From: Mobula hypostoma
Taxonomy: Eukaryota
Length of the DNA stretch: 64,000 bases
Reading direction: 5' to 3'
Assembly: GCF_963921235.1 (NCBI RefSeq)
Contig: NC_086097.1
Span: 152,584,001-152,648,000 of the forward strand
This document shows positions 1 through 64,000 of this stretch, piece by piece. How positions within the stretch are numbered: the stretch's first letter is position 1; each line of letters starts with the position of its first letter. The notes under the pieces were generated by a model. That model was not told the origin of the DNA, did not search any database, and saw only the letters and a program-made list of their open reading frames with translations. The position numbers were made by a program, and so were the translations under genes.

Positions 1-838
1 ATAGACCAGTTAGTCTGACTTCAGTGGTTGAGAAAATGTTTGAGTTGATTGTTAAAGATGTGGTTTTGGAGTATTTGGAGGTACATGATAACATAGGCCA
101 AAGTCAGCATGGTTTCCTTAAGGGAAAATCTTGCCTGATAAATCTTCTGGAATTCTTTGAGGAAATAACAAGCAAGATAGATGAAGAAGAATAGGTGAAT
201 GTTGTGTACATTCACCTATCCGTGGTGCAAAGGAACTTGGAAGTCTTCGTGCAGGTTTCTCTAAAGGTTAATTTGCAGGTTGAGTCGATGGTGAGGAAGG
301 TGGTAGAATATGATGTTAGTATTCTGTTTGAGAGGACTAGAATATAAATGAAGGATATACTGCTGAGGCTTAAGGCACTGATGAAGTCTCACTTGGAGTA
401 TTCTGAATAGTTTTAGGTCCCTGACTTTAAAAAGAATATGTTGACATCGGAGAGGGTTTAGAGAAGGTTCACAAGAATGATTCCTGGAATGAAAGGATTA
501 TTGTTGACGCTGGGCCTTTATTCACTGGATAGAATAGATGTGGAAATAATGTTTCCGATGGTGGAGGAGTCTAGGTCTGAAGGCATAGCAGGGGAATTTC
601 CATTTAAAATGAAGTTGAGAACCAATTTCTTTGGCAGAAGGTGTGGAATCTGTGGAATTTGTTGCCACAGGCAGCTGCGGAGGTTTTTGATTAGTCAAGG
701 CATGAAAGTTATGGGGAGAAGGCAGGAGAATGGAGCTGAAAGGGAAATGGATTTGCTATGATGAAATGGCAGAACAGACTCAATGGGTCAAATGGCCTAA
801 TCCTACTCCTACGTCTGATAGTTTTATGGTATTATGGT
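1..838 (+). mobile_element. CR1 LINE fragment (RT remnant joined to 3' end), internally deleted
   Basis: Translates as RPVSLTSVVEKM...SQHGFLKGKSCLINLLEFFEEIT (CR1 RT motifs), then a degenerate C-terminus (RRFTRMIPGMKG). Ends in AATGGCCTAATCCTACTCC and a TATGGT-like repeat tail. Confidence 0.9.
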
Positions 839-1354
839 TTCATGCCTGTTGCAGCCACCGAGGATGGAGATGTTGGAGCTGGCTGTATGCCAGTGGATTC
901 CACGCTGGGTTGGAGGCTGACATCTCCCATCGGTGCTACACTGCAGTGTTTGTTCAGAGGGAGACCAATTGTATTGTGGTTGTCTGCTGCTGTACTACAC
1001 CATATAAGGAACTGCTGTGTGTTGTCCTTTGCAGAAACGAGGCCCCAGATCAACATCCATGAACCATCAATCTTCAGGCCGTGACACTCAGGGAAGTTGA
1101 AGATACATTATTATTTTTTACTATCTTTTGTAACTATGTTTTTCTGTTATCATAATGACTCAGTTTCTGGTTTTATTTTACATTGTCTGATTCAAATGAT
1201 GATAAATTTTTGTTGACTTTGTTATTTCTTTTGGATCAGTGGAAATTACTTTGCTGGAAGATAACGTGGTTGAGGTTGAGAGTCCCTTTCAATTTTCTCT
1301 TTTAGTTGATTTCATTTTGGTGTCTGTACCCCTCTTTTCCTACGTTACATCACA

Positions 1355-2733
1355 ACTGCTTCCTGCACCCATGCCGAGCTCATCAACTTCACCAACTTTG
1401 CCTCCAACTTCCACCCTGCCCTCAAATTTACCTGGTCCATTTCCGACACCTCCTTCCCCTTTCTTGATCTCACTGTCTATCTCTGGATGTCTACTGATTT
1501 CTATTATAAACCCACGGACTCACACAGCTACCAGGACTATACCTCTTCCCATCCTGTTGTAAAAATACCACCCCCCTTCTCCCAATTCCTTCAACTCTGC
1601 TACATCTGCTCTCAGGATGAGGCTTTCCATTCTAGAATAAAGGAGATGTTCTCCTTTTTCAAAGAAAGAGGTTTCCCTTCCTCCACCATCAACACTACCC
1701 TCAACCACATCTCTTCCATTTTACGCATGTTTGCCCTCACCCCATCCTCCTGCCACCCTATCAGGGATAGTGTTCCTCTTGTTCTCACCTACCACCCCAC
1801 CAGCCTCTGAGTCCAGCACATAATTCTCCGGAACTTCTGCTACCTCCAACTGGATCCCACCACCAAGCACATCCTTCCCTCCCCTCATTTTCTGTTTTCC
1901 GCAGGGATCTCTCCCTATGCGACTCCCTTGTCCATTCGTCCCTCCCTATTGATCTCCTTCCTGGCACTTATCCTTGCAAGCAGAACAAGGTGCTACACTT
2001 GCCCCTACACCTCCTCACTACCATTCAGGGCCCCAAACAGTCCTTCCAGGTGAGGCGACACTTCACTTGTGAGGCTCTTGAGGTTATATACTGTGTCTGG
2101 TGCTCCCGGTGTGGCCTCCTGTATATCAGTGAGACCTAACATAGATTGAAAGACTGCTTCCCCGAGCACCTATGCTCTGTCTGGCAGAAGAAGCAGGATC
2201 TGCCAGTGGCCACACATTTTGATTCCACTTCCCATTCCTATTCCGATATGTAAATCCACAATCGTCCTCTACTGTCGTGATGAGGCCACATTCAGGCTGG
2301 TGGAACATCACCTCCCGGGTAGCCTCCAACCTGATGGCATGAACATCAATTTCTCAAACTTCTAGTAATGCCTTCCTTCACCATTCCCCATCCCCATCCC
2401 CATCCCCTTTTCCCTCTCTCACCATATCTCCTTGCCTACCCATTACTTCCTTCTAGTGTTTCTCCTCCTTTTTCTTTCTTCCATGGCCTTCTGTTCTCTC
2501 CTATTGGACTCCCCCTTGTCCAGCCCTGTATCTCTTTCACCAATCAACCTCCCAGCCCTTCCCGGTTTCACATATCACCTTGTGCTTCTCTCTGTCCTCC
2601 CTCAACTTTTATATCTACTCCTCACCATTTTTTCTCTGGTCCTGCCGAAGGATCTCGGCCCGCAACATCGACTGTACTTTTTTCTATAGATGCTGCCTGG
2701 CTTGCTGAGTTCCTCCAGCATTTTGTGTGTGTT
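1355..2733 (+). mobile_element. Penelope-like element (Neptune-type), 5'-truncated: RT C-terminus, GIY-YIG remnant, pyrimidine-rich 3' region and tail
   Basis: NFHPALKFTWSISDT..PFLD and STDFYYKPTDSHSY.DYTSSHP (ORF 1487-1810), Cys linker, and a VIYCVWCSRCGLLYISET endonuclease remnant. Degenerate hammerhead at 2637-2674. Confidence 0.9.
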
Positions 2734-3437
2734 AAATGTAATCATATTGGTTTGCCTACGTTTGCTTTGTGCTCCTCACAAAGGGCAATTATTCAGTCAT
2801 TTGCAACCTTCCTGCTTCCTTCGGCAGTTTGGATGCTGCTTAATCTTACATTGCCTTCCACCACTCTATTCAAAACAGACTGTGATAATTTAATAGATTA
2901 GGTGCAAAATGAATTAAACATTCTGAAATAGCACTGATGAGGCAAGGCCAGCCATCTCTCAAGTAGAATTGCTATGGAATCAACTATTATTGAATGAAAA
3001 TCAGATTTACAGAACAGGAATTGTAAATTGTAAACAGGAAACAAAGAATCAAGCAGAGATTTCATTCCATTTCTTGGAACTGATCCCTGAGTACCAATGA
3101 TCATAGAATTATATGCATAGCAAGACAACATCATATCCACAGCAGCCTTTCAATTAATCCAATCACACTGTGCTTTCTCCACCACAAAAAAAATCCTCGA
3201 CTATGTGTCCAAATTGCTCTTAAATGTAACAACTGCTTCACCATTAGTTTAGCCAGCACAGGTTAGATCGCAACAATCTGCTGTACAAACAAAATATCTT
3301 CTATTGAGCCAGTAATTGATATATCCAGAAGGAAAGGAAAGGTACGTCGCATCCGGAGTTTCTCCGGTTAGCAGAAGATTTCCCTCCATGCCTCTCTAAC
3401 ATAGTGGGGAACTGCGTACGAGGCAAGTTACAGCAGT

Positions 3438-3826
3438 GCACATCAAAGTTGCTGGTGAACGTAACAGGCCAGGCAGCATCTCTAGGAAGAGGTACAGTCG
3501 ACGTTTCAGGCCGAGACCCTTCGTCAGGACTAACTGAAGAAAGAGCTAGTAAGAGATTTAAAAGTGGGAGGGAGAGGGGGAGATCCAAAATGATAGGAGA
3601 AGACAGGAGGGGGAGGGATGGAGCCAAGAGCTGGACAGGTGATTGGCAAAAGGGGTATGAGAGGATCATGGGACAGGAGGCCCAGGGAGAAGGAAAAGGG
3701 GGAGGAGGGGAAAAGCCCAGAGGATGGGCAAGGGGTATAGTCAGAGGGAGAAAAAGGAGAGTGAGAGAAAGAATGTGTGTATATAAATAATGGTTGGGGT
3801 ACGAGGGGGAGGTGGGGCATTAGCAA
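3438..3826 (-). mobile_element. Penelope 3' tail insertion with 13-bp TSD
   Basis: AAGTTACAGCAGT at 3425-3437 and 3827-3839. Sequence is homologous to 2360-2733. Confidence 0.9.
3496..3531 (-). ncRNA. Minimal type I hammerhead ribozyme motif (intact core)
   Basis: AGTC-CTGACGA-AGG GTCTCGG CCT-GAA-ACGT-C-GACT: stem I AGTC/GACT, stem II AGG/CCT, palindromic stem III ACGT, predicted cleavage after GUC. Confidence 0.85.
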
Positions 3827-4659
3827 AAGTTACAGCAGTTACAGCAGTAGTTTGCCATTGCCTTCTGCCGGGTGAGTTTCCAAAGAGATCACCAGCTCGT
3901 AACCCAGCACAGATGGAAAGCGTGCAGGGGAGCTGGCTGGATTCGAACTCGGGACCTTTCGTCTGAAGTCCGGCACTGATGCCACTACGCCACCAGCCGG
4001 GTCCAGTATGCTGGACTAAATCAAAGTTTAACTTTGTTTTATCTTTGTTTTGATTTCCAGGTGAGTTTAAATCTCAGAACTCCAAAGCCTATTTTCATTA
4101 CTAGTAATTTCTCACCATTTAATTTGCTGCAGTTCTTGGTAAATACCTCTCTATGACCTTAGATCCAGATATTCCCACCATCCTGTCACATCATCTGATA
4201 TATTTGCATATGTTCCTTGTCTCTGTTGCAAAACTTTTCTTCTAGATTCCCTTTTCCGTATGCTCTATTTACACAGCCATTACTTCTATGAAGTATAAAA
4301 TGCTGGAGATGTACAGTGATGGACATTTCATTGCTATTGAACAGAGGGCTTTGTGCTGAGTATTGCTGCAGTTTCTCTACACCATTCAGGTTATGTAATA
4401 ATTCTTCCAACACACTCCACCTTGAGGAGTGAAGGAAGAGTTGAGATTACAAAGCACCCACTTCAAGCTTTTTCCCCCACAGTATTTCTATGGCTGCTAG
4501 AATTAAATTGTTGGTCACTGATGACCAAGAATGACAACGATTTGATATGCAATGACAATGAAATTATTGAATGTCCAAGAGCGCTGCTAAATAGGTGGAA
4601 ACCTTTATACTTACAATATTCATAATGTATCTCTCGGCAGCAAACTAACTGAAGTATAG

Positions 4660-4808
4660 TCACAAAGAAGAGGAAATCTGCAGATACTGGAAATCCAAGC
4701 AACACACACAAAACGCTGGAGGAACTCAACGGGCTGGGCAGCAAATATGGAAAAGAGTACAGTCGATGTTTTGGGCCGAGACCCTTCGTCAGGACATGTT
4801 GTGTGTGG
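4660..4808 (-). mobile_element. Short Penelope tail insert with mutated hammerhead; 14-bp TSD
   Basis: TAACTGAAGTAYAG at 4646-4659 and 4809-4822. Core CTGACGA is kept but GAAA has become AAAA (4761-4795). Confidence 0.85.
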
Positions 4809-5371
4809 TAACTGAAGTACAGGCTTCTCCAACAGTAGCTTAGCATAAAAATAAGAATTATACTCATTTTAATTGGCATTGCTCTAGAAGGAGTTACTTA
4901 CTGTAAATATGCCTGAAAGAATAGCCTAATGACAGAGCTTCAACCATCTATGTAAACCCAGGCTTTCGCTAAGCCTTTTCTATTATGCCCATTTCTCGCA
5001 GAACATTGTTTGCATATTCAACACTTGAATGAGCTATAATAAACACATTTATGGATAGAGATGACTAGCAAATAATAGAAAAGATTTAAATCCTCTTTGG
5101 GAATTTCTGACTAACAACTGGTCAGTGGAGAAGGAGGTTTTGGCATGCCTGTCACGTTGATCACCCTCTGCCCATCAGTGGCAGTCTTCAGTTCCTATAC
5201 AATACTGGCCTTCTGAGAACTGGAGCAGAAGTGTCCTGAATAACTACTAAAGAAGATTGAGAGCTGTTCACTACAGTATCAGAAATACACAAAAGGAAGG
5301 AATTTTCAGTAGATCAGCTTTAAGAAAGATTTCATAAAATCATATAGAGTTATATACCACCAGGACCTGGA

Positions 5372-6550
5372 CACTGGATAACAAATTTCTGGAAGTGTTG
5401 CTTCCTCAGATTTTTTTTTGCTTCAGATAGACCACTTGAAGCTGAACATAAGTATAATTTCAGACTACCTGTATCACGTAGGAATTTGGAGAAACAGGAA
5501 ATTAACTTTTATTGAATATAATGCACTTAATTGCATAATGGTGCTGATGCTTTGCAAGAGTTCAACTAAACTAAAACTATTTTGTTACTGATTTTCTTTG
5601 TACTCAGTGTCTGAGGCTTCTTGCTTAAGTGTCCAACAATAATCGGCCAGCATTGATGGATTCTGGTTGCCCTGATACTGTTTCTCCATGACTGCAATGT
5701 CCAGGTGAAACTCTTCACCATGTTTGGAATTGACAGTGCCAAGATTTCCAGAGAATAAGTCTAAATGGGAGTTCAGAAAACAAATCATTAGTGACATGTT
5801 GTACTTCATGGTTTTGTATACATGGAGCATGTTATCAAACAGCTGCACTTAGTTTGGTGGTTTGGAGTTGCCAAGAAAATTTTCAACATCTCTGAATGCC
5901 TTCCATGCAATTTCTTCTGATCCCACTAAAAGTTCTTCAAATTGCCTATCATTGATGACCTGTTTGACTTATGGCCCAACAAAAATGTCTTCCTTAATCT
6001 TGGCCTAAGTTATTCTGGGAAACATTTGTATCAGGTATCAAAATCCTTCACAGAAATTGTTGCGCCTAGTGACTGCAGATTCCATCCTTGCAGTCTTGAA
6101 CTCAGTAATTCTGCTTTTACCTTTGACAAACCCAAGTCTCTGACCAGGTCATTTAACTCAGATTGAGTTTTCAGATGAGACTCACTCGACATAAAAGGTT
6201 TAAAACCTGCATCAGTATCAGAGCTGTTTTCCATTCCTGGCTCGTGCATCATGGTATCTCCGTCTGCCTCCTTGAGACTCCACATCCTGGTTTTCTAAAA
6301 CCTGTTCTGCCATGCAGCATCTGTCCTGCCTAAGCATGCCCAGGCATGCCTGAACAAGATAGACTTAGTTTCTGCTTACACTTTGAGTAACATTTTCATT
6401 GACTTGAATTTTGAATTGAAATAACAAATATAGGTGATTTTCTAAAAGTGGTGTGTGATAGGGAAATTTTATGGTGATTTTTATGATTAGCAGACCAAAA
6501 TCCACAAGGTACATCCAAAAATATTCAGGAAGCAAAATTATTGTCCAATG
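5372..6550 (-). mobile_element. Chapaev3-like (CMC) DNA transposon, internally deleted
   Basis: Imperfect TIRs CACTGGATAACAA / TTATTGTCCAATG. Transposase remnants TQSELNDLVRDLGLSKVKAELLSSRLQGWNL and MSL.I.FLNSHLDLFSGNLG.V..HGE.FH.DI..ME..YQG....MLADYCW. Confidence 0.75.
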
Positions 6551-6695
6551 TAACTAGTCCATTTCAATCAAGCTCCCCCGTGAGCTAGTACCATTTGTCA
6601 GTGTTTGGCCCTCAATTCTCTGAACCTTTCCTACCCATGTACCTCTCTAAATTCCTTTTAATTGTTGCTATTGTTCCTGACTCTATCACTTACTT
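6551..6695 (-). mobile_element. Old CR1 3'-end fragment; its tail continues left of the Chapaev3 insertion (~5335-5371)
   Basis: CR1-type 3' sequence (ACCATTTG...TTTGGCCC...CCTTTCCTACCCATGTACC). Confidence 0.5.
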
Positions 6696-6789
6696 AACAT
6701 CTATGTGTTTGCTTGTAGAAATGAGTTCAACTATTCAACACAATACTGAATGTTGTGAAGGACTCTTTTCTCCCTTTGTTTACATTTGA

Positions 6790-7062
6790 CATCACATCCC
6801 CCTTTTCCTTCCATACGTTGTTCCATTTGCCGGCCATATCCACCATCCCCCATTCATCCCACCATTTGTCTGGTTTCATCTATCAACTACCAGCCTCTGT
6901 CTCACCCATCTCTTGTGATACAACATCCTCCTCAGTCCTGATGCAGGATCTTGACTTGAAGTATTGACACATGCATTTTGCATCCACAGATGATGCTTGA
7001 CTTATTGTGTTCTCCCACATCCTGTTTTTATTTTGTTCTGGATGCTGGAGTTCCTTTTTTTT
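6790..7062 (+). mobile_element. Old Penelope 3' tail with degenerate hammerhead
   Basis: CAGTCCTGATGCAGGATCTTGACTTGAAGTATTGAC followed by a ...CACAGATGATGCTTGAC tail. Confidence 0.65.
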
Positions 7063-7310
7063 CGACATATGTATTATATGCTTCTTTTGTACAAACCAGG
7101 AATATCATTAGAATCAGGAAGTCAGGGCTTTGCACCACTGACCGATTTGGTATTGAGTCACCATCAGAAAATGCTTCATACCGACATCAATTTTGAACCT
7201 TCACTTCATAATCATGCAAGAAAATGCCATATAGATTTTTCCACAATTATTTCCTCTTCAACCTGTTAGCAACAGCAGCAGTTGGGGAGAGACAATATAT
7301 TGGAACATAG

Positions 7311-7464
7311 ACAACAGGAATTCTGCAGATGCTGGAAATTCAAGCAACACACATAAAAGTTGCTGGTGAACGCAGCAGGTCCTGACGAAGGGTCTCGGCC
7401 TGAAACGTCGACTGCACCTCTTCCTAGAGATGCTGCCTGGCCTGCTGCGTTCACCAGCAACTTG
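7311..7464. mobile_element. 154-bp fold-back Penelope tail insert with perfect 15-bp TSD
   Basis: TATATTGGAACATAG at 7296-7310 and 7465-7479. Inverted arms 7357-7379 / 7441-7463. Confidence 0.92.
7374..7416 (+). ncRNA. Minimal type I hammerhead ribozyme motif (intact core)
   Basis: GTC-CTGACGA-AGG GTCTCGG CCT-GAA-ACGT-C-GAC; stem I can be extended with GCA/TGC. Confidence 0.85.
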
Positions 7465-8724
7465 TATATTGGAACATAGTCTTAGTTTGTTCATCCTCAG
7501 AATTAAGTTGATACATTGAGAAAAGGTCAAATGAAAGACAGGAGCTACACTGAATCATTTCTCTGTGTAGATTTCATATTGGCATAGCAGAACATGCTGA
7601 CAGTTTCAATTCCAGTGTATGTTTCCCTTTCATCCATTTGCTTCAGAAAATTTCAGCAGCAAATATGAACTACTCTTCTCTGCTATCAATTAACAGGAGA
7701 CTTACATTAATGAATCCAGATGGTCTCTGCACTCATTATCAAAATAATTCCAGGCAGTGGATCAAATTACTTTTGTTCATAGTAATTCAGTCACAGACTC
7801 CTTTCCTATCTAAAGTTTCAAATTAACTCTGATTTGCCATTTTTGCTTGTTCCTTTTATAGAGGAAGAAAATATGGAAGGACTGAAAATGTCCTGAAGTT
7901 TACGGATATTCATCATTCAACGTTATGTTCCAGTTTCTTCGCTGTTGTAATTTGTGGGGTCATTGGGATTGAACCTTAACATTGATCAACAAGTTCAAAG
8001 TTCAAAGCAAATTTATACAGAATGTATCCATATACTAACTTGCAATTCAATTTCTTGCAGGCATTTAAAGGAAAAATAAAATACAATAAATTTACAAAAA
8101 AAAACCATAAAGACTGACAAACAGCCAATGTGCTAACAAAGACAAACTCCAAATAAAAGAAATTAGTACTAAGAACATAAGTTGTGAAGAGTCCTTGAAA
8201 GTGAGACTTTCAGTCATAGAATCAATTCAGAGTTCTGGTGAGAGAAGTTATCCATGTCAGTTCAGGAGCCTGATGTTGTAGGGTAATAGCTACCTCCTGC
8301 CCAATATTCATAGTGAGAAGAAAGTATGGCCTGGATCTTTGATGGTGGATGCTGCCTTCTTGTGGTAGTGCTTCACATAAATGTATTTAATAGAGGGGGA
8401 AAGCTTTGCCTATGATCGATTAGACTGTTTCTTGCACTCTCAGTAGTTTTCTATCCCAGGGCATTAGTGTTTCCATACCAGGGCGAGATGCATCCAGTTA
8501 GGATACTCTCCACTCCGCATCTATAGAAGTTTGTCTAAGTTTTTGGTGACATGCCAGATCTATGCAAATTTTGAAAATGTAGAGGTGCTGTGGTACCTTC
8601 TTTGTGATGGGACTTCATTACAGGTCCCAGGGCAAATCCTCTGATATGATAACGCCAAGGAATTTAAAGCCACTGACCCTCTCCACTTCCGATCCCCTAA
8701 AGAAGACTGGCTCAAGGACATCCC

Positions 8725-9118
8725 ACAAGGCCCTATTGGGCATTGTTAATGTAGGATGTTGTAAGTCCAATTCAATGATTTATTGGCGATGGCAGGAGAG
8801 CTCAATGGCCTTGGTCATATCGAAGACTAGGTCTCCAGCATTAGAGTAGGTATACTCCACTGGAGTGCCAGCTGTGGTGCAGCATCTAAGCTGGAGTCAG
8901 TGCTGCCCCCTGGGGTTCACTCGGCAGAAAACAGGCATATTATATTCTTGGACTCTATCTTTTGTGTGATGTGCTTGGGTGCCTTATATGTGCTACATGT
9001 CTCTTGTGCAGTGTATGACTGTTGGCACTGTGTTTTGCACCTTGGCCAAGCAGTAACGCTGTTTCATTTGCCTGTATTCGTGTGTGGTTGAATGACAATT
9101 AAACTAGAACTTGAACTA
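8725..9118 (+). mobile_element. Non-autonomous element with Rex1-like 3' tail
   Basis: Ends GAATGACAATTAAACTAGAACTTGAACT and interrupts the minus-strand Rex1 copy. Confidence 0.5.
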
Positions 9119-9822
9119 TCTGCCTCCAGTCCCTTAAAGGAGATTGACTCCTGGACAGCCAAATTCTTCCTCCTGAAGTCAGTCATCAGCTCTTCGGTTT
9201 TGTTGATGCTGAGTGAGAGGGAGTTGTTGTGAGATCACTCAACCAGATTATCATTTTCCTTCTTTCCCCCTTGTATGTTGATTCATCACCACCTTTGATT
9301 TGGACAACAATTGTGCTGTCATCAGCAATCTTAAATATAGCATTGTAGCTGTACTTGGAAATATCTGACTAACATATGCTCAGAGGAGAAAGAGGTTTTG
9401 GCATGCACAAATACCACATTATTATTGGTATAAAGTAAGTAAAGCAGGGCACTAAGCACACAGCCTTTTGGTGCACTTTAATGATGGTGAGTGTAGAGGA
9501 GATGTTGTCAGTTTGTACTAACTGGGGTCTGCCAATGATCCAGTTACACAGAGAGATATTGAGGCCCAGGTCTTGGAGCTTAATTATGAGTTTTGAGGGG
9601 ATGATATTATTTTAAATGAGCTGTAGTCAATGCAGAGCACTTTGCCATAATCATCTTCCTTGGCCAGGTGTTCCAGAAGTGAGCATAGAGCCAATGAAAT
9701 GACATTTGCTTTTAACCTGTTGTGCTGGAAGACAAATTGGAGCAGATCCAGGTCACTCCACAGGCAGGACTCACAACACGCTGGAGGAACTTAGCAGGTC
9801 GGGCAGCATCCGTGGAAAAGAT

Positions 9823-9862
9823 CAGTCGACGTTTCGGGCCGGTGAACCCTTCGTCAGGACTG
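9823..9862 (-). ncRNA. Minimal type I hammerhead ribozyme motif (intact core)
   Basis: CAGTC-CTGACGA-A-GGG TTCACCGG CCC-GAA-ACGT-C-GACTG; 5-bp stem I. Confidence 0.85.
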
Positions 9863-10126
9863 TAGAGGGAAGGGGCAGAGGCCCTATAAAGAAAGTGGGG
9901 GGAGGGTGGGAAGGAGAAGGCTGGTAGGTTCCAGGTGAAAAACCAGTAAGGGGAAAGATAAAGGGGTGGCGGAGGGGAAGCAGGGAGGTGATAGGCAGGA
10001 AAGGTGAAGAAGGAATAAGGGAAAACACAATGGGTAGTAGAAGGAGGCGGAACCATGATGTAGATGATAGGCAGCTGGGGGAGGGGGCAGAGTGACATAG
10101 GGATAGAGGAAGGGAGGGGGAGGGAA

Positions 10127-10831
10127 TTACCGGAATTTGGAGAATTCTATGTTCATACCAAGGGGCTGGAGACTACCTAGATGGTATATGAGGTGTTGCT
10201 CCTCCAACCTGAGTTTAGCCTCATCATGGCAGTAGAGGAGGCCATGTATGGACATATCTGAATGGGAGTGGGAAGCAGAGTTGAAGTGGGTGGCTACTGG
10301 GAGATCCTGTCTGTTTTGGCGGATGGAGTGGAGGTGCTCGACAAAGCGGTCCCCCAATCTGCGTCGGGTTTCACCGATGTAGAGGAGGCCACACCGGGAA
10401 CACCGGATGCAATAGATGACCCCAACAGACTCACAAGTGAGGTGTTGCCTCATCTGGAAGGACTGTTTGGGGCCCTGAATGGTGGCAAGAGAGGAGGTGT
10501 AGGGACGGGTGTAGCACTTGCGCTTACAAGGATAAGTGCCGGGTGGGAGATCAGTGGGGAGGGACGTGTGGACCAGGGAGTCGCGGAGGGACTGATCCCT
10601 GCGGAAAGTGGAGAGGTATGGAGAGGGAAAGATGTACTTAGTGGTGGGGTCCTGTTGAAGGTGGCGGAAGTTGCGGAGGATAACGTGCTGGATCCGGAGG
10701 CTGGTGGGGTGGTAGGTGAGGACAAGGGGAACTCTGTCCCTGTTGCAGTGGCGGGAGGATGGGGTGAGGGCTGAAGTGCGGGAAATGGAGGAGGTGCAGG
10801 TGAGGGCATCATTGATGGGAAGGGAAACCAT
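10127..10831 (-). CDS. Penelope ORF C-terminal fragment: linker plus GIY-YIG endonuclease
   Basis: RVPLVLTYHP...PGTYPCKRKCYT...GVIYCIRCSRCGLLYIGETRRRLGDRFVEH...VATHFN...RLEEQHLIY.LGSLQPLGMN. Open but 5'-truncated. Confidence 0.85.
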   Translation of the reverse strand: MVSLPINDALTCTSSISRTSALTPSSRHCNRDRVPLVLTYHPTSLRIQHVILRNFRHLQQDPTTKYIFPSPYLSTFRRDQSLRDSLVHTSLPTDLPPGTYPCKRKCYTRPYTSSLATIQGPKQSFQMRQHLTCESVGVIYCIRCSRCGLLYIGETRRRLGDRFVEHLHSIRQNRQDLPVATHFNSASHSHSDMSIHGLLYCHDEAKLRLEEQHLIYHLGSLQPLGMNIEFSKFR

Positions 10832-10928
10832 GATCCTTAAAGAAAGAGGACACTTGAGATGTCCTGGAACAGAAAAACCTCATCCTCGGAGCAGATGCGG
10901 CAGAGACGGAGGAACTGGGAATAGGGAA

Positions 10929-11336
10929 TGTCCCTGTAAGCGCAAGTGCTACACCTGTCCCTACACCTCCTCTCTTGCCACCATTCAGGGCCCCAAGCAG
11001 TCCTTCCAAGTGAGGCAACACCTCACTTGTGAGTCTGTTGGGGTCATCTATTGCATCCGGTGCTCCCAGTGTGGCCTCCTCTACATCGGTGAAACCCGAC
11101 GCAGATTGGGGGACCGCTTCGTCGAGCACCTCTGCTCCATCCGCCACAGCAGACAGGATCTCCCAGTAGCCACCCACTTCAACTCTGCTTCCCACTCCCA
11201 TTCAGATATGTCCATACATGCCCTCCTCTACTGTCATTATGAGGCTAAACTCAGGCTGGAGGAGCAACACCTCATATACCGTCTAGGTAGTCTCCAGCCC
11301 CTTGGTATGAACATAGAATTCTCCAGATTCCGGTAA
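10929..11336 (+). CDS. Penelope GIY-YIG endonuclease fragment (second, inverted arm)
   Basis: CPCKRKCYTC...VIYCIRCSQCGLLYIGET...HF. The N-terminal part of listed ORF 10716-11336 is only antisense read-through of the other arm. Confidence 0.85.
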   Translation, partial: CPCKRKCYTCPYTSSLATIQGPKQSFQVRQHLTCESVGVIYCIRCSQCGLLYIGETRRRLGDRFVEHLCSIRHSRQDLPVATHFNSASHSHSDMSIHALLYCHYEAKLRLEEQHLIYRLGSLQPLGMNIEFSRFR

Positions 11337-11600
11337 TTCCCTCCCCCTCCCTTCCTCTATCCCTATGTCACTCTGCCCCCTCCCCCAGCTGCCTATCACC
11401 TCCCTCATGGTTCCGCCTCCTTCTACTACCCATTGTGTTTTCCCCTATTCCTTCTTCACCTTTCCTGCCTATCACCTCCCTGCTTCCCCTCTCCCACCCC
11501 TTTATCTTTCCCCTTACTGGTTTTTCACCTGGAACCTACCAGGCTTCTCCTTCCTGCCCTCCCCCCATCTTCTTTATAGGGCCTCTATCCCTTCCCTCTT

Positions 11601-11636
11601 CAGTCCTGACGAAGGGTTCCGGCCCGAAACGTCGAG
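11601..11636 (+). ncRNA. Hammerhead ribozyme motif, intact core with weakened stem I
   Basis: CAGTC-CTGACGA-A-GGG TTCCGG CCC-GAA-ACGT-C-GAG; only TC/GA pair in stem I. Confidence 0.7.
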
Positions 11637-12338
11637 CAATCTTTTCCATGGATGCTGCCCAACCTACTGAGTTCCTCCAGCGTGTTGTGAGTGTTGCTTT
11701 GACCCCAGCATCTGCAGATTATTTTGTGTTTACTCAACAGGCAGGAGTTGATATGCATTATGACCAACCTCTTGAAGCACTTCATCACTGTAAATGTAAG
11801 TGCGATTGCATGATAGTCATTGAGGTAGATTACCACATTCTTCTTGGGCATCAGTATGATTGAAACCTACTTGCTGCAGATGGTTAGCTCAGACTGCTAA
11901 AGCAAGAAGTTTAAGGCATCCACAAAAACTCCAGCAATTGATTTGCACAGATCTTTAGTACTTGAAAGGAAGAAATGTGCCATTTTGGGCATTTCTTTGG
12001 TGCTTTCTTACATAGTGCTCAAGGATATTTCATGAATAAATTTCTTATAAAGATGTGTTACCCATATCAACTTCTCTGATCTCAGAACTCACTCCATTGA
12101 TGGCCTTTGACAAAATATCAATCACTGATCAAAGATTCTGGTTGTTATAAATGATTCCAGGTTACTTAAATGGGGAATCCATTGGCAGAGTCCAAATACA
12201 TTGTTGGTAAGATTTTGTAGTTATCTCAAGCTCCACATAAAGAATAAAACAGACTAGAGAACATGAACTTCAAAATTATTATCTTTTGGCCTGTTGTTGG
12301 TTGAATATTGGACTTACAAGGAAGATACTTGTGATATA

Positions 12339-14092
12339 TAGTTGTGCTAGAAAGTTTGTAAACACTCTAATTTTCTCTACTTCTACGTAAATATGATGTA
12401 AAATGTAATCAGATCTTCACAGAAGTTCTAAAACTAGATAAGGAGCACCCAATTAAATAAACAACATAAAAATATTATACTTGTTCAGTTATTTATTGAG
12501 AAAAATAATCCAGTATTACATGTATTTGTTGGAAAAAGTATGCGAACCTTTGCTTTCAGTAACTGGTGTGACTCCCTTATAAAATAATAACTTCAATCAA
12601 ACGTTTCCAGCAGCTGTTGATCAGTCCTGCACATCGGCTTGAAGGGATTTTAGACCATTCCTCCTTACAAAACTGCTTCAATTCTAGGATGTTGGTGGAC
12701 TTCCTTGCATGAACTGCGTGCTTCAGGTCCTTCCACAACATTTCTATAGGCATTCCAAAACATGAATTTTCTTCTTTTTAAACCATTCTTGTTTTTTGGA
12801 TCATTGTTCTGTTGCATTATCCAACTCTACTAAATTTCAGGTGATGGACTGCTTCCTTGAAAATCTCCTGTAAAATATATTGATGCAATTTTAAATTAAT
12901 TGTTCCCTCAATTACTGCAGGCTGTCCAGACACTGAGGAAGCAAAGCAGCCCCAAACCATGATGCTTCTTCCACCATGCTTCACAGTTAGATTGAGGTTT
13001 TGGTGTTGGTGTGCAGTGCACTTTTTCCTCCATACATAGCAATATACACTTTTGCCAAACAAGTTCAATTTTTGCCACAGAACATTGTCCCAGAAGTATT
13101 GTAGAACATCCAGGTGGTCTTTTGCAAACTTGAGATGTGCAGAATTTTTTTTTGGAGAACAGTGGTTTCTCCATGGTGTCCTTTCATGAACACTATTCTG
13201 GTTCAGTGTTTTTCTTATAATGGACACATGAACAGAGACTTCAGCAAGCTCTAGAGATTTCTGTAGGTCTCCTGTTGATACCATTGTGTTCTTTTTCACC
13301 TCCCTCAGCATTGCACATTGTGCTCCTGGTGTGATCTTTGCCGGATGCCCACTCCTAGGAAGAGTAGCAACAGTACTGGATTTCCTCCATTTGCAGACAA
13401 TTTCTCTTACTGTGGAGTGATGAACACTCAGGTCTTAGAAATGATTTTGTAGACTTTTGCAGCTTCGTGCATCTCTGTATTTCTTCTTCTAAGGTCCTCT
13501 GAAAGTTGTTTTGATCAAGGCATGGTGCACATAAACAAATCTTTCTTGAGAAGAGCAGGCTCTGTCAGTAACCTGACTTTATGTGTGTTTTCTTTATAGA
13601 CCAGGGCAACTCTATGACCCACACCTCCAATCTCATCTCATTGATTGGAACACCTAACTCCAAATAGCTTTTGAAAAAGGCATTACCCGGGAAATTCACA
13701 TTCTTTTTCTAAAAGATACATATAACATTGAACCTTTTTTTCTCAATAAATAAGTGAACAAGTTTAATGTTCTTGTGTTATTTATTTAATTGGCTGCCAT
13801 CCTGACTTCACTAAGTGGGTAATAAAATTAAATGTCCTTCCCTGTTCTTACCTTTATCTCAGCTCAGACTCTCACTGAAGCCTCATGAGCCAAAGTTCCA
13901 GCAATTATTCCTGAAACACAGCTGCTCCTAAATGGTTGTTCCTCGAGAATCTGGCTTCCTTTTATTCACTGCCAGAGACTTTTCTTTATCTAGTTTTCTT
14001 GGACTTATGTGAAGATATGATCACATTTTAGGTCATATTTATGCGGGAAAAGAGAAAATTCTACAGGGTTCGTGAACTTTCAGTCACCACTA
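12339..14092 (-). mobile_element. Tc1-family DNA transposon (long TIRs), degenerate transposase
   Basis: TA-flanked ends TAGTTGTGCTAGAAAGTTTG / GAACTTTCAGTCACCACTA. ORF 12817-13311 has HLKFAKDHL..., TVKHGGRSIMVWGCF. The right TIR is interrupted by a ~13795-13975 insert. Confidence 0.9.
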
Positions 14093-14779
14093 TAGTAGAT
14101 TGCTCTGTAGAATTTCAGGAGCTAGTTGTTGATTGGAAAATGTCTTATTCAATAGACAGCATTAAGAAAATCAAAATTCTGGAAATATTTAGCATCTGTT
14201 CAGAGAGAAATAAAATCAATGTTTTAGATCAATGAGCTTCCATCACATTTAGTAAACGTTCAAGGTAAAACAAGTTTTGAAATCTAGAAAAGTGGCAAGA
14301 AAATAAAGAAGATGTTTGACAGAGTTGAGAGTGGGAGTGTAGAGAGATGGAAAATTATGTTAAATTACCAGCAGAAAAAGGAGCAAAACTAAATGATGAA
14401 GATATGTTATACAAAGGCTTGTTAGTTGCAGAACTTGTTGTTGAGTCCAGATGATATGATTTGCTATTGGAAGCCAAGATGCTATTTTGAAAATGGCACT
14501 ACACCTGACTTCACAGCCAAATATAGCAATTTGCCTTTAATATTTCATATGAGAATCTTATCTGTGACTACACAGCAATCCTCCACACTGTAGCAGATTG
14601 TTAGAGATTTTGTCAAGTTTCAGTGAAGATGGTAAAGAATGTTTAGGAGGCACTGGGAAAATAGTGACTGAGAACTTCCAGTAAGTTCTTGTTCATCCAT
14701 AATAATTATACAAACAGTGAAAAAAAAATTAAAAACTAAGATAATTTTGAATTTGATTCCAATGTGATTTTGTTTTGAC

Positions 14780-14914
14780 TCTAAGTGAATGGTTTCCCAC
14801 CCCAAAATATTGACTAGTCCTTTTCCTCCATAGCTGCTACCTGACCTGCTGAGTTTCTCCAGCATGTTGTGTGTGTTGCTCAAAATTTACAGCATCTGCA
14901 GAATCTCTTGTGTC
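14780..14914 (+). mobile_element. Old Penelope 3' tail
   Basis: CTGACCTGCTGAGTTTCTCCAGCATGTTGTGTGTGTTGC...CAGCATCTGCAGAATCTCTTGTGT. Confidence 0.75.
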
Positions 14915-15198
14915 TCTGATTTTATTCACTTGCTATCTCTATCAGCCTATAAGACTGCTATTAGACTCTTATATGTTTTTTTGCAAGAGGTAGTTGGTTC
15001 TAATTGTGTTTCATAAGCTGTACTGTACTCCTCCTGCCTATCCACTTTGTCAAATAAGAATACTTCCAGCAAAGGTACAAACTGATTTTGTTTATCTGCA
15101 CTGCACATTCGCTGTAGTCCCCACTCTATATTCTGCATGCTGGTTTCTCTTTGGTACCTCAATAATTTATCAATCCAAATGTCATGCAGAGTAAGATT

Positions 15199-16061
15199 TG
15201 TGACGAGAATACACATAAAATTAAGATGTTTGCTGGCCTGGGTTAGCATCAGTGGCATCAGCAGTTGGTCTGCCACCTGCCCTCAGGGGAAGGAGAGATA
15301 AGGAACAATGGAGCAGCGTCTGGAGATGTGTAATGAAGGGACGGGGGAGAGAGAGCTGTCTGGAGCGGCTCCCCCCTTTGAACCTTGAACTGTTTGAAGT
15401 GATGGACAGGCGATACCCCAGCAGGGGGATAAAAAGGGACCGGTTCGCTAAGGCAGGACACACGCCACCCGAGGTAATGAGACCCTGGAAGCGGTACGCT
15501 TCTCACGAGTCGGTGAGAAGTATCAGACAACGGCCAGGGTGGAAAGGTACGATCAGCGGGAACCGGGCGTGTGTCCGCCCTTGCCTGGGTGCCGGGTTCA
15601 CTGCAGAGGATCGACCGCATCTGGAGGAGGGGTCACAGTCGGTGACCTCAGGTGACATCACCAAGGACCCGCCCAAAAGCTGCTTGTGAGCCATCTCGCC
15701 GGTCTGTGAGTGGAAGCCGTGTCTGAATGATCAGTTGTTCCTGTTCTATCTCTCTCTTCCCCCACGTTGTCCATCGCCATGGCAACGATTACTGCGAACT
15801 GAACTACTAAAACTGGACTGAACTTTGAGTCACTTTGAAATTTGGTCATTTACCCCTAGACAACGATAGAGCTTGATTGATGCTGTTATCTTAATTCTGT
15901 GCACATCTGTGTTTAGCATCCCTGAACCGTTGCATTTATTATCCTTTCGATTACTGTGTTGCTTGTTTCTTTAATAGAACTTTCTTAGTTCTAGTACTCC
16001 AGACTCCAACTGAGTGATCCATCTCTGCTGGTTTGGCAACCCAGTTACGGGGTACGTAACA
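15199..16061. mobile_element. Solo LTR (863 bp) with 4-bp TSD
   Basis: Termini TGTGACG...CGTAACA, flanked by GATT (15195-15198, 16062-16065). GC/CpG-rich, so probably young. Confidence 0.85.
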
Positions 16062-16067
16062 GATTTT

Positions 16068-16434
16068 TCACAGATGCAAGAGATTCTGCATATCTGAGGA
16101 ATCGTGAGCAACACACACCATGCTGTAGCAACTCAGCAATGTCAGGCAGCAGCTATAGAGGTGAATAAACAATCAACATCTTGGGCTGAGACATTTCATC
16201 AGGACTGGAAAGCAACGGGGCTGAAGCCATAATAAGAAGCCAGAGGGAGGGGAGGAGTTCAAGCTGGCAAGTGATAAATGAGACCAGGTGAGAAGGATGA
16301 TGCAAGAAGCTGTGAAACAACAGGATGGAAGAGGTACAGAAAAGTACTGAAGAAGGAAGAATCAAATAGGAGGTGACAGTGGACCAGGGAATAAAGGGAA
16401 ATGGGTGGGCAACGAGAGGGAGGTGATGGGCAGT
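16068..16434 (-). mobile_element. Old Penelope 3' tail with degenerate hammerhead
   Basis: Minus strand reads CCAGTCCTGATGAAATGTCTCAGCCCAAGATGTTGATTG at 16170-16209. Confidence 0.75.
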
Positions 16435-16744
16435 TTTTAAAGTATATCTCAGTTTGTATGTCAATAATAAAAATACCAATATTGCAACAGAAAATAGAAA
16501 TATGTGCAGGTTTGGAAAGAGGTGAAAATCATAATGGTCTGATGATGGAATTCAACATATTGTGGGTTCTGTGTTGATTTATGGCATTAGATTACAAAAT
16601 GCAAAGTTTAAAGAGCTCTTCCTGAACTCAGAGTGATAAAATATAGCTTTCAATTGATGTAATTGTTTATGCATAGAAAACCAGCGTATAATGTATTTAA
16701 GTTCAACTGGCTTTCCCAACCCCGCCCTTTCCCCATTGGCATGT

Positions 16745-17085
16745 GACATAGAACGCAACAGAGGAACAGACCTTCCACTCCCACAATGTTATCCCAAAAT
16801 AATTAATCTAATGGCACTTAAACCTTTTAGTCTGCATATAGCCCATGTGCTTCCATTCATGTGATATCTGCCTCCATCACACCCCGGCAAAATATTCCAG
16901 ACACCCACCACTCAGCATGTAAAGAAAGCTTGCTCTCCCAGTCTCCTTTAAAGATTCCCTCTCTCACCTAAATGCGTGTTCTCTTGTTTTAGACATTTTG
17001 ACCCCAAGAAAGAGATACCAGCAGTGTATTTGATCTTTGTCTCTCATAATTTTATAAACTTCTGTCAGGTCTCCCCTTAGCTACT
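16745..17085 (-). mobile_element. Old CR1 3' fragment
   Basis: Similar to the CR1 end at 21722-22130. Confidence 0.65.
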
Positions 17086-18169
17086 CATGGATGCTGTAAG
17101 TCAGAGTGAATACCATATTCAGCTAGGCTGATGTATAAAGAATACCCATCTGGGAATACAGAAGAACTGCTACTCGTGATGCAATTACAAGCCAACACTG
17201 AGAACCAAAGTTCAAGTTACTGTACATATATGTCACCATATACTACCCTGAGATTTTCTTAAACACAACAGCAAATAAGGATTAAAAGTAAGTAGATAAA
17301 TGTTGCCTTAAGCATACAACAACTGCAAGACTGTTCCAGTAGCTCAGGACTGCTTTGTTTTAATTGTTGCCCTGTTATAACCTCAAGCTCACTTCCTGCC
17401 AGGAAATGCTAATGGTATTTGGAAATTGGGAAGAATTGACATTATGGGATGTTCGTACTGATATGATTAGAAACAACTGCCAAAGTAAAAAGAAGCTCAA
17501 GACTTGAGAATCTGCAATTAAAAGCAGAAAGAGCTAGAAAGATAGAACAGGTTAATTAGCAACATAAAGATGAGAGAGCAAGATTAAAATAAGGAATCAA
17601 ACCTGAAAAATAGGGGTCATGATTTTGAGGGGAAGTCACAAAAAGAATCAATGCACATCTAACTAGCAAACTGGATTTAAATAGGATATTCTTAAAATTT
17701 AAAATTGGCTCTATGATCATTGTTATCTTAAACAAGTGTTTCTGAAATCTAGAGGATTCAATAACATGAGATCTTCACAAACAGTATTAATTATCTTGTT
17801 GGCAGAAATTGTGACTCCTTGATTTACATGGCAGGAAGGAGAAACTTTTGCCGAAAAATTCATGAAAGAACAGACACTGAGCTGATTTGGTTGTCTTATT
17901 GCAAAATGCACAATCCATTTAGCTGATCTTTACAGAACAGATTTAACCTCTGTTATATTTTCTTATTAAGCTGATTACCAATGGGGTGGCAAAATTCATC
18001 TCATAATTTTTTTGGGAGAGGTTTTTTGGTGAAAGTTAAAGGAATTTTTAAAAACAGTGAGCATAAACTTGGGTTTTAAGAATTGTCCTTTTTAAAATTC
18101 AAGAGAAAGAACCAATATACATTTTTTCTTCAGATTAAAAAATGTGAAAAAACAGAGGAACCTTTGTCT

Positions 18170-18530
18170 ATATGCATAATCTTTGAAGGAGGAAGAATGT
18201 GTTTAGGGAGTGATTGGTAAGTATTAGAAAATACTGGCAGGGTATAAGTAATTCTGAGCTGCATAAGTACACATGGTGAGTTCAAATGCCAACATGCATA
18301 TTAAAAATTCAGTTGAATTTTTGAATTCAGCTCAATGTTTATGAAAATTTCAATTCTGGACACCACACTTTGGGAAAAATTTGAAGTTCCTAAACAAAGT
18401 GAGGAAAAAAGTTACAAGAAGAGTTCCAGGGAAAGGGACTTTCAGCTATTATGTAGGTCCAGAACTGTTTTACAGTCAGCAAAGAAGGCTGAATGAAAGT
18501 CTGAAAAAGGAGTAAGGGATCATGACAATT
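18170..18530 (+). mobile_element. Highly decayed CR1 RT C-terminal fragment
   Basis: Residual QFWTPHFGK...RVPG similarity to the CR1 ORF2 end. Confidence 0.45.
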
Positions 18531-18649
18531 TTAATTGGGATAAATAAAGAACAACTGTTCCCTTTTGCAGTTAATTCCAGAACTGAGGAACACAGAAAAG
18601 AAAATGAGTAAATAATACAAGGGGCACGTTAGGACAAAGGCAATGGTCA

Positions 18650-18925
18650 TGGTTTGGAATTCTCCGTAGAAATCCCAGTCTGAATTCTTCCACATTCCCA
18701 TCAGTTCACCCCAAATCTTTCCACTCACCTATTTACTAGTGGCAATTTACAGTGGCCAATTCAACTATCAATCTGCTCACCTTTGGGATATGGGAATAAG
18801 TTAAAGCAGCTGATGATAAACTCCATGATCCCAGAGGGAATGTGAAAACTCCATGCAGACAGCATCCAAGGACATGATTGAACCCAGATGTCCAGCACTG
18901 GGAAGCAGTGGCTCTACCCACTCTG
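18650..18925 (-). mobile_element. V-SINE/HE1-like tRNA-derived SINE
   Basis: Minus-strand core GGGTTCAATC...CTGTCTGCATGGAGTTTTCACATTC, ...AATTGGCCACTGTAAATTGCC. Confidence 0.7.
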
Positions 18926-19165
18926 CATTTGTGTAAGCACCCAACATTAACTACAGGTGATTGTGATTGTTCAATCAGAATATGAAAGTAATAATCACAA
19001 TATTTTATTCAGTTTTAAAAAAGGAAAATTAAGGCAAATCTTAGAGGCAGGAGTTAAATTCTTATTTCACCCTTGAAGTAATTTTCTCAACCCCCAAGTC
19101 CAAAAAGCTTTCATTCCAGCTAGTTCCCCAGCATACTTTCCAAAAGCAATTTGAGGACTTGCATC

Positions 19166-19221
19166 TATGTATGTATATAGATAGGTCAATAGATGGATAG
19201 ATAGATAGATAGATAGATAGA

Positions 19222-19252
<31 letters not shown>
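19166..19252. repeat. (TAGA)n(TACA)n microsatellite forming the tail of a Rex1 copy
   Basis: Direct reading. Confidence 0.95.
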
Positions 19253-19254
<2 letters not shown>

Positions 19255-20655
19255 TATTGACTCCAAAGAAGATTACAATGTCACAGTACCATCACAAGTG
19301 CACAGATACAAATATTAGACGAGAAGTAAGAAAGAATAAACAAATAAGTTACCACAAACAGTCTAACAGGAGGAGTCATCACTTCCCTGCTATAGGTGGA
19401 AACATTATAGAGCCTAATGGCCAAGGGTAAGAAGGACCTCATATCGCGCTCTTTGGAGCAGTGCAATTACTAAAAGTGCTCCTCTGTTCAGCCAACGTGG
19501 CATGCAGAAGGTGAGAAACATTGTCCAGAATTTCTAGGATTTTCCAAAGGGTCCTTTTGTTCTACCACAGCCTCCAGTGTGTCCAGTTTGACTCCTATAA
19601 CAGAGCCCACTTTTCTAATCAGTTTATTAAGCCTGTTGGCATCACCTGTATTGACGCCATTGCCCCAGCCCACCACTGCACAGAAGATTGTACTGGTGAC
19701 ACAGAATAGTAGAACATGTGAAGGAGGGGCCTGCACACTCCAAAGGACCTCATTCTCCTCAGGAAATAGACGTGACTCTGGCCCTTCTTGTACACAGCCT
19801 CTGTGTTGGTGTTCCACTTAGGTCTGTCATCCATGTGCATCCCCAAGTACTTGTAGGTCCTCACCACATCCACGTCCTCACCATCACCATCAATAGTAAC
19901 AGGGAGCAGTGCAGGCTTAGTCTTCCTAAAGTCCATCACCATCTCCTTAGTTTTACTGATGTTGAGCTGCAGACGGTTCAGCTTGCATCATCTGGCAAAG
20001 TCCTCCACCAGGGCCCTGTATTCATCCTCCCATCCTCCCTTTATACACCCAACTATTGCTGAGTTATCAGAGAATTTCTGCAGATGATGTTCCTCAATGT
20101 TGCATCAAAAGTCCGAGGTATATAGGGTAAACAGGAAGGGAGCCAATACAGCCCCCTTTGGTACCCCAGTGCTACTTACAGCCATATCTGAGACACAGCT
20201 CTGAAGCCGTGCAAACTGTGGTCTGCCAGTCAGGTAGTCCATTACCAGGATACAATGGAAGTGCCCACCTTCATCCTTTCTTTTCTTTCTTTTTCAATCT
20301 TTTATTAATATCAAAATGATAAACATAACATAGTATTAATACAAAGCTATTGGGATTACATTGTTAATAATTAACATATAAATATAAACTCAGATGGCAC
20401 ACAGGTATTAAACCTCGCAAAATTGTACAAAATATGAATATAATATACAAAAACAGAAATAGCATGAAAAAAGGAAAAAGAAAAAAAAATACCCTCCTAG
20501 AAAAGCTAATCTAAACAATGCTAACTATCCCACCTTTATTGAATGGAGCTTTTCCCCAGCAGTGAGGGCTATATGGTATTGAAGACACTTGGGTAATCAG
20601 AAAACATGATCCTTACAGTGCTGCCCTGCTTATCCAAATGGGAGTAGGCTCTGTT
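19170..20655 (-). mobile_element. Rex1/Babar LINE 3' half (RT), interrupted by an L1-like 3' fragment
   Basis: MVMDFRKTK...VRTYKYLG, KKGQSHVYFLRRMRSFGV, HLQKFSDNSAIVG motifs. Confidence 0.88.
20275..20528 (-). mobile_element. L1-like 3' UTR fragment with A-rich tail and 11-bp TSD
   Basis: CCCACCTTYAT at 20264-20274 and 20529-20539. AATAAA plus A-rich tail on the minus strand, similar to 47070-47103. Confidence 0.7.
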
Positions 20656-23600
20656 TGAATTGAATTGATTTTATTTCTTATATCCTTCATATACATGAGG
20701 AGTAAAAATCTTTATGATACATCTCCATCTAAATGTGCAATGTGCAATCATAGTAATTTAAAGTAATTTATAATAAATAGAACAATCAATGTAATATAGA
20801 GTACACTTAATTCAGTTGTGAGTTCATCAGCCTGATGGCCTGGTGGAAGAAGCAGTCCCGGAGCCTGTTGGTCCTGGCTTTTGTTCTGCGGTACCACTTC
20901 CTGGATGGTAACAGCTGGAGTAGATTGTGGTTGGGATGACTTGGGTCCCCAATGATTCTACGGGCCCTGTTTACACACCTGTCCTTGTAAATGTCCTGAA
21001 TCATGGGAAGTTCACAAGTATAGATGTGCTCGGCTGTCTGTACCACTCTCTACAGAGTCCTGCGATTAAGGAAGGTACAGTTCCAATACCAGGCAGTGAT
21101 GCAGCCAGTCAGGATACTCTCAATTGTGCCCCTGTAGAAAGTACTAAGGATCTGGGAACCCATACCAAACCTCCTCAACCGTCTGAGGTGCTGTTGAGCC
21201 TTTATCACCACACAGCTAGTGTGCACAGACCACGTGAGGTCCTCGATGATGTGGATGCTGAGCAACTTGAAGCTGTTTACCCTCTCAACCCCAGATCCAT
21301 TGATGTTAATAGGGGTTAGCCTGTCTCCATCCCTCCTGTAATCCACAACCAGCTCCTTTGTTTTTGCGACACTGAAGGAGAAGTTATTTTCTTGACACCA
21401 CTGTGTCAGAGAGATGACTTCTTCCCTGTATGCCACCTCGTTATTGTTTGAAATAAGGCCAAACGATGTGGTGTCAACGGCAAATTTAATTAGCAGATTG
21501 GAGCTGTGGGTGGTGATACAGTCATGGGTATACAGGGAGTAAAGGAGGGGACTCAGTACGCAGCTCCGAGGGGCTCCTGTATTGAGAGTCAAAGTGTTGG
21601 AGGTGAGGGAGCCCACTCTTATAACGTGGTGGCGATCTGACAGGAAGTCCAGTATCCATCTGCACAAGGTAAGGTCAAGGACGAGGTCTCTGAGCTTCTT
21701 GTCGAGCCTGGATGGAACTATAATAGAACATAGAACATAGAATAGTACAGCACAGTATAGGCCCTTCAGCCCACATTGTTGTGCCGACCCTCAAACCCTG
21801 CCTCCCATATAACCCCCCCATCTTAAATTCCTCCATATACCTGTCTAGTAGTCTCTCAAATTTCACTAGTGTATCTGCCTCCACCACTGACTCAGGCAGG
21901 GTATTCTATGCACCAATCACGCTCTGAGTAAAAAACCTTCATTTAATTTCCCCCTTGAACTTCCCACCCCTTACCTTAAAGCCATGTCCCCTTGTATTGA
22001 GCAGTGGTGCCCTGGTGAAGAGGCACTGGCTATCCACTCTATCTATTCCTCTTAATATCTTGTATACCTCTATCATGTCTCCTCTCATCTTCCTTCCCTC
22101 CAAAGAGTAAAGCCCTAGCTCCCTTAATCTCTGATCATAATCCATACTCTCTAAACCAGGCAGCATCCTGGTAGATTTCCTCTGTACCCTTTCCAATGTT
22201 TCCACATCCTTCCTATAGTGAGACGACCAGAACTGGACACAGTACTCCAAGTGTGGCCTAACCAGACTTTTATAGAGCTGCATCATTACCTCGCAACTTT
22301 TAAACTCTATCCCTCGACTTATGAAAGCTAACACCCCATAAGCTTTCTTAACTACCCTATCTACCTGTGAGGCAACTTTCAGGGATCTGTGGACATGTAC
22401 CCCCAGATCCCTCTGCTCCTCCACACTACCAAGTATCCTGCCATTTACTTTGTACTCTGCCTCGGAGTTTGTCCTTCCAAAGTGTACCACCTCACATTTC
22501 TCCAGGTTGAATTCCATCTGCCACTTTTCAGTCCACTTCTGCAACCTATCAATGTCTCTCTGCAATCTTCAACAATCCTCTACACTATCTACAACACCAC
22601 CAACGTTTGTGTCATCTGCAAACTTGCCTACCCACCCTTCTACCCCCACATCCAGGTCGTTAATAAAAATCACGAAAAGTAGAGGTCCCAGAACAGATCC
22701 TTGTGGGACACCACTAGTCACAATCCTCCAATCTGAATGTATTCCATCCACCACCACCCTCTGCCTTCTGCAGGCAAGCCAATTCTGAATCCACCTGGAA
22801 AAACTTCCCTGGATCCCATGCCTTCTGACTTTCTGAATAAGCCTACCATGTGGAACCTTGTCAGATGGAATGCTGAACTGTAGTCCAGGAACAGCATTCT
22901 CACATAAGTATCCTTCTTCTCCAGACGTGTAAGGACGGTATGTAGAGCAGTGGCTATTGCGTCATCTGTCGATCAGTTGTGTCAGTAGGTGAATTGTAGG
23001 GGGTCCAGTGTGGGTGGTAACAAGCTGCAGATGTAGTCCTTGACCAGCCTCTCAAAGCATTTGCTTATTATTGAGGTGAGTGCGATAGGAAGCCAGTCGT
23101 TCAGGCATGTTACCTTGGTTTTTGTTGGTACAGGGACAATGGTGGATAATTTGACGCAAGAGGACACTCTACACTGGGAGAGGGAGAGATTAAAAATGTC
23201 AGTAAACACACCTGCCAGTTGTGCTGCGCACATCCTGAATAGTTGCCCTGGGATGCCGTCCAGCCCAGCAGCCTTGTGACTGTCCACTTGTTGGAAACAT
23301 CTGTGTACCTCAGCCTCAGAGACGACCAGGTTGCAGGGTGTAGCGGTGGCTTTCCTCAGAGGGTCAGAGTTAGTGACATCGAACCGCGCGTAAAAGTGAT
23401 TGAGCTCATCTGGGAGAGAGGCCGCGATGTTGGCAGCACCACAACGTTTAACTTTGAAGTCTACGATGGTATGCAGCCCTCGCCACAAGTCACACATGCT
23501 AGTTGTTGTGAATCTTGACTCAATCTACTCTCTATATTGTTGTTCCACAGCCTTGATAGCTTTGCACAGATCATAGCTGCTTTTCTTCAGCTCTAGTTAA

Positions 23601-24310
23601 TCGCCAGCGATGTAAGTTCGATATCGCGCTGTAAGTACTGCTCGCACAAAACTATTGATCCAGGATTTCTGGTTCAGGAAGACCCTAACCGATTTCTGGG
23701 AGACAACATCATCGATGCACTTTCGGATTCAGCACGTGCCTCCATCAGTGAACTTGGAGACATCCTCATTGTGGAAGACATTCCAGTAGATGTCATCGAA
23801 GCAGTCCTGGAGGCCATTGGTCGGACCAGCAGTGGACTATAGCTGCCTCTTATTTCAGCATCTGCCTGTATGTTGGCAAAAACAGGATCAAAGAGTGATC
23901 GGGTTTTCCAAAAGCTGGGAAAAGGAGAGCTTTGTAAGCGTTACAGAAGGGAGTGTAGCAGTGGTCAAGTGTGTTATCTCCGCGAGTGCTCACCTGGATG
24001 TGCTGACGAAACTTCGGGGAGACTTTAATCAGCGACGCTCGATTAAAGTCACCGGTGACGATGAAGGCACCCTCTGGGTGTGCAGTCTCCAGCATGTTGA
24101 TAGTCTCGTATGGTTCCTTGAGAGTCAGGTCAGTATCAGCCTGCGGCGGAATGTACACTACTGTGATAACAGCCGTGAGCAGGTAGATGACAACACCATT
24201 GACTCCAATGTGCTTGTATTGAGGGCTGATCTGACCAGGGGTTGGAGGAGAGTCAGGACCAGACTCTTTAGTGTCTTCATGATGTTTGAGGTCAGGGCGA
24301 CTGGGTGGTA
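20655..24310 (-). mobile_element. Long Rex1/Babar LINE (APE + RT), frameshifted, interrupted by a CR1
   Basis: APE motifs VVYIPPQA, FIVTGDFN, TLDHCY, DH (23850-24368). RT motifs [62 protein letters not shown]. (CAATT)n tail. Confidence 0.92.
21722..22862 (-). mobile_element. Young CR1 3' portion (RT C-terminal region)
   Basis: [28 protein letters not shown] and ORF 21939-22565 (WQMEFN.EKCEVVHFG, RPHLEYCVQFWS). (TTCTATG)n tail. Confidence 0.95.
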
Positions 24311-24704
24311 GCCATTCAAGACTTTTGGTATAGCCTTGTAGGGTACAAGCTTCTATATAGCAAGTCAAGGTGCTTTACTAAATTCTTTATAGTATTGACA
24401 TTGTTGGAGTACAGAACTCGTAAAAGCAAATTTGTGCGCAAAAGATTTCCAAGATAGCAATCTGATTCTGATTACATAATCAGTAATGTCAGTATTGATT
24501 GAGGAGTAAGTATTTCACAAGCACTCCACTCTTGTCTTTCAGGATAGTGTTGTAGAATCTTTAATGCCCTCTTCTAGGAGCAGTTAGGGTTTCAATTGAA
24601 CACCTCAAACAGATGTTTAATTGAGCATTCCCTCAATATTGCACTAGCCATTTAAAAATTATTTTTAAGTGTCCAGAGTGGATCTCACAATCCACTTAAC
24701 CAAA

Positions 24705-24915
24705 AACATAAGAGATTCTGTAGGTGTTGGAAGAAACCCACAAAAATGCTGAAGGAACTCAGCAGGTCAGGTTGCATCTATGGGGTGATTAAACTGCTGA
24801 TGCTTCAGGTTGAGACACTTCATCAAGACTGGAAAGGAAAGGGGAGACTGTTTATTCATTTCCATAGATGCTGTCTGACCTGCTGAGTTCCTCCAGCATT
24901 TTGTGTATGTTTCTT
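24705..24915. mobile_element. Older fold-back Penelope tail insert with degenerate hammerhead
   Basis: Inverted arms 24740-24790 / 24855-24905. Imperfect TSD CACTTAACCAAA / CACTTAAGCAGA. Confidence 0.75.
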
Positions 24916-25254
24916 CACTTAAGCAGAGGCCTGTATGTAACCAGTGGAGTAACAACTAACACAGAAATCCAGGCTAGAAATTTGGAAAAGCTGCCAAGTC
25001 AAGTGCCAGGATGTACTGTTGCGTTGACCAATACCAATGGCAGGAAGGAGGTCTATAGCTATTTTGGATACCCAGATGGGTAAAGCTGGTATCGTGCATG
25101 TAATAATATTGATGGATCGAGAGAGCATTGGTGGGTGACAGGCCATGGAAAGCACAAAATTGTGAACTTTACGCATGTTTACAGGTCAAATCTATACAGG
25201 CTTAGGACCAGAAAGCATGAACTTTACTTGCCCAAAATGCTTACAAGCTGATAT

Positions 25255-25952
25255 ATTAGAACATAGAACAGAACAATACAGTACCATACAGACCCTTTGG
25301 TTCACGATATTGTGTCATCCTTTTAAACTACACTAAGATGAATCTAACATAAACCTCCATTTCTCTATCATCCATTTGCTTACCTAAATTTCTTAAATGT
25401 CCCTGATGTATCTGCCTCTACCCAACACCAATCACTAAAATTATACCCCCTTTTATTAACCATTTCTGCTCTGGGAAAATGTCCTTGCTCGCTCATCCTA
25501 TTTTTATAAGACATGACTTCTAATCCGGGCAACATCCTGATAAATCTCCTCTGCACCCTGTGTAAAGCTTCCATGACCTTCCTATAATGAGGTAACTAGA
25601 AATGAACACAATATTTTAAGTGTGCACTAACCAGGATTTTATAGAGCTGTAACATTACCTCACAGATCTTGAACTTAATCCCCTTACTGATAAAAGCCAA
25701 CACACCATACACCTCCTGAAAAAACCTATCAACTTTCACAGCAGCTTTGAGGGACCTATGGGCATGGAACTCCAGATCCCTCTGTTCCTTTGCACTGCAA
25801 AGAATCCTGCCATGAACTCTGCGTTGTGTCTTCAAATTCTGTCTCTGAAAGGAATCACTTCACATTTTTGGGGGTTGAGCTCCATCTGCCAGTTCTCAGT
25901 CAAGCTCTGCATTCTGTCAATGTCTCATTGCAACCTACAACAACCCTCCACA
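25255..25952 (-). mobile_element. CR1 3' fragment
   Basis: EQRDL..HRSLK, HLKYCVHF, RVQRRFIRMLPGL. (TTCTA/TG)n tail. Confidence 0.88.
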
Positions 25953-26311
25953 TATTATAGCATGTCTTAATAAAGTAGATCTCTTGCAATTGTTTGAATT
26001 GTTCTGAACTAGTCTACATTGTTCTCAAGGTTTTTGTTCTGTAAAGTCTCCAAATGCTACATGGAGTGTTACAGTGAGAATCTTTGCTTCCCTGCCTGGG
26101 TCATGTCATTGAATTCTTAGAAGTGATGGGAGAGTGAGAGAAGCAACCACATCAGTAGGAGTTCTTTCCTTTCGGTGTAATATGAAGATAGTGTTTGAAG
26201 TATATTCCTAGAGTGATGAATTGAGGTCTGCATAAGATCTTAAAATCATCATACGGATAGGTGGGAAAGGACTGGATTGAACTTTGTTTTTTTATTACTT
26301 GCTTCTCAGTT

Positions 26312-26862
26312 GTTATAGCCGGGGGTGGTAATAGGGATTTAACTACCTATTAAATCTTCCAATGGCATGCACCTCAAATTGTTTCTGACAACCAGGTCCA
26401 GCTCCTGCTCTTCACATGTGGCTTAACCACTAAGCCTGGTGGAATCATTTCTACTGTCAGGAGAAGGTGCAAAGATGGGTTACTGGCACCTTATAACCAG
26501 TCGCTTCAGGCAGATGGGGCTCACCGGTTGAGGTTGGCAGCTCATCCAGGAGAAGGAGAGCTCTGATCTCAAACCTCCACTGCCTTGTGGCTAGGTCCAC
26601 TCATGGGGAAGGCTTTGGGAGTAAACCCTGAGGAAAAAATCCACAGCTGGAGCCTCTAAGAGTTCAATGCTGACTGGCAACTCCTGCAATGCTGCTGGTG
26701 CCAAACTGCATTAGTTTCTGCAGTTTCTTTGGGGTCATCAGATGCATGGAAAGGGGAAGCTTGCTACATGGACAACAGCTTGCTCTCCATATTGTACAGC
26801 CCTGGCTTGCATATCTAAACAGCCAGAATGCAGAATCCATGATCAACCCTGACCTACGGAGG
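26312..26862 (+). mobile_element. Probable non-autonomous RTE-derived element (5' UTR-like)
   Basis: GC-richer, hairpin-rich segment (e.g. GGCTTA-ACCAC-TAAGCC) with no ORF. Resemblance to RTE 5' regions is by recognition only. Confidence 0.45.
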
Positions 26863-28816
26863 CCTTTAACTTCATTACTTAAGCATGGAGTTAATACAAA
26901 TTATTTCTTGAGAATAATGAACAAATATAGGAAAAATGGATGAAATGAAATACTAGAATTTTAATTTAAATATTTAACATTGAAGTTCTTAGACACCAGC
27001 TTATATTAAAGAGCTTTAACTGGCAGCAATTTATATGCACCAATCTTTTACTCCTAATTCAATCAGATCTATAATAATGCATGGGATATATAATTTATCT
27101 CCAGCATAAGATCATCCAGTAGATCTACTATTAAAAAAATCCCAAGAATTCCTATTCAACCACCACATTTTCCAAGATTCCACTTTTCTCTCTTTCTCAT
27201 TACTATTATTTTCACATAAGAACAAAACAATGCTTTTTAGGCAATATGTCTTCTATGGAGGATAAAATTACAGGGCATAAAATCACTTAGCACTCTACGT
27301 GTTATCCTTAATGTCATCCTGCCTGCAATTTACAACGTCTAGTTGATGCTGATTGAAGAGGCAGCTGAGATTGGAATGGACACATTGTTACCATTATTCA
27401 TGGCACTTTGAAAAAAGATATTTTTGAATGTTGACATGAACCCACCAAACAAAAATAAAAATATAATATGGATATGTGAAGTGTCAGCTGAGCTACAAGT
27501 GGAAAAGTTTGGTTGTACTTAAAGCAATGCATTATAAGGAACACGTGAATGCCTTTGCTTCATAGACATTGATGTCCCTACTGAACAAAAATCTATCTTT
27601 CCACTTGCTCAATTATCCAATTAACGAATTGAGATGTTCTGCATAAATACTCTCTTGTCACAGAAAGTAATATATTATTCATATATCTCTATATATCAGG
27701 TTTCTATAGTGAAGCCTCCATGTAACCAAAATGAAGTGCATCATTGCAGTAGACATTCTGTCTGCCAGCCAGAGGATCATTCAGATTTTTATTTCACTAA
27801 ATATAGAAAAAATTGTATATTGTCAGAACCAAAACTGTCATTATAAGAGCCTAAAAGAAATCTATATACTAAATCCATATATCGTATTCCATTTAGAAGT
27901 TAGCAATAGCCATATTCATTGGAGTACATGAGAAAGGAAAAGAAAATATTGCAGTTTAAGAAGAGCTCCCAGTAGCTGGAATAAAAAGGAAGATCATCAG
28001 CATTTTTGTAATGGAAGTGGTTGCCAGGCTGGGTTGAACTGGGGTTCTTATGACGAAGTTCCATATATTTAACCAGTGGACCACAAGGGCCATAGACTAG
28101 GTGAACTCAAGTGCAAAAGAGACCAGAGACAAGAATGGAATTGAACAAAGAATCTTTATTCATTTATTTACTGAGATACAGCACAAACTAGGCTCAGCCC
28201 TTCAAGCCATGCTGCACAGCAAACCACTTGTGGACTTGTTAGTAGAAAACACTGAAGAATCAGAACACACATGGTAGGTAAATTCAAGGCTGAGCAAAGA
28301 CAAACAAAACAGAGAGAACTTAAATAGAGAGACAAGACGAGGCATGGGTGCGCTGATAATTACAAGACAAGGATGAAAGTAATCAACTAATAATCAGGGG
28401 AGGAGGAATGACGGAATCTGGAGGACTATTGTGCCCTCCGGGTGATCAGATCGAAGCATGATAGAACCAAACCCCACCCTCACCCACGGCTGGCAACTGA
28501 CGGTGCAGAATAATGTGGGTGGTGACAATGGAAGCCTCTGATCAGGTTAGGTCCAGGATGTCATAGGAGGGAACCCATAATCTTACCTCTGTCTGTGACC
28601 CTCCCAATAAACCAAGTACTGGAAACGGCCATGAGCCTACAAAAGTCCAAAAGTCAACGGTACTGGCTGAACATTGACGAAGAGAAAAGCCGGGGGGCAA
28701 GGTCTCGGGATTGCTGCTAGAGGACTGCACAGAAGGGGATTTAGTCAGGAAACACGGTAGGTGGGGCTGATGCACATACTATGTGGAGAACCTTGAACAG
28801 TCGGATATAGCGGAGT

Positions 28817-29027
28817 CAACAGGAATACTGCAGATGCTGGAACTTCAAGCAACACACATCAAAGTTGCTAGTGAACGCAGCAGGCCAGGCAGCACCTCTA
28901 GGAAGAGGTACAGTCGACGTTTCAAGGCTAGACCCTTCGTCCTGACGAAGGGTCTCAGCCTGAAACGTCGACTGTACCTCTTCCTAGAGATGCTGCCTGG
29001 CATGCTGCATTCACCAGCAACTTTGAT
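28817..29027. mobile_element. 211-bp palindromic Penelope tail insert with perfect 14-bp TSD
   Basis: GGATATAGCGGAGT at 28803-28816 and 29028-29041. The ~83-bp arms are centred on CTTCGTC-CT-GACGAAG (28941-28943). Confidence 0.92.
28939..28973 (+). ncRNA. Minimal type I hammerhead ribozyme motif (intact core)
   Basis: GTC-CTGACGA-AGG GTCTCAG CCT-GAA-ACGT-C-GAC. Confidence 0.8.
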
Positions 29028-31886
29028 GGATATAGCGGAGTGCTAGCTTCTGATACTTAACCTGATGAGGAAAGTCTTCATGGAGACCAAGACAGAATGA
29101 AGACCCTAGCTGCCTTCAATGGTTGGCACACCATTGTTGCTGCAGAGCAGCCTTCAATGGGGCTGCCTGAGTTTTCTTCCAATTTTGTTGGCAATATCAG
29201 ATTAGCTACTTAGCCTCTCACCTCTGATTCCTGCTCAGGAAACTGAGGCCATGGATAACCAAACTGACATTCAAAGGGAGACATACCCATAGAAAAATGG
29301 TGCAGAATGTTATGTGTAATCTCTGTCCAGAGCAGATGATCATTTCAAGTGGGTGGGTTATCCAAAACAAGGCTCCTCAACATCTTCTCCAGGTGCTGTT
29401 TAGTACCCTCCATCTGCCCATTGGACCTGCAGTGAAATCCTAATGAGAAGCTGGCTGTAGCTCTGATGAGCTGACAGAAGGCTTTACAGAACCAGGAAGT
29501 AGGCTGGGGGCCCTTGGTCAGAAACAACGTCCCAGAGAAAGCCTTGCACTCTAAACACATGCTGTAGGATAAGGTTAGCCATCTCCCAAGCTGAGGGAAT
29601 CTAGAGTAGGACACATAGTGGCAGGCCTTGGAGAACCCGTCTACCACCACCATAATCACGATGTTACCTTGTGATAGTGGCAGACTGGTAATAAAGTCCA
29701 TGGAGATCTGGCACCAGGGATAGGAATGAATGTGCAGTGGGTGTAGCAGCTCTTGTGGTCATGATCTGGGTTTCTTGTTCTTGGCACAGGTGTAACAGGC
29801 TGCCATGTGTGATTTAGCATCCCTATCCATGCACACCCACGAGAACCACCTCTTCATGAACTCCACCATTTGATCAGTCCCTGGATGTTCTATGATGTGA
29901 AGTGTGCCTTCACTGTAACACAATTGAATAGACAGAGTTAGGACAAAAAGGTGACCCACTGGGCCCTTCCCCGGGTCTGCCTCCTGCTGTTGCGCTCTCC
30001 CAGTGATGGTCTTAACCTCTTCTTGGACCGATACCGCCAGCTTGGACCTCAACAGGATACGTTCTGGGCCAGCTTCTGGGTCTTGTTGTTCAATCTGCCT
30101 GGAGATGGCATCTGGCTTCCGATTCTTCAAATCTGTATGGTAGGTGATGATAAAGTTAAAATGGTTTAACAAGATAGATCACTGAGACTGGCACAAATTT
30201 AACTGCTCCGCCTCTTGAATATAGGTCAAGCTCTTGTGGTCAGTCCAGACTACAAATGGATGTTTGGCTCCCGCCAGCCAATGTCTCCAATCCTCCAGGG
30301 CCATTTTGACTGCCAACAGCTCTCTATTCCCTATGTCACAATTCCTCTCTGTGCGAGAGAACTACCAGGTGAAGAAAGCACAGGGATGGTCAGGTGCAGG
30401 GTCTTATCAAAGAACAGCTCCAACCTCAATGTCTGAGGCATCTTCTGCAATGAGGAATGGCAGCTCTTGGTCAGGGACAACAAAGACAGGAACCATTGTG
30501 AACCAACACTTCGATGCTAGAAAAGCTAGCTTGACTTCTACTGTCCAGTGAAATAGACCGAATGTTGCCTTAGTCAGGAGCAGTAACCGGTGCTGTGATG
30601 GAACTGAAGTCATGGAGGAAATTCCAGTAAAAATCAGTGAATCCCAGAAAATGCTGAAACTACTTGTTCATGGTGGGTTACGGCCAATCCTTAATGGCTT
30701 GAGTCTTGCTAAGATCTATCTGAAGATTCCCTTTAGAAGCAGCAAACCCAAGAAAGGAGATTGTGGAAATGTGGGACACACTCTCCTCCAGTTTAATGAA
30801 GGGTTGTTTCCGGAGTAAATATTGAAGGATCTGTTGAACATGTTGGATAAATTTGTGGCAGGTGTTTGAGAAAATGAATATATCATCCAGAGCGCTTTAG
30901 CATATCTATGAGCACTTCATTAATAAGGGCTAGGAAGACTGACGGGGTGTAGAGTAAACTGAACGGCATCATAAGCTACTTCTATTGGACACTGAGGGTT
31001 TTAAAAGTAGTTTTCCAATCACCCCCTCCCAAATGTGGACCAAGTTCTATGTTCTTCAGAGGTCAAGTTTAGTAAAAATGATTACCCCTTGCAGCAACTC
31101 GAAAGCTATGGTCATCAGTGACAAAGGGCACCAATTCTTCACGGTGATCTCGAGGCCTCAAGAAGCTATACCCGTTTGAAGCCAACCATTCTTTTTTGTC
31201 ACGAAGAAGAAGCCTGCACCAGCAAGGGATGTGGAAGGGCAGATGGATGGAAGTGCATGAGAGCTGTGAGATGGCAGACCCTTCCAGGGCCTAGAGGTCT
31301 TCCATCCAGAGCTGTGACTGTGACCGGTTGGTTAAGATGGGCAGGGGAACTCAAAGTTGTCTTGCTAACCAGAGGTCCATGAAATTGCATGCTGCACCAA
31401 AATCCGCAAAGACTCCGGGAGATGTAGTAGAGGGCATGACTCCGACATAGCAGACCTGGGAGGAACAGTGGAGCTTGTCATGACCTCCCTTCTTGGACTG
31501 GTCTGGATGTTTTCCCGACAACTCCGGACAGGCGGAACAAAAATGCCCCAGCTCACCACAGTTGAGGCAGTAATTTCTATTCATTCTCTGGTCCTGCTCA
31601 GCTGGAGAAAGTCCGATTCTGGCCCGTCACATCGACTCCTTTGGAGGAAGTTGAGGAGTGTGAACCTCCATGGGTGATGAGGCTGGAGTGGCTCGGAGGC
31701 TGGCACCTCTCGAGGACATACTGCGGCACTCTCTTTTTCCTTCCAGCAGATGATTGTCGACAGTTATGGAGGTATCAATGAGAGTCTCTAGATTTTCCAC
31801 TGGGTCTCAACTTTAATTTCACCCCAAAGTCTATGATGGAACATGGCTCTAATCAAAATCAATATGAAGTTCAATATCACCAGCAT

Positions 31887-31980
31887 ACACACACAAAATG
31901 CTGGTGGAACACCGCAGGCCAGACAGCATCCATAGGAAGAATCACAGTCGGCGTTTTGGGCCGAGACCCTTCGTCGGGAT
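31887..31980 (-). mobile_element. 94-bp Penelope tail insert with mutated hammerhead
   Basis: Minus strand reads ATCCCGACGAAGGGTCTCGGCCCAAAACGCCGACTG. Flanking ACCAGCAT repeats at 31879-31886 and 31981-31988. Confidence 0.8.
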
Positions 31981-33169
31981 ACCAGCATGCGCTATTTTTT
32001 TACTTATCAGTGGCTGATGCTTCCATTGAATCTTCAATTCTAGGAATTCAGTCCAACCCAAACTCCGACATCTCTCTGTTGCAATGTGGAAGACAGATAT
32101 AAGCTGCATTGATCTGATACCCGACTCATTCTTGAGCTAAACAGCAGACCAGTGATATTTTGAAGGATCATCAAGATGTATTTCACAAGATTGACAAGTG
32201 ATCCTGGCATTTTTTTTTCCAAAAAGAAGCATCTTGCATGTTTAATTTGAATGTTTTATTCCCAGCTGAATCTGTGTTCAGGGAACCTTTCTTGGTTTAT
32301 AGTGTTCCAATTATTTATTTTTTTTTAAATATTTTGAACCTTGAGTAAATCATTTAAAAGTCGTCAAATAGAATTGGTAGAGGCAAGAGGTTAGTGGATG
32401 AACAACAGATAAATTATGGCATAAATGCTAATCTTCAGGGAATGTTTAATTGCTTTAAATCTACAACACCTCATTTCTCCTGCTCATGTATCCATTTACA
32501 GCTTAATAAACCTGCTTTGCAAATTATAAACCATTGTATATACTAGTGAATTATTAATCCTACTCTCTACCTAAAATTGAGGCAATCAGTGTATTTTACA
32601 AAATATAACTGGTAAGCTGAAATGATAAATAAAGGCAATCGTTTGATCCCTTAATTACAGAGAGCATGATATTGCACAAATTAAAGATTATTTAGTTCTC
32701 TGGTTCATTCTAAGTGATGGTGCTGAACCTGAATTAAACAGACCCCGGAAATGAATTTAAAAATGTGATCCACTCAGCATTAATATTTTGATTTCAATTA
32801 CTTTGAATGGAATTAAACAAGAGATCTCCTTGAACAAAGACTATAATGTAGTTTATCCAGCCTGTCCCTTGTTAGAGAATGCAACAGTAAAATCATGAAT
32901 TACAGTATTGCTGCTTTACCTTATATTAATTAAGGTGAAAAGTGAAACTCATCCTATGTTGGTCCATAAATATACCTAGACTCAAGCCCACTCAGCTTCT
33001 CATTTTTGATATATGGAACAGTTCTTGTTTTAACTTGATTCATGGTCTCTCTCTCTCAATTACTGTTTTCTATTATATTCATGATTGTATTGATTCTATT
33101 GTACAGAACACACTTGCAGCCAATTTTCTCCCTGTTCTCACTTTCATATTCTCCATATATGACTCTTCC

Positions 33170-34045
33170 TTTCCATTTCATAGCAGTTCTATCTCCATCT
33201 AAGGGGATGCGTGAGTCACGATGTTCATTATAAGACATTGACTCCCACAGCTATCTCGCCTACTCATCTCCCCATTTCCCTTACTTGGTGGATATCATTC
33301 CATTCTCCCAGATTGTCTGTCTCAGTCATATCTGATTATGAAACTTTCCATAGCAGTGCATTTCTTCCTTGTTTCTTTACATTTGCTTCCCTTCTTACAT
33401 AATACACGAGGCTTTCAACCTCGTCTCACACATCTCTTCTCTTACCCTCTCTCTTTCCAGCCAGGAAGAATACGATGTTATCTCTTTTACTCTTTGCACA
33501 GATGCTGGTTGGCATGATGAGGTTTTCCAGCACTTTCTGGTTTTCTAGTGTGTAGAGTTTTTTTTGATATTCAATGATATTCAACCCTCAATTTCCACTC
33601 CATGAACCTTGAATGGATCATTCTCCCATGTGATTCCATCACCAGGCACAACTTCTGCTTCCCTTCCCTTTCAGTATTCCAAAGGTCTATTCTCTCTATA
33701 ATTCCCTGGTATACCCTTTCATATTAATTATCTGATCCCTTCTCAGATTACTTTCCCTTGTATTTGCAGCAGATATAATGACAATCCTTTGGCCTCTTTG
33801 AAATTGTCATCCAAGGAACAAAATGTAATTCCAGATACTAAGTAGCAATTCATTCTCACTATTTTTCCAATGAATCTTACTGCATTTGATCCTCACAATG
33901 TGGTCGTTGCTGCATTAGGTTTGGTGACCACTTTGGAGAACCCCTCCATTGCCTGCGTGGGTAACATGCTTGCTTGACGTCCTTGGGACTTAATAATGAA
34001 TTTAACAATTTGAGGTAAACACCCTATTATTTTCTCCACAGATTT
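33170..34045 (+). mobile_element. Ancient Penelope-like ORF remnant
   Basis: Residual similarity to 1480-2330 (HYKT..SHSY, YCI..SQCG, GDHFGE). Contains a Penelope tail piece at 33480-33545. Confidence 0.55.
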
Positions 34046-34074
34046 GACTGTTGATCTCTAATTAGGTTGAGTGT

Positions 34075-34335
34075 GTGGAAAAGTGGCACACTTAGGAGGA
34101 CTGCTGCTTCACAGCACCAATGACAAGGGCTCAGTCCCATCTGTGTGGAGTTTGCAAGTTCTCCAGTTTATGCTGATTTGATCCAGATCTATATCCTAGG
34201 TGGTAAGTTAATTGACCACTGTGAAATGTTCCTAGTACAGTCAAGTGATAGAATGTAAGTGGAGTTGAGGTGACCATGAGGAAAATAAAATGTGATCCAC
34301 TGAGGATTAGTGTAACTATGTGTTTAATGGTCTTC
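34075..34335 (+). mobile_element. V-SINE/HE1-like SINE
   Basis: CTGCTGCTTCACAGCACC...TCTGTGTGGAGTTTGCAAGTTCTCC...TAATTGACCACTGTGAAATG. Confidence 0.65.
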
Positions 34336-34357
34336 TACAAATGAGTAGTGGGAAGTG

Positions 34358-35373
34358 AATTGAATGGCTACATTACGGCCTGGTATGGAAACACCAAAGT
34401 CTTTGAATGGAGAATCCTACAAAAGATAATGGATTCAACCAACTAAGATGAAGCGGTTATGTTGTTCGGATGAAAGACGAACGTCTGCCAAAACAAATCT
34501 TCTAATCCCAGTTTAAAGAAGGCAAACGTAAAAGAGGCAGACAACAGAAGAGATTCAAAGATGTCTTAAAAGCCAACATGAAGAAATGTAACATCGACAT
34601 CAACAATTGGGAAACCAATACCAAGGACAGGAAACTCTGGCAAGTCATCATCAGAGAAGAAACAGCAACTTTCAAAGCCAACAGATGTGCAGAATTAGAA
34701 GAGAAGTGAAGAAAATGGAAAGAGAGGCAGCAACAACCAAAGCCTGATCTCCCATCTGGAGCTACCTGTCCTGAATGTGCAAGAACTTTCAAAGCCAAGA
34801 TTGGACTCATAAGCCACTTCAGAGGCCATAAATAGATCAACAGAATGAAGACCATCATCCTCGACCTCGAGGGATAGCCACGGCGATGACAAATGGATTC
34901 AGCCCAGTACATCGTGGGTAAAGCCCTCCCAACCATTGAGCACATCTACATGAAAGCAGAATCTATCATCAAAGACCCTCACCATCCAGGCCATGCTCTT
35001 TTCTCGCTGCTGCCATCAGGTGGAAGGTACAAGTGCCTCAGGACTCGTATGACCAGGCTGAAGAACATTTACTACCCGTCAGCCATGAGGCTTTTGAACA
35101 AAAGAGGATGACTGCACTCATCCATTGAGATGTTCCCACAATCACTTTAAGGGCTCTTTATCTTGTTATTTCATGCTCTTGTTACTTATTGTGATTTATT
35201 TATATTTGCATTTGCAGTTTGTTGTCTTCTATGCTCTTGTTCTTTCATTGATTTTGTTTATAGTTACTATTTTGTAGATTTGCTGAGCATACCCACAGGA
35301 AAAAGAATCTTAGGGTTGTATGTGGTGACACATATGTACTCCGGTAATAAATTTTACTTTGACATTTGAACTT
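34358..35373 (+). mobile_element. Rex1 3' fragment interrupted by an RTE
   Basis: IIKDPHHPGHALFSLLPSGGRYKCLRTR; TTTGAAC tail. Confidence 0.85.
34441..34891 (+). mobile_element. RTE LINE 3' end with C2H2 finger; 13-bp TSD
   Basis: VVRMKDERLPKQIF...GKRKRGRQQKRFKDVLK...CPECARTFKAKIGLISH. AATGGATTCARCC at 34428-34440 and 34892-34904. Confidence 0.88.
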
Positions 35374-35499
35374 CAATGGTCCATAAAACGATAAAACATA
35401 GGAGCAGATTAGGCCATGCAGATCATTGGTTAATGGCAACTTAGTGGACAGATGTGTCAGTTTCAGTATTGATTGACTGTGACTTTAATTATGATTTCT

Positions 35500-35772
35500 A
35501 TACTCAGTGGCCACTTCATTAGGTACATCTGCACACCTGCTTGTTGCAAATATCTGATCAGCCAACCATGTGGCAGCACCTCAGTGCAAAAAAGCATGCA
35601 GATATGGTCAACAGGTTCAGTTGTTGGTTAGATCAAACATCAGAATGGGGGAAGAAATGTGATTCAAGTGACGTTGCCAGATGGGGTGGTTTGAATACCT
35701 AAAAACTGCTGATTTTTGAGATTTTCATGCACAACAGTCTCTAGTATTTACAGTGAAAGGTAAAAAACAAAT
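35500..35772 (+). mobile_element. Tc1-like transposon left-end fragment
   Basis: TA-TACTCAGTGGCCACTTCATTAGGTACA end, then ...CATCAGAATGGGGGAAGAAATGTGAT transposase start. No matching right end was seen. Confidence 0.65.
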
Positions 35773-36659
35773 CATGTCTATAATTTCACACTATGCGATG
35801 ACAACATATATTAATTAGACACAAACCAGCTCATTTTGTACCTAAGCAAAAAATAAATGGCGGTCAACTAAATAGTGCACTGACAGTATGCATGCAAGCA
35901 GTGAAGAATAACTTGGTAAGTCAGAATCGGAACTGAGTATTCTATATGGACTGAGATGCATTAACCCCTATGGCATCTTAAGGATGAACAACCTAACCAC
36001 CTAATAACTTTGAATAGCAATAAATTTCTTAGGAGTCAAAAGAAACAAAAATAATAAAAGAGAATGAATAATCTCAATTCTACTCATAACAAGTGGATGA
36101 AAGCAAAAGGTAATTTATAGAAACTTGATAGATTATTTGCCAATTCATAAAATTAATATCAGCTAATTCTTTGGTATTTGATAAAAATTTGAAATTACAT
36201 TCAAAACAAATTTATTCAGAAAATTGTTAACATAAAAAATAAAAGGTAGAATGAAGGATCAGAGAGAAACAAAAATGAGATGAATTTGTGGTCTTTTTCA
36301 GCACTGTTCTCAGATATGACTGAGCTAATAGCTATTCCCTTCAGAGGCCTGAATCACTTATGAACTGAAGACTGTGTTATTGACTCTTTACTAAAATGAG
36401 TTATCATAGCTCAAGGCAAACAATTACCCTATTTAGCAGTAATCATGCACCTAGAACTTACATGTTATTACTACTATGGCTCTCATCAATTGGAAAATTA
36501 ACAGTATCAAATAAAAGACCACTTTGCAAAACCCAAATCTACAGATTTAAATTATTTACAGATTTATGATTCACAGAGGGGAAATCATTGGCAGATATCA
36601 CACAACACTATCGTTAGGTCACGAAACAAAATACAAGGACAATTTCTTAAGTGAGTCTT

Positions 36660-36852
36660 ACTGTCCCATAAAGCTATAAGACATGGGACCAGAATTAGGC
36701 CATTTGGCCCTTGGAGTCTGCTGCACCATTCTATCATGGCTGATTTATTATCCCTCTCTGCCCCGTTCTTCTGCATTCACCCTGTAATCTCCAAAGCACT
36801 TACTAATTAAGAACCTATCAAACTTCACTTTAAATGTATGCAAATACCTGGT
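36660..36852 (-). mobile_element. CR1 3' tail fragment
   Basis: CCATAAAGCTATAAGACATGGG..AGAATTAGGCCATTTGGCCC. Confidence 0.75.
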
Positions 36853-36984
36853 TCATCCCATAAAGTTTGAGAGTTCAGTCTTCTGTTGCAATGAGTCAAC
36901 ACCTATGAGGAGGTACCCTGCACCTTAACACCATATCAACAAATTTAAAAGGCAACCTACACAGCCTTTAACCTACGCAGTTAG

Positions 36985-37325
36985 GCAGCACAGTGCTGCT
37001 GCTATTAGAGGTGCCGCCTCCCAGCTCCTGCAACCTGGGCTCCATCCTGACCTCCAGTAATGTCTGTGGGAACTCCACATGCTCTTCCTCTGTCCTGTAT
37101 AGGTGTTGTCCAGTTGCTCTATTTGCAACCAGCATCTCAAAGTCATTTGTGTTGGTAGCTTTATTGGTGATATAAGTTACCCCAGGTATGTTAGATGCAC
37201 GGTAGAATTTTTCTATTTAGCGGGGTGGGCAGAATATATAAGAATGTGGTGAAAATAAAAGTTGAATTAGTGTTAATGTGTGGCTGATGGTCAGTTCAGA
37301 CGTGAAAAACTAAGGGACCAGTATT
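36985..37325 (+). mobile_element. V-SINE/HE1-like SINE
   Basis: GGCAGCACAGTG...GCCTCCCAGCTCC..CCTGGGCTCCATCCTGACCTCC...GTCTGTG core. Confidence 0.65.
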
Positions 37326-37334
37326 TTTCCTACA

Positions 37335-39450
37335 TGCCTTACCTCTATCATCCAGTAGCACTTACATCACTGTGATTAAATGCTTTGAAAGGTTGGTGAT
37401 GAAACATAACAACTCCTGCCTTAGAAGTGACATGGATCCACTCCAATTTGCCTTCTGGTGGATCAAGTCCACAGCAGATACCATTTCATTGGCTCTTCAC
37501 TCAACCCTGGAACATTTGGACAGCAAATATGCATATATCAGGATGCTCTTTATCAACTACAGCTCAGTACTCAATACTATCTTCCGCTCAAAATAATCAA
37601 TCAGCTTCAAGACCTTGGCCTCTATACCTCCCTGTACAATTGGATCTTTGATTTCCTCACTTACTGAGGATTGGCAGTTTGGATAGACAAAAAAAACATG
37701 TCTGCCTCAATCTGCATAAGCACAGATGCACCACAAGGCTGTGTGCTTAGCTCCCTGCTCTACTTGCTTTGTACTTGTGATGTTAAGGCTAAGCACAGCT
37801 CGAATGCCATATCTAAGTTTGCTGATGATACCACTGTTGTAGGCCGAATCAAAGACAGTGATGACTCAGCATACAGGAGGGAGACTTCAGGAGGAGGAAA
37901 CCAGAGGTCCATGAGCCAGTCCTCATCAAGGGATCTGAGGTTGTGATGGTCAGCAAATTTAAATTCCTCAGCGTTATCATTTCACAGGATCTGTCCTGGG
38001 CCCAGCATGTAAGTGCCATTACTATGAAAGCGTGACAGCACTTCTACCTCCTTAGAAGTTCGCGAAGATTTGGCATGACATCTAAAACTTAGACAAACCT
38101 CTTTAGATGTGTGGTGGAAAGTATATTGACTGGTTGCATCATGGCCAGGTATGGAAACACCAATGCCTTTGAATGGAAAATCCTATAAAAAGTAATGGAT
38201 ACAGCCAAATCCATCATGGTTAAAGCCCTCCCCACCATCAAGCAAATCTACATAGAGAGCTGTTGCAGGAAAGAAGCAATTGTCAACAGTGACCCCCAAC
38301 TCTCAACTCTGCTCTGTTCTCACCACTGCTATGAGGAAGGAGGGCCCACAACACCAGGTTTAGAAATAGTTATTACTCTTCAACGACCAGGCTCTTGAAC
38401 CAAAGGCATTAACTTCAGTTGCCCCATCACTGAACTGTTCCCACAATCTATGAACTCACTTTCAAGCTTCTTCATTTCAAGTTCTTTATATTTATTGTGT
38501 AATGCTCTGGTAAAGATTTTACTGCTAATGTTGTAGAGTATTTCATGTAATGGTTTTGTGCAGAAGCACTGTGTTTTGCTGTAGTGTTTGGGTTACCGTT
38601 AAAGATAAGGGTGCTTAAGAATGTTGTGTCATCTGATCAGGATGATGTAACTGGGAAAAGGTTCTAGAGAATGCTGGGAGAAAGGTTTTGTGATGGACAC
38701 TGAGGTGGATTGAGTTTCTTTTCAGTGGAAGGTGGAGAGGAAAGAAGCTCGAGAGAACCGGCTGTAAGATTCAATCCGGTGGGAATACATGATTCAGTGG
38801 AGCCCAAGAAGGCGATTTCTACCAGGGATCAGTGAAAAGGAGTTGGTGCTGTGAGTACATTAGATACAATGGCTTTTGGGAGGTTTGAGCTCCAACCTGT
38901 GCACATTTGACTGTTCTATTATGATGGGCCTTTTTGTTTTTTCCTTTTCTTTAATAATTGTTTGGTTAAGCTAACATTCATAAATATCCTTTCTTTATAA
39001 TTGAATGCATTGTATGATCTATTGTTTCTTGTTTCTTACTGCACAGGAGCGGTAAGTTACACAGTATTCATACAGATCAGGGTTCGAGTGGACGAGACTT
39101 CCGAACCTCATGGGTTTGGCAGGACCCAAGTCATATCTATCTTAGATGTATGGAGTCTGTGAATGGTGGTTTTCTCACCGCTGATTCTGGTGACAGTTAA
39201 TGAGGGGCTAATAAGCCACATTTCCAGAGACGCCTGGTAAAAAGGGGTTTCAATTGCTTATTTATTTATTTATTACTATTATAAAACATTTTTTATCATC
39301 TCAAGTTGGTAAAACCTGAGGAACAGGCATAGCCAAGCATGCTCATTTGATTGTTCTTATTATTAATACTATTATTTATTTTGTATTTGCACAATTTGTT
39401 GTCTTTTGCACTTTAGTTACTTGTCCATCCTGTTGGGTGTAGTCTTGGGT
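37335..39450 (+). mobile_element. Rex1/Babar LINE RT to 3' UTR, interrupted by a solo LTR
   Basis: KCFERLVMKHNNSCL..DPLQFA, RMLFINYSS, APQGCVLS.LLY, KFADDTTVVG. Confidence 0.88.
38498..39252. mobile_element. Solo LTR (755 bp) with 4-bp TSD
   Basis: TGTAATGC...GGGTTTCA, flanked by ATTG (38494-38497, 39253-39256). The host Rex1 3' UTR rejoins across it. Confidence 0.8.
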
Positions 39451-39574
39451 GTGGAACATACAGTAACATTGTAGGTAAACATTGATAGGGAAACGAACAT
39501 TCAACAAAACTTAACCAAGAAGTTTCAAGGATGTTAAAAGGCCATAGGTAAGAACTTTTGCTTTTATTTAGCAT

Positions 39575-39878
39575 TATAAAGTCATTTAGAGATACAATAT
39601 TGAAACCAGCCCTTCAGCCAACAGAATTTGTGGTGACCATCAACATCGATTTACTCAAATCTTGCACTAATCCTGTTTTATTCACATCAATTCCTTCCTG
39701 ATTCTAGCACTCCACTACACATTAGGGACAATTAACCAACCAACCAGCATGTCTTCCGATTGTGGGCGGAGGAAATCCACATATTCACAGGGAGAACGTG
39801 CAAACGCCGCAAAGCAGCAGTAGAGTTTAAAAATTACAGCCAAGATTCTGGTGCAGTAAGACAGTACCACTGCGCTAT
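39575..39878 (-). mobile_element. V-SINE/HE1-like SINE
   Basis: Plus strand CACAGGGAGAACGTGCAAAC and CATGTCTTCCGATTGTGGG core. Confidence 0.65.
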
Positions 39879-41754
39879 CTACTTCTTTATGATAGAAGTA
39901 TTTCTACTTTCATAATTGCTTCCTAAATTACTGGAGGTATGCCCTCCTCTGGCACCTTTGAATTTGTAATTTTAAGGAATAATTTTAAATGGCCAATACT
40001 TGATACACAATGGAAAAACTGTCAGCATCTTTGGAGAACAATACAGAATTAGGTTAACAACTTATTGATCCAAAATGCCAAACCTATTTCCCTTTTTACA
40101 ATGATGCTGCCTAACCCACTGAATGTTTTCTGGTATTTTCTATTTTATTTCAGTTTTCTAGCATTGTCAGGTTTTTTTTTGCTTTGAACCTGTTTACATA
40201 GCTTTTGTTCCTCAGTTTTGTTGACTTCAGATTGGACATAAAGGTGAATTGCAGGTGGCTGATCCAATATCACCAAGTCTGCCCCACTTCTCTGTCAAAG
40301 GTACTTCAAGTGAGTTTGATTTTCTTTCTTCCCAAGGAGATCACTTTGACAACTGGACTTTTAAAATGGTTGCATTAAAAGCCTGGTAATAACTAACAGA
40401 ATATAATATTTCAAGACAACTCTGTTCATTTGAGAGTCATATATATTGATCATTCTCAGCTGGTATTACTTTTGCTCCTAGCAGAAAAAAAGGTAGTGGA
40501 TTCCACTCCAGAAAGCTTAGCACAACAATCCTTCCTGACACTCCAGGACAATATTGCAGTTAGAATGCTGCCTCACAACAGAAAAACTAAACCAAGAGCC
40601 TTTGAGCTCTCTCTCTGTGGATATAAAATGTGTTGCAGCATTACTTTGTAGTGCTGGGAAATGATTCTCTGTATCCAGGCCAGTATTCAATCCTCAATCA
40701 AAATTTCCAAAGTAAGTTGTCTAATTAGTAACACACTTCTGCTGAGCATATTGCTTTGTACAAGTTGACTACCAAGTTTCCATATTAGTCAAAATTGGTT
40801 GTGAAACACATTATATATGCTAAGGAAACATGAAAGCTGCTATACAAAATGCAAGTCTTCTATTTCTCTTTCTTCATGTTCCTTAAACTGCACTTTCATT
40901 TTCAAACAAAATCTCACATCCTATCCATTTCAACTACCTCTAATTTTATTAGTTTAAAATTATTCATATCCCTGAAGATTTATGATTTGTTTTGGCCTGA
41001 GGGAGGGTAATGTTTAAAAAAATATTAATTAATTATTGCAGCTGACACAGGGAGAGTCATCACTCATTTTTTGATTGTGATCCATCTTGGCAAGCATTTA
41101 CTACAGACATTACATGAAAATCAGATCAGACTGATCTTAATACCAAAAAAGGTAATGAAATTTCATCAGACCCACTCCCTGTTCATTTGCTTAAGTAATG
41201 GTGGGTGTCTGAGAATTGCTTATCTTTTAATCTTGTGACCTTAATTCCCAAATTTATCATTATGTGTGACTTAATTATTAGCTTATATTACTTTATATTT
41301 TAATAAACTGGACACCCATACTAAATACCTTAACTATTGAAAATCCCCCTTTTCATTCCACTTTATGTATAAAGTTTCTTTATCTAAGTCAAAATAGTTT
41401 CAGCTAAGATTAACAGAGGAAAGGTTTAGGGAACCTGGAATGTAAGGTTTACCAACTGACAGTATTTTTAAGCTCTTGCTGCTTGTTCAGCCATGAACAT
41501 TCTATCTCTCACAGCACTGGATTATAGTTGTTATCTGGGTCCCAGGAATAGATTCATCCTTTCACACCATACTAATCAACTAGCCTGCTGGGTCAATCAT
41601 CCATTGTTCTCAGGAGAATTACAGACCTGCTGGCTTTATGCAACAGGCATTGCCTTTACGTGCTGCAGGTCCACTTGGAGTACTGCAGATTTGTCACCCT
41701 CATATAAGATTTTAACTTTTCTCATAGGTCATATATTGTCTAAAACATTAAGAA

Positions 41755-42068
41755 AGGTCTGCATAGTTAGTACTGTTGTTCCACCACACCAGTGACCTGA
41801 TTTTCATACTAATCTTGGGCATTGTCATTTTACAGTTTGCATGTTCTTTCTGTGACCACACAAAATTCTTCAGGGCACTGTAGTTTCCTCCCCTATCCTG
41901 TAAACCATGCAGCTCAGTAAATTAATTGCGTGTTTTGAATTGCTCCTATTGTATAGATGCGTGATGGGTATAATCAAAATGTGGGGAGATTAAAATGGGC
42001 TGGAGTAAAATAAATATTTGATGATCAGTACATAGTAAACTGAAGAGTTGTTTCTGTTCTATACAGTT
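41755..42068 (+). mobile_element. V-SINE/HE1-like SINE
   Basis: AGTTTGCATGTTCTTTCTGTGACC...AGTTTCCTCCC core. Confidence 0.6.
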
Positions 42069-42375
42069 CTATTAAATGGTTAATTGCTTTATTGAAATGC
42101 AATAATCACAATGTGACAGCTAATCAGAACAGACATTTAACCAAGGATGTCCAACTTTATTTCCTAATTTCAAATTGGGCAGAAAATTGGCTGTGCTAAA
42201 CCATTATTCTTTGTGGCTGTCTACAGTTATTTCTCCTCAGTTGCTTTCCAGAGTTGATTAAGAACCAGCTCTAAGGGGCTGGTGAATATCCATCTCTCAA
42301 AAGGTGATGATCCTCTGTAAATCTTTGTCCCAATGTGCTGTAGAGAGTCAGTATCTGAGTTGATGCAGAATGGAT

Positions 42376-43250
42376 TCACAGGAGACTGCAGATGCTGGCA
42401 TCTGCAGCAATAAACCTACTGCTGGAAGAACTCAACTGGTCATCCAGTACCTGCGAAAGGAAAGGAATGAAGAGTAGCCTACAACCTATGGTATAGTCAT
42501 TGATTTTTCCAGTTCGCAACATTCTCACAGTTCCACTCTTACAAAGATTACAAGGTTCTCTCTCCCTCTGGTCACCTCTTCCCCCGCTCCACCTCATCCT
42601 TACCTGGATCTGTTATCCTCTCCCACGTACTTCCAGCTGCATATCACCCACATTCCAATCCATTTGGGTTTTTTCCCCCTTGATCTACCTTCCTATTGAC
42701 CGCCTGCACTTAGTTTCATCTGCTCAACATCTTCAACTTATCTGGTACCACATCCCATTCCAAAATTTATTTTCCCCTTCCCTTCCCAAGTTGGATCTTT
42801 GCTCCTCATTGCTCCCATTGTTTTTCCTTATCTGTTTCCGTTCATCATCAATCAATGTCTCTAAAGTCACTCCCCTTCCTCCACCCTGTCATTTGCTTTT
42901 CATCCTCACTCCAGTCCACCTATCACCTACCAAACCCTATCTCACTGCTCCTGTTCACTTCTATTTATTGGCATTTCCACTCTGCATTCTCATTCTTAAT
43001 GCAGGATCTCGACCCAAAATAAATGGACCATACCTTTGCCTCCACAAATACAGCTTCATCTCCACCCTGCATCCACACACGGGGGCAGAGGTGGACTTCA
43101 CAGTGGACGATTAACCCATCTACTCCATTTGTTTTTTTTATTTTTGGGATGTGGAAGGAAACTAGAATGCCCAAGGGAAACACACAGGGTCACAGGGAGA
43201 ACGTGCAAAATTCCGCAGATCCACTGATTTCCTCCAACATTTTGATTTGA
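42376..43250. mobile_element. Old inverted Penelope tail structure with a nested SINE piece (43065-43218)
   Basis: Minus tail 42376-42470, pyrimidine-rich body, degenerate hammerhead near 42992-43030, plus-strand tail resuming at 43219. Confidence 0.6.
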
Positions 43251-43777
43251 GGTCATTTAGAATAAATATTAATAGATTTCCAAACGTTAAATGAATTGGC
43301 AGATGTGGGATCCTGATGGAAACTGACACTATGATGAAAGATACTTCATGACCTTGATGAATTTTGGAGTCAACTTGATTGATCTAATTTTAATTTTGTT
43401 TCTTATGTAGGTATTCTTATCTTGCTACCTAACTGTCCAATAACGTGTATCTCAGGTTGACATCTTCCAGTCTAGACAGTCAGTCATCATTAGTTTATCA
43501 TTTGGAAGTGTATTTTGTTGGATTTTTCTGGACAGATCCACAAAAATGTAAACCTTCCTCAACTTATGAGGCTCAGTTTTGACCACAAGAAGCAATGTTA
43601 CTGGACCCTGTCTTTTACTATCCAACAATCCTTTTTGAAGGACCCTGCCTGCATTCCTGGGTCATAAAGCTAGTCTTCCTATAGTTTTGTGAATTTAAAA
43701 AAAGCAGACGAACTGTGAATCGACATGCAGAGCATACATCAGTACACCAATTCCATTCCCCTTCTACAATTTGCAAA

Positions 43778-44600
43778 AATAGGTTTCAATAGGTACATTT
43801 AATGTCAGAGAAATGTATACAATATACATCCTGAAATTCTTTTTCTTCGCAAACATCCACGAAAACAGAGGGTGCCCCACAGGATGAATGAGAGTTAAAT
43901 GTTAGAACCCCAAAGCTCCCCCCCCATGCATAAGCAGCAGCAAAGCAATGACTCCCCCTCCCCCACCAGCAAAAAAGCATCTGCACCCTCCACCGAGTAT
44001 TCAAGCGTGCAGCAAAGCATTAATAAAGACACAGACTTGCAGTACCTCAAAGACTACTCATTCACCCAGTGTTCGACATACCACAGGCTCTCTCTCTCTC
44101 TCCTTAATAAGAGAAAAAGGGGTGTCCCCATTTTACAGTGAGAGGGGAGACATAACAAAACAACTTGCTGATTTAAGGTGTTAAAAGTCCGTTGCATCAA
44201 TTTTTGCAATCTCTGTGCCCAAAGAACTTGGGTCTCTGGGCACACAGCCAGCAGCCAGCTCGCTGCTTTCGATCCTCCATGTGCTCCTATGACACATCAG
44301 GTGGCGGCACCAGCCTTGAATCAGCCCGTCTCTAGAGCCACATAAATCTGGCACCCTGAAAGTGCCCTAGTCTTCCAGGCCACGTCCTTGGTATATCAAA
44401 AAGCGTCCGGTTGTGAGGCCCTGAGAGCAGGTCCCATCTCCGCATAGAACTGAAGTCAGCGTGTAACTCCAGGTCAGGGTCTTAAAAAGAACCCTGAAAA
44501 AGACAAAAAAAGAGATATTAAAGATAGAAATAGAGCTGTTTCCGAAGATGCTAGCAAAGGAGTCGCTGCTGGGTGACATCATCCTAAGCTCCGCCCCTCC
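43778..44600 (-). mobile_element. Non-autonomous non-LTR-type repeat
   Basis: GC-rich 5' end GGAGGGGCGGAGCTTAGGATG, and a Rex-like 3' end GATGTATATTGTATACATTTCTCTGACATTAAATG with a repeated tail. No coding similarity. Confidence 0.5.
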
Positions 44601-45651
44601 ATTACCTGGAAAATAATTTGTTAAGCTAAATTTCATAAATTAGAAAACTTGGTGAAATGCATTATGGGAATCTTCAAAGTTCAAAATTCAAAGTAAATTT
44701 TATTACGAAGTACAAACACATCACCATATACAACCCTGAGATTCATTTTTTGCTGGGCATACTAAATAAATCTATAGAATAATAATGATAACAGAATAAA
44801 TGAAAGTCCACCCAACTTGGGTATTCATCTGAATGCAGAAGACAACAAACTGTGCAAATAGAAAAAGAAATAAATAAATTCACAATAAGTATTGATAACA
44901 TGAGATGAAGTGTCCTTGAATGTAAGCCCATTGGTTGTGGGAACACTTCAATGATAGGGCAAATGAAGATGAGTGACATTATCCCCTTTGGTTCAAGAGG
45001 CTAATGGTTTCTTTTTGATGGCAGCAGCAAGAAGACAACATATCCTGGGTGGTGGTGGTGGTCCCTGATGATGGATGCAGCTTTCCTGCAATAGCGTTTC
45101 ATGAGATGTTCTCAATGGTTGGGAGAGCTTCAGTCATGATGGACAGGGCTGCATCCACTACTTTTAGTAGAATTTTCCATTCAAGGATTTTAGTGTTCCT
45201 ATACTAAGCTGTGATGTACCCAATCAATATAACCTCCACTAAACATCTATAGAAGTTTGTCAAAGTTTTAGCTGTCATGACGAATATCCACAAACTCCCA
45301 CGAAAGTAGAGGCCCTGCAGTGGTTTCCTCATAATGGCACACTGACGTGTTGGACACAGGATAGATGCTCGGAAATAATAACACCAAGGAACTTGAATTT
45401 GCTTACCCTCTCCACTTCCGATCCTCCAATGAGTTCTGGCTCATGAAACTCTGGTTTCCTTCTTATGAAGTCAATAATCAGCTCCTTGGACTTGCTGACA
45501 TTGAATAAGAGGTTGTTGTTACGACACCACTGAGCCAGATTTTCAAATCCCTCCTATATGCTGATTCATCACCACCTTTGATTCAGCCAACAGCAGTGGT
45601 ATCATCAACAAATTTGAATATGACACTGGAGCTGTGCTTAGTCACACAGTA

Positions 45652-47103
45652 GTCTCAAAAAATTTAACCTTCTTAGTTTAATTTATCAAAATTATTTATT
45701 TATACCTTCACTAAGTGATCCTACCTTTTTTCTTTGGAGGAATAAAGGAGTCTATTCCTTCATGGATCTGTTCCAAGAAGGCCAATTGATGTCTTTTGAG
45801 AAATTAGTAACTAAATACTCTCTCTCGTACTCACATTTCTTGCAATATCTTCAGGTCAGACATTTCTTACAAGAATATTTAAGTAATTTTCCATATATGC
45901 AGGATTCTGACCAGTATTTTAAAAACGGGTCCTTTAGTGAAAGGTTTAATTATGAAAATTTATAATTTACGATTACAACAGTACAATTATCCTTCACTTA
46001 AGCAAGATTGGGAAAGAGAGCTTAACATGAGCTTGATAACAGAGTAAACACAAGGAATACTGCAGATGCTGGAAATTCAAGCAACACACATCAAAGTTGC
46101 TGGTAAACGCAACAGGCCACCAGCAGAACGATGCTGCCTGGCCTGCTGTGTTCACCAGCAACTTTGATGTGTGTTGCTTGATAACAGAGGATTGGTTGCG
46201 GATTTTGAAGTTGGTTAAGTCTTCTTCGATTTGTGCCAGTCACTCTTTAATTCAATTTAAAATTGTACATCGTTACTATTTGACAAAGGAGAGACTGTCT
46301 AAAATATTTCCTAATGTTGATAGTCAGTGTGGTAGATGTAAAACCAAGATAGGTACACTGACACATATGTTTTGGTCGTGTTCTGTATTGAAACAGTTTT
46401 GGAAATCTATTTTCTCTACAATTTCTAAAGCTTTAAAAATTAATTTACAACCTAATAAATTGACAGTTTTGTTCGGTATAATCCCTCAATATATTCATTG
46501 TATTTCTATATCAGATCAACATGTAATTGCATTTGTTACATTATTGGCCAGAAGGGCTATTTTATGAAAATGGAAAGATGCCTCTGCTCCCACTTTGATA
46601 GGATGGTTCTCTCAGGTGATGTTATGTCTTAGTTTGGAGAAAATCAGAAGTCGAACTTTTGATCCTTGATTTGACTTTGAGAAAAGGTGGGGTTCTTTTG
46701 CCTGCTGCTATCATCTGATTTGAGTTAATTAAGATGATTTCCTTCTGATTCTTGTTTAAATGGATTTGAGTTGGCGGATTGATGTTTTCTTTTATGGAAG
46801 CTTGTATGGCGTATAGCTCCGGGGTTGTGCTCCCAATGGTTTTTTCCTTTTTTTTGTTAGCAGGGTTTTTTTTTGTTTTAGTTAGTAGAGGTTCTTTTTT
46901 CCTTCTTTCTTTTTTCCAAAAGAATAGTTTTAACACTTTATTTTTTCTTATTATTATTGATATATTGTACAGCTTTGTTAATCAGTTATTTGGTAATTTA
47001 ATTTCTCATTGTACATATTGACATGTTGACTTGATTACTTTAGTGTATTTTTTGTTGATCTTCAATAATGATTAATAAAAAAGATTTTAAAATGAAAAAA
47101 AAT
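45652..47103 (+). mobile_element. L1/Tx1-clade LINE 3' portion
   Basis: HFLQYLQVRHF, LIQFKIVHRYYLT, CGRC....GTLTHMFWSC zinc motif, ARRAIL. AATAAA and A-rich tail at 47074-47103. Confidence 0.88.
46045..46175. mobile_element. 131-bp fold-back Penelope tail insert lacking the hammerhead; 14-bp TSD
   Basis: GCTTGATAACAGAG at 46031-46044 and 46176-46189. Inverted arms ~46078-46118 / 46139-46180. Confidence 0.88.
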
Positions 47104-47852
47104 GAAGTGTAAAGCGGGTAGAACAGGAAGCTAAGCACACAGTCTTGTGGTGCACCTGTGCTGATGGAGATTGTGGAGGACATACTGTTACCAAGCGGAA
47201 CAGACTGTGGTCTGTAAGTGAGGAAATGAAGGATCTAATTGTACAGGGAGGTATAGAACCTAAGGTCTTGAAGCTTATTAGTTATTTTGAGGGGGAGATA
47301 GTATTGAATGGTGAGCTGTAGTTGATAAAGAGCATCCGTATATTTACAGTTTTGCTGTCCAAATGTTCCAAGGTTGAATGGAGAGCCAACAAAACGTCAT
47401 CTGCTGTGGACTTGTTTCTCCAGTAGGCAAATTGGAGCGGATCCAAGTCACTTCTAAGGCAGGAGTTGAATGAAGAGCCAATGAGATGGTATCTGCTGTA
47501 GACTTGTTGCTCCAGCAGGCACGTTGGCACATTGGAGTTGCTTCTCAGACAAAATTTGTTATGCTTCATCACTAATCTCTTAAAACACTTCAATACTGTG
47601 GATGTAAGTGCTGCTGGATGATAGTCATTCAAGCAGATTTTCACACTCTTCTGAGTACAACATATTCCTATGCTCAGAGAACAGTGTGCTATTCACTAGT
47701 AGAATATATCTTCATAAGTTGAAGCCATGTACCAAAAAGAGGCAATGGCATTACGACAAAAATTGTCAATCAAACAGATTTAAATTGAGGGGTACTTGAA
47801 TTTCAATTCAAATACTTGATCAACATAAAAGCCAGGAAAGATTTGATTAAAT

Positions 47853-47994
47853 TTTCATCAGGAGTCCTGATGAAGGGTCTTAGCCCTAAATGTCAACTAC
47901 ACTCTTTTCCATAGATGCTATCTGGCCTGCTGAGTTCCTCCAGCATTTGTGTATGTTGCTTGGATTTCCAGCATCAACTAATTTTCTCTTGTTC
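47853..47994 (+). mobile_element. Penelope tail insert with a short 5' inversion and mutated hammerhead
   Basis: TTCATCAGGA-G-TCCTGATGAA palindrome at the 5' end. Core CTGATGA kept; GAAA has become TAAA. Confidence 0.8.
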
Positions 47995-48769
47995 TTAAAT
48001 TTGCTTTAAGTACTTTTTGCAGCTCCCCCACATTTTAAAGGAAATATCCTTTACTGACTTTGATGACTAACCCATTCCTAATCTAGCTATCAATAAGGAA
48101 GCATGGCCTTGTTTCAACTGTTTTGGATTTCTTTTGTGAAGAAAAATGAGGGCAATACAACAACACTAATGTTTGCAGCTGTCTTTGTAAATATCATCAC
48201 TCTGATTTTAATTTTGCTTGTACTTACACTTGTTTTTTTAGATTTTGACATTAATGTCAAAGACAGCAGTTGTTACTTAATATAATTTACTCTTGATGGT
48301 GAGCTATCGTCCCATTTGTTAAAGTAATCTTCAAATGCCTTTAGGAGTCAGTTGCAGGAGAAAATCTCAGCGATAGTGAATGAACATATTTCCCAGGAAA
48401 TAAGTTGAGAAGAAGCTTCAGATTGTGGTATTCCTATACCCTTGCTGCCCCTGAAGCTTTTGGAGGAAGAGAGGGTGGTTTTGTTTCCGTAGACCAGTCA
48501 AGAATTTGCAATCTTTCACAACATCTTTCACAACTAGATGTGGCAAGACTGGGGGGCTTTGATCTGATCTGTGGATTGCAACATTAGCTCTTCATATTTC
48601 ATGCTGTTTTTGCTGTTCAACTGTGTAGCAGTTTCTCTTGCTTGGAAGCTCTTTTGTAGCTGAGTGTGATGTTGCTCCCAACATGCCCACCTCTCTTGCA
48701 ACTGCTGATGATCACCTGCTTGATAGTGATAACAGACTGATTAAAGAACAGCTTTATTTCTCACATGTA

Positions 48770-48845
48770 CAATACCGTGCAAAAGTCATAAATACGCATG
48801 TATATAAATATAACTAGGGTGCCTAAGACTTTTGCATAGTACTGT
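48770..48845. mobile_element. Tiny Tc1-type MITE
   Basis: TA-CAATACCGTGCAAAAGTC ... GACTTTTGCATAGTACTG-TA. Confidence 0.7.
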
Positions 48846-49023
48846 AGTAATGTTATGTATTGCACTGTACTGCTGCTGGAAAATAAATAATTTCATGACA
48901 TGTGAATGATGATAAACCTGATTCTGATATGGGGCTTTATTCTTTATATAGGACTCAGAATAGAAAGAAGCAGGGATAGGGTGCGGGAAGCACCAAAGAA
49001 ACATTCAGTAATGATGACAAATA

Positions 49024-49095
49024 CAGTATTGTACGTAAGTCTTAGGCACCCCAGCTATACACTGTATATGTAGCTTAGACTTTTGCAGAGTACTG
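49024..49095. mobile_element. Tiny Tc1-type MITE (second copy)
   Basis: TA-CAGTATTGTACGTAAGTCTTAGGCAC ... GACTTTTGCAGAGTACTG-TA. Confidence 0.7.
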
Positions 49096-49479
49096 TACAT
49101 TGAAACCTACAGTGAAAATGCATCATCTTGCATTGACGGCCAGCAGAGTCTAAGGATGTGCTGGGGAAGCCCGGAAGTGTTGCTATGCTTTCAGCACCAA
49201 TGTGGCATGCCCACAACTTACTAAACCTAATGGGGGAGGAAATATAGCACCCAGAGGAAACCCACGTCGTCATGGAGAGCATATATAAACTCCTCACAGA
49301 CAACAGCACAATTGAACACAGTGTTTGTACATTGATATCTGAGATGGTTTACGTTTTTACATCCCTTAATAAAGATGCTTTAGCATTAAAGATACCAAGG
49401 AAGCATCTAGTACTTGTTTGTTATGTGTCATTTCAATATGATCATCAATATGGTCAGTTTTCCATGACCATGATTGTTT

Positions 49480-49755
49480 ATTTATTTATTAAGATACCGT
49501 GTGAAATAGGCTCCTCTGACCTTTTGAGCAAGACTGCCTAGCAACCCCCAATTTAACCCTAGCCTAATCAAAGGATAACTTGTAATGACCAATTAACATA
49601 CCAACCGGTATGTCTTTGGACTGTGGGAGGAAACTGAAGCACCTGGAAGAAACCTATGTGGTCACGGGGTGAACACACAAACATCTTACAGGCAGCAGAG
49701 CGAATTGAACTTGGGTCACTGGTACTGTAAAATATCGTGCTAACTACTGAGCTAT
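49480..49755 (-). mobile_element. V-SINE/HE1-like SINE (another partial copy at ~49100-49310)
   Basis: Plus strand GTCTTTGGACTGTGGGAGGAAACTGAAGCACCTGGAAGAAACC...GAATTGAACTTGGGTCACTGG. Confidence 0.75.
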
Positions 49756-49769
49756 TTTTACTACAAAAC

Positions 49770-52700
49770 TGGTTCTATGCTTCAGCAGAACTGGAAATAG
49801 TTACAGACAAAAGTACTGCATTTAATATTTCGGTAATATTTGAGTAAGTTTCTGTTTGTTTACATTATGAATTATGAGTTATACATAAGAAATATGTGAA
49901 TGGAATATGTCATTAAGCCACCACATTTTAAGTGTGTACCTCACCAAAGTAAGAAGGAAGTAAACACATTACTTCCAGCTCCGTAGTTTTATGTTTTGGA
50001 ATTACAAAACGTATCATTGGTGACAAGGTAATTTTAAAACGAGGGAGGGAGGGAGAGAGAGGGAGAGAGAGGGAGAGAGAGAGAGAGAGAGAGGGGGGGA
50101 GGGGAAGAGGAAATGGTTGGCTACATTTGGAAAGATAGGTGTGTTTGATCTACAACAGATAGCTGGATGATGTATACTGAATGAATTGAGCAGCGTTTTA
50201 AAGCAAATGAAATAGCCAATGAAAAGTGTGTGGCAGTGGTACCAAATGCAATAGGTGGAACAGCACAGAGTTTGTATAGAAGTTTAACTGCTCCAACAAA
50301 CCAGTCAAACTGAGCATTGCTGATATCATAAAAGTAATGCAAGAACAATTGATGATTGCAGAACATTTTAAGTTTCATAAGTGGAGTCAAAAGGCAGGAG
50401 AGCTCATTTCAGCTTATGTGGTTGAATTGAGGAGACTATCTGAGCATTGTCAGTTCAGCAATGATACGCTGAGAGATCATTTAGTTTGTGGAAACTTACA
50501 AGAAAACATTCAAAAATGACCTTCAACTGAAGCACAACCTACATTTTAAAGAGCAGTTAAAATCACTGTATCAATAGAAATCACAGCCAGAGTAAAATAC
50601 TATTAAATAAAAATGCCATACCCAAGTGTTACCATATTCATCCAGCTCCTCATACAATCTGTGATAAAGTAGCCAGTGAGCTAGATCACATGGAGGGTGA
50701 AGGGATTTTCTCCAAGGTTGAGTGGTGGCCATGGGCAATGCCAGTGGTTTTAGCAGCCAAGAAGGATGGGTCTGTCAGGATCTGTGGTGACTCTAAGGTT
50801 AACATTAACCTTGTACTGAAAGTAGATCAATATCCTCTGCCCAGGATAGAGGATATCTTTGCAAACCTTTTGGAGGGAAACAATTCAGCAAGTGGACTTA
50901 GCTGAGGCCTACCTGCAGATAGAGATGGAAGACGAGTCCAAAATGTTTCTCACGATAAACACTCACAATGGGCTTTATCTCCACAAAAAGCTTACTTTAG
51001 GTGTAGAAGCTGGACTAGGTGCTGCAAGGCTGCCCAGGCACTTAGTGTTACCTGGATGACATCATTGTTACAGGTGAGGATGAGAAGGAACATCTCCAAA
51101 ATATCAAGCCATTGTTAAAAAGATTAGATTATGTGCCAAGAGCACAATGTAATAAACATGAACTTTTTAAACCAAACATTACTTATTGTAGTCACACCAT
51201 TGAGACACAAGATTTACACCGTTTGCTGAGAACAGTGGTGCATAACTCCAGGCCAAAGGATGTGTCACAGTTGTGGTTCTCTTTAGGATTTGTAAATTAT
51301 TATAACGGGTTCTTGCTAAACATGACAACTGTGTTCCGTCCCTTGAATTCATTACTACAGATCGGGAAGAAATGACGATGAACAAAGCAGTGTAAGGCGG
51401 CTTTCAAAAAGACAAAGGAATTGGTAACATCAGACGCTGTACTTACACATCGTGATCCACATTGTCCTGTAATCTTTGCCTGTAATACTTCTTCTTATGG
51501 TATAGTTGCGGTCATATCACATGTTATGAGTGATGGAAGTGAATGCCCCGTAGCCTTTGCATCAATTGCCTTTATTTCTGCGGAGAAGAGTTACGCACAG
51601 ATTGACAGATTGATTGGATTTGGTTTGCGGTGAGAAACTTTTCAATCAGTACCTGTATGGGAGATAGTTTACCCTTATTACTAACTATCAATCACTTGTG
51701 TCCATTTTCAATCCACAGAAGGATGTTCCGCTAACAGCAACAGCATAAATGCAGGGGAGGGCTCTGTTACTTGGATGACTTAATCATAATATCGAATTCA
51801 AAAAGACAACCAATCATGGAAATGCTGATGTATTGTCCCATTTATTCTTGGAAAATAATATATCAGAAGAACTTGCAAGAGTTTACTCTCCTCTTGACGT
51901 ACTCTCCCTAATGCAAATCAAATCCCCTTTTACATCAAAAATGATGGAAAGGGAAACTAGAAAAGGCCGCATACTGTCTCAGGTCTACATGGTAACCCAA
52001 AATAGTTGGAATGTGCAGAAGAAATTCTAGTTCCCTATTTTTTATCAATAGGGGATGAACTTGCCCTTGATGGGGTTTGCCTTATGTAGGGATTCAGCGC
52101 TGTTTTACCATCCAAGCTGAGAGCTACTTGATAGTTAGGTAGTCATGGCCAAAATAAAGGCGTTGGCCCAAGGCTTTTTCTGGTGGCTTAGGCTAGGTCA
52201 GTAGCTCGAGCAGTTTGCCCTGTTAGAGGACTCGTGGATTTTGCTGGTCCACTCATGGGCATAAGTTTCTTAGTGGTCAAGGATGCAGCTACATAGTGGC
52301 CAGAGGTATTCCCAATAATCCCCACTACAGTCTTACATACTGTGGATGTGTTGATAAGCCTCTTCTGAAGGACTGGTGTCCCAGCACACTTAATCAGTGA
52401 CAGTGGACCACAGGTTGTTGCAGAACAGTTTCAGTCATTCCTGAAAATGAATGGAGTAAGACACATTTCATCCGCACAATTGGTTGGTGGAAAGATTTGT
52501 CCAGAGTCAAAAGAAAGCACTGTGAGCAATGACAGCAGAACACAATACCCTGACGCTGATTCAGAAACTCTCCAATTTCCTCCTGCATATTGCAATGTAA
52601 CATACCCTACAACCAACAACTCAGCAGCTATGCTGTTCCTGGGTTGACCCTTGCACTCACACTTGGATCTGCTCAAACCCAGTCTCAGAAGGAGCACGCA

Positions 52701-53235
52701 GGGCAAACAGCTGAGACAAATTGACGACTCCTCAGTCAAGAAGGTTTGATGTTTTACTCTTGGCCAAGCAGTCCTGGTGAGGGACTACAGAGGTGATCAA
52801 AAGTGGGTACTTGAAAAGATTAAGGGCAGAACTGGACCATTCTCCTATATAGAGGAGATTGCATGTGATGTCATCTGGAGATGACACACTGATCAGTTGA
52901 GGAGAGCAGAGTGAATTGTTAGAGAAGAAAGATGTCTAAAGCTGTCAGAATTACTTCCTGCAGTCCCAGAGTCAACTCCTATAACCACCATGGAGGAGGC
53001 CCCAGAAACTGAGATTGTTTCAATTCTACAAGACTCTCCTGCCAAGTAGATGTTGAACCCTTGTCAGAAAATACGTTATTCCATAGACTAAGAAATTCTC
53101 CACAGTGATTAAGTCTTTAGGCCTGAATGGGACAATGCTGTGGATGCCTATATGACAATATATATATATATATAGATGACTAGAGAGCAATACATTACAT
53201 ATTTGAGTTGAAATGCCTTCTCTATTGTGCGCTGA
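49770..53235 (+). mobile_element. Gypsy (Mag-like) LTR retrotransposon, degenerate and deleted; 5' LTR ~49770-50016, PBS-like TGGTGACAAGG
   Basis: gag IAEHFKFH...ELRRLSEHCQF..LRDHLVCG. RT WAMPVV..KKDGSVRICGD, YPLPRIEDIF, YLDDIIVTG. RNase H ACNTSSYG, AEKSYAQID. Integrase VDFAGP, SDSGPQ. Confidence 0.9.
50041..50110. repeat. (GA)n/GGGA purine microsatellite inside the Gypsy leader
   Basis: Direct reading. Confidence 0.9.
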
Positions 53236-53244
53236 GAATGGGTT

Positions 53245-56080
53245 CAGAGGTAGTGGTATGTTCCTTGTGTGAGACATGGGAACTCTGGACACTTCCATTC
53301 TCCCTGATAACTACCTCTGCACAAAATGTGTCAAGCTATCGCTCCCTAGAGCCCATGCTCAGGAACTAGAGCTGCACCTCAATGACCTTTGGCTCATACG
53401 GGAGAATGAGGAGGTGATAGATAGGAGCTACAGGGAGGTAGTCACTCCTAAGTTTCAGAAGGCAGTTAGCTGGGTGACTGCCAGGAAACGGAAAGGGAAT
53501 AGGCAGCCAGAGCAGAGTACCCCTATGATTGATGCCCTCAATAATAATTATACTGCTTTGGACACTGTTGTTGGGGGGGGGGGGCGGTGTTAGGAAATTA
53601 CCCACCAAGGGGATGCCGCTGTGACTGGTTCTCTGGCTCAGGAGGGAAGCAATGAGAAGAGGAGAGCATTAGTGATAGGGAATTCCATAATTAAAGGAGC
53701 AGAAAGCAGTGGATGAAAATGAGATATCCAGGTGGTATGTTGCCTCCCAGGTGCAAGAATTAGGAATATCTCAGATCTGGTCCACAGCATTCTAAAAAGG
53801 GAGGGTGAATAGCCGGAAGTTGTGGTATGTATTGGTATCAAGGACATAGATACAGAAAGGGAGGAGGTCCTGAAGAGAGAATATAGGGAATGAGGCGGAA
53901 ATATAGAAACATAGAAAACATACAACACAATACAGGCCCTTCAGCCCACAAAGCTGTGCCGAACATGTCCCTACCTTAGAACTACTTAGGCTTTACCCAT
54001 AGCTCTCTATTTTTCTAAGCTCCATGTAGCCATCCAGGAATCTCTTAGAGGACCCTATCATTTCCACCTCCACCACCACCACTGGCAGCCCATTCCATGT
54101 ACTCACCACTGTCTGAGTAAGAAACTTACCCCTGACATCTCCTCTGTACCTGCTTCCAAGCACCTTAAAACTATGCCCTCTCATGCTAGCCAATTCAGCC
54201 CTGGGCTGAAAAACAAGACGTCCAGGGTAAATAATCTCCAGATTTGTGCCTGTGCTACATGCTAGTAAGGGTAACAATAGGATGATTTAGCAGATTAATG
54301 CATGGCTGAAGAATTGGTGCAGGAGCAGTGTTACAGATTTCTGGATCATTGAGAGCTATTCTGGAGAAAGCATGACCTGTATAGAAAGGACAGGTTACAC
54401 CTGAACCCAAGAGGGACCAATATCCTTGTGGGGAGGTTTGCAAGAGCTTTTGCGGAGGGTTTAAAGTAATTCGGCATGGGGATAGGAAACGGAGTGATAG
54501 GGCTGAGGTTGGAGCAGCTAGTATACAACTAGATGCAATGTGTAGTGAGACTGTGAGGAAGGACAGGCAGATAATAGGGCAAAATGACAGTCAGTAGGAT
54601 GAGTGTAGCAGGGGGCCAAAATCAAAAAAAGGTGATGAATACAAGACTGATGGTGTTATATTTGAATGCACACAGTATACGGAATAATGTAGATTATCTT
54701 GTAGCGCAGTAGGAGATTGGCAGGTACAATGCTGTGGGCATCTCTGAGTCGTGGCTGAGAAAAGATCAGAATTAACATCCATGCATATACATTGTATCAA
54801 AAGTACAGGCAAAGGGAGTGTGATGGCTTTGTTGGTAAAAAAAAATTAAGTCCTTTGAAATAAGTGAGATGTGATCAGAAGATGTAGAATCTTAATGGGT
54901 GGAGTTAAGAAACTGCAAGGGGAAACAGGCCTCTGAACAGTAGCTAATATGTCGTCTACAAATTACAATGGGAGATAGAAAAAAAACAAGTAAAAAGGGC
55001 AATGTTGCAATAATCATAGGGGAATTCAACATGTAGATAGATTGGGAAAATCAGGTTGGCGTTGGATCCCAAGAGAGGGAATTTGTAGCACATCTATCAA
55101 ATGACATTTTAGAGGAGCTTGTGGTTGAGCTCACTGGGGGAACAACAATTCTGGATTAGGTGACATGTATTGACCCAGATTTGGCAGAAAAGCAATGGCT
55201 GGTGTTTCTGAGGGAAATTTGGAAGGTACCAGATAGATACATGAGGAAGTATTCTAAAGTGAGGATAAGGGGATAAGGCAACTGTGGCTGACAAGGGAAG
55301 TCAATGACAACATAAAAACTAGAGACAGCAGATAATATTGCAAAAATTAATGGGAAGTTAAAGGATTGAGAAGATCTTAAAAATGACCAGAAGGCAACTA
55401 AAAATACCATAAAGAGAAAAAAGATGAAATATGAAGGTAAGCCAGCTCTTAATATAAAAGTGGATACTTTAATATGGCATAAAGAATGGACTATTTTCTA
55501 AATGGGAGAAAAATTCCAAAATCAGAGGTGCAAAGAGACTCGTGAGTCTTTATGCAGGATTCTTTAAAGGTTAAGGCAAATGCAATGTTAGCATTCATTT
55601 CAAGAGGACTAGAATATAAGTGATGCAAGGCTTTATTAGGCATTGGTCAGACTGCACTTGGATCACTGTGACCAGTTTTGGGCCCATTATCTAAGAAAAG
55701 ATGTGCTGGCATTGGAGAGGGTTCCAAAGAAATTCACGAGAATGATCCCAGGAATGAAAAGTTTAACATATGAAGAACATCTTATGACTTTGGGTCTGTA
55801 CTCACAGGATTTTAGAAGAACGGAGGAGGATCTCATTGAAATGTTTTGAATATTGAAAGTCCTAGATAGAATGGATTCATTGCCACAGTTAGTTGTGCAC
55901 ACCAACTCATTGTGTATAGCTAAGATGGAGGTTGATAGGTTCTTGATTAATTAGTGCATCAAAGATTACATAGAGAAGACAGGAGAATGGGGTTGAGAGG
56001 GAAAATAAATCAGCCATAAATCAGAATAGAGGAGCAGACTTGATGGCCCAAATGGCCTAATTCTCATCTTATGGTGTTAT
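53245..56080 (+). mobile_element. Near full-span but deleted CR1: ORF1 (zinc finger/leucine zipper + SGNH esterase), APE remnant, 3' end
   Basis: YLCTKC, ALVIGNSIIKG, CCLPGARI, LHLNPRGT; YLNAHSIRN, IGEFN; VRLHLDHCDQFWAHYLRKD. Nested minus-strand CR1 piece at 53902-54204. Confidence 0.88.
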
Positions 56081-56540
56081 AACTCTAAGAAATTGAATCT
56101 GTAATTCGATTCTATTCATCTCTTTGTATCCAATATCTTTTGGTCTTCCTACCAGACTAAAATTTATTTACATTATTCTTGATCCAGAATTAATAGCAAT
56201 TTGAAAGACAGAATACTCCAAATTTTATTACTAATTAAGATAATTTCCTCTTGTTTTGCAATAACTACCAAATTAAATAATTCTTCTATATTATTATTTT
56301 ACAGCTCTTGTTCAGGCTGCATTTAAACAATGCAATATAACATAGGTTTGTGCAATATAATATTGATTCAACTTTTTCCTCTCTACAGGCATGTGCTTTG
56401 CATTATCAGAATTCTACTTTTGGTTTCAAGTTCAAATGTTTTACATGTCTCAATGTTTGTTCCCTCTCCATTTCAATGTCCTTATTTGTCTGTTAACTGA
56501 GTAACCCCATAACCACCTGGGCAACTGAGCCCTGACACTA

Positions 56541-57158
56541 CACTGGACAGCAATTTTTTTTCTGAAGTGTTGCTTCATCAGAATTTTTTGTTAATGATAG
56601 ACTGCTTGAAACTGAACATAAATATGATTTCAGATACTTGTATCATGTAGGAATTTGGAGAAACCAGAAACTAACTTTTATTGAATATAATGTGTTTAAC
56701 CTTAACGTGTTTTGTTAATGATTTTCATTTTCAAAAACAGCCTTGAATGCTTTCCATGCAATCTTCTCTAGTCCCAATAGAAGTTCTTCTAATAGACAGT
56801 CATTGGTGACCTGTTTGACTCGTGGACCAACAAAAATGCTTTCCTTAATCTTAGCATCAGTTATTCTGTAAAACATTTGTGTCCATTATTGAAATCCTTC
56901 TCAGAAATTCATAGGCTTTCTAAAACCTGTCCTGCCTAAGCATGCCCAGGCATGCATGGACAAGATAGCAAACTTTTCATCTTACATTGTGAGCAACAGT
57001 TTAATTGACTTGAATAATGAATTGAAATAATAAATATAGGTGATTACAAACAATGATGTGTGATAGGGAAATTTCATGGTGATTTTCATGGTTAGCAGCC
57101 CAAAATCCACAAGATACACCCAAAAGTATTCAGGAAGCAAATTTTTTGCTGTCCAGTG
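56541..57158 (-). mobile_element. Chapaev3-like non-autonomous deletion derivative (618 bp)
   Basis: Perfect 13-bp TIRs CACTGGACAGCAA / TTGCTGTCCAGTG with flanks CTA/TTA. Homologous to 5372-6550. Confidence 0.8.
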
Positions 57159-57164
57159 TTAGCA

Positions 57165-58173
57165 GAGATATCCATTTTATCCTACTCATCATTCTTTCCA
57201 TCTCTGCAACTATTAAAGTGGACACCAAACCAGATACAGAAAGTGTAAAAGAGTGATGAGAGTAGGTATCGGACTGCTGGAGAGGTGGTAATAGTGGGTA
57301 AGGAAAGGGCGGACAAAATGAGTAAGTATTTTGCATCGGTCTTCTCTATGGAAGACACTAAAGTTCAAAACAAAATTTATTATCAGAGTACATACATATC
57401 ACCACATACAACTCAGATTCATTTTCTGCAGGCATACTTAGCAAATCTATAGAACAATAACTGTAAACAGGATCTGTAACTGTAAACATCAGGAACTGTA
57501 AACTGTAACTGAATTGTGCAGATGTAGATAAAAAATAATAGCAATAAATAATGAGCATGAAATAACAAAAAAAAGAGCCCTTAACTGAGTGTAGTTATCC
57601 CCTTTTGTTCAAGAGCCTGATCGTTGAGGGGTAGTAACTGTTCTTGAACATAGAAATGCAAGTCCTGAAGCACCTGTAGCTTCTACCTAATGGCAACAGC
57701 AAGAAAAGAGCTAGGCCTGGGTGGAGAGGATCTTTGATAATGGATGCTGCTTTTCTACTGGAATACTTCACGTAGCTGTGCTCAATTGCTCATACTAGCA
57801 GTATGGTGGAAGTTCCAGGTATCAGGGATCATGAAGTGTGTTAAGTTACCATTACTAGAGAAAAGGATATTGGGAAACTAATAAGTCTGAATGCACATAA
57901 ATCACCCGGACCAGATGGTGTACACCCCAGAGTTCTGAAAGTGATGGCCAAAAAGGTTGTGGAGGCATTAGAAATTATCTTTCAGGAACCACTAAATTCT
58001 GGAATATTTATGGGGGACTGGAAAATTGCATATACCATCCACTCTTAAAGAAGGGAAGGAGGCAGAAGAAAGGAATCTATAGGCCAGTTAGTCTGACCTC
58101 TGTGGTTGGGAAGATGTTGGAGTTGATCATTAAGGATGGGTTCTCAGGATACCTGGAGGCACATGATAAAATT
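57165..58173 (+). mobile_element. CR1 ORF2 fragment with nested minus-strand Rex1 3' piece (57358-57790)
   Basis: YFASVFSMED, KSPGPDGVHPRVLK, YRPVSLTSVVGKMLE. Confidence 0.85.
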
Positions 58174-58857
58174 GTCATGGGGGGGGCGTAAGGAACTGAC
58201 TCAAATGCAAGACACAGACACCGAAGTACTAGGAACAGGAATGGACAAAATTAAATGACGGTACAGGACACAGATTTGGAGTAGGGACAGGTACACTGAC
58301 TAGGCTAGGGAAGCAGGACCAGGACGAGGGACTGGGAACAAGGAGCCTCGGCGTGGACTCCGAGCCAGAGACTGGACAAGGACCCAGAACCTGGGTCTTG
58401 ACTCGGGATCAGACCCCAAAACCAGGCGAAAACATGGCGAGGCTCGGGCTCCTGGAGGTCAGGCGAAGATGTGGTGAGGCTCGGGCTCCTGGAAGCCAAG
58501 CAAAGATGTGGCGAGGCTCGGGCTGCTGGAGGCCAAGCGAAGACGTGGTGAGGCCAGGGTACTTCAAGGCAACTCCTGGGCAGGACACAGGACTCCTGGA
58601 CCGGACACAGGACTCCACCCCACTGAGGCAAGGATAGGTAGGGACAGACTCAACCGCAGGGTAACAGCAAACAGCCTGGCTTACCCGACAGAGGCAAGGG
58701 ACAGGAAGGGAGCTAGGTCCGAGGTGGCTCCAAGACTCGAGGCGGCCGGTAACCTCAGCGGGCTACAGAACAGCCAAATCCATATCTCAATGGCTGCACT
58801 AGCCTTCCACCAATGAGTTGCTCCAAGGGGAGACTAACAAGACAACCCCACAACCAC
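58174..58857. mobile_element. LTR-like segment with an internal minisatellite, truncated by the Nimb insertion
   Basis: Starts TGTCATG at the CR1 breakpoint, GC-rich, similar in style to 28049-28150. Confidence 0.55.
58423..58553. repeat. 37-bp tandem repeat, ~3.5 units
   Basis: AGGCGAAGATGTGGCGAGGCTCGGGCTCCTGGAGGCC-like units. Confidence 0.9.
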
Positions 58858-61800
58858 ACTTCTTCTTCTTTGAGTTTTTACGGCAGTTGGTATCCACACT
58901 GTTGCATTACTGCCATCTTCAGGATTTATTGTCCTTCATTGTCCATTCACTTTAAAGCCGTCTTTCCAGTCCCGTCGCCCTTAAAAAACTAAACAACCGT
59001 TTCCTCCCCTGATCACTCTCCCCACATTCCAATAAACCTTTAACACTGTTCTCTACCAGTCCTATTTTGCATAATTGCTGTAACATTGTTGCCTTTCCTC
59101 AGCAAATTTCTGGCATGAAATAAGGATATGCTCTACTGTTTCAGTCTCCTGACATAGATCACAAAAACCTGTTGGATGCTTATTTATAATGGCCAGAGTG
59201 CCATTAAGGTTGCTGTGCCCAATTCCCAGTTTACTTATAATTACTTGCTCCTTCCGCTTTACTACCCTACTTCTTCCCATATCTACTCTGTTCTGAATTG
59301 AATGTAAATGTCTTCCTTTTATTGCTCTATCCCAATGCTGCTGCCACTGTTGATTTATTTTTCTCCACACTATGCTCTTCCCCTCTGATTTTGATAGTTT
59401 AATATTGACCTCTATAGATCCTTTTTTGACTGCTGCTTTTGCCAGCTTATCTGGTGTCTCATTTCCCATAATACCTGAATGTGCTGGAACCCACATGAAT
59501 GCGATAGTTTTGTCTTGTCTAGCCAGTCTTGAATTTGCAAACAGGATTTCATAAAGCAGATCCTGGTGACCTCTAGCTGTACCCGCCTTAATGCTTGCAA
59601 GGGCCGATACAGAATCGCTACATATCACAATATTATTACAATCAACCTGCTCACTCCATTCTAGTGCTAACAATATGGCAAACATTTCAACTGCATATAC
59701 ACTCAAGCAATCAGGTGTTCTCTTGCTAATTTCCACTCGATAACTTGGTACAACGATTGCAGACCCTGCTGCACCTGTGTCTGGACCCTTTGATCCATCC
59801 GTAAAAATCTGTATGCCTTTATATTTACATTCCCTATAACTATGATATTCACTGAGTGTATCAGCTATCTTATTACTGTGTTTAATCTTAAGCAATTCCA
59901 AACCTACAGAGGGATTTTCTAATACCCAGAAAGGTCTGACAGGCCACACCACATTTGGACAAAACTCTTTATACACCCGTATCTTTTGCTGTTTGCTCTC
60001 CTGTCCAGCCAAAACTTTCTTTTTGTGTCCTCTCCTTCTCCCAGCATGTCTGCAACACCATTTTTGTAGGATGGCTATCACCATGCCCCCTTAAATTAAT
60101 CCAGTAATTGGTCTCCAGCTGTTTACACAGCAGCCCCAATGGCATTTCATTTGCTTCAACTTGGAGTGCACACACTGGGGAAATTCTAACCTCTCCCAAG
60201 CACACCCTTAGAGCCCGAGCTTGTACGATACAGTATGCAGTTCTGCTAGCACAGATTTTGCTGCTGACCCGTGTACAGTACAACACTTCCATAGTCTAAT
60301 CTTGATCTTATTAATGCTACATAAATATACTTCTGTGATGCAAAATCAGCACCCCATTCTAATCCAGCAAGACACCTCATGATATTTATCACGTTTTTAC
60401 ATTTACTAACTACATATCAAACATGTTCTCTCCATGTTAATCTCAAGTCAAAGTGCACTCCCAAAAACCGAAAACTTTCAACTCTCTCCAGGTTACTTCC
60501 ATACAGATTCAAATTAAGTCCCCTGAACTTTTTCCTTGTAAAGAGCATGGCTTTTGTCTTCTCCACTGAAAATTTAACACCCCACTTTGTCCCCCACTCT
60601 TCAACTTGATTAATTCCATCTTGCATTTTTGTAACTATATGTTCAATATTTCTCCCCCTTTTCCACAAAGCCCCGTCATCTGCAAACAATGATCTCCCCA
60701 CTTCCATTGGAATATTTTCAAATATATCATTTATCAAAATGGAGAATAAAGTTGGACTCACTACACTCCCCTGAGGCATCCCGTTTTCTACAACATACTG
60801 GCTTGATAGCTCTGATCCTATCTTCACCTGAATAGTTCTCCTATTTAAAAAGTCCTTAACCCAATTGAACATCGCACCTCCTCCCCGATTCCCCTTAAAT
60901 GTAGCTTGATTAGGAGCCTCTCTTTCCATAACATATCATAAGTTTTCTCAACATCAAAAAAAAACTGCAACCACTGTCTCTTTATACTTGAGCTTTTCTT
61001 ATTTCATCCTCTAGACACAACACTGCATCCATAGTATTCCTTCCTTTCCTGAACCCGCACTAACCTCTCATTTATCATACGTTCCATAAGCTTACATACA
61101 TGTTACGTCAAGGCAATTGGCCTGTAGTTTTCTGGCCTGCTGGCATCTTTCCCAGGTTTCCTTATTGGAATAATTATTGCCTCTTTCCAGCTCCATGGTA
61201 TTCTCCCTTCATCCCAGACTTTGTTATACAGAAGCAGTAGTTTCTGCAAACTTCCTTCACTCAAGTGTTTTATCATATCATAACATATTTCATCTTTACC
61301 TGGCGTAGACTTTCCCGTTTTATCTAGTGCCTTTCTTAATTCTCCCGTGCTGAAAGGGACATCTTGCACACCGTCAAGGTTAGTTTTCCTACATAAAGTC
61401 TCCATACTTTCAGCTTTTGTTCTCTCTCTACCTCTTCTTCCCTTCTCAGACAAATTATCAGAACTATGTACCATAACAAAAGTGTTTGCCAACAACTCTG
61501 CCTTTTCCTTATTTGTTACTGCAGTCACATTTCCATCAACCAGAACTGGGTACCTCCACTCTCTCCTGTCCCCCCTATCCTTTTTATCATCCCCCGCACC
61601 TCTCCTACTTGAGTTGTGTTTCCGATTGAATCACAGTACTTTCTCCAGTGCGTCCTTTTAGCATGTCATATTGCCCTCCTTACTACTGCCTGAGCTTGTT
61701 TGTACTAAATCATGTGCTGGAAGTTATGAGTTCTTTTAACCAGTTTAAATGCCTTATTTCTATTTCTCACTGCTTCCTTACAATTATCATCCCACCATGG

Positions 61801-62110
61801 TATTATCCTCTTCTTTATTCTTCCTTTACTTTTAGGAATGGATTCTAATGCAGCTGATATTATACCTTGTTTTAATATGCTGTCAAGTGTTTCTATGTCC
61901 ATTCCATCACTGACCTGACTTAGATATCTATCATTTTTTTCCGGAAATTTCTCCCAATTGGCTTTCTCAAGGATCCATTTCCCACCTGTATTCTCTGTGA
62001 CCAACGAGGCAGAAATATTTATCTTGCACCAGATTGGGTAATGATCACTCCCTACAGTTGCTTCTTGGTACACTAACCAATCACACACTGATGTAATGGA
62101 ATTCGATACT

Positions 62111-62672
62111 GTTGTTCGTCCATCACTGGCGTCGATGAGGACCTCGACACCATAATGATGGTGTCGAGACTAGCGCGTGATTTGGATTTAAGTGAGGGAG
62201 AGTTGCTCAGCGTCAGCCTCACTCTCTCTTCCCAATTCCCATCTGGATCCAGTGGCAAGACAGAGTCTAGACAGCTGGAGATGGGACCTAGACGCAGTGG
62301 ATGACCAGGACGTCTTCTGTGTCTTGTCCTGCTCTATACGTTCCACGACGCTTGCAGAGACCGCCTTCTTGACCGTTGGACCTTCCATTGATCTCGTCCG
62401 CTCAATCCGCCGGAGTCTGTCTTCACATGCTGGGATAGACAACTCGCTATCTCACTGAGGGTTTGAGACCCATCGGCTACCCTCACCTGGTTTAGTCGGC
62501 TTGTCGAAGCCGTTGCCCGGGTGGCTGCTGTCGCATGCAAACAGCTACGGGGAGCCACAGGTGAGAGCTGAGTGCCAGTTGGGGACCAAAGGTGGACTAA
62601 CCACCCTGAAAAGATTGCGACGTGTTCCCCCACCAGAGGTGCTACCCCTCCCTGACACCCCATACACCCCAC
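62111..62672 (-). mobile_element. ~560-bp non-coding RTE-like retroelement inserted in the Nimb APE domain
   Basis: Host frame DLTLV|SNSITSVCDW rejoins across it. (CAA)n tail GAACAAC, GC/CpG-rich body, structured 5' end. Confidence 0.8.
62482..62670 (-). ncRNA. HDV-like ribozyme fold (putative, mutated copy)
   Basis: P2 CTCACCTG/CAGGTGAG, P3 GGC/GCC, L3 TCC, P1.1 GG, GGGCAAC junction, P4 CGGCTT/AAGCCG, J4/2 ACTAA. P1 is only GGGT/ACCC. Confidence 0.7.
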
Positions 62673-64000
62673 ACACTAATGTAAGATCAAGCACAGATTC
62701 TTTACCTGTATTAACGTCAATTCTAGTACTACTGCCATCATTTAGGCACACTAAATGCTCCTCATCTAGCAACTCCTCTATTACCTGACCATTGATGTCT
62801 GTTCTGTCACTCCCCCATGATACATTATGTCCATTAAAATCACCACACCAAACAACGTTACTACTATTCTGCCCTTCTATCTCCTCAAGCTTGTTTAACT
62901 CTAGTCTTTTGCATGGATTATAATAATTCACAATCACCAACGCTTTCCTTTCAGCCCATAGTTTTACTACCACATACTCTTGTTCACTTCCTACACCTAG
63001 TATTCTATAAGGAGTACCTTGCTTTACAGAAGTTGCACATCCTCCTCCTCCACCCTCTCTCCTGTCTCGCCTTACTGCCTCATAACCATATAAAACAAAA
63101 TCTAAATTAGGTTTTAACCAGGTCTCCTGGATACACACAACATCTGGCTTTTCTCTCCTACTAGCTATAAACTGCTTGAAATCTTGTCCATTAACAATCA
63201 GGTTTCTTGCATTCCATTGAAGAAGTAGCATTATTAGTAATATCAGCCCACACATACTGTCTCTTGACTTGACTGTACCCTGAGTTCATCGTTTACTTCT
63301 TCCCATTTTAATCCTATCATATCCAAATGGTGCTCTGCAGCTTTCACAATAATCTGAATCCTTTCAGTTTTAGATTTGATTTCGTAAGTTGTATTTACCA
63401 CTCCTGCTATAAAGGTCACCAATTTCTTCTTCTCTATCCATGCATTCTTCTTATCTTGCCTTTCTTTAGCTGCCGCTTGCTCTTTGCTACATCCTCCCTC
63501 ATTCATTTTCTTCTGTCCTGCCAACTTGACTGCCTCAGCATGAGACTTTTTCCTTCACCGTTATCTGCTGCACCTCCACCTCTTTTTTCAACACTTCACA
63601 TCCCCAGTACACTACACTATGGTTACCTCCACAATTACAGCACTTTGGTCTCACTCCCTCTCCACATTTTCCGTATTCATGTTCCCCACCACACCTTGCA
63701 CATCTTCTCTTTCCTTTGCACACTTTGGCCACATGCCCAAACTCCTGGCAATTGAAACACCTCATAGGTTTTGGTATATATTCTCTTACATTGTATCTTA
63801 GAAATCCAAAATATAACTCCGTTGGAGGCACCTTATCCTCAAATTCTACCAGAACTGTTTCAGTCTCCCTTTTCTCTGCTCCCCTTGTCATTCTTTTCAC
63901 ACTCTTCACTGAACTACTCCTCACCCTCAAGTTCTCCAATAGCTCCTTCATATTAACACTGAGGGGAACCCCGGATATCACCCCCTTGCAACCATTGACC

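Follow-up and report, generated by a model that had tools for sequence, protein, structure and literature searches.

HDV-like ribozymes tolerate additions in J1/2 and P4, and their L3 is short and forms part of the active site. According to passages of PMC5786205, PMC6765202 and PMC3774820, they head the non-LTR retrotransposons RTE, R2, R4, baggins and L1Tc, and passages of the first two of these sources describe bipartite RTE elements alongside the RTE 5' ribozymes. L3 has its usual size of 7-8 nt in HDV and CPEB3 (10.1101/2022.09.22.508989, in part), and the largest L3 departure found, within a portion of PMC3774820, is an altered spacing, in the R2 ribozyme of Nasonia vitripennis; the same portion reports that cleavage of the silkmoth R2 ribozyme needed downstream sequence. 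A structured J1/2 speeds cleavage, and a peripheral tertiary contact had not been proposed for the class, as far as passages of PMC4908430 go.

Here we analyse an element on the minus strand of a 64,000-nt stretch of the Mobula hypostoma genome (RefSeq assembly GCF_963921235.1, contig NC_086097.1, positions 152,584,001 to 152,648,000; hereafter the window), for which an earlier note, made from the letters alone, had proposed an HDV-like ribozyme with a hairpin in L3 at the 5' end of a small non-coding retroelement. With a probability of roughly 0.7, we read the locus as a damaged copy of an HDV-like ribozyme, likely self-cleaving when intact, that heads both an RTE LINE and its short derivative, with an extra helix, between the loop of the L3 hairpin and a hexamer downstream of P2', that likely locks the fold. 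Delta ribozymes at the head of RTEs, large J1/2 domains and bipartite derivatives of RTE elements are already known. The L3 hairpin with its covarying long-range partner is a new part, provisionally so because earlier figures and supplements, including those of the RTE-ribozyme surveys, may already show the hairpin; a literature search returned neither an L3 hairpin nor a loop-to-3' helix in this class.

Origin and surroundings of the element

The element (62111..62670, minus strand; ~560 bp, with a majority length of 564 bp among copies of the same genome) ends in a (CAA)n-type tail and joins bases 1-~520 of the 5'UTR of a 4.1-kb RTE LINE of the same genome to the last ~42 bases of that LINE, in its 3'UTR. 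A core 20-mer has 1,939 exact matches in the genome (0 for a reversed control), and the partner LINE was found where one core match ran on into it. A LINE-internal probe, independent of the element's 5' end, led to 30 loci, 29 of which carry element bases 1-521, whole or in part, directly upstream at 87-98% identity, and the element's final ~42 nt also end 16 of the 21 full-length LINE copies fetched. Because its 5'UTR and 3'UTR parts both match a LINE of the same genome, the element is identified, on these matches, as a two-ended derivative that arose from an RTE LINE by internal deletion, in agreement with the non-autonomous RTE-type element that the earlier note had described. The two parts meet in a junction hairpin (62143..62168, minus strand), whose mutually complementary arms are separated by ~3.5 kb in the full LINE. 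The sole open reading frame in the element is one of ~92 codons, and no enzyme is encoded; the ~92-codon frame was rejected as a protein, as it has no match among longer proteins and no stop inside the element. A tRNA-, 5S- or 7SL-headed SINE was also rejected, the head being the LINE's own 5'UTR without an Rfam small-RNA match.

The partner LINE has a 1,109-aa majority frame with a reverse transcriptase (RT) domain (Pfam E 1e-30). The endonuclease pieces of a frameshifted copy gave no Pfam match, and in close full-length relatives endonuclease and RT are both present; the LINE is a probable member of the RTE clade. Relatives of the RT number 2,069 at E <= 1e-50, with named ones from a ray (89%), turtles (77-81%), frog, fish, lancelets, a snail and tapeworms. 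The supplement of PMC5786205 (consulted in part) prints fragments of three Repbase elements, RTE-11_PSi, RTE-2_CPB and RTE-3_AMi, and the 3' half of the element's UTR aligns closely with them at similar coordinates; three core motifs gave 0 matches in that supplement, whose Repbase fragments exclude the ribozyme regions. As a side observation (window 62320-62175 and L329:2457-3521), the UTR shows by eye ~9 differences in ~137 nt from the printed fragment of turtle RTE-11_PSi, and RT relatives at 76-89% occur in ray, turtles, frog and fish, together a hint of possible horizontal transfer.

In the window, the element interrupts the endonuclease region of an older, decayed host LINE (59062..63285, minus strand), which lies in the same orientation and whose frame resumes past the element. 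This host retains endonuclease, reverse transcriptase and RNase H pieces (PF14529/PF03372, PF00078 and PF00075), and we take it to be I-clade-like. TSD-like flanking repeats of 9-12 nt were seen in 7 of the 13 copies assessed; around the window copy there is no clear long target-site duplication, the best candidate being AGTGT/AGTAT. Pfam also marks other mobile-element relics in the window, at 10127-11336, 12817-13434, 21050-21790, 29759-30178 and 46040-46567, the matches being to GIY-YIG (both strands), a transposase of the Tc3 type, a stretch of RT, an integrase zinc finger and a zf-RVT.

Seven lineages were compared, namely four families in the genome (F1-F4, or families 1-4) and three metagenome contigs (L157, L160 and L161), which are single-copy RTE 5' ends retained from eight metagenome pattern matches, the other five being unrelated and dropped. 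The seven are mutually related (61-86% identical). Copies were assigned to families on features outside the L3-hairpin loop and its downstream partner, with 12 unclassified copies left out, and the partner base and P4 of family 2 were restored from CpG-decay patterns.

Several of these families show further arrangements. A ~700-bp variant of family 1 (L122:2097-2771, L122:4977-5681 and L124:5928-6631) has ~120-190 extra nt between its 5'UTR and 3'UTR parts, which open with tRNA-like A-box text, in which ARAGORN reports no tRNA. Many short copies of family 3 (L195-L224, e.g. L198:1500-2050) combine the ribozyme head with a 3' half of another kind, which ends in (GAC)n and resembles the BovB-type UTR fragments in part of the supplement of PMC5786205, while other short family-3 copies have the tail of their own LINE; these combinations look like tail exchange, by analogy with R2/R1 hybrid SIDEs. 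Eight family-2 matches (L061, L070, L074-L076, L078, L079 and L087) break off at nearly one and the same point in J1/2. In at least seven of them a common, unrelated sequence lies upstream, which would fit the amplification of one truncated insertion inside another repeat. Sequencing runs of seven further organisms (B-H) also contain the element: the four runs examined, from organisms C-F, include forms of both family 1 and family 2, and depth climbs sharply at G1 in three of the four. The RNA data consisted of contigs, which cannot show RNA 5' ends, and a single raw-read run had no reads over the stretch.

The ribozyme fold and the 5' boundary

Every segment named in the earlier note was found at its place on the minus strand. 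The 5' strand of P1 (62670-62664) begins with the G at 62670, the element's first base and predicted cleavage site, and is followed by the J1/2 domain (62566..62663), a long rod with a predicted closing pairing of 62660-62651 with 62579-62570. Next come the 5' strands of P2 (62565-62558) and P3 (GGC, 62556-62554), and then the 8-nt L3 core (U20, C21, C22, N, N, G25, W, A; 62553-62546), with positions in what we take to be HDV numbering. After the hairpin inside L3, the strand continues through P3' (GCC, 62525-62523), P1' (62522-62519), the GG of P1.1 with J1.1/4 (GG-GCAA, 62518-62513), P4 (62512-62497), J4/2 (62496-62492, with the candidate catalytic C at 62495) and P2' (62489-62482). The extent given in the earlier note holds for these segments and stops short of the conserved unit, which continues to ~62421, through two small linker hairpins (62434..62476) and the partner hexamer. 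In the linker hairpins 92% and 80% of cells are paired across copies, with two double-change pairs each; their single-sequence folds are inconsistent.

All five helices (P1, P2, P3, P1.1 and P4) form in intact copies in the canonical nested order. Among 11 real copies, chosen for closeness to the family majority or for their loop type, paired cells amount to 97% in P2, 94% in P3, 96% in P1.1, 89% in P4 and 71% in P1, the last figure being low because several of the chosen copies are 5'-damaged. U20, C21, C22, G25 and the last A of L3 are invariant in all seven lineages, as are the G, C, A and A of J4/2, whereas L3 positions 23 and 24 vary. GGGCAAC is presumably identical to the P1.1/J1.1-4 segment of genomic HDV, and GCUAA to the antigenomic J4/2. 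The covariation proposed in the earlier note as a check was found in both P1, where L157 has a compensatory G-C to U-A change, and P4, where the outer 5 bp are paired in 7/7 lineages with three compensatory columns. A double-pseudoknot descriptor gave 69 matches (in partly redundant loci) in the 592 kb fetched, all with the L3 hairpin, and on two shuffles of the same DNA it gave 0 matches with the hairpin and 1 without. The invariant core, the covariation of P1 and P4 and the folding energy together support an HDV-like fold with an L3 hairpin, and we regard an HDV-like fold at the element's 5' end as very probable.

Rfam searches with the window copy, an intact copy and a natural hairpin-deleted copy gave no HDV match at threshold. 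The best match of the intact copy was RF02682, below threshold (13.2 bits vs 44, E 4.8), with an alignment covering P1.1-P4-J4/2; that the motif is missed by standard descriptors is plausible. The prokaryote and viral collections gave 0 matches and held no protein relatives of the LINE, and pattern searches there returned 2 and 89 hits, none of the 82 tested resembling the partner LINE. A second ribozyme or an internal duplication in the remainder of the LINE 5'UTR was rejected (local score 17.5 vs a shuffle mean of 22).

The element has a sharp 5' boundary at G1 at the DNA level: among 30 tail-anchored short copies, 14 start at base 1 and 17 at bases 1-4, with 2 at bases 9-14, and of the LINE copies anchored away from the 5' end, 15 out of 29 start within bases 1-4. 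Cleavage is predicted at G1 with good confidence. A closing rod of similar kind is predicted in J1/2 of the six lineages with a complete J1/2, and inside this rod the second GGGGUGU repeat (+10) would be hidden by pairing. Cleavage of family 1 at this second repeat was rejected, as it accounts for 2 of the 30 starts, falls in predicted pairing and finds no match in the P1' of L157. Family 4 has a P1 of just 6 bp, and several of its full-length copies have their first base in the second repeat (+10); L341, L342, L354 and L355 carry a 9-nt tandem repeat at the 5' end and start at its second unit, a pattern that suggests two usable P1 registers.

A fixed transcription start would also fit a sharp 5' end, and the two start positions of family 4 are compatible with a fold that no longer cleaves, in which the hairpin would block catalysis and an internal promoter would set the 5' end. 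Against this, the catalytic-core bases are invariant while their neighbours vary, and in L157 P1 covaries with the element's very first bases, as expected if the cut defines the element end. We consider loss of cleavage quite improbable for the families, and keep to the reading of a ribozyme that likely cuts before G1.

For the window copy itself, the earlier view of a damaged ribozyme holds. Over its first 262 nt it differs from the family majority by 11 substitutions and a 3-nt deletion, which takes half of P1' (ACCC, with ACACCCC in the family) and leaves a copy that can form 3-4 bp of P1; in addition, the G before the candidate catalytic C is changed to A. The window copy's ribozyme is probably dead, judging by these changes, and its MFE folding alone is uninformative (z -0.28). 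The family forms anticipated in the earlier note were recovered in other copies: P1' reads ACACCCC in 26/29 other top-scoring copies and in 50/61 non-redundant family-1 copies, and J4/2 reads GCTAA in 29/29 and 54/61, respectively. The L3 hairpin is intact in 51 of the same 61 copies.

As a separate observation, element bases 82-87 and 177-182 (window ~62589-62584 and ~62497-62492), in J1/2 and the catalytic strand, are complementary in every one of the seven lineages; two changes affect one side only, and double changes are absent. Their pairing could represent an inhibitory alternative fold.

The L3 hairpin and its downstream partner

In all families, L3 consists of the 8-nt core and ~18-20 extra nt, which in the window copy hold the hairpin (62545-62527, minus strand). 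The hairpin reported in the earlier note is present, with a conserved stem of 5 bp in place of the 6 bp drawn there and a loop of 7-9 nt. It is kept in 6 of the 7 lineages, with a loop length of 7 or 9 and with single-side changes only in the stem, while it cannot form in L160, which is represented by one 5'-truncated copy. Shortened copies number 108, and the 100 listed are scattered deletions; an amplified hairpin-less subfamily was sought and rejected, none being present among these 100 of the 108.

An alternative reading restores a canonical L3, with P3 closing on the GCU that directly follows L3 and with the additional bases placed between P3 and P1'. In family 1 the required GGC/GCU pairing is available and would leave a normal 8-nt loop, but this register costs 5 kcal/mol as drawn (-20.2 kcal/mol vs -25.3 kcal/mol for the fold with the hairpin in L3), or 2.5 kcal/mol after free refolding. 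In L161 and L160 it has decayed to GUU and GCA, respectively, whereas the GGC/GCC pairing is available in all seven lineages. A descriptor for the canonical short L3 had 0 matches in the fetched loci. A canonical L3 is thus very improbable for this family, and the hairpin very probably lies in L3.

The earlier account of the hairpin missed the downstream partner of its loop. In the window copy, the loop hexamer GCAUGC (62538-62533) forms the 5' strand of a predicted extra helix, the 3' strand of which is the hexamer GCAUGU (62430-62425), followed by an invariant GAAG. In 7/7 lineages the loop hexamer has its complement in a hexamer that lies 51 nt beyond P2', the loop/partner combinations being GCAUGC/GCAUGU in family 1 and L161, GCAUGC/GCAUGC in family 2 (partner inferred from CpG decay) and family 4, RCACGC/GCGUGU in family 3, ACAUGU/GCAUGU in L157 and ACAUGC/GCAUGU in L160. 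Pair 1 thus occurs across lineages as G-C, G-U and A-U. Pair 4 is U/A in 61/61 family-1 copies and C/G in 32 of 40 family-3 copies (the first 43 of 168 matches, minus three tandem duplicates), each of the other eight having lost one side by a CpG-type change.

An exhaustive scan of the alignment for 6-bp helices left two candidates that are paired throughout the seven lineages, and double changes (two) occur in the loop/partner helix only. In a 5-bp scan, double changes were confined to the loop/partner helix and P4, the latter serving as positive control. The loop/partner helix is also the only one that is 100% paired in the 11 copies described above. Under leave-one-out, both double changes are kept unless family 3 is removed, which leaves one (family 1 always being retained). 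A self-kissing dimer through the palindromic GCAUGC was rejected because the family-3 loop RCACGC (C at loop position 4 in 36/40 copies) is not self-complementary, with a self-duplex energy of -0.5 kcal/mol.

The complementarity might instead be a coincidence of related sequences under transition-biased change, the L3 hairpin itself being real. The strongest double change (U-A to C-G) is one event from one lineage, CpG sites touch both hexamers, and shuffles in 6-column blocks, which can leave both hexamers whole, reproduce such a helix in 13.6% of runs. Shuffling of single columns does so in only 0.15% of 2,000 runs, and of 3-column blocks in 0.4%; moreover, no lineage breaks the helix, and family 3 has altered both sides in register (the 32/40 copies above), so that its loop with the family-1 partner pairs poorly (-1.9 vs -7.7 kcal/mol). 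On this balance coincidence appears improbable, and the covariation argues that the extra helix is likely to form, giving a third pseudoknot.

Mechanism and comparison with known systems

In the scheme proposed here, transcription would come from upstream host promoters by read-through, the core would fold, and the J4/2 cytosine would cut before G1, freeing the element RNA from the read-through transcript; the LINE protein would then copy this RNA through the shared 3' tail. By analogy with known RTE and R2 biology, as set out in passages of PMC5786205, PMC6765202 and PMC3414825, this sequence of steps is likely. The loop of the L3 hairpin would in addition dock on the hexamer 51 nt beyond the core, completing the third pseudoknot, and the extra helix would favour the native core over misfolds, in which case cutting would wait until ~250 nt had been made. 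When folded without pseudoknots, families 1, 3 and 4 have a mispaired core, so a lock of this kind would be useful. That the helix promotes cleavage as a lock on the native fold falls a little short of even odds in our judgement. The most specific version, an RTE lineage with a triple-pseudoknot delta ribozyme whose L3 hairpin reaches downstream so that cleavage occurs only after ~250 nt of UTR, is put forward tentatively, as a model we would not yet bet on.

The main rival, with chance complementarity next, is a role after cleavage: the ribozyme would cut without the extra helix, and the pairing, though real, would serve a later step as a translation scaffold, in binding of the RTE protein or in RNA protection. 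HDV-like ribozymes have been proposed, in part of PMC6765202, to help translation to start and R2 protein to bind, and the partner lies inside a conserved GYRUGYGAAG block of a long structured UTR, which would suit such a function. Yet the hairpin sits between G25 and P3', adjoining the active site, so that docking would be expected to influence the core, and no hairpin-less subfamily has been amplified among the matches listed (100 of the 108 shortened copies). We hold a purely later role to be unlikely, and retain the lock on the native fold as the working reading.

If this reading is true, a conserved L3 hairpin with a covarying partner would extend the delta-ribozyme fold by a peripheral tertiary contact, and the peripheral tertiary lock would act as a built-in check that restricts cutting to true element transcripts; searches set to a short L3 would then miss a lineage with 2,069 RT relatives at E <= 1e-50. 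The natural U-A and C-G variants amount to a ready-made swap experiment. RTE-type elements matter for RNA-templated insertion of genes, an application in which control over the template 5' end counts.

Among described LINEs, AviRTE (PMC4844689, in part) is similar in having an ~800-bp 5'UTR, a ~3.2-kb ORF, a ~40-bp 3'UTR and bipartite derivatives. Unlike the window family, it lacks this ribozyme core at its 5' end (in the first 400 letters of each consensus available) and is therefore not of the same family as the window element. As an aside, the AviRTE consensus 5' ends (from part of supplement 5 of PMC4844689) show GGACAC/GTGTCC pairing by eye, which may mark another structured RNA.

The bipartite design itself recurs elsewhere. 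As in RTESINE2, WALLSI3 and MAR4_MD (passages of PMC5786205), a ribozyme-bearing 5' end is joined to a LINE 3' end with no ORF, and, as in the R2 SIDEs (passages of PMC3414825), the two ends are brought together by internal deletion. The SIDEs are described there as restricted to rDNA, whereas the window element is dispersed in thousands of copies, and, compared with the bipartite RTE elements and SIDEs in these passages, its junction takes the form of a hairpin with one arm from each UTR.

At the level of the RNA, the long base-paired J1/2 and the short linkers recall drz-Agam-2-1, a large ribozyme with a P1.2 domain (PMC4908430, in part). The window family shares with the HDV-like retrotransposon ribozymes the nested double pseudoknot, a predicted cut at the first base, the U-C-C..G of L3 and the C of J4/2, but differs from them in having a ~20-nt hairpin in L3 and a predicted 6-bp helix between the loop of this hairpin and sequence 3' of P2'.
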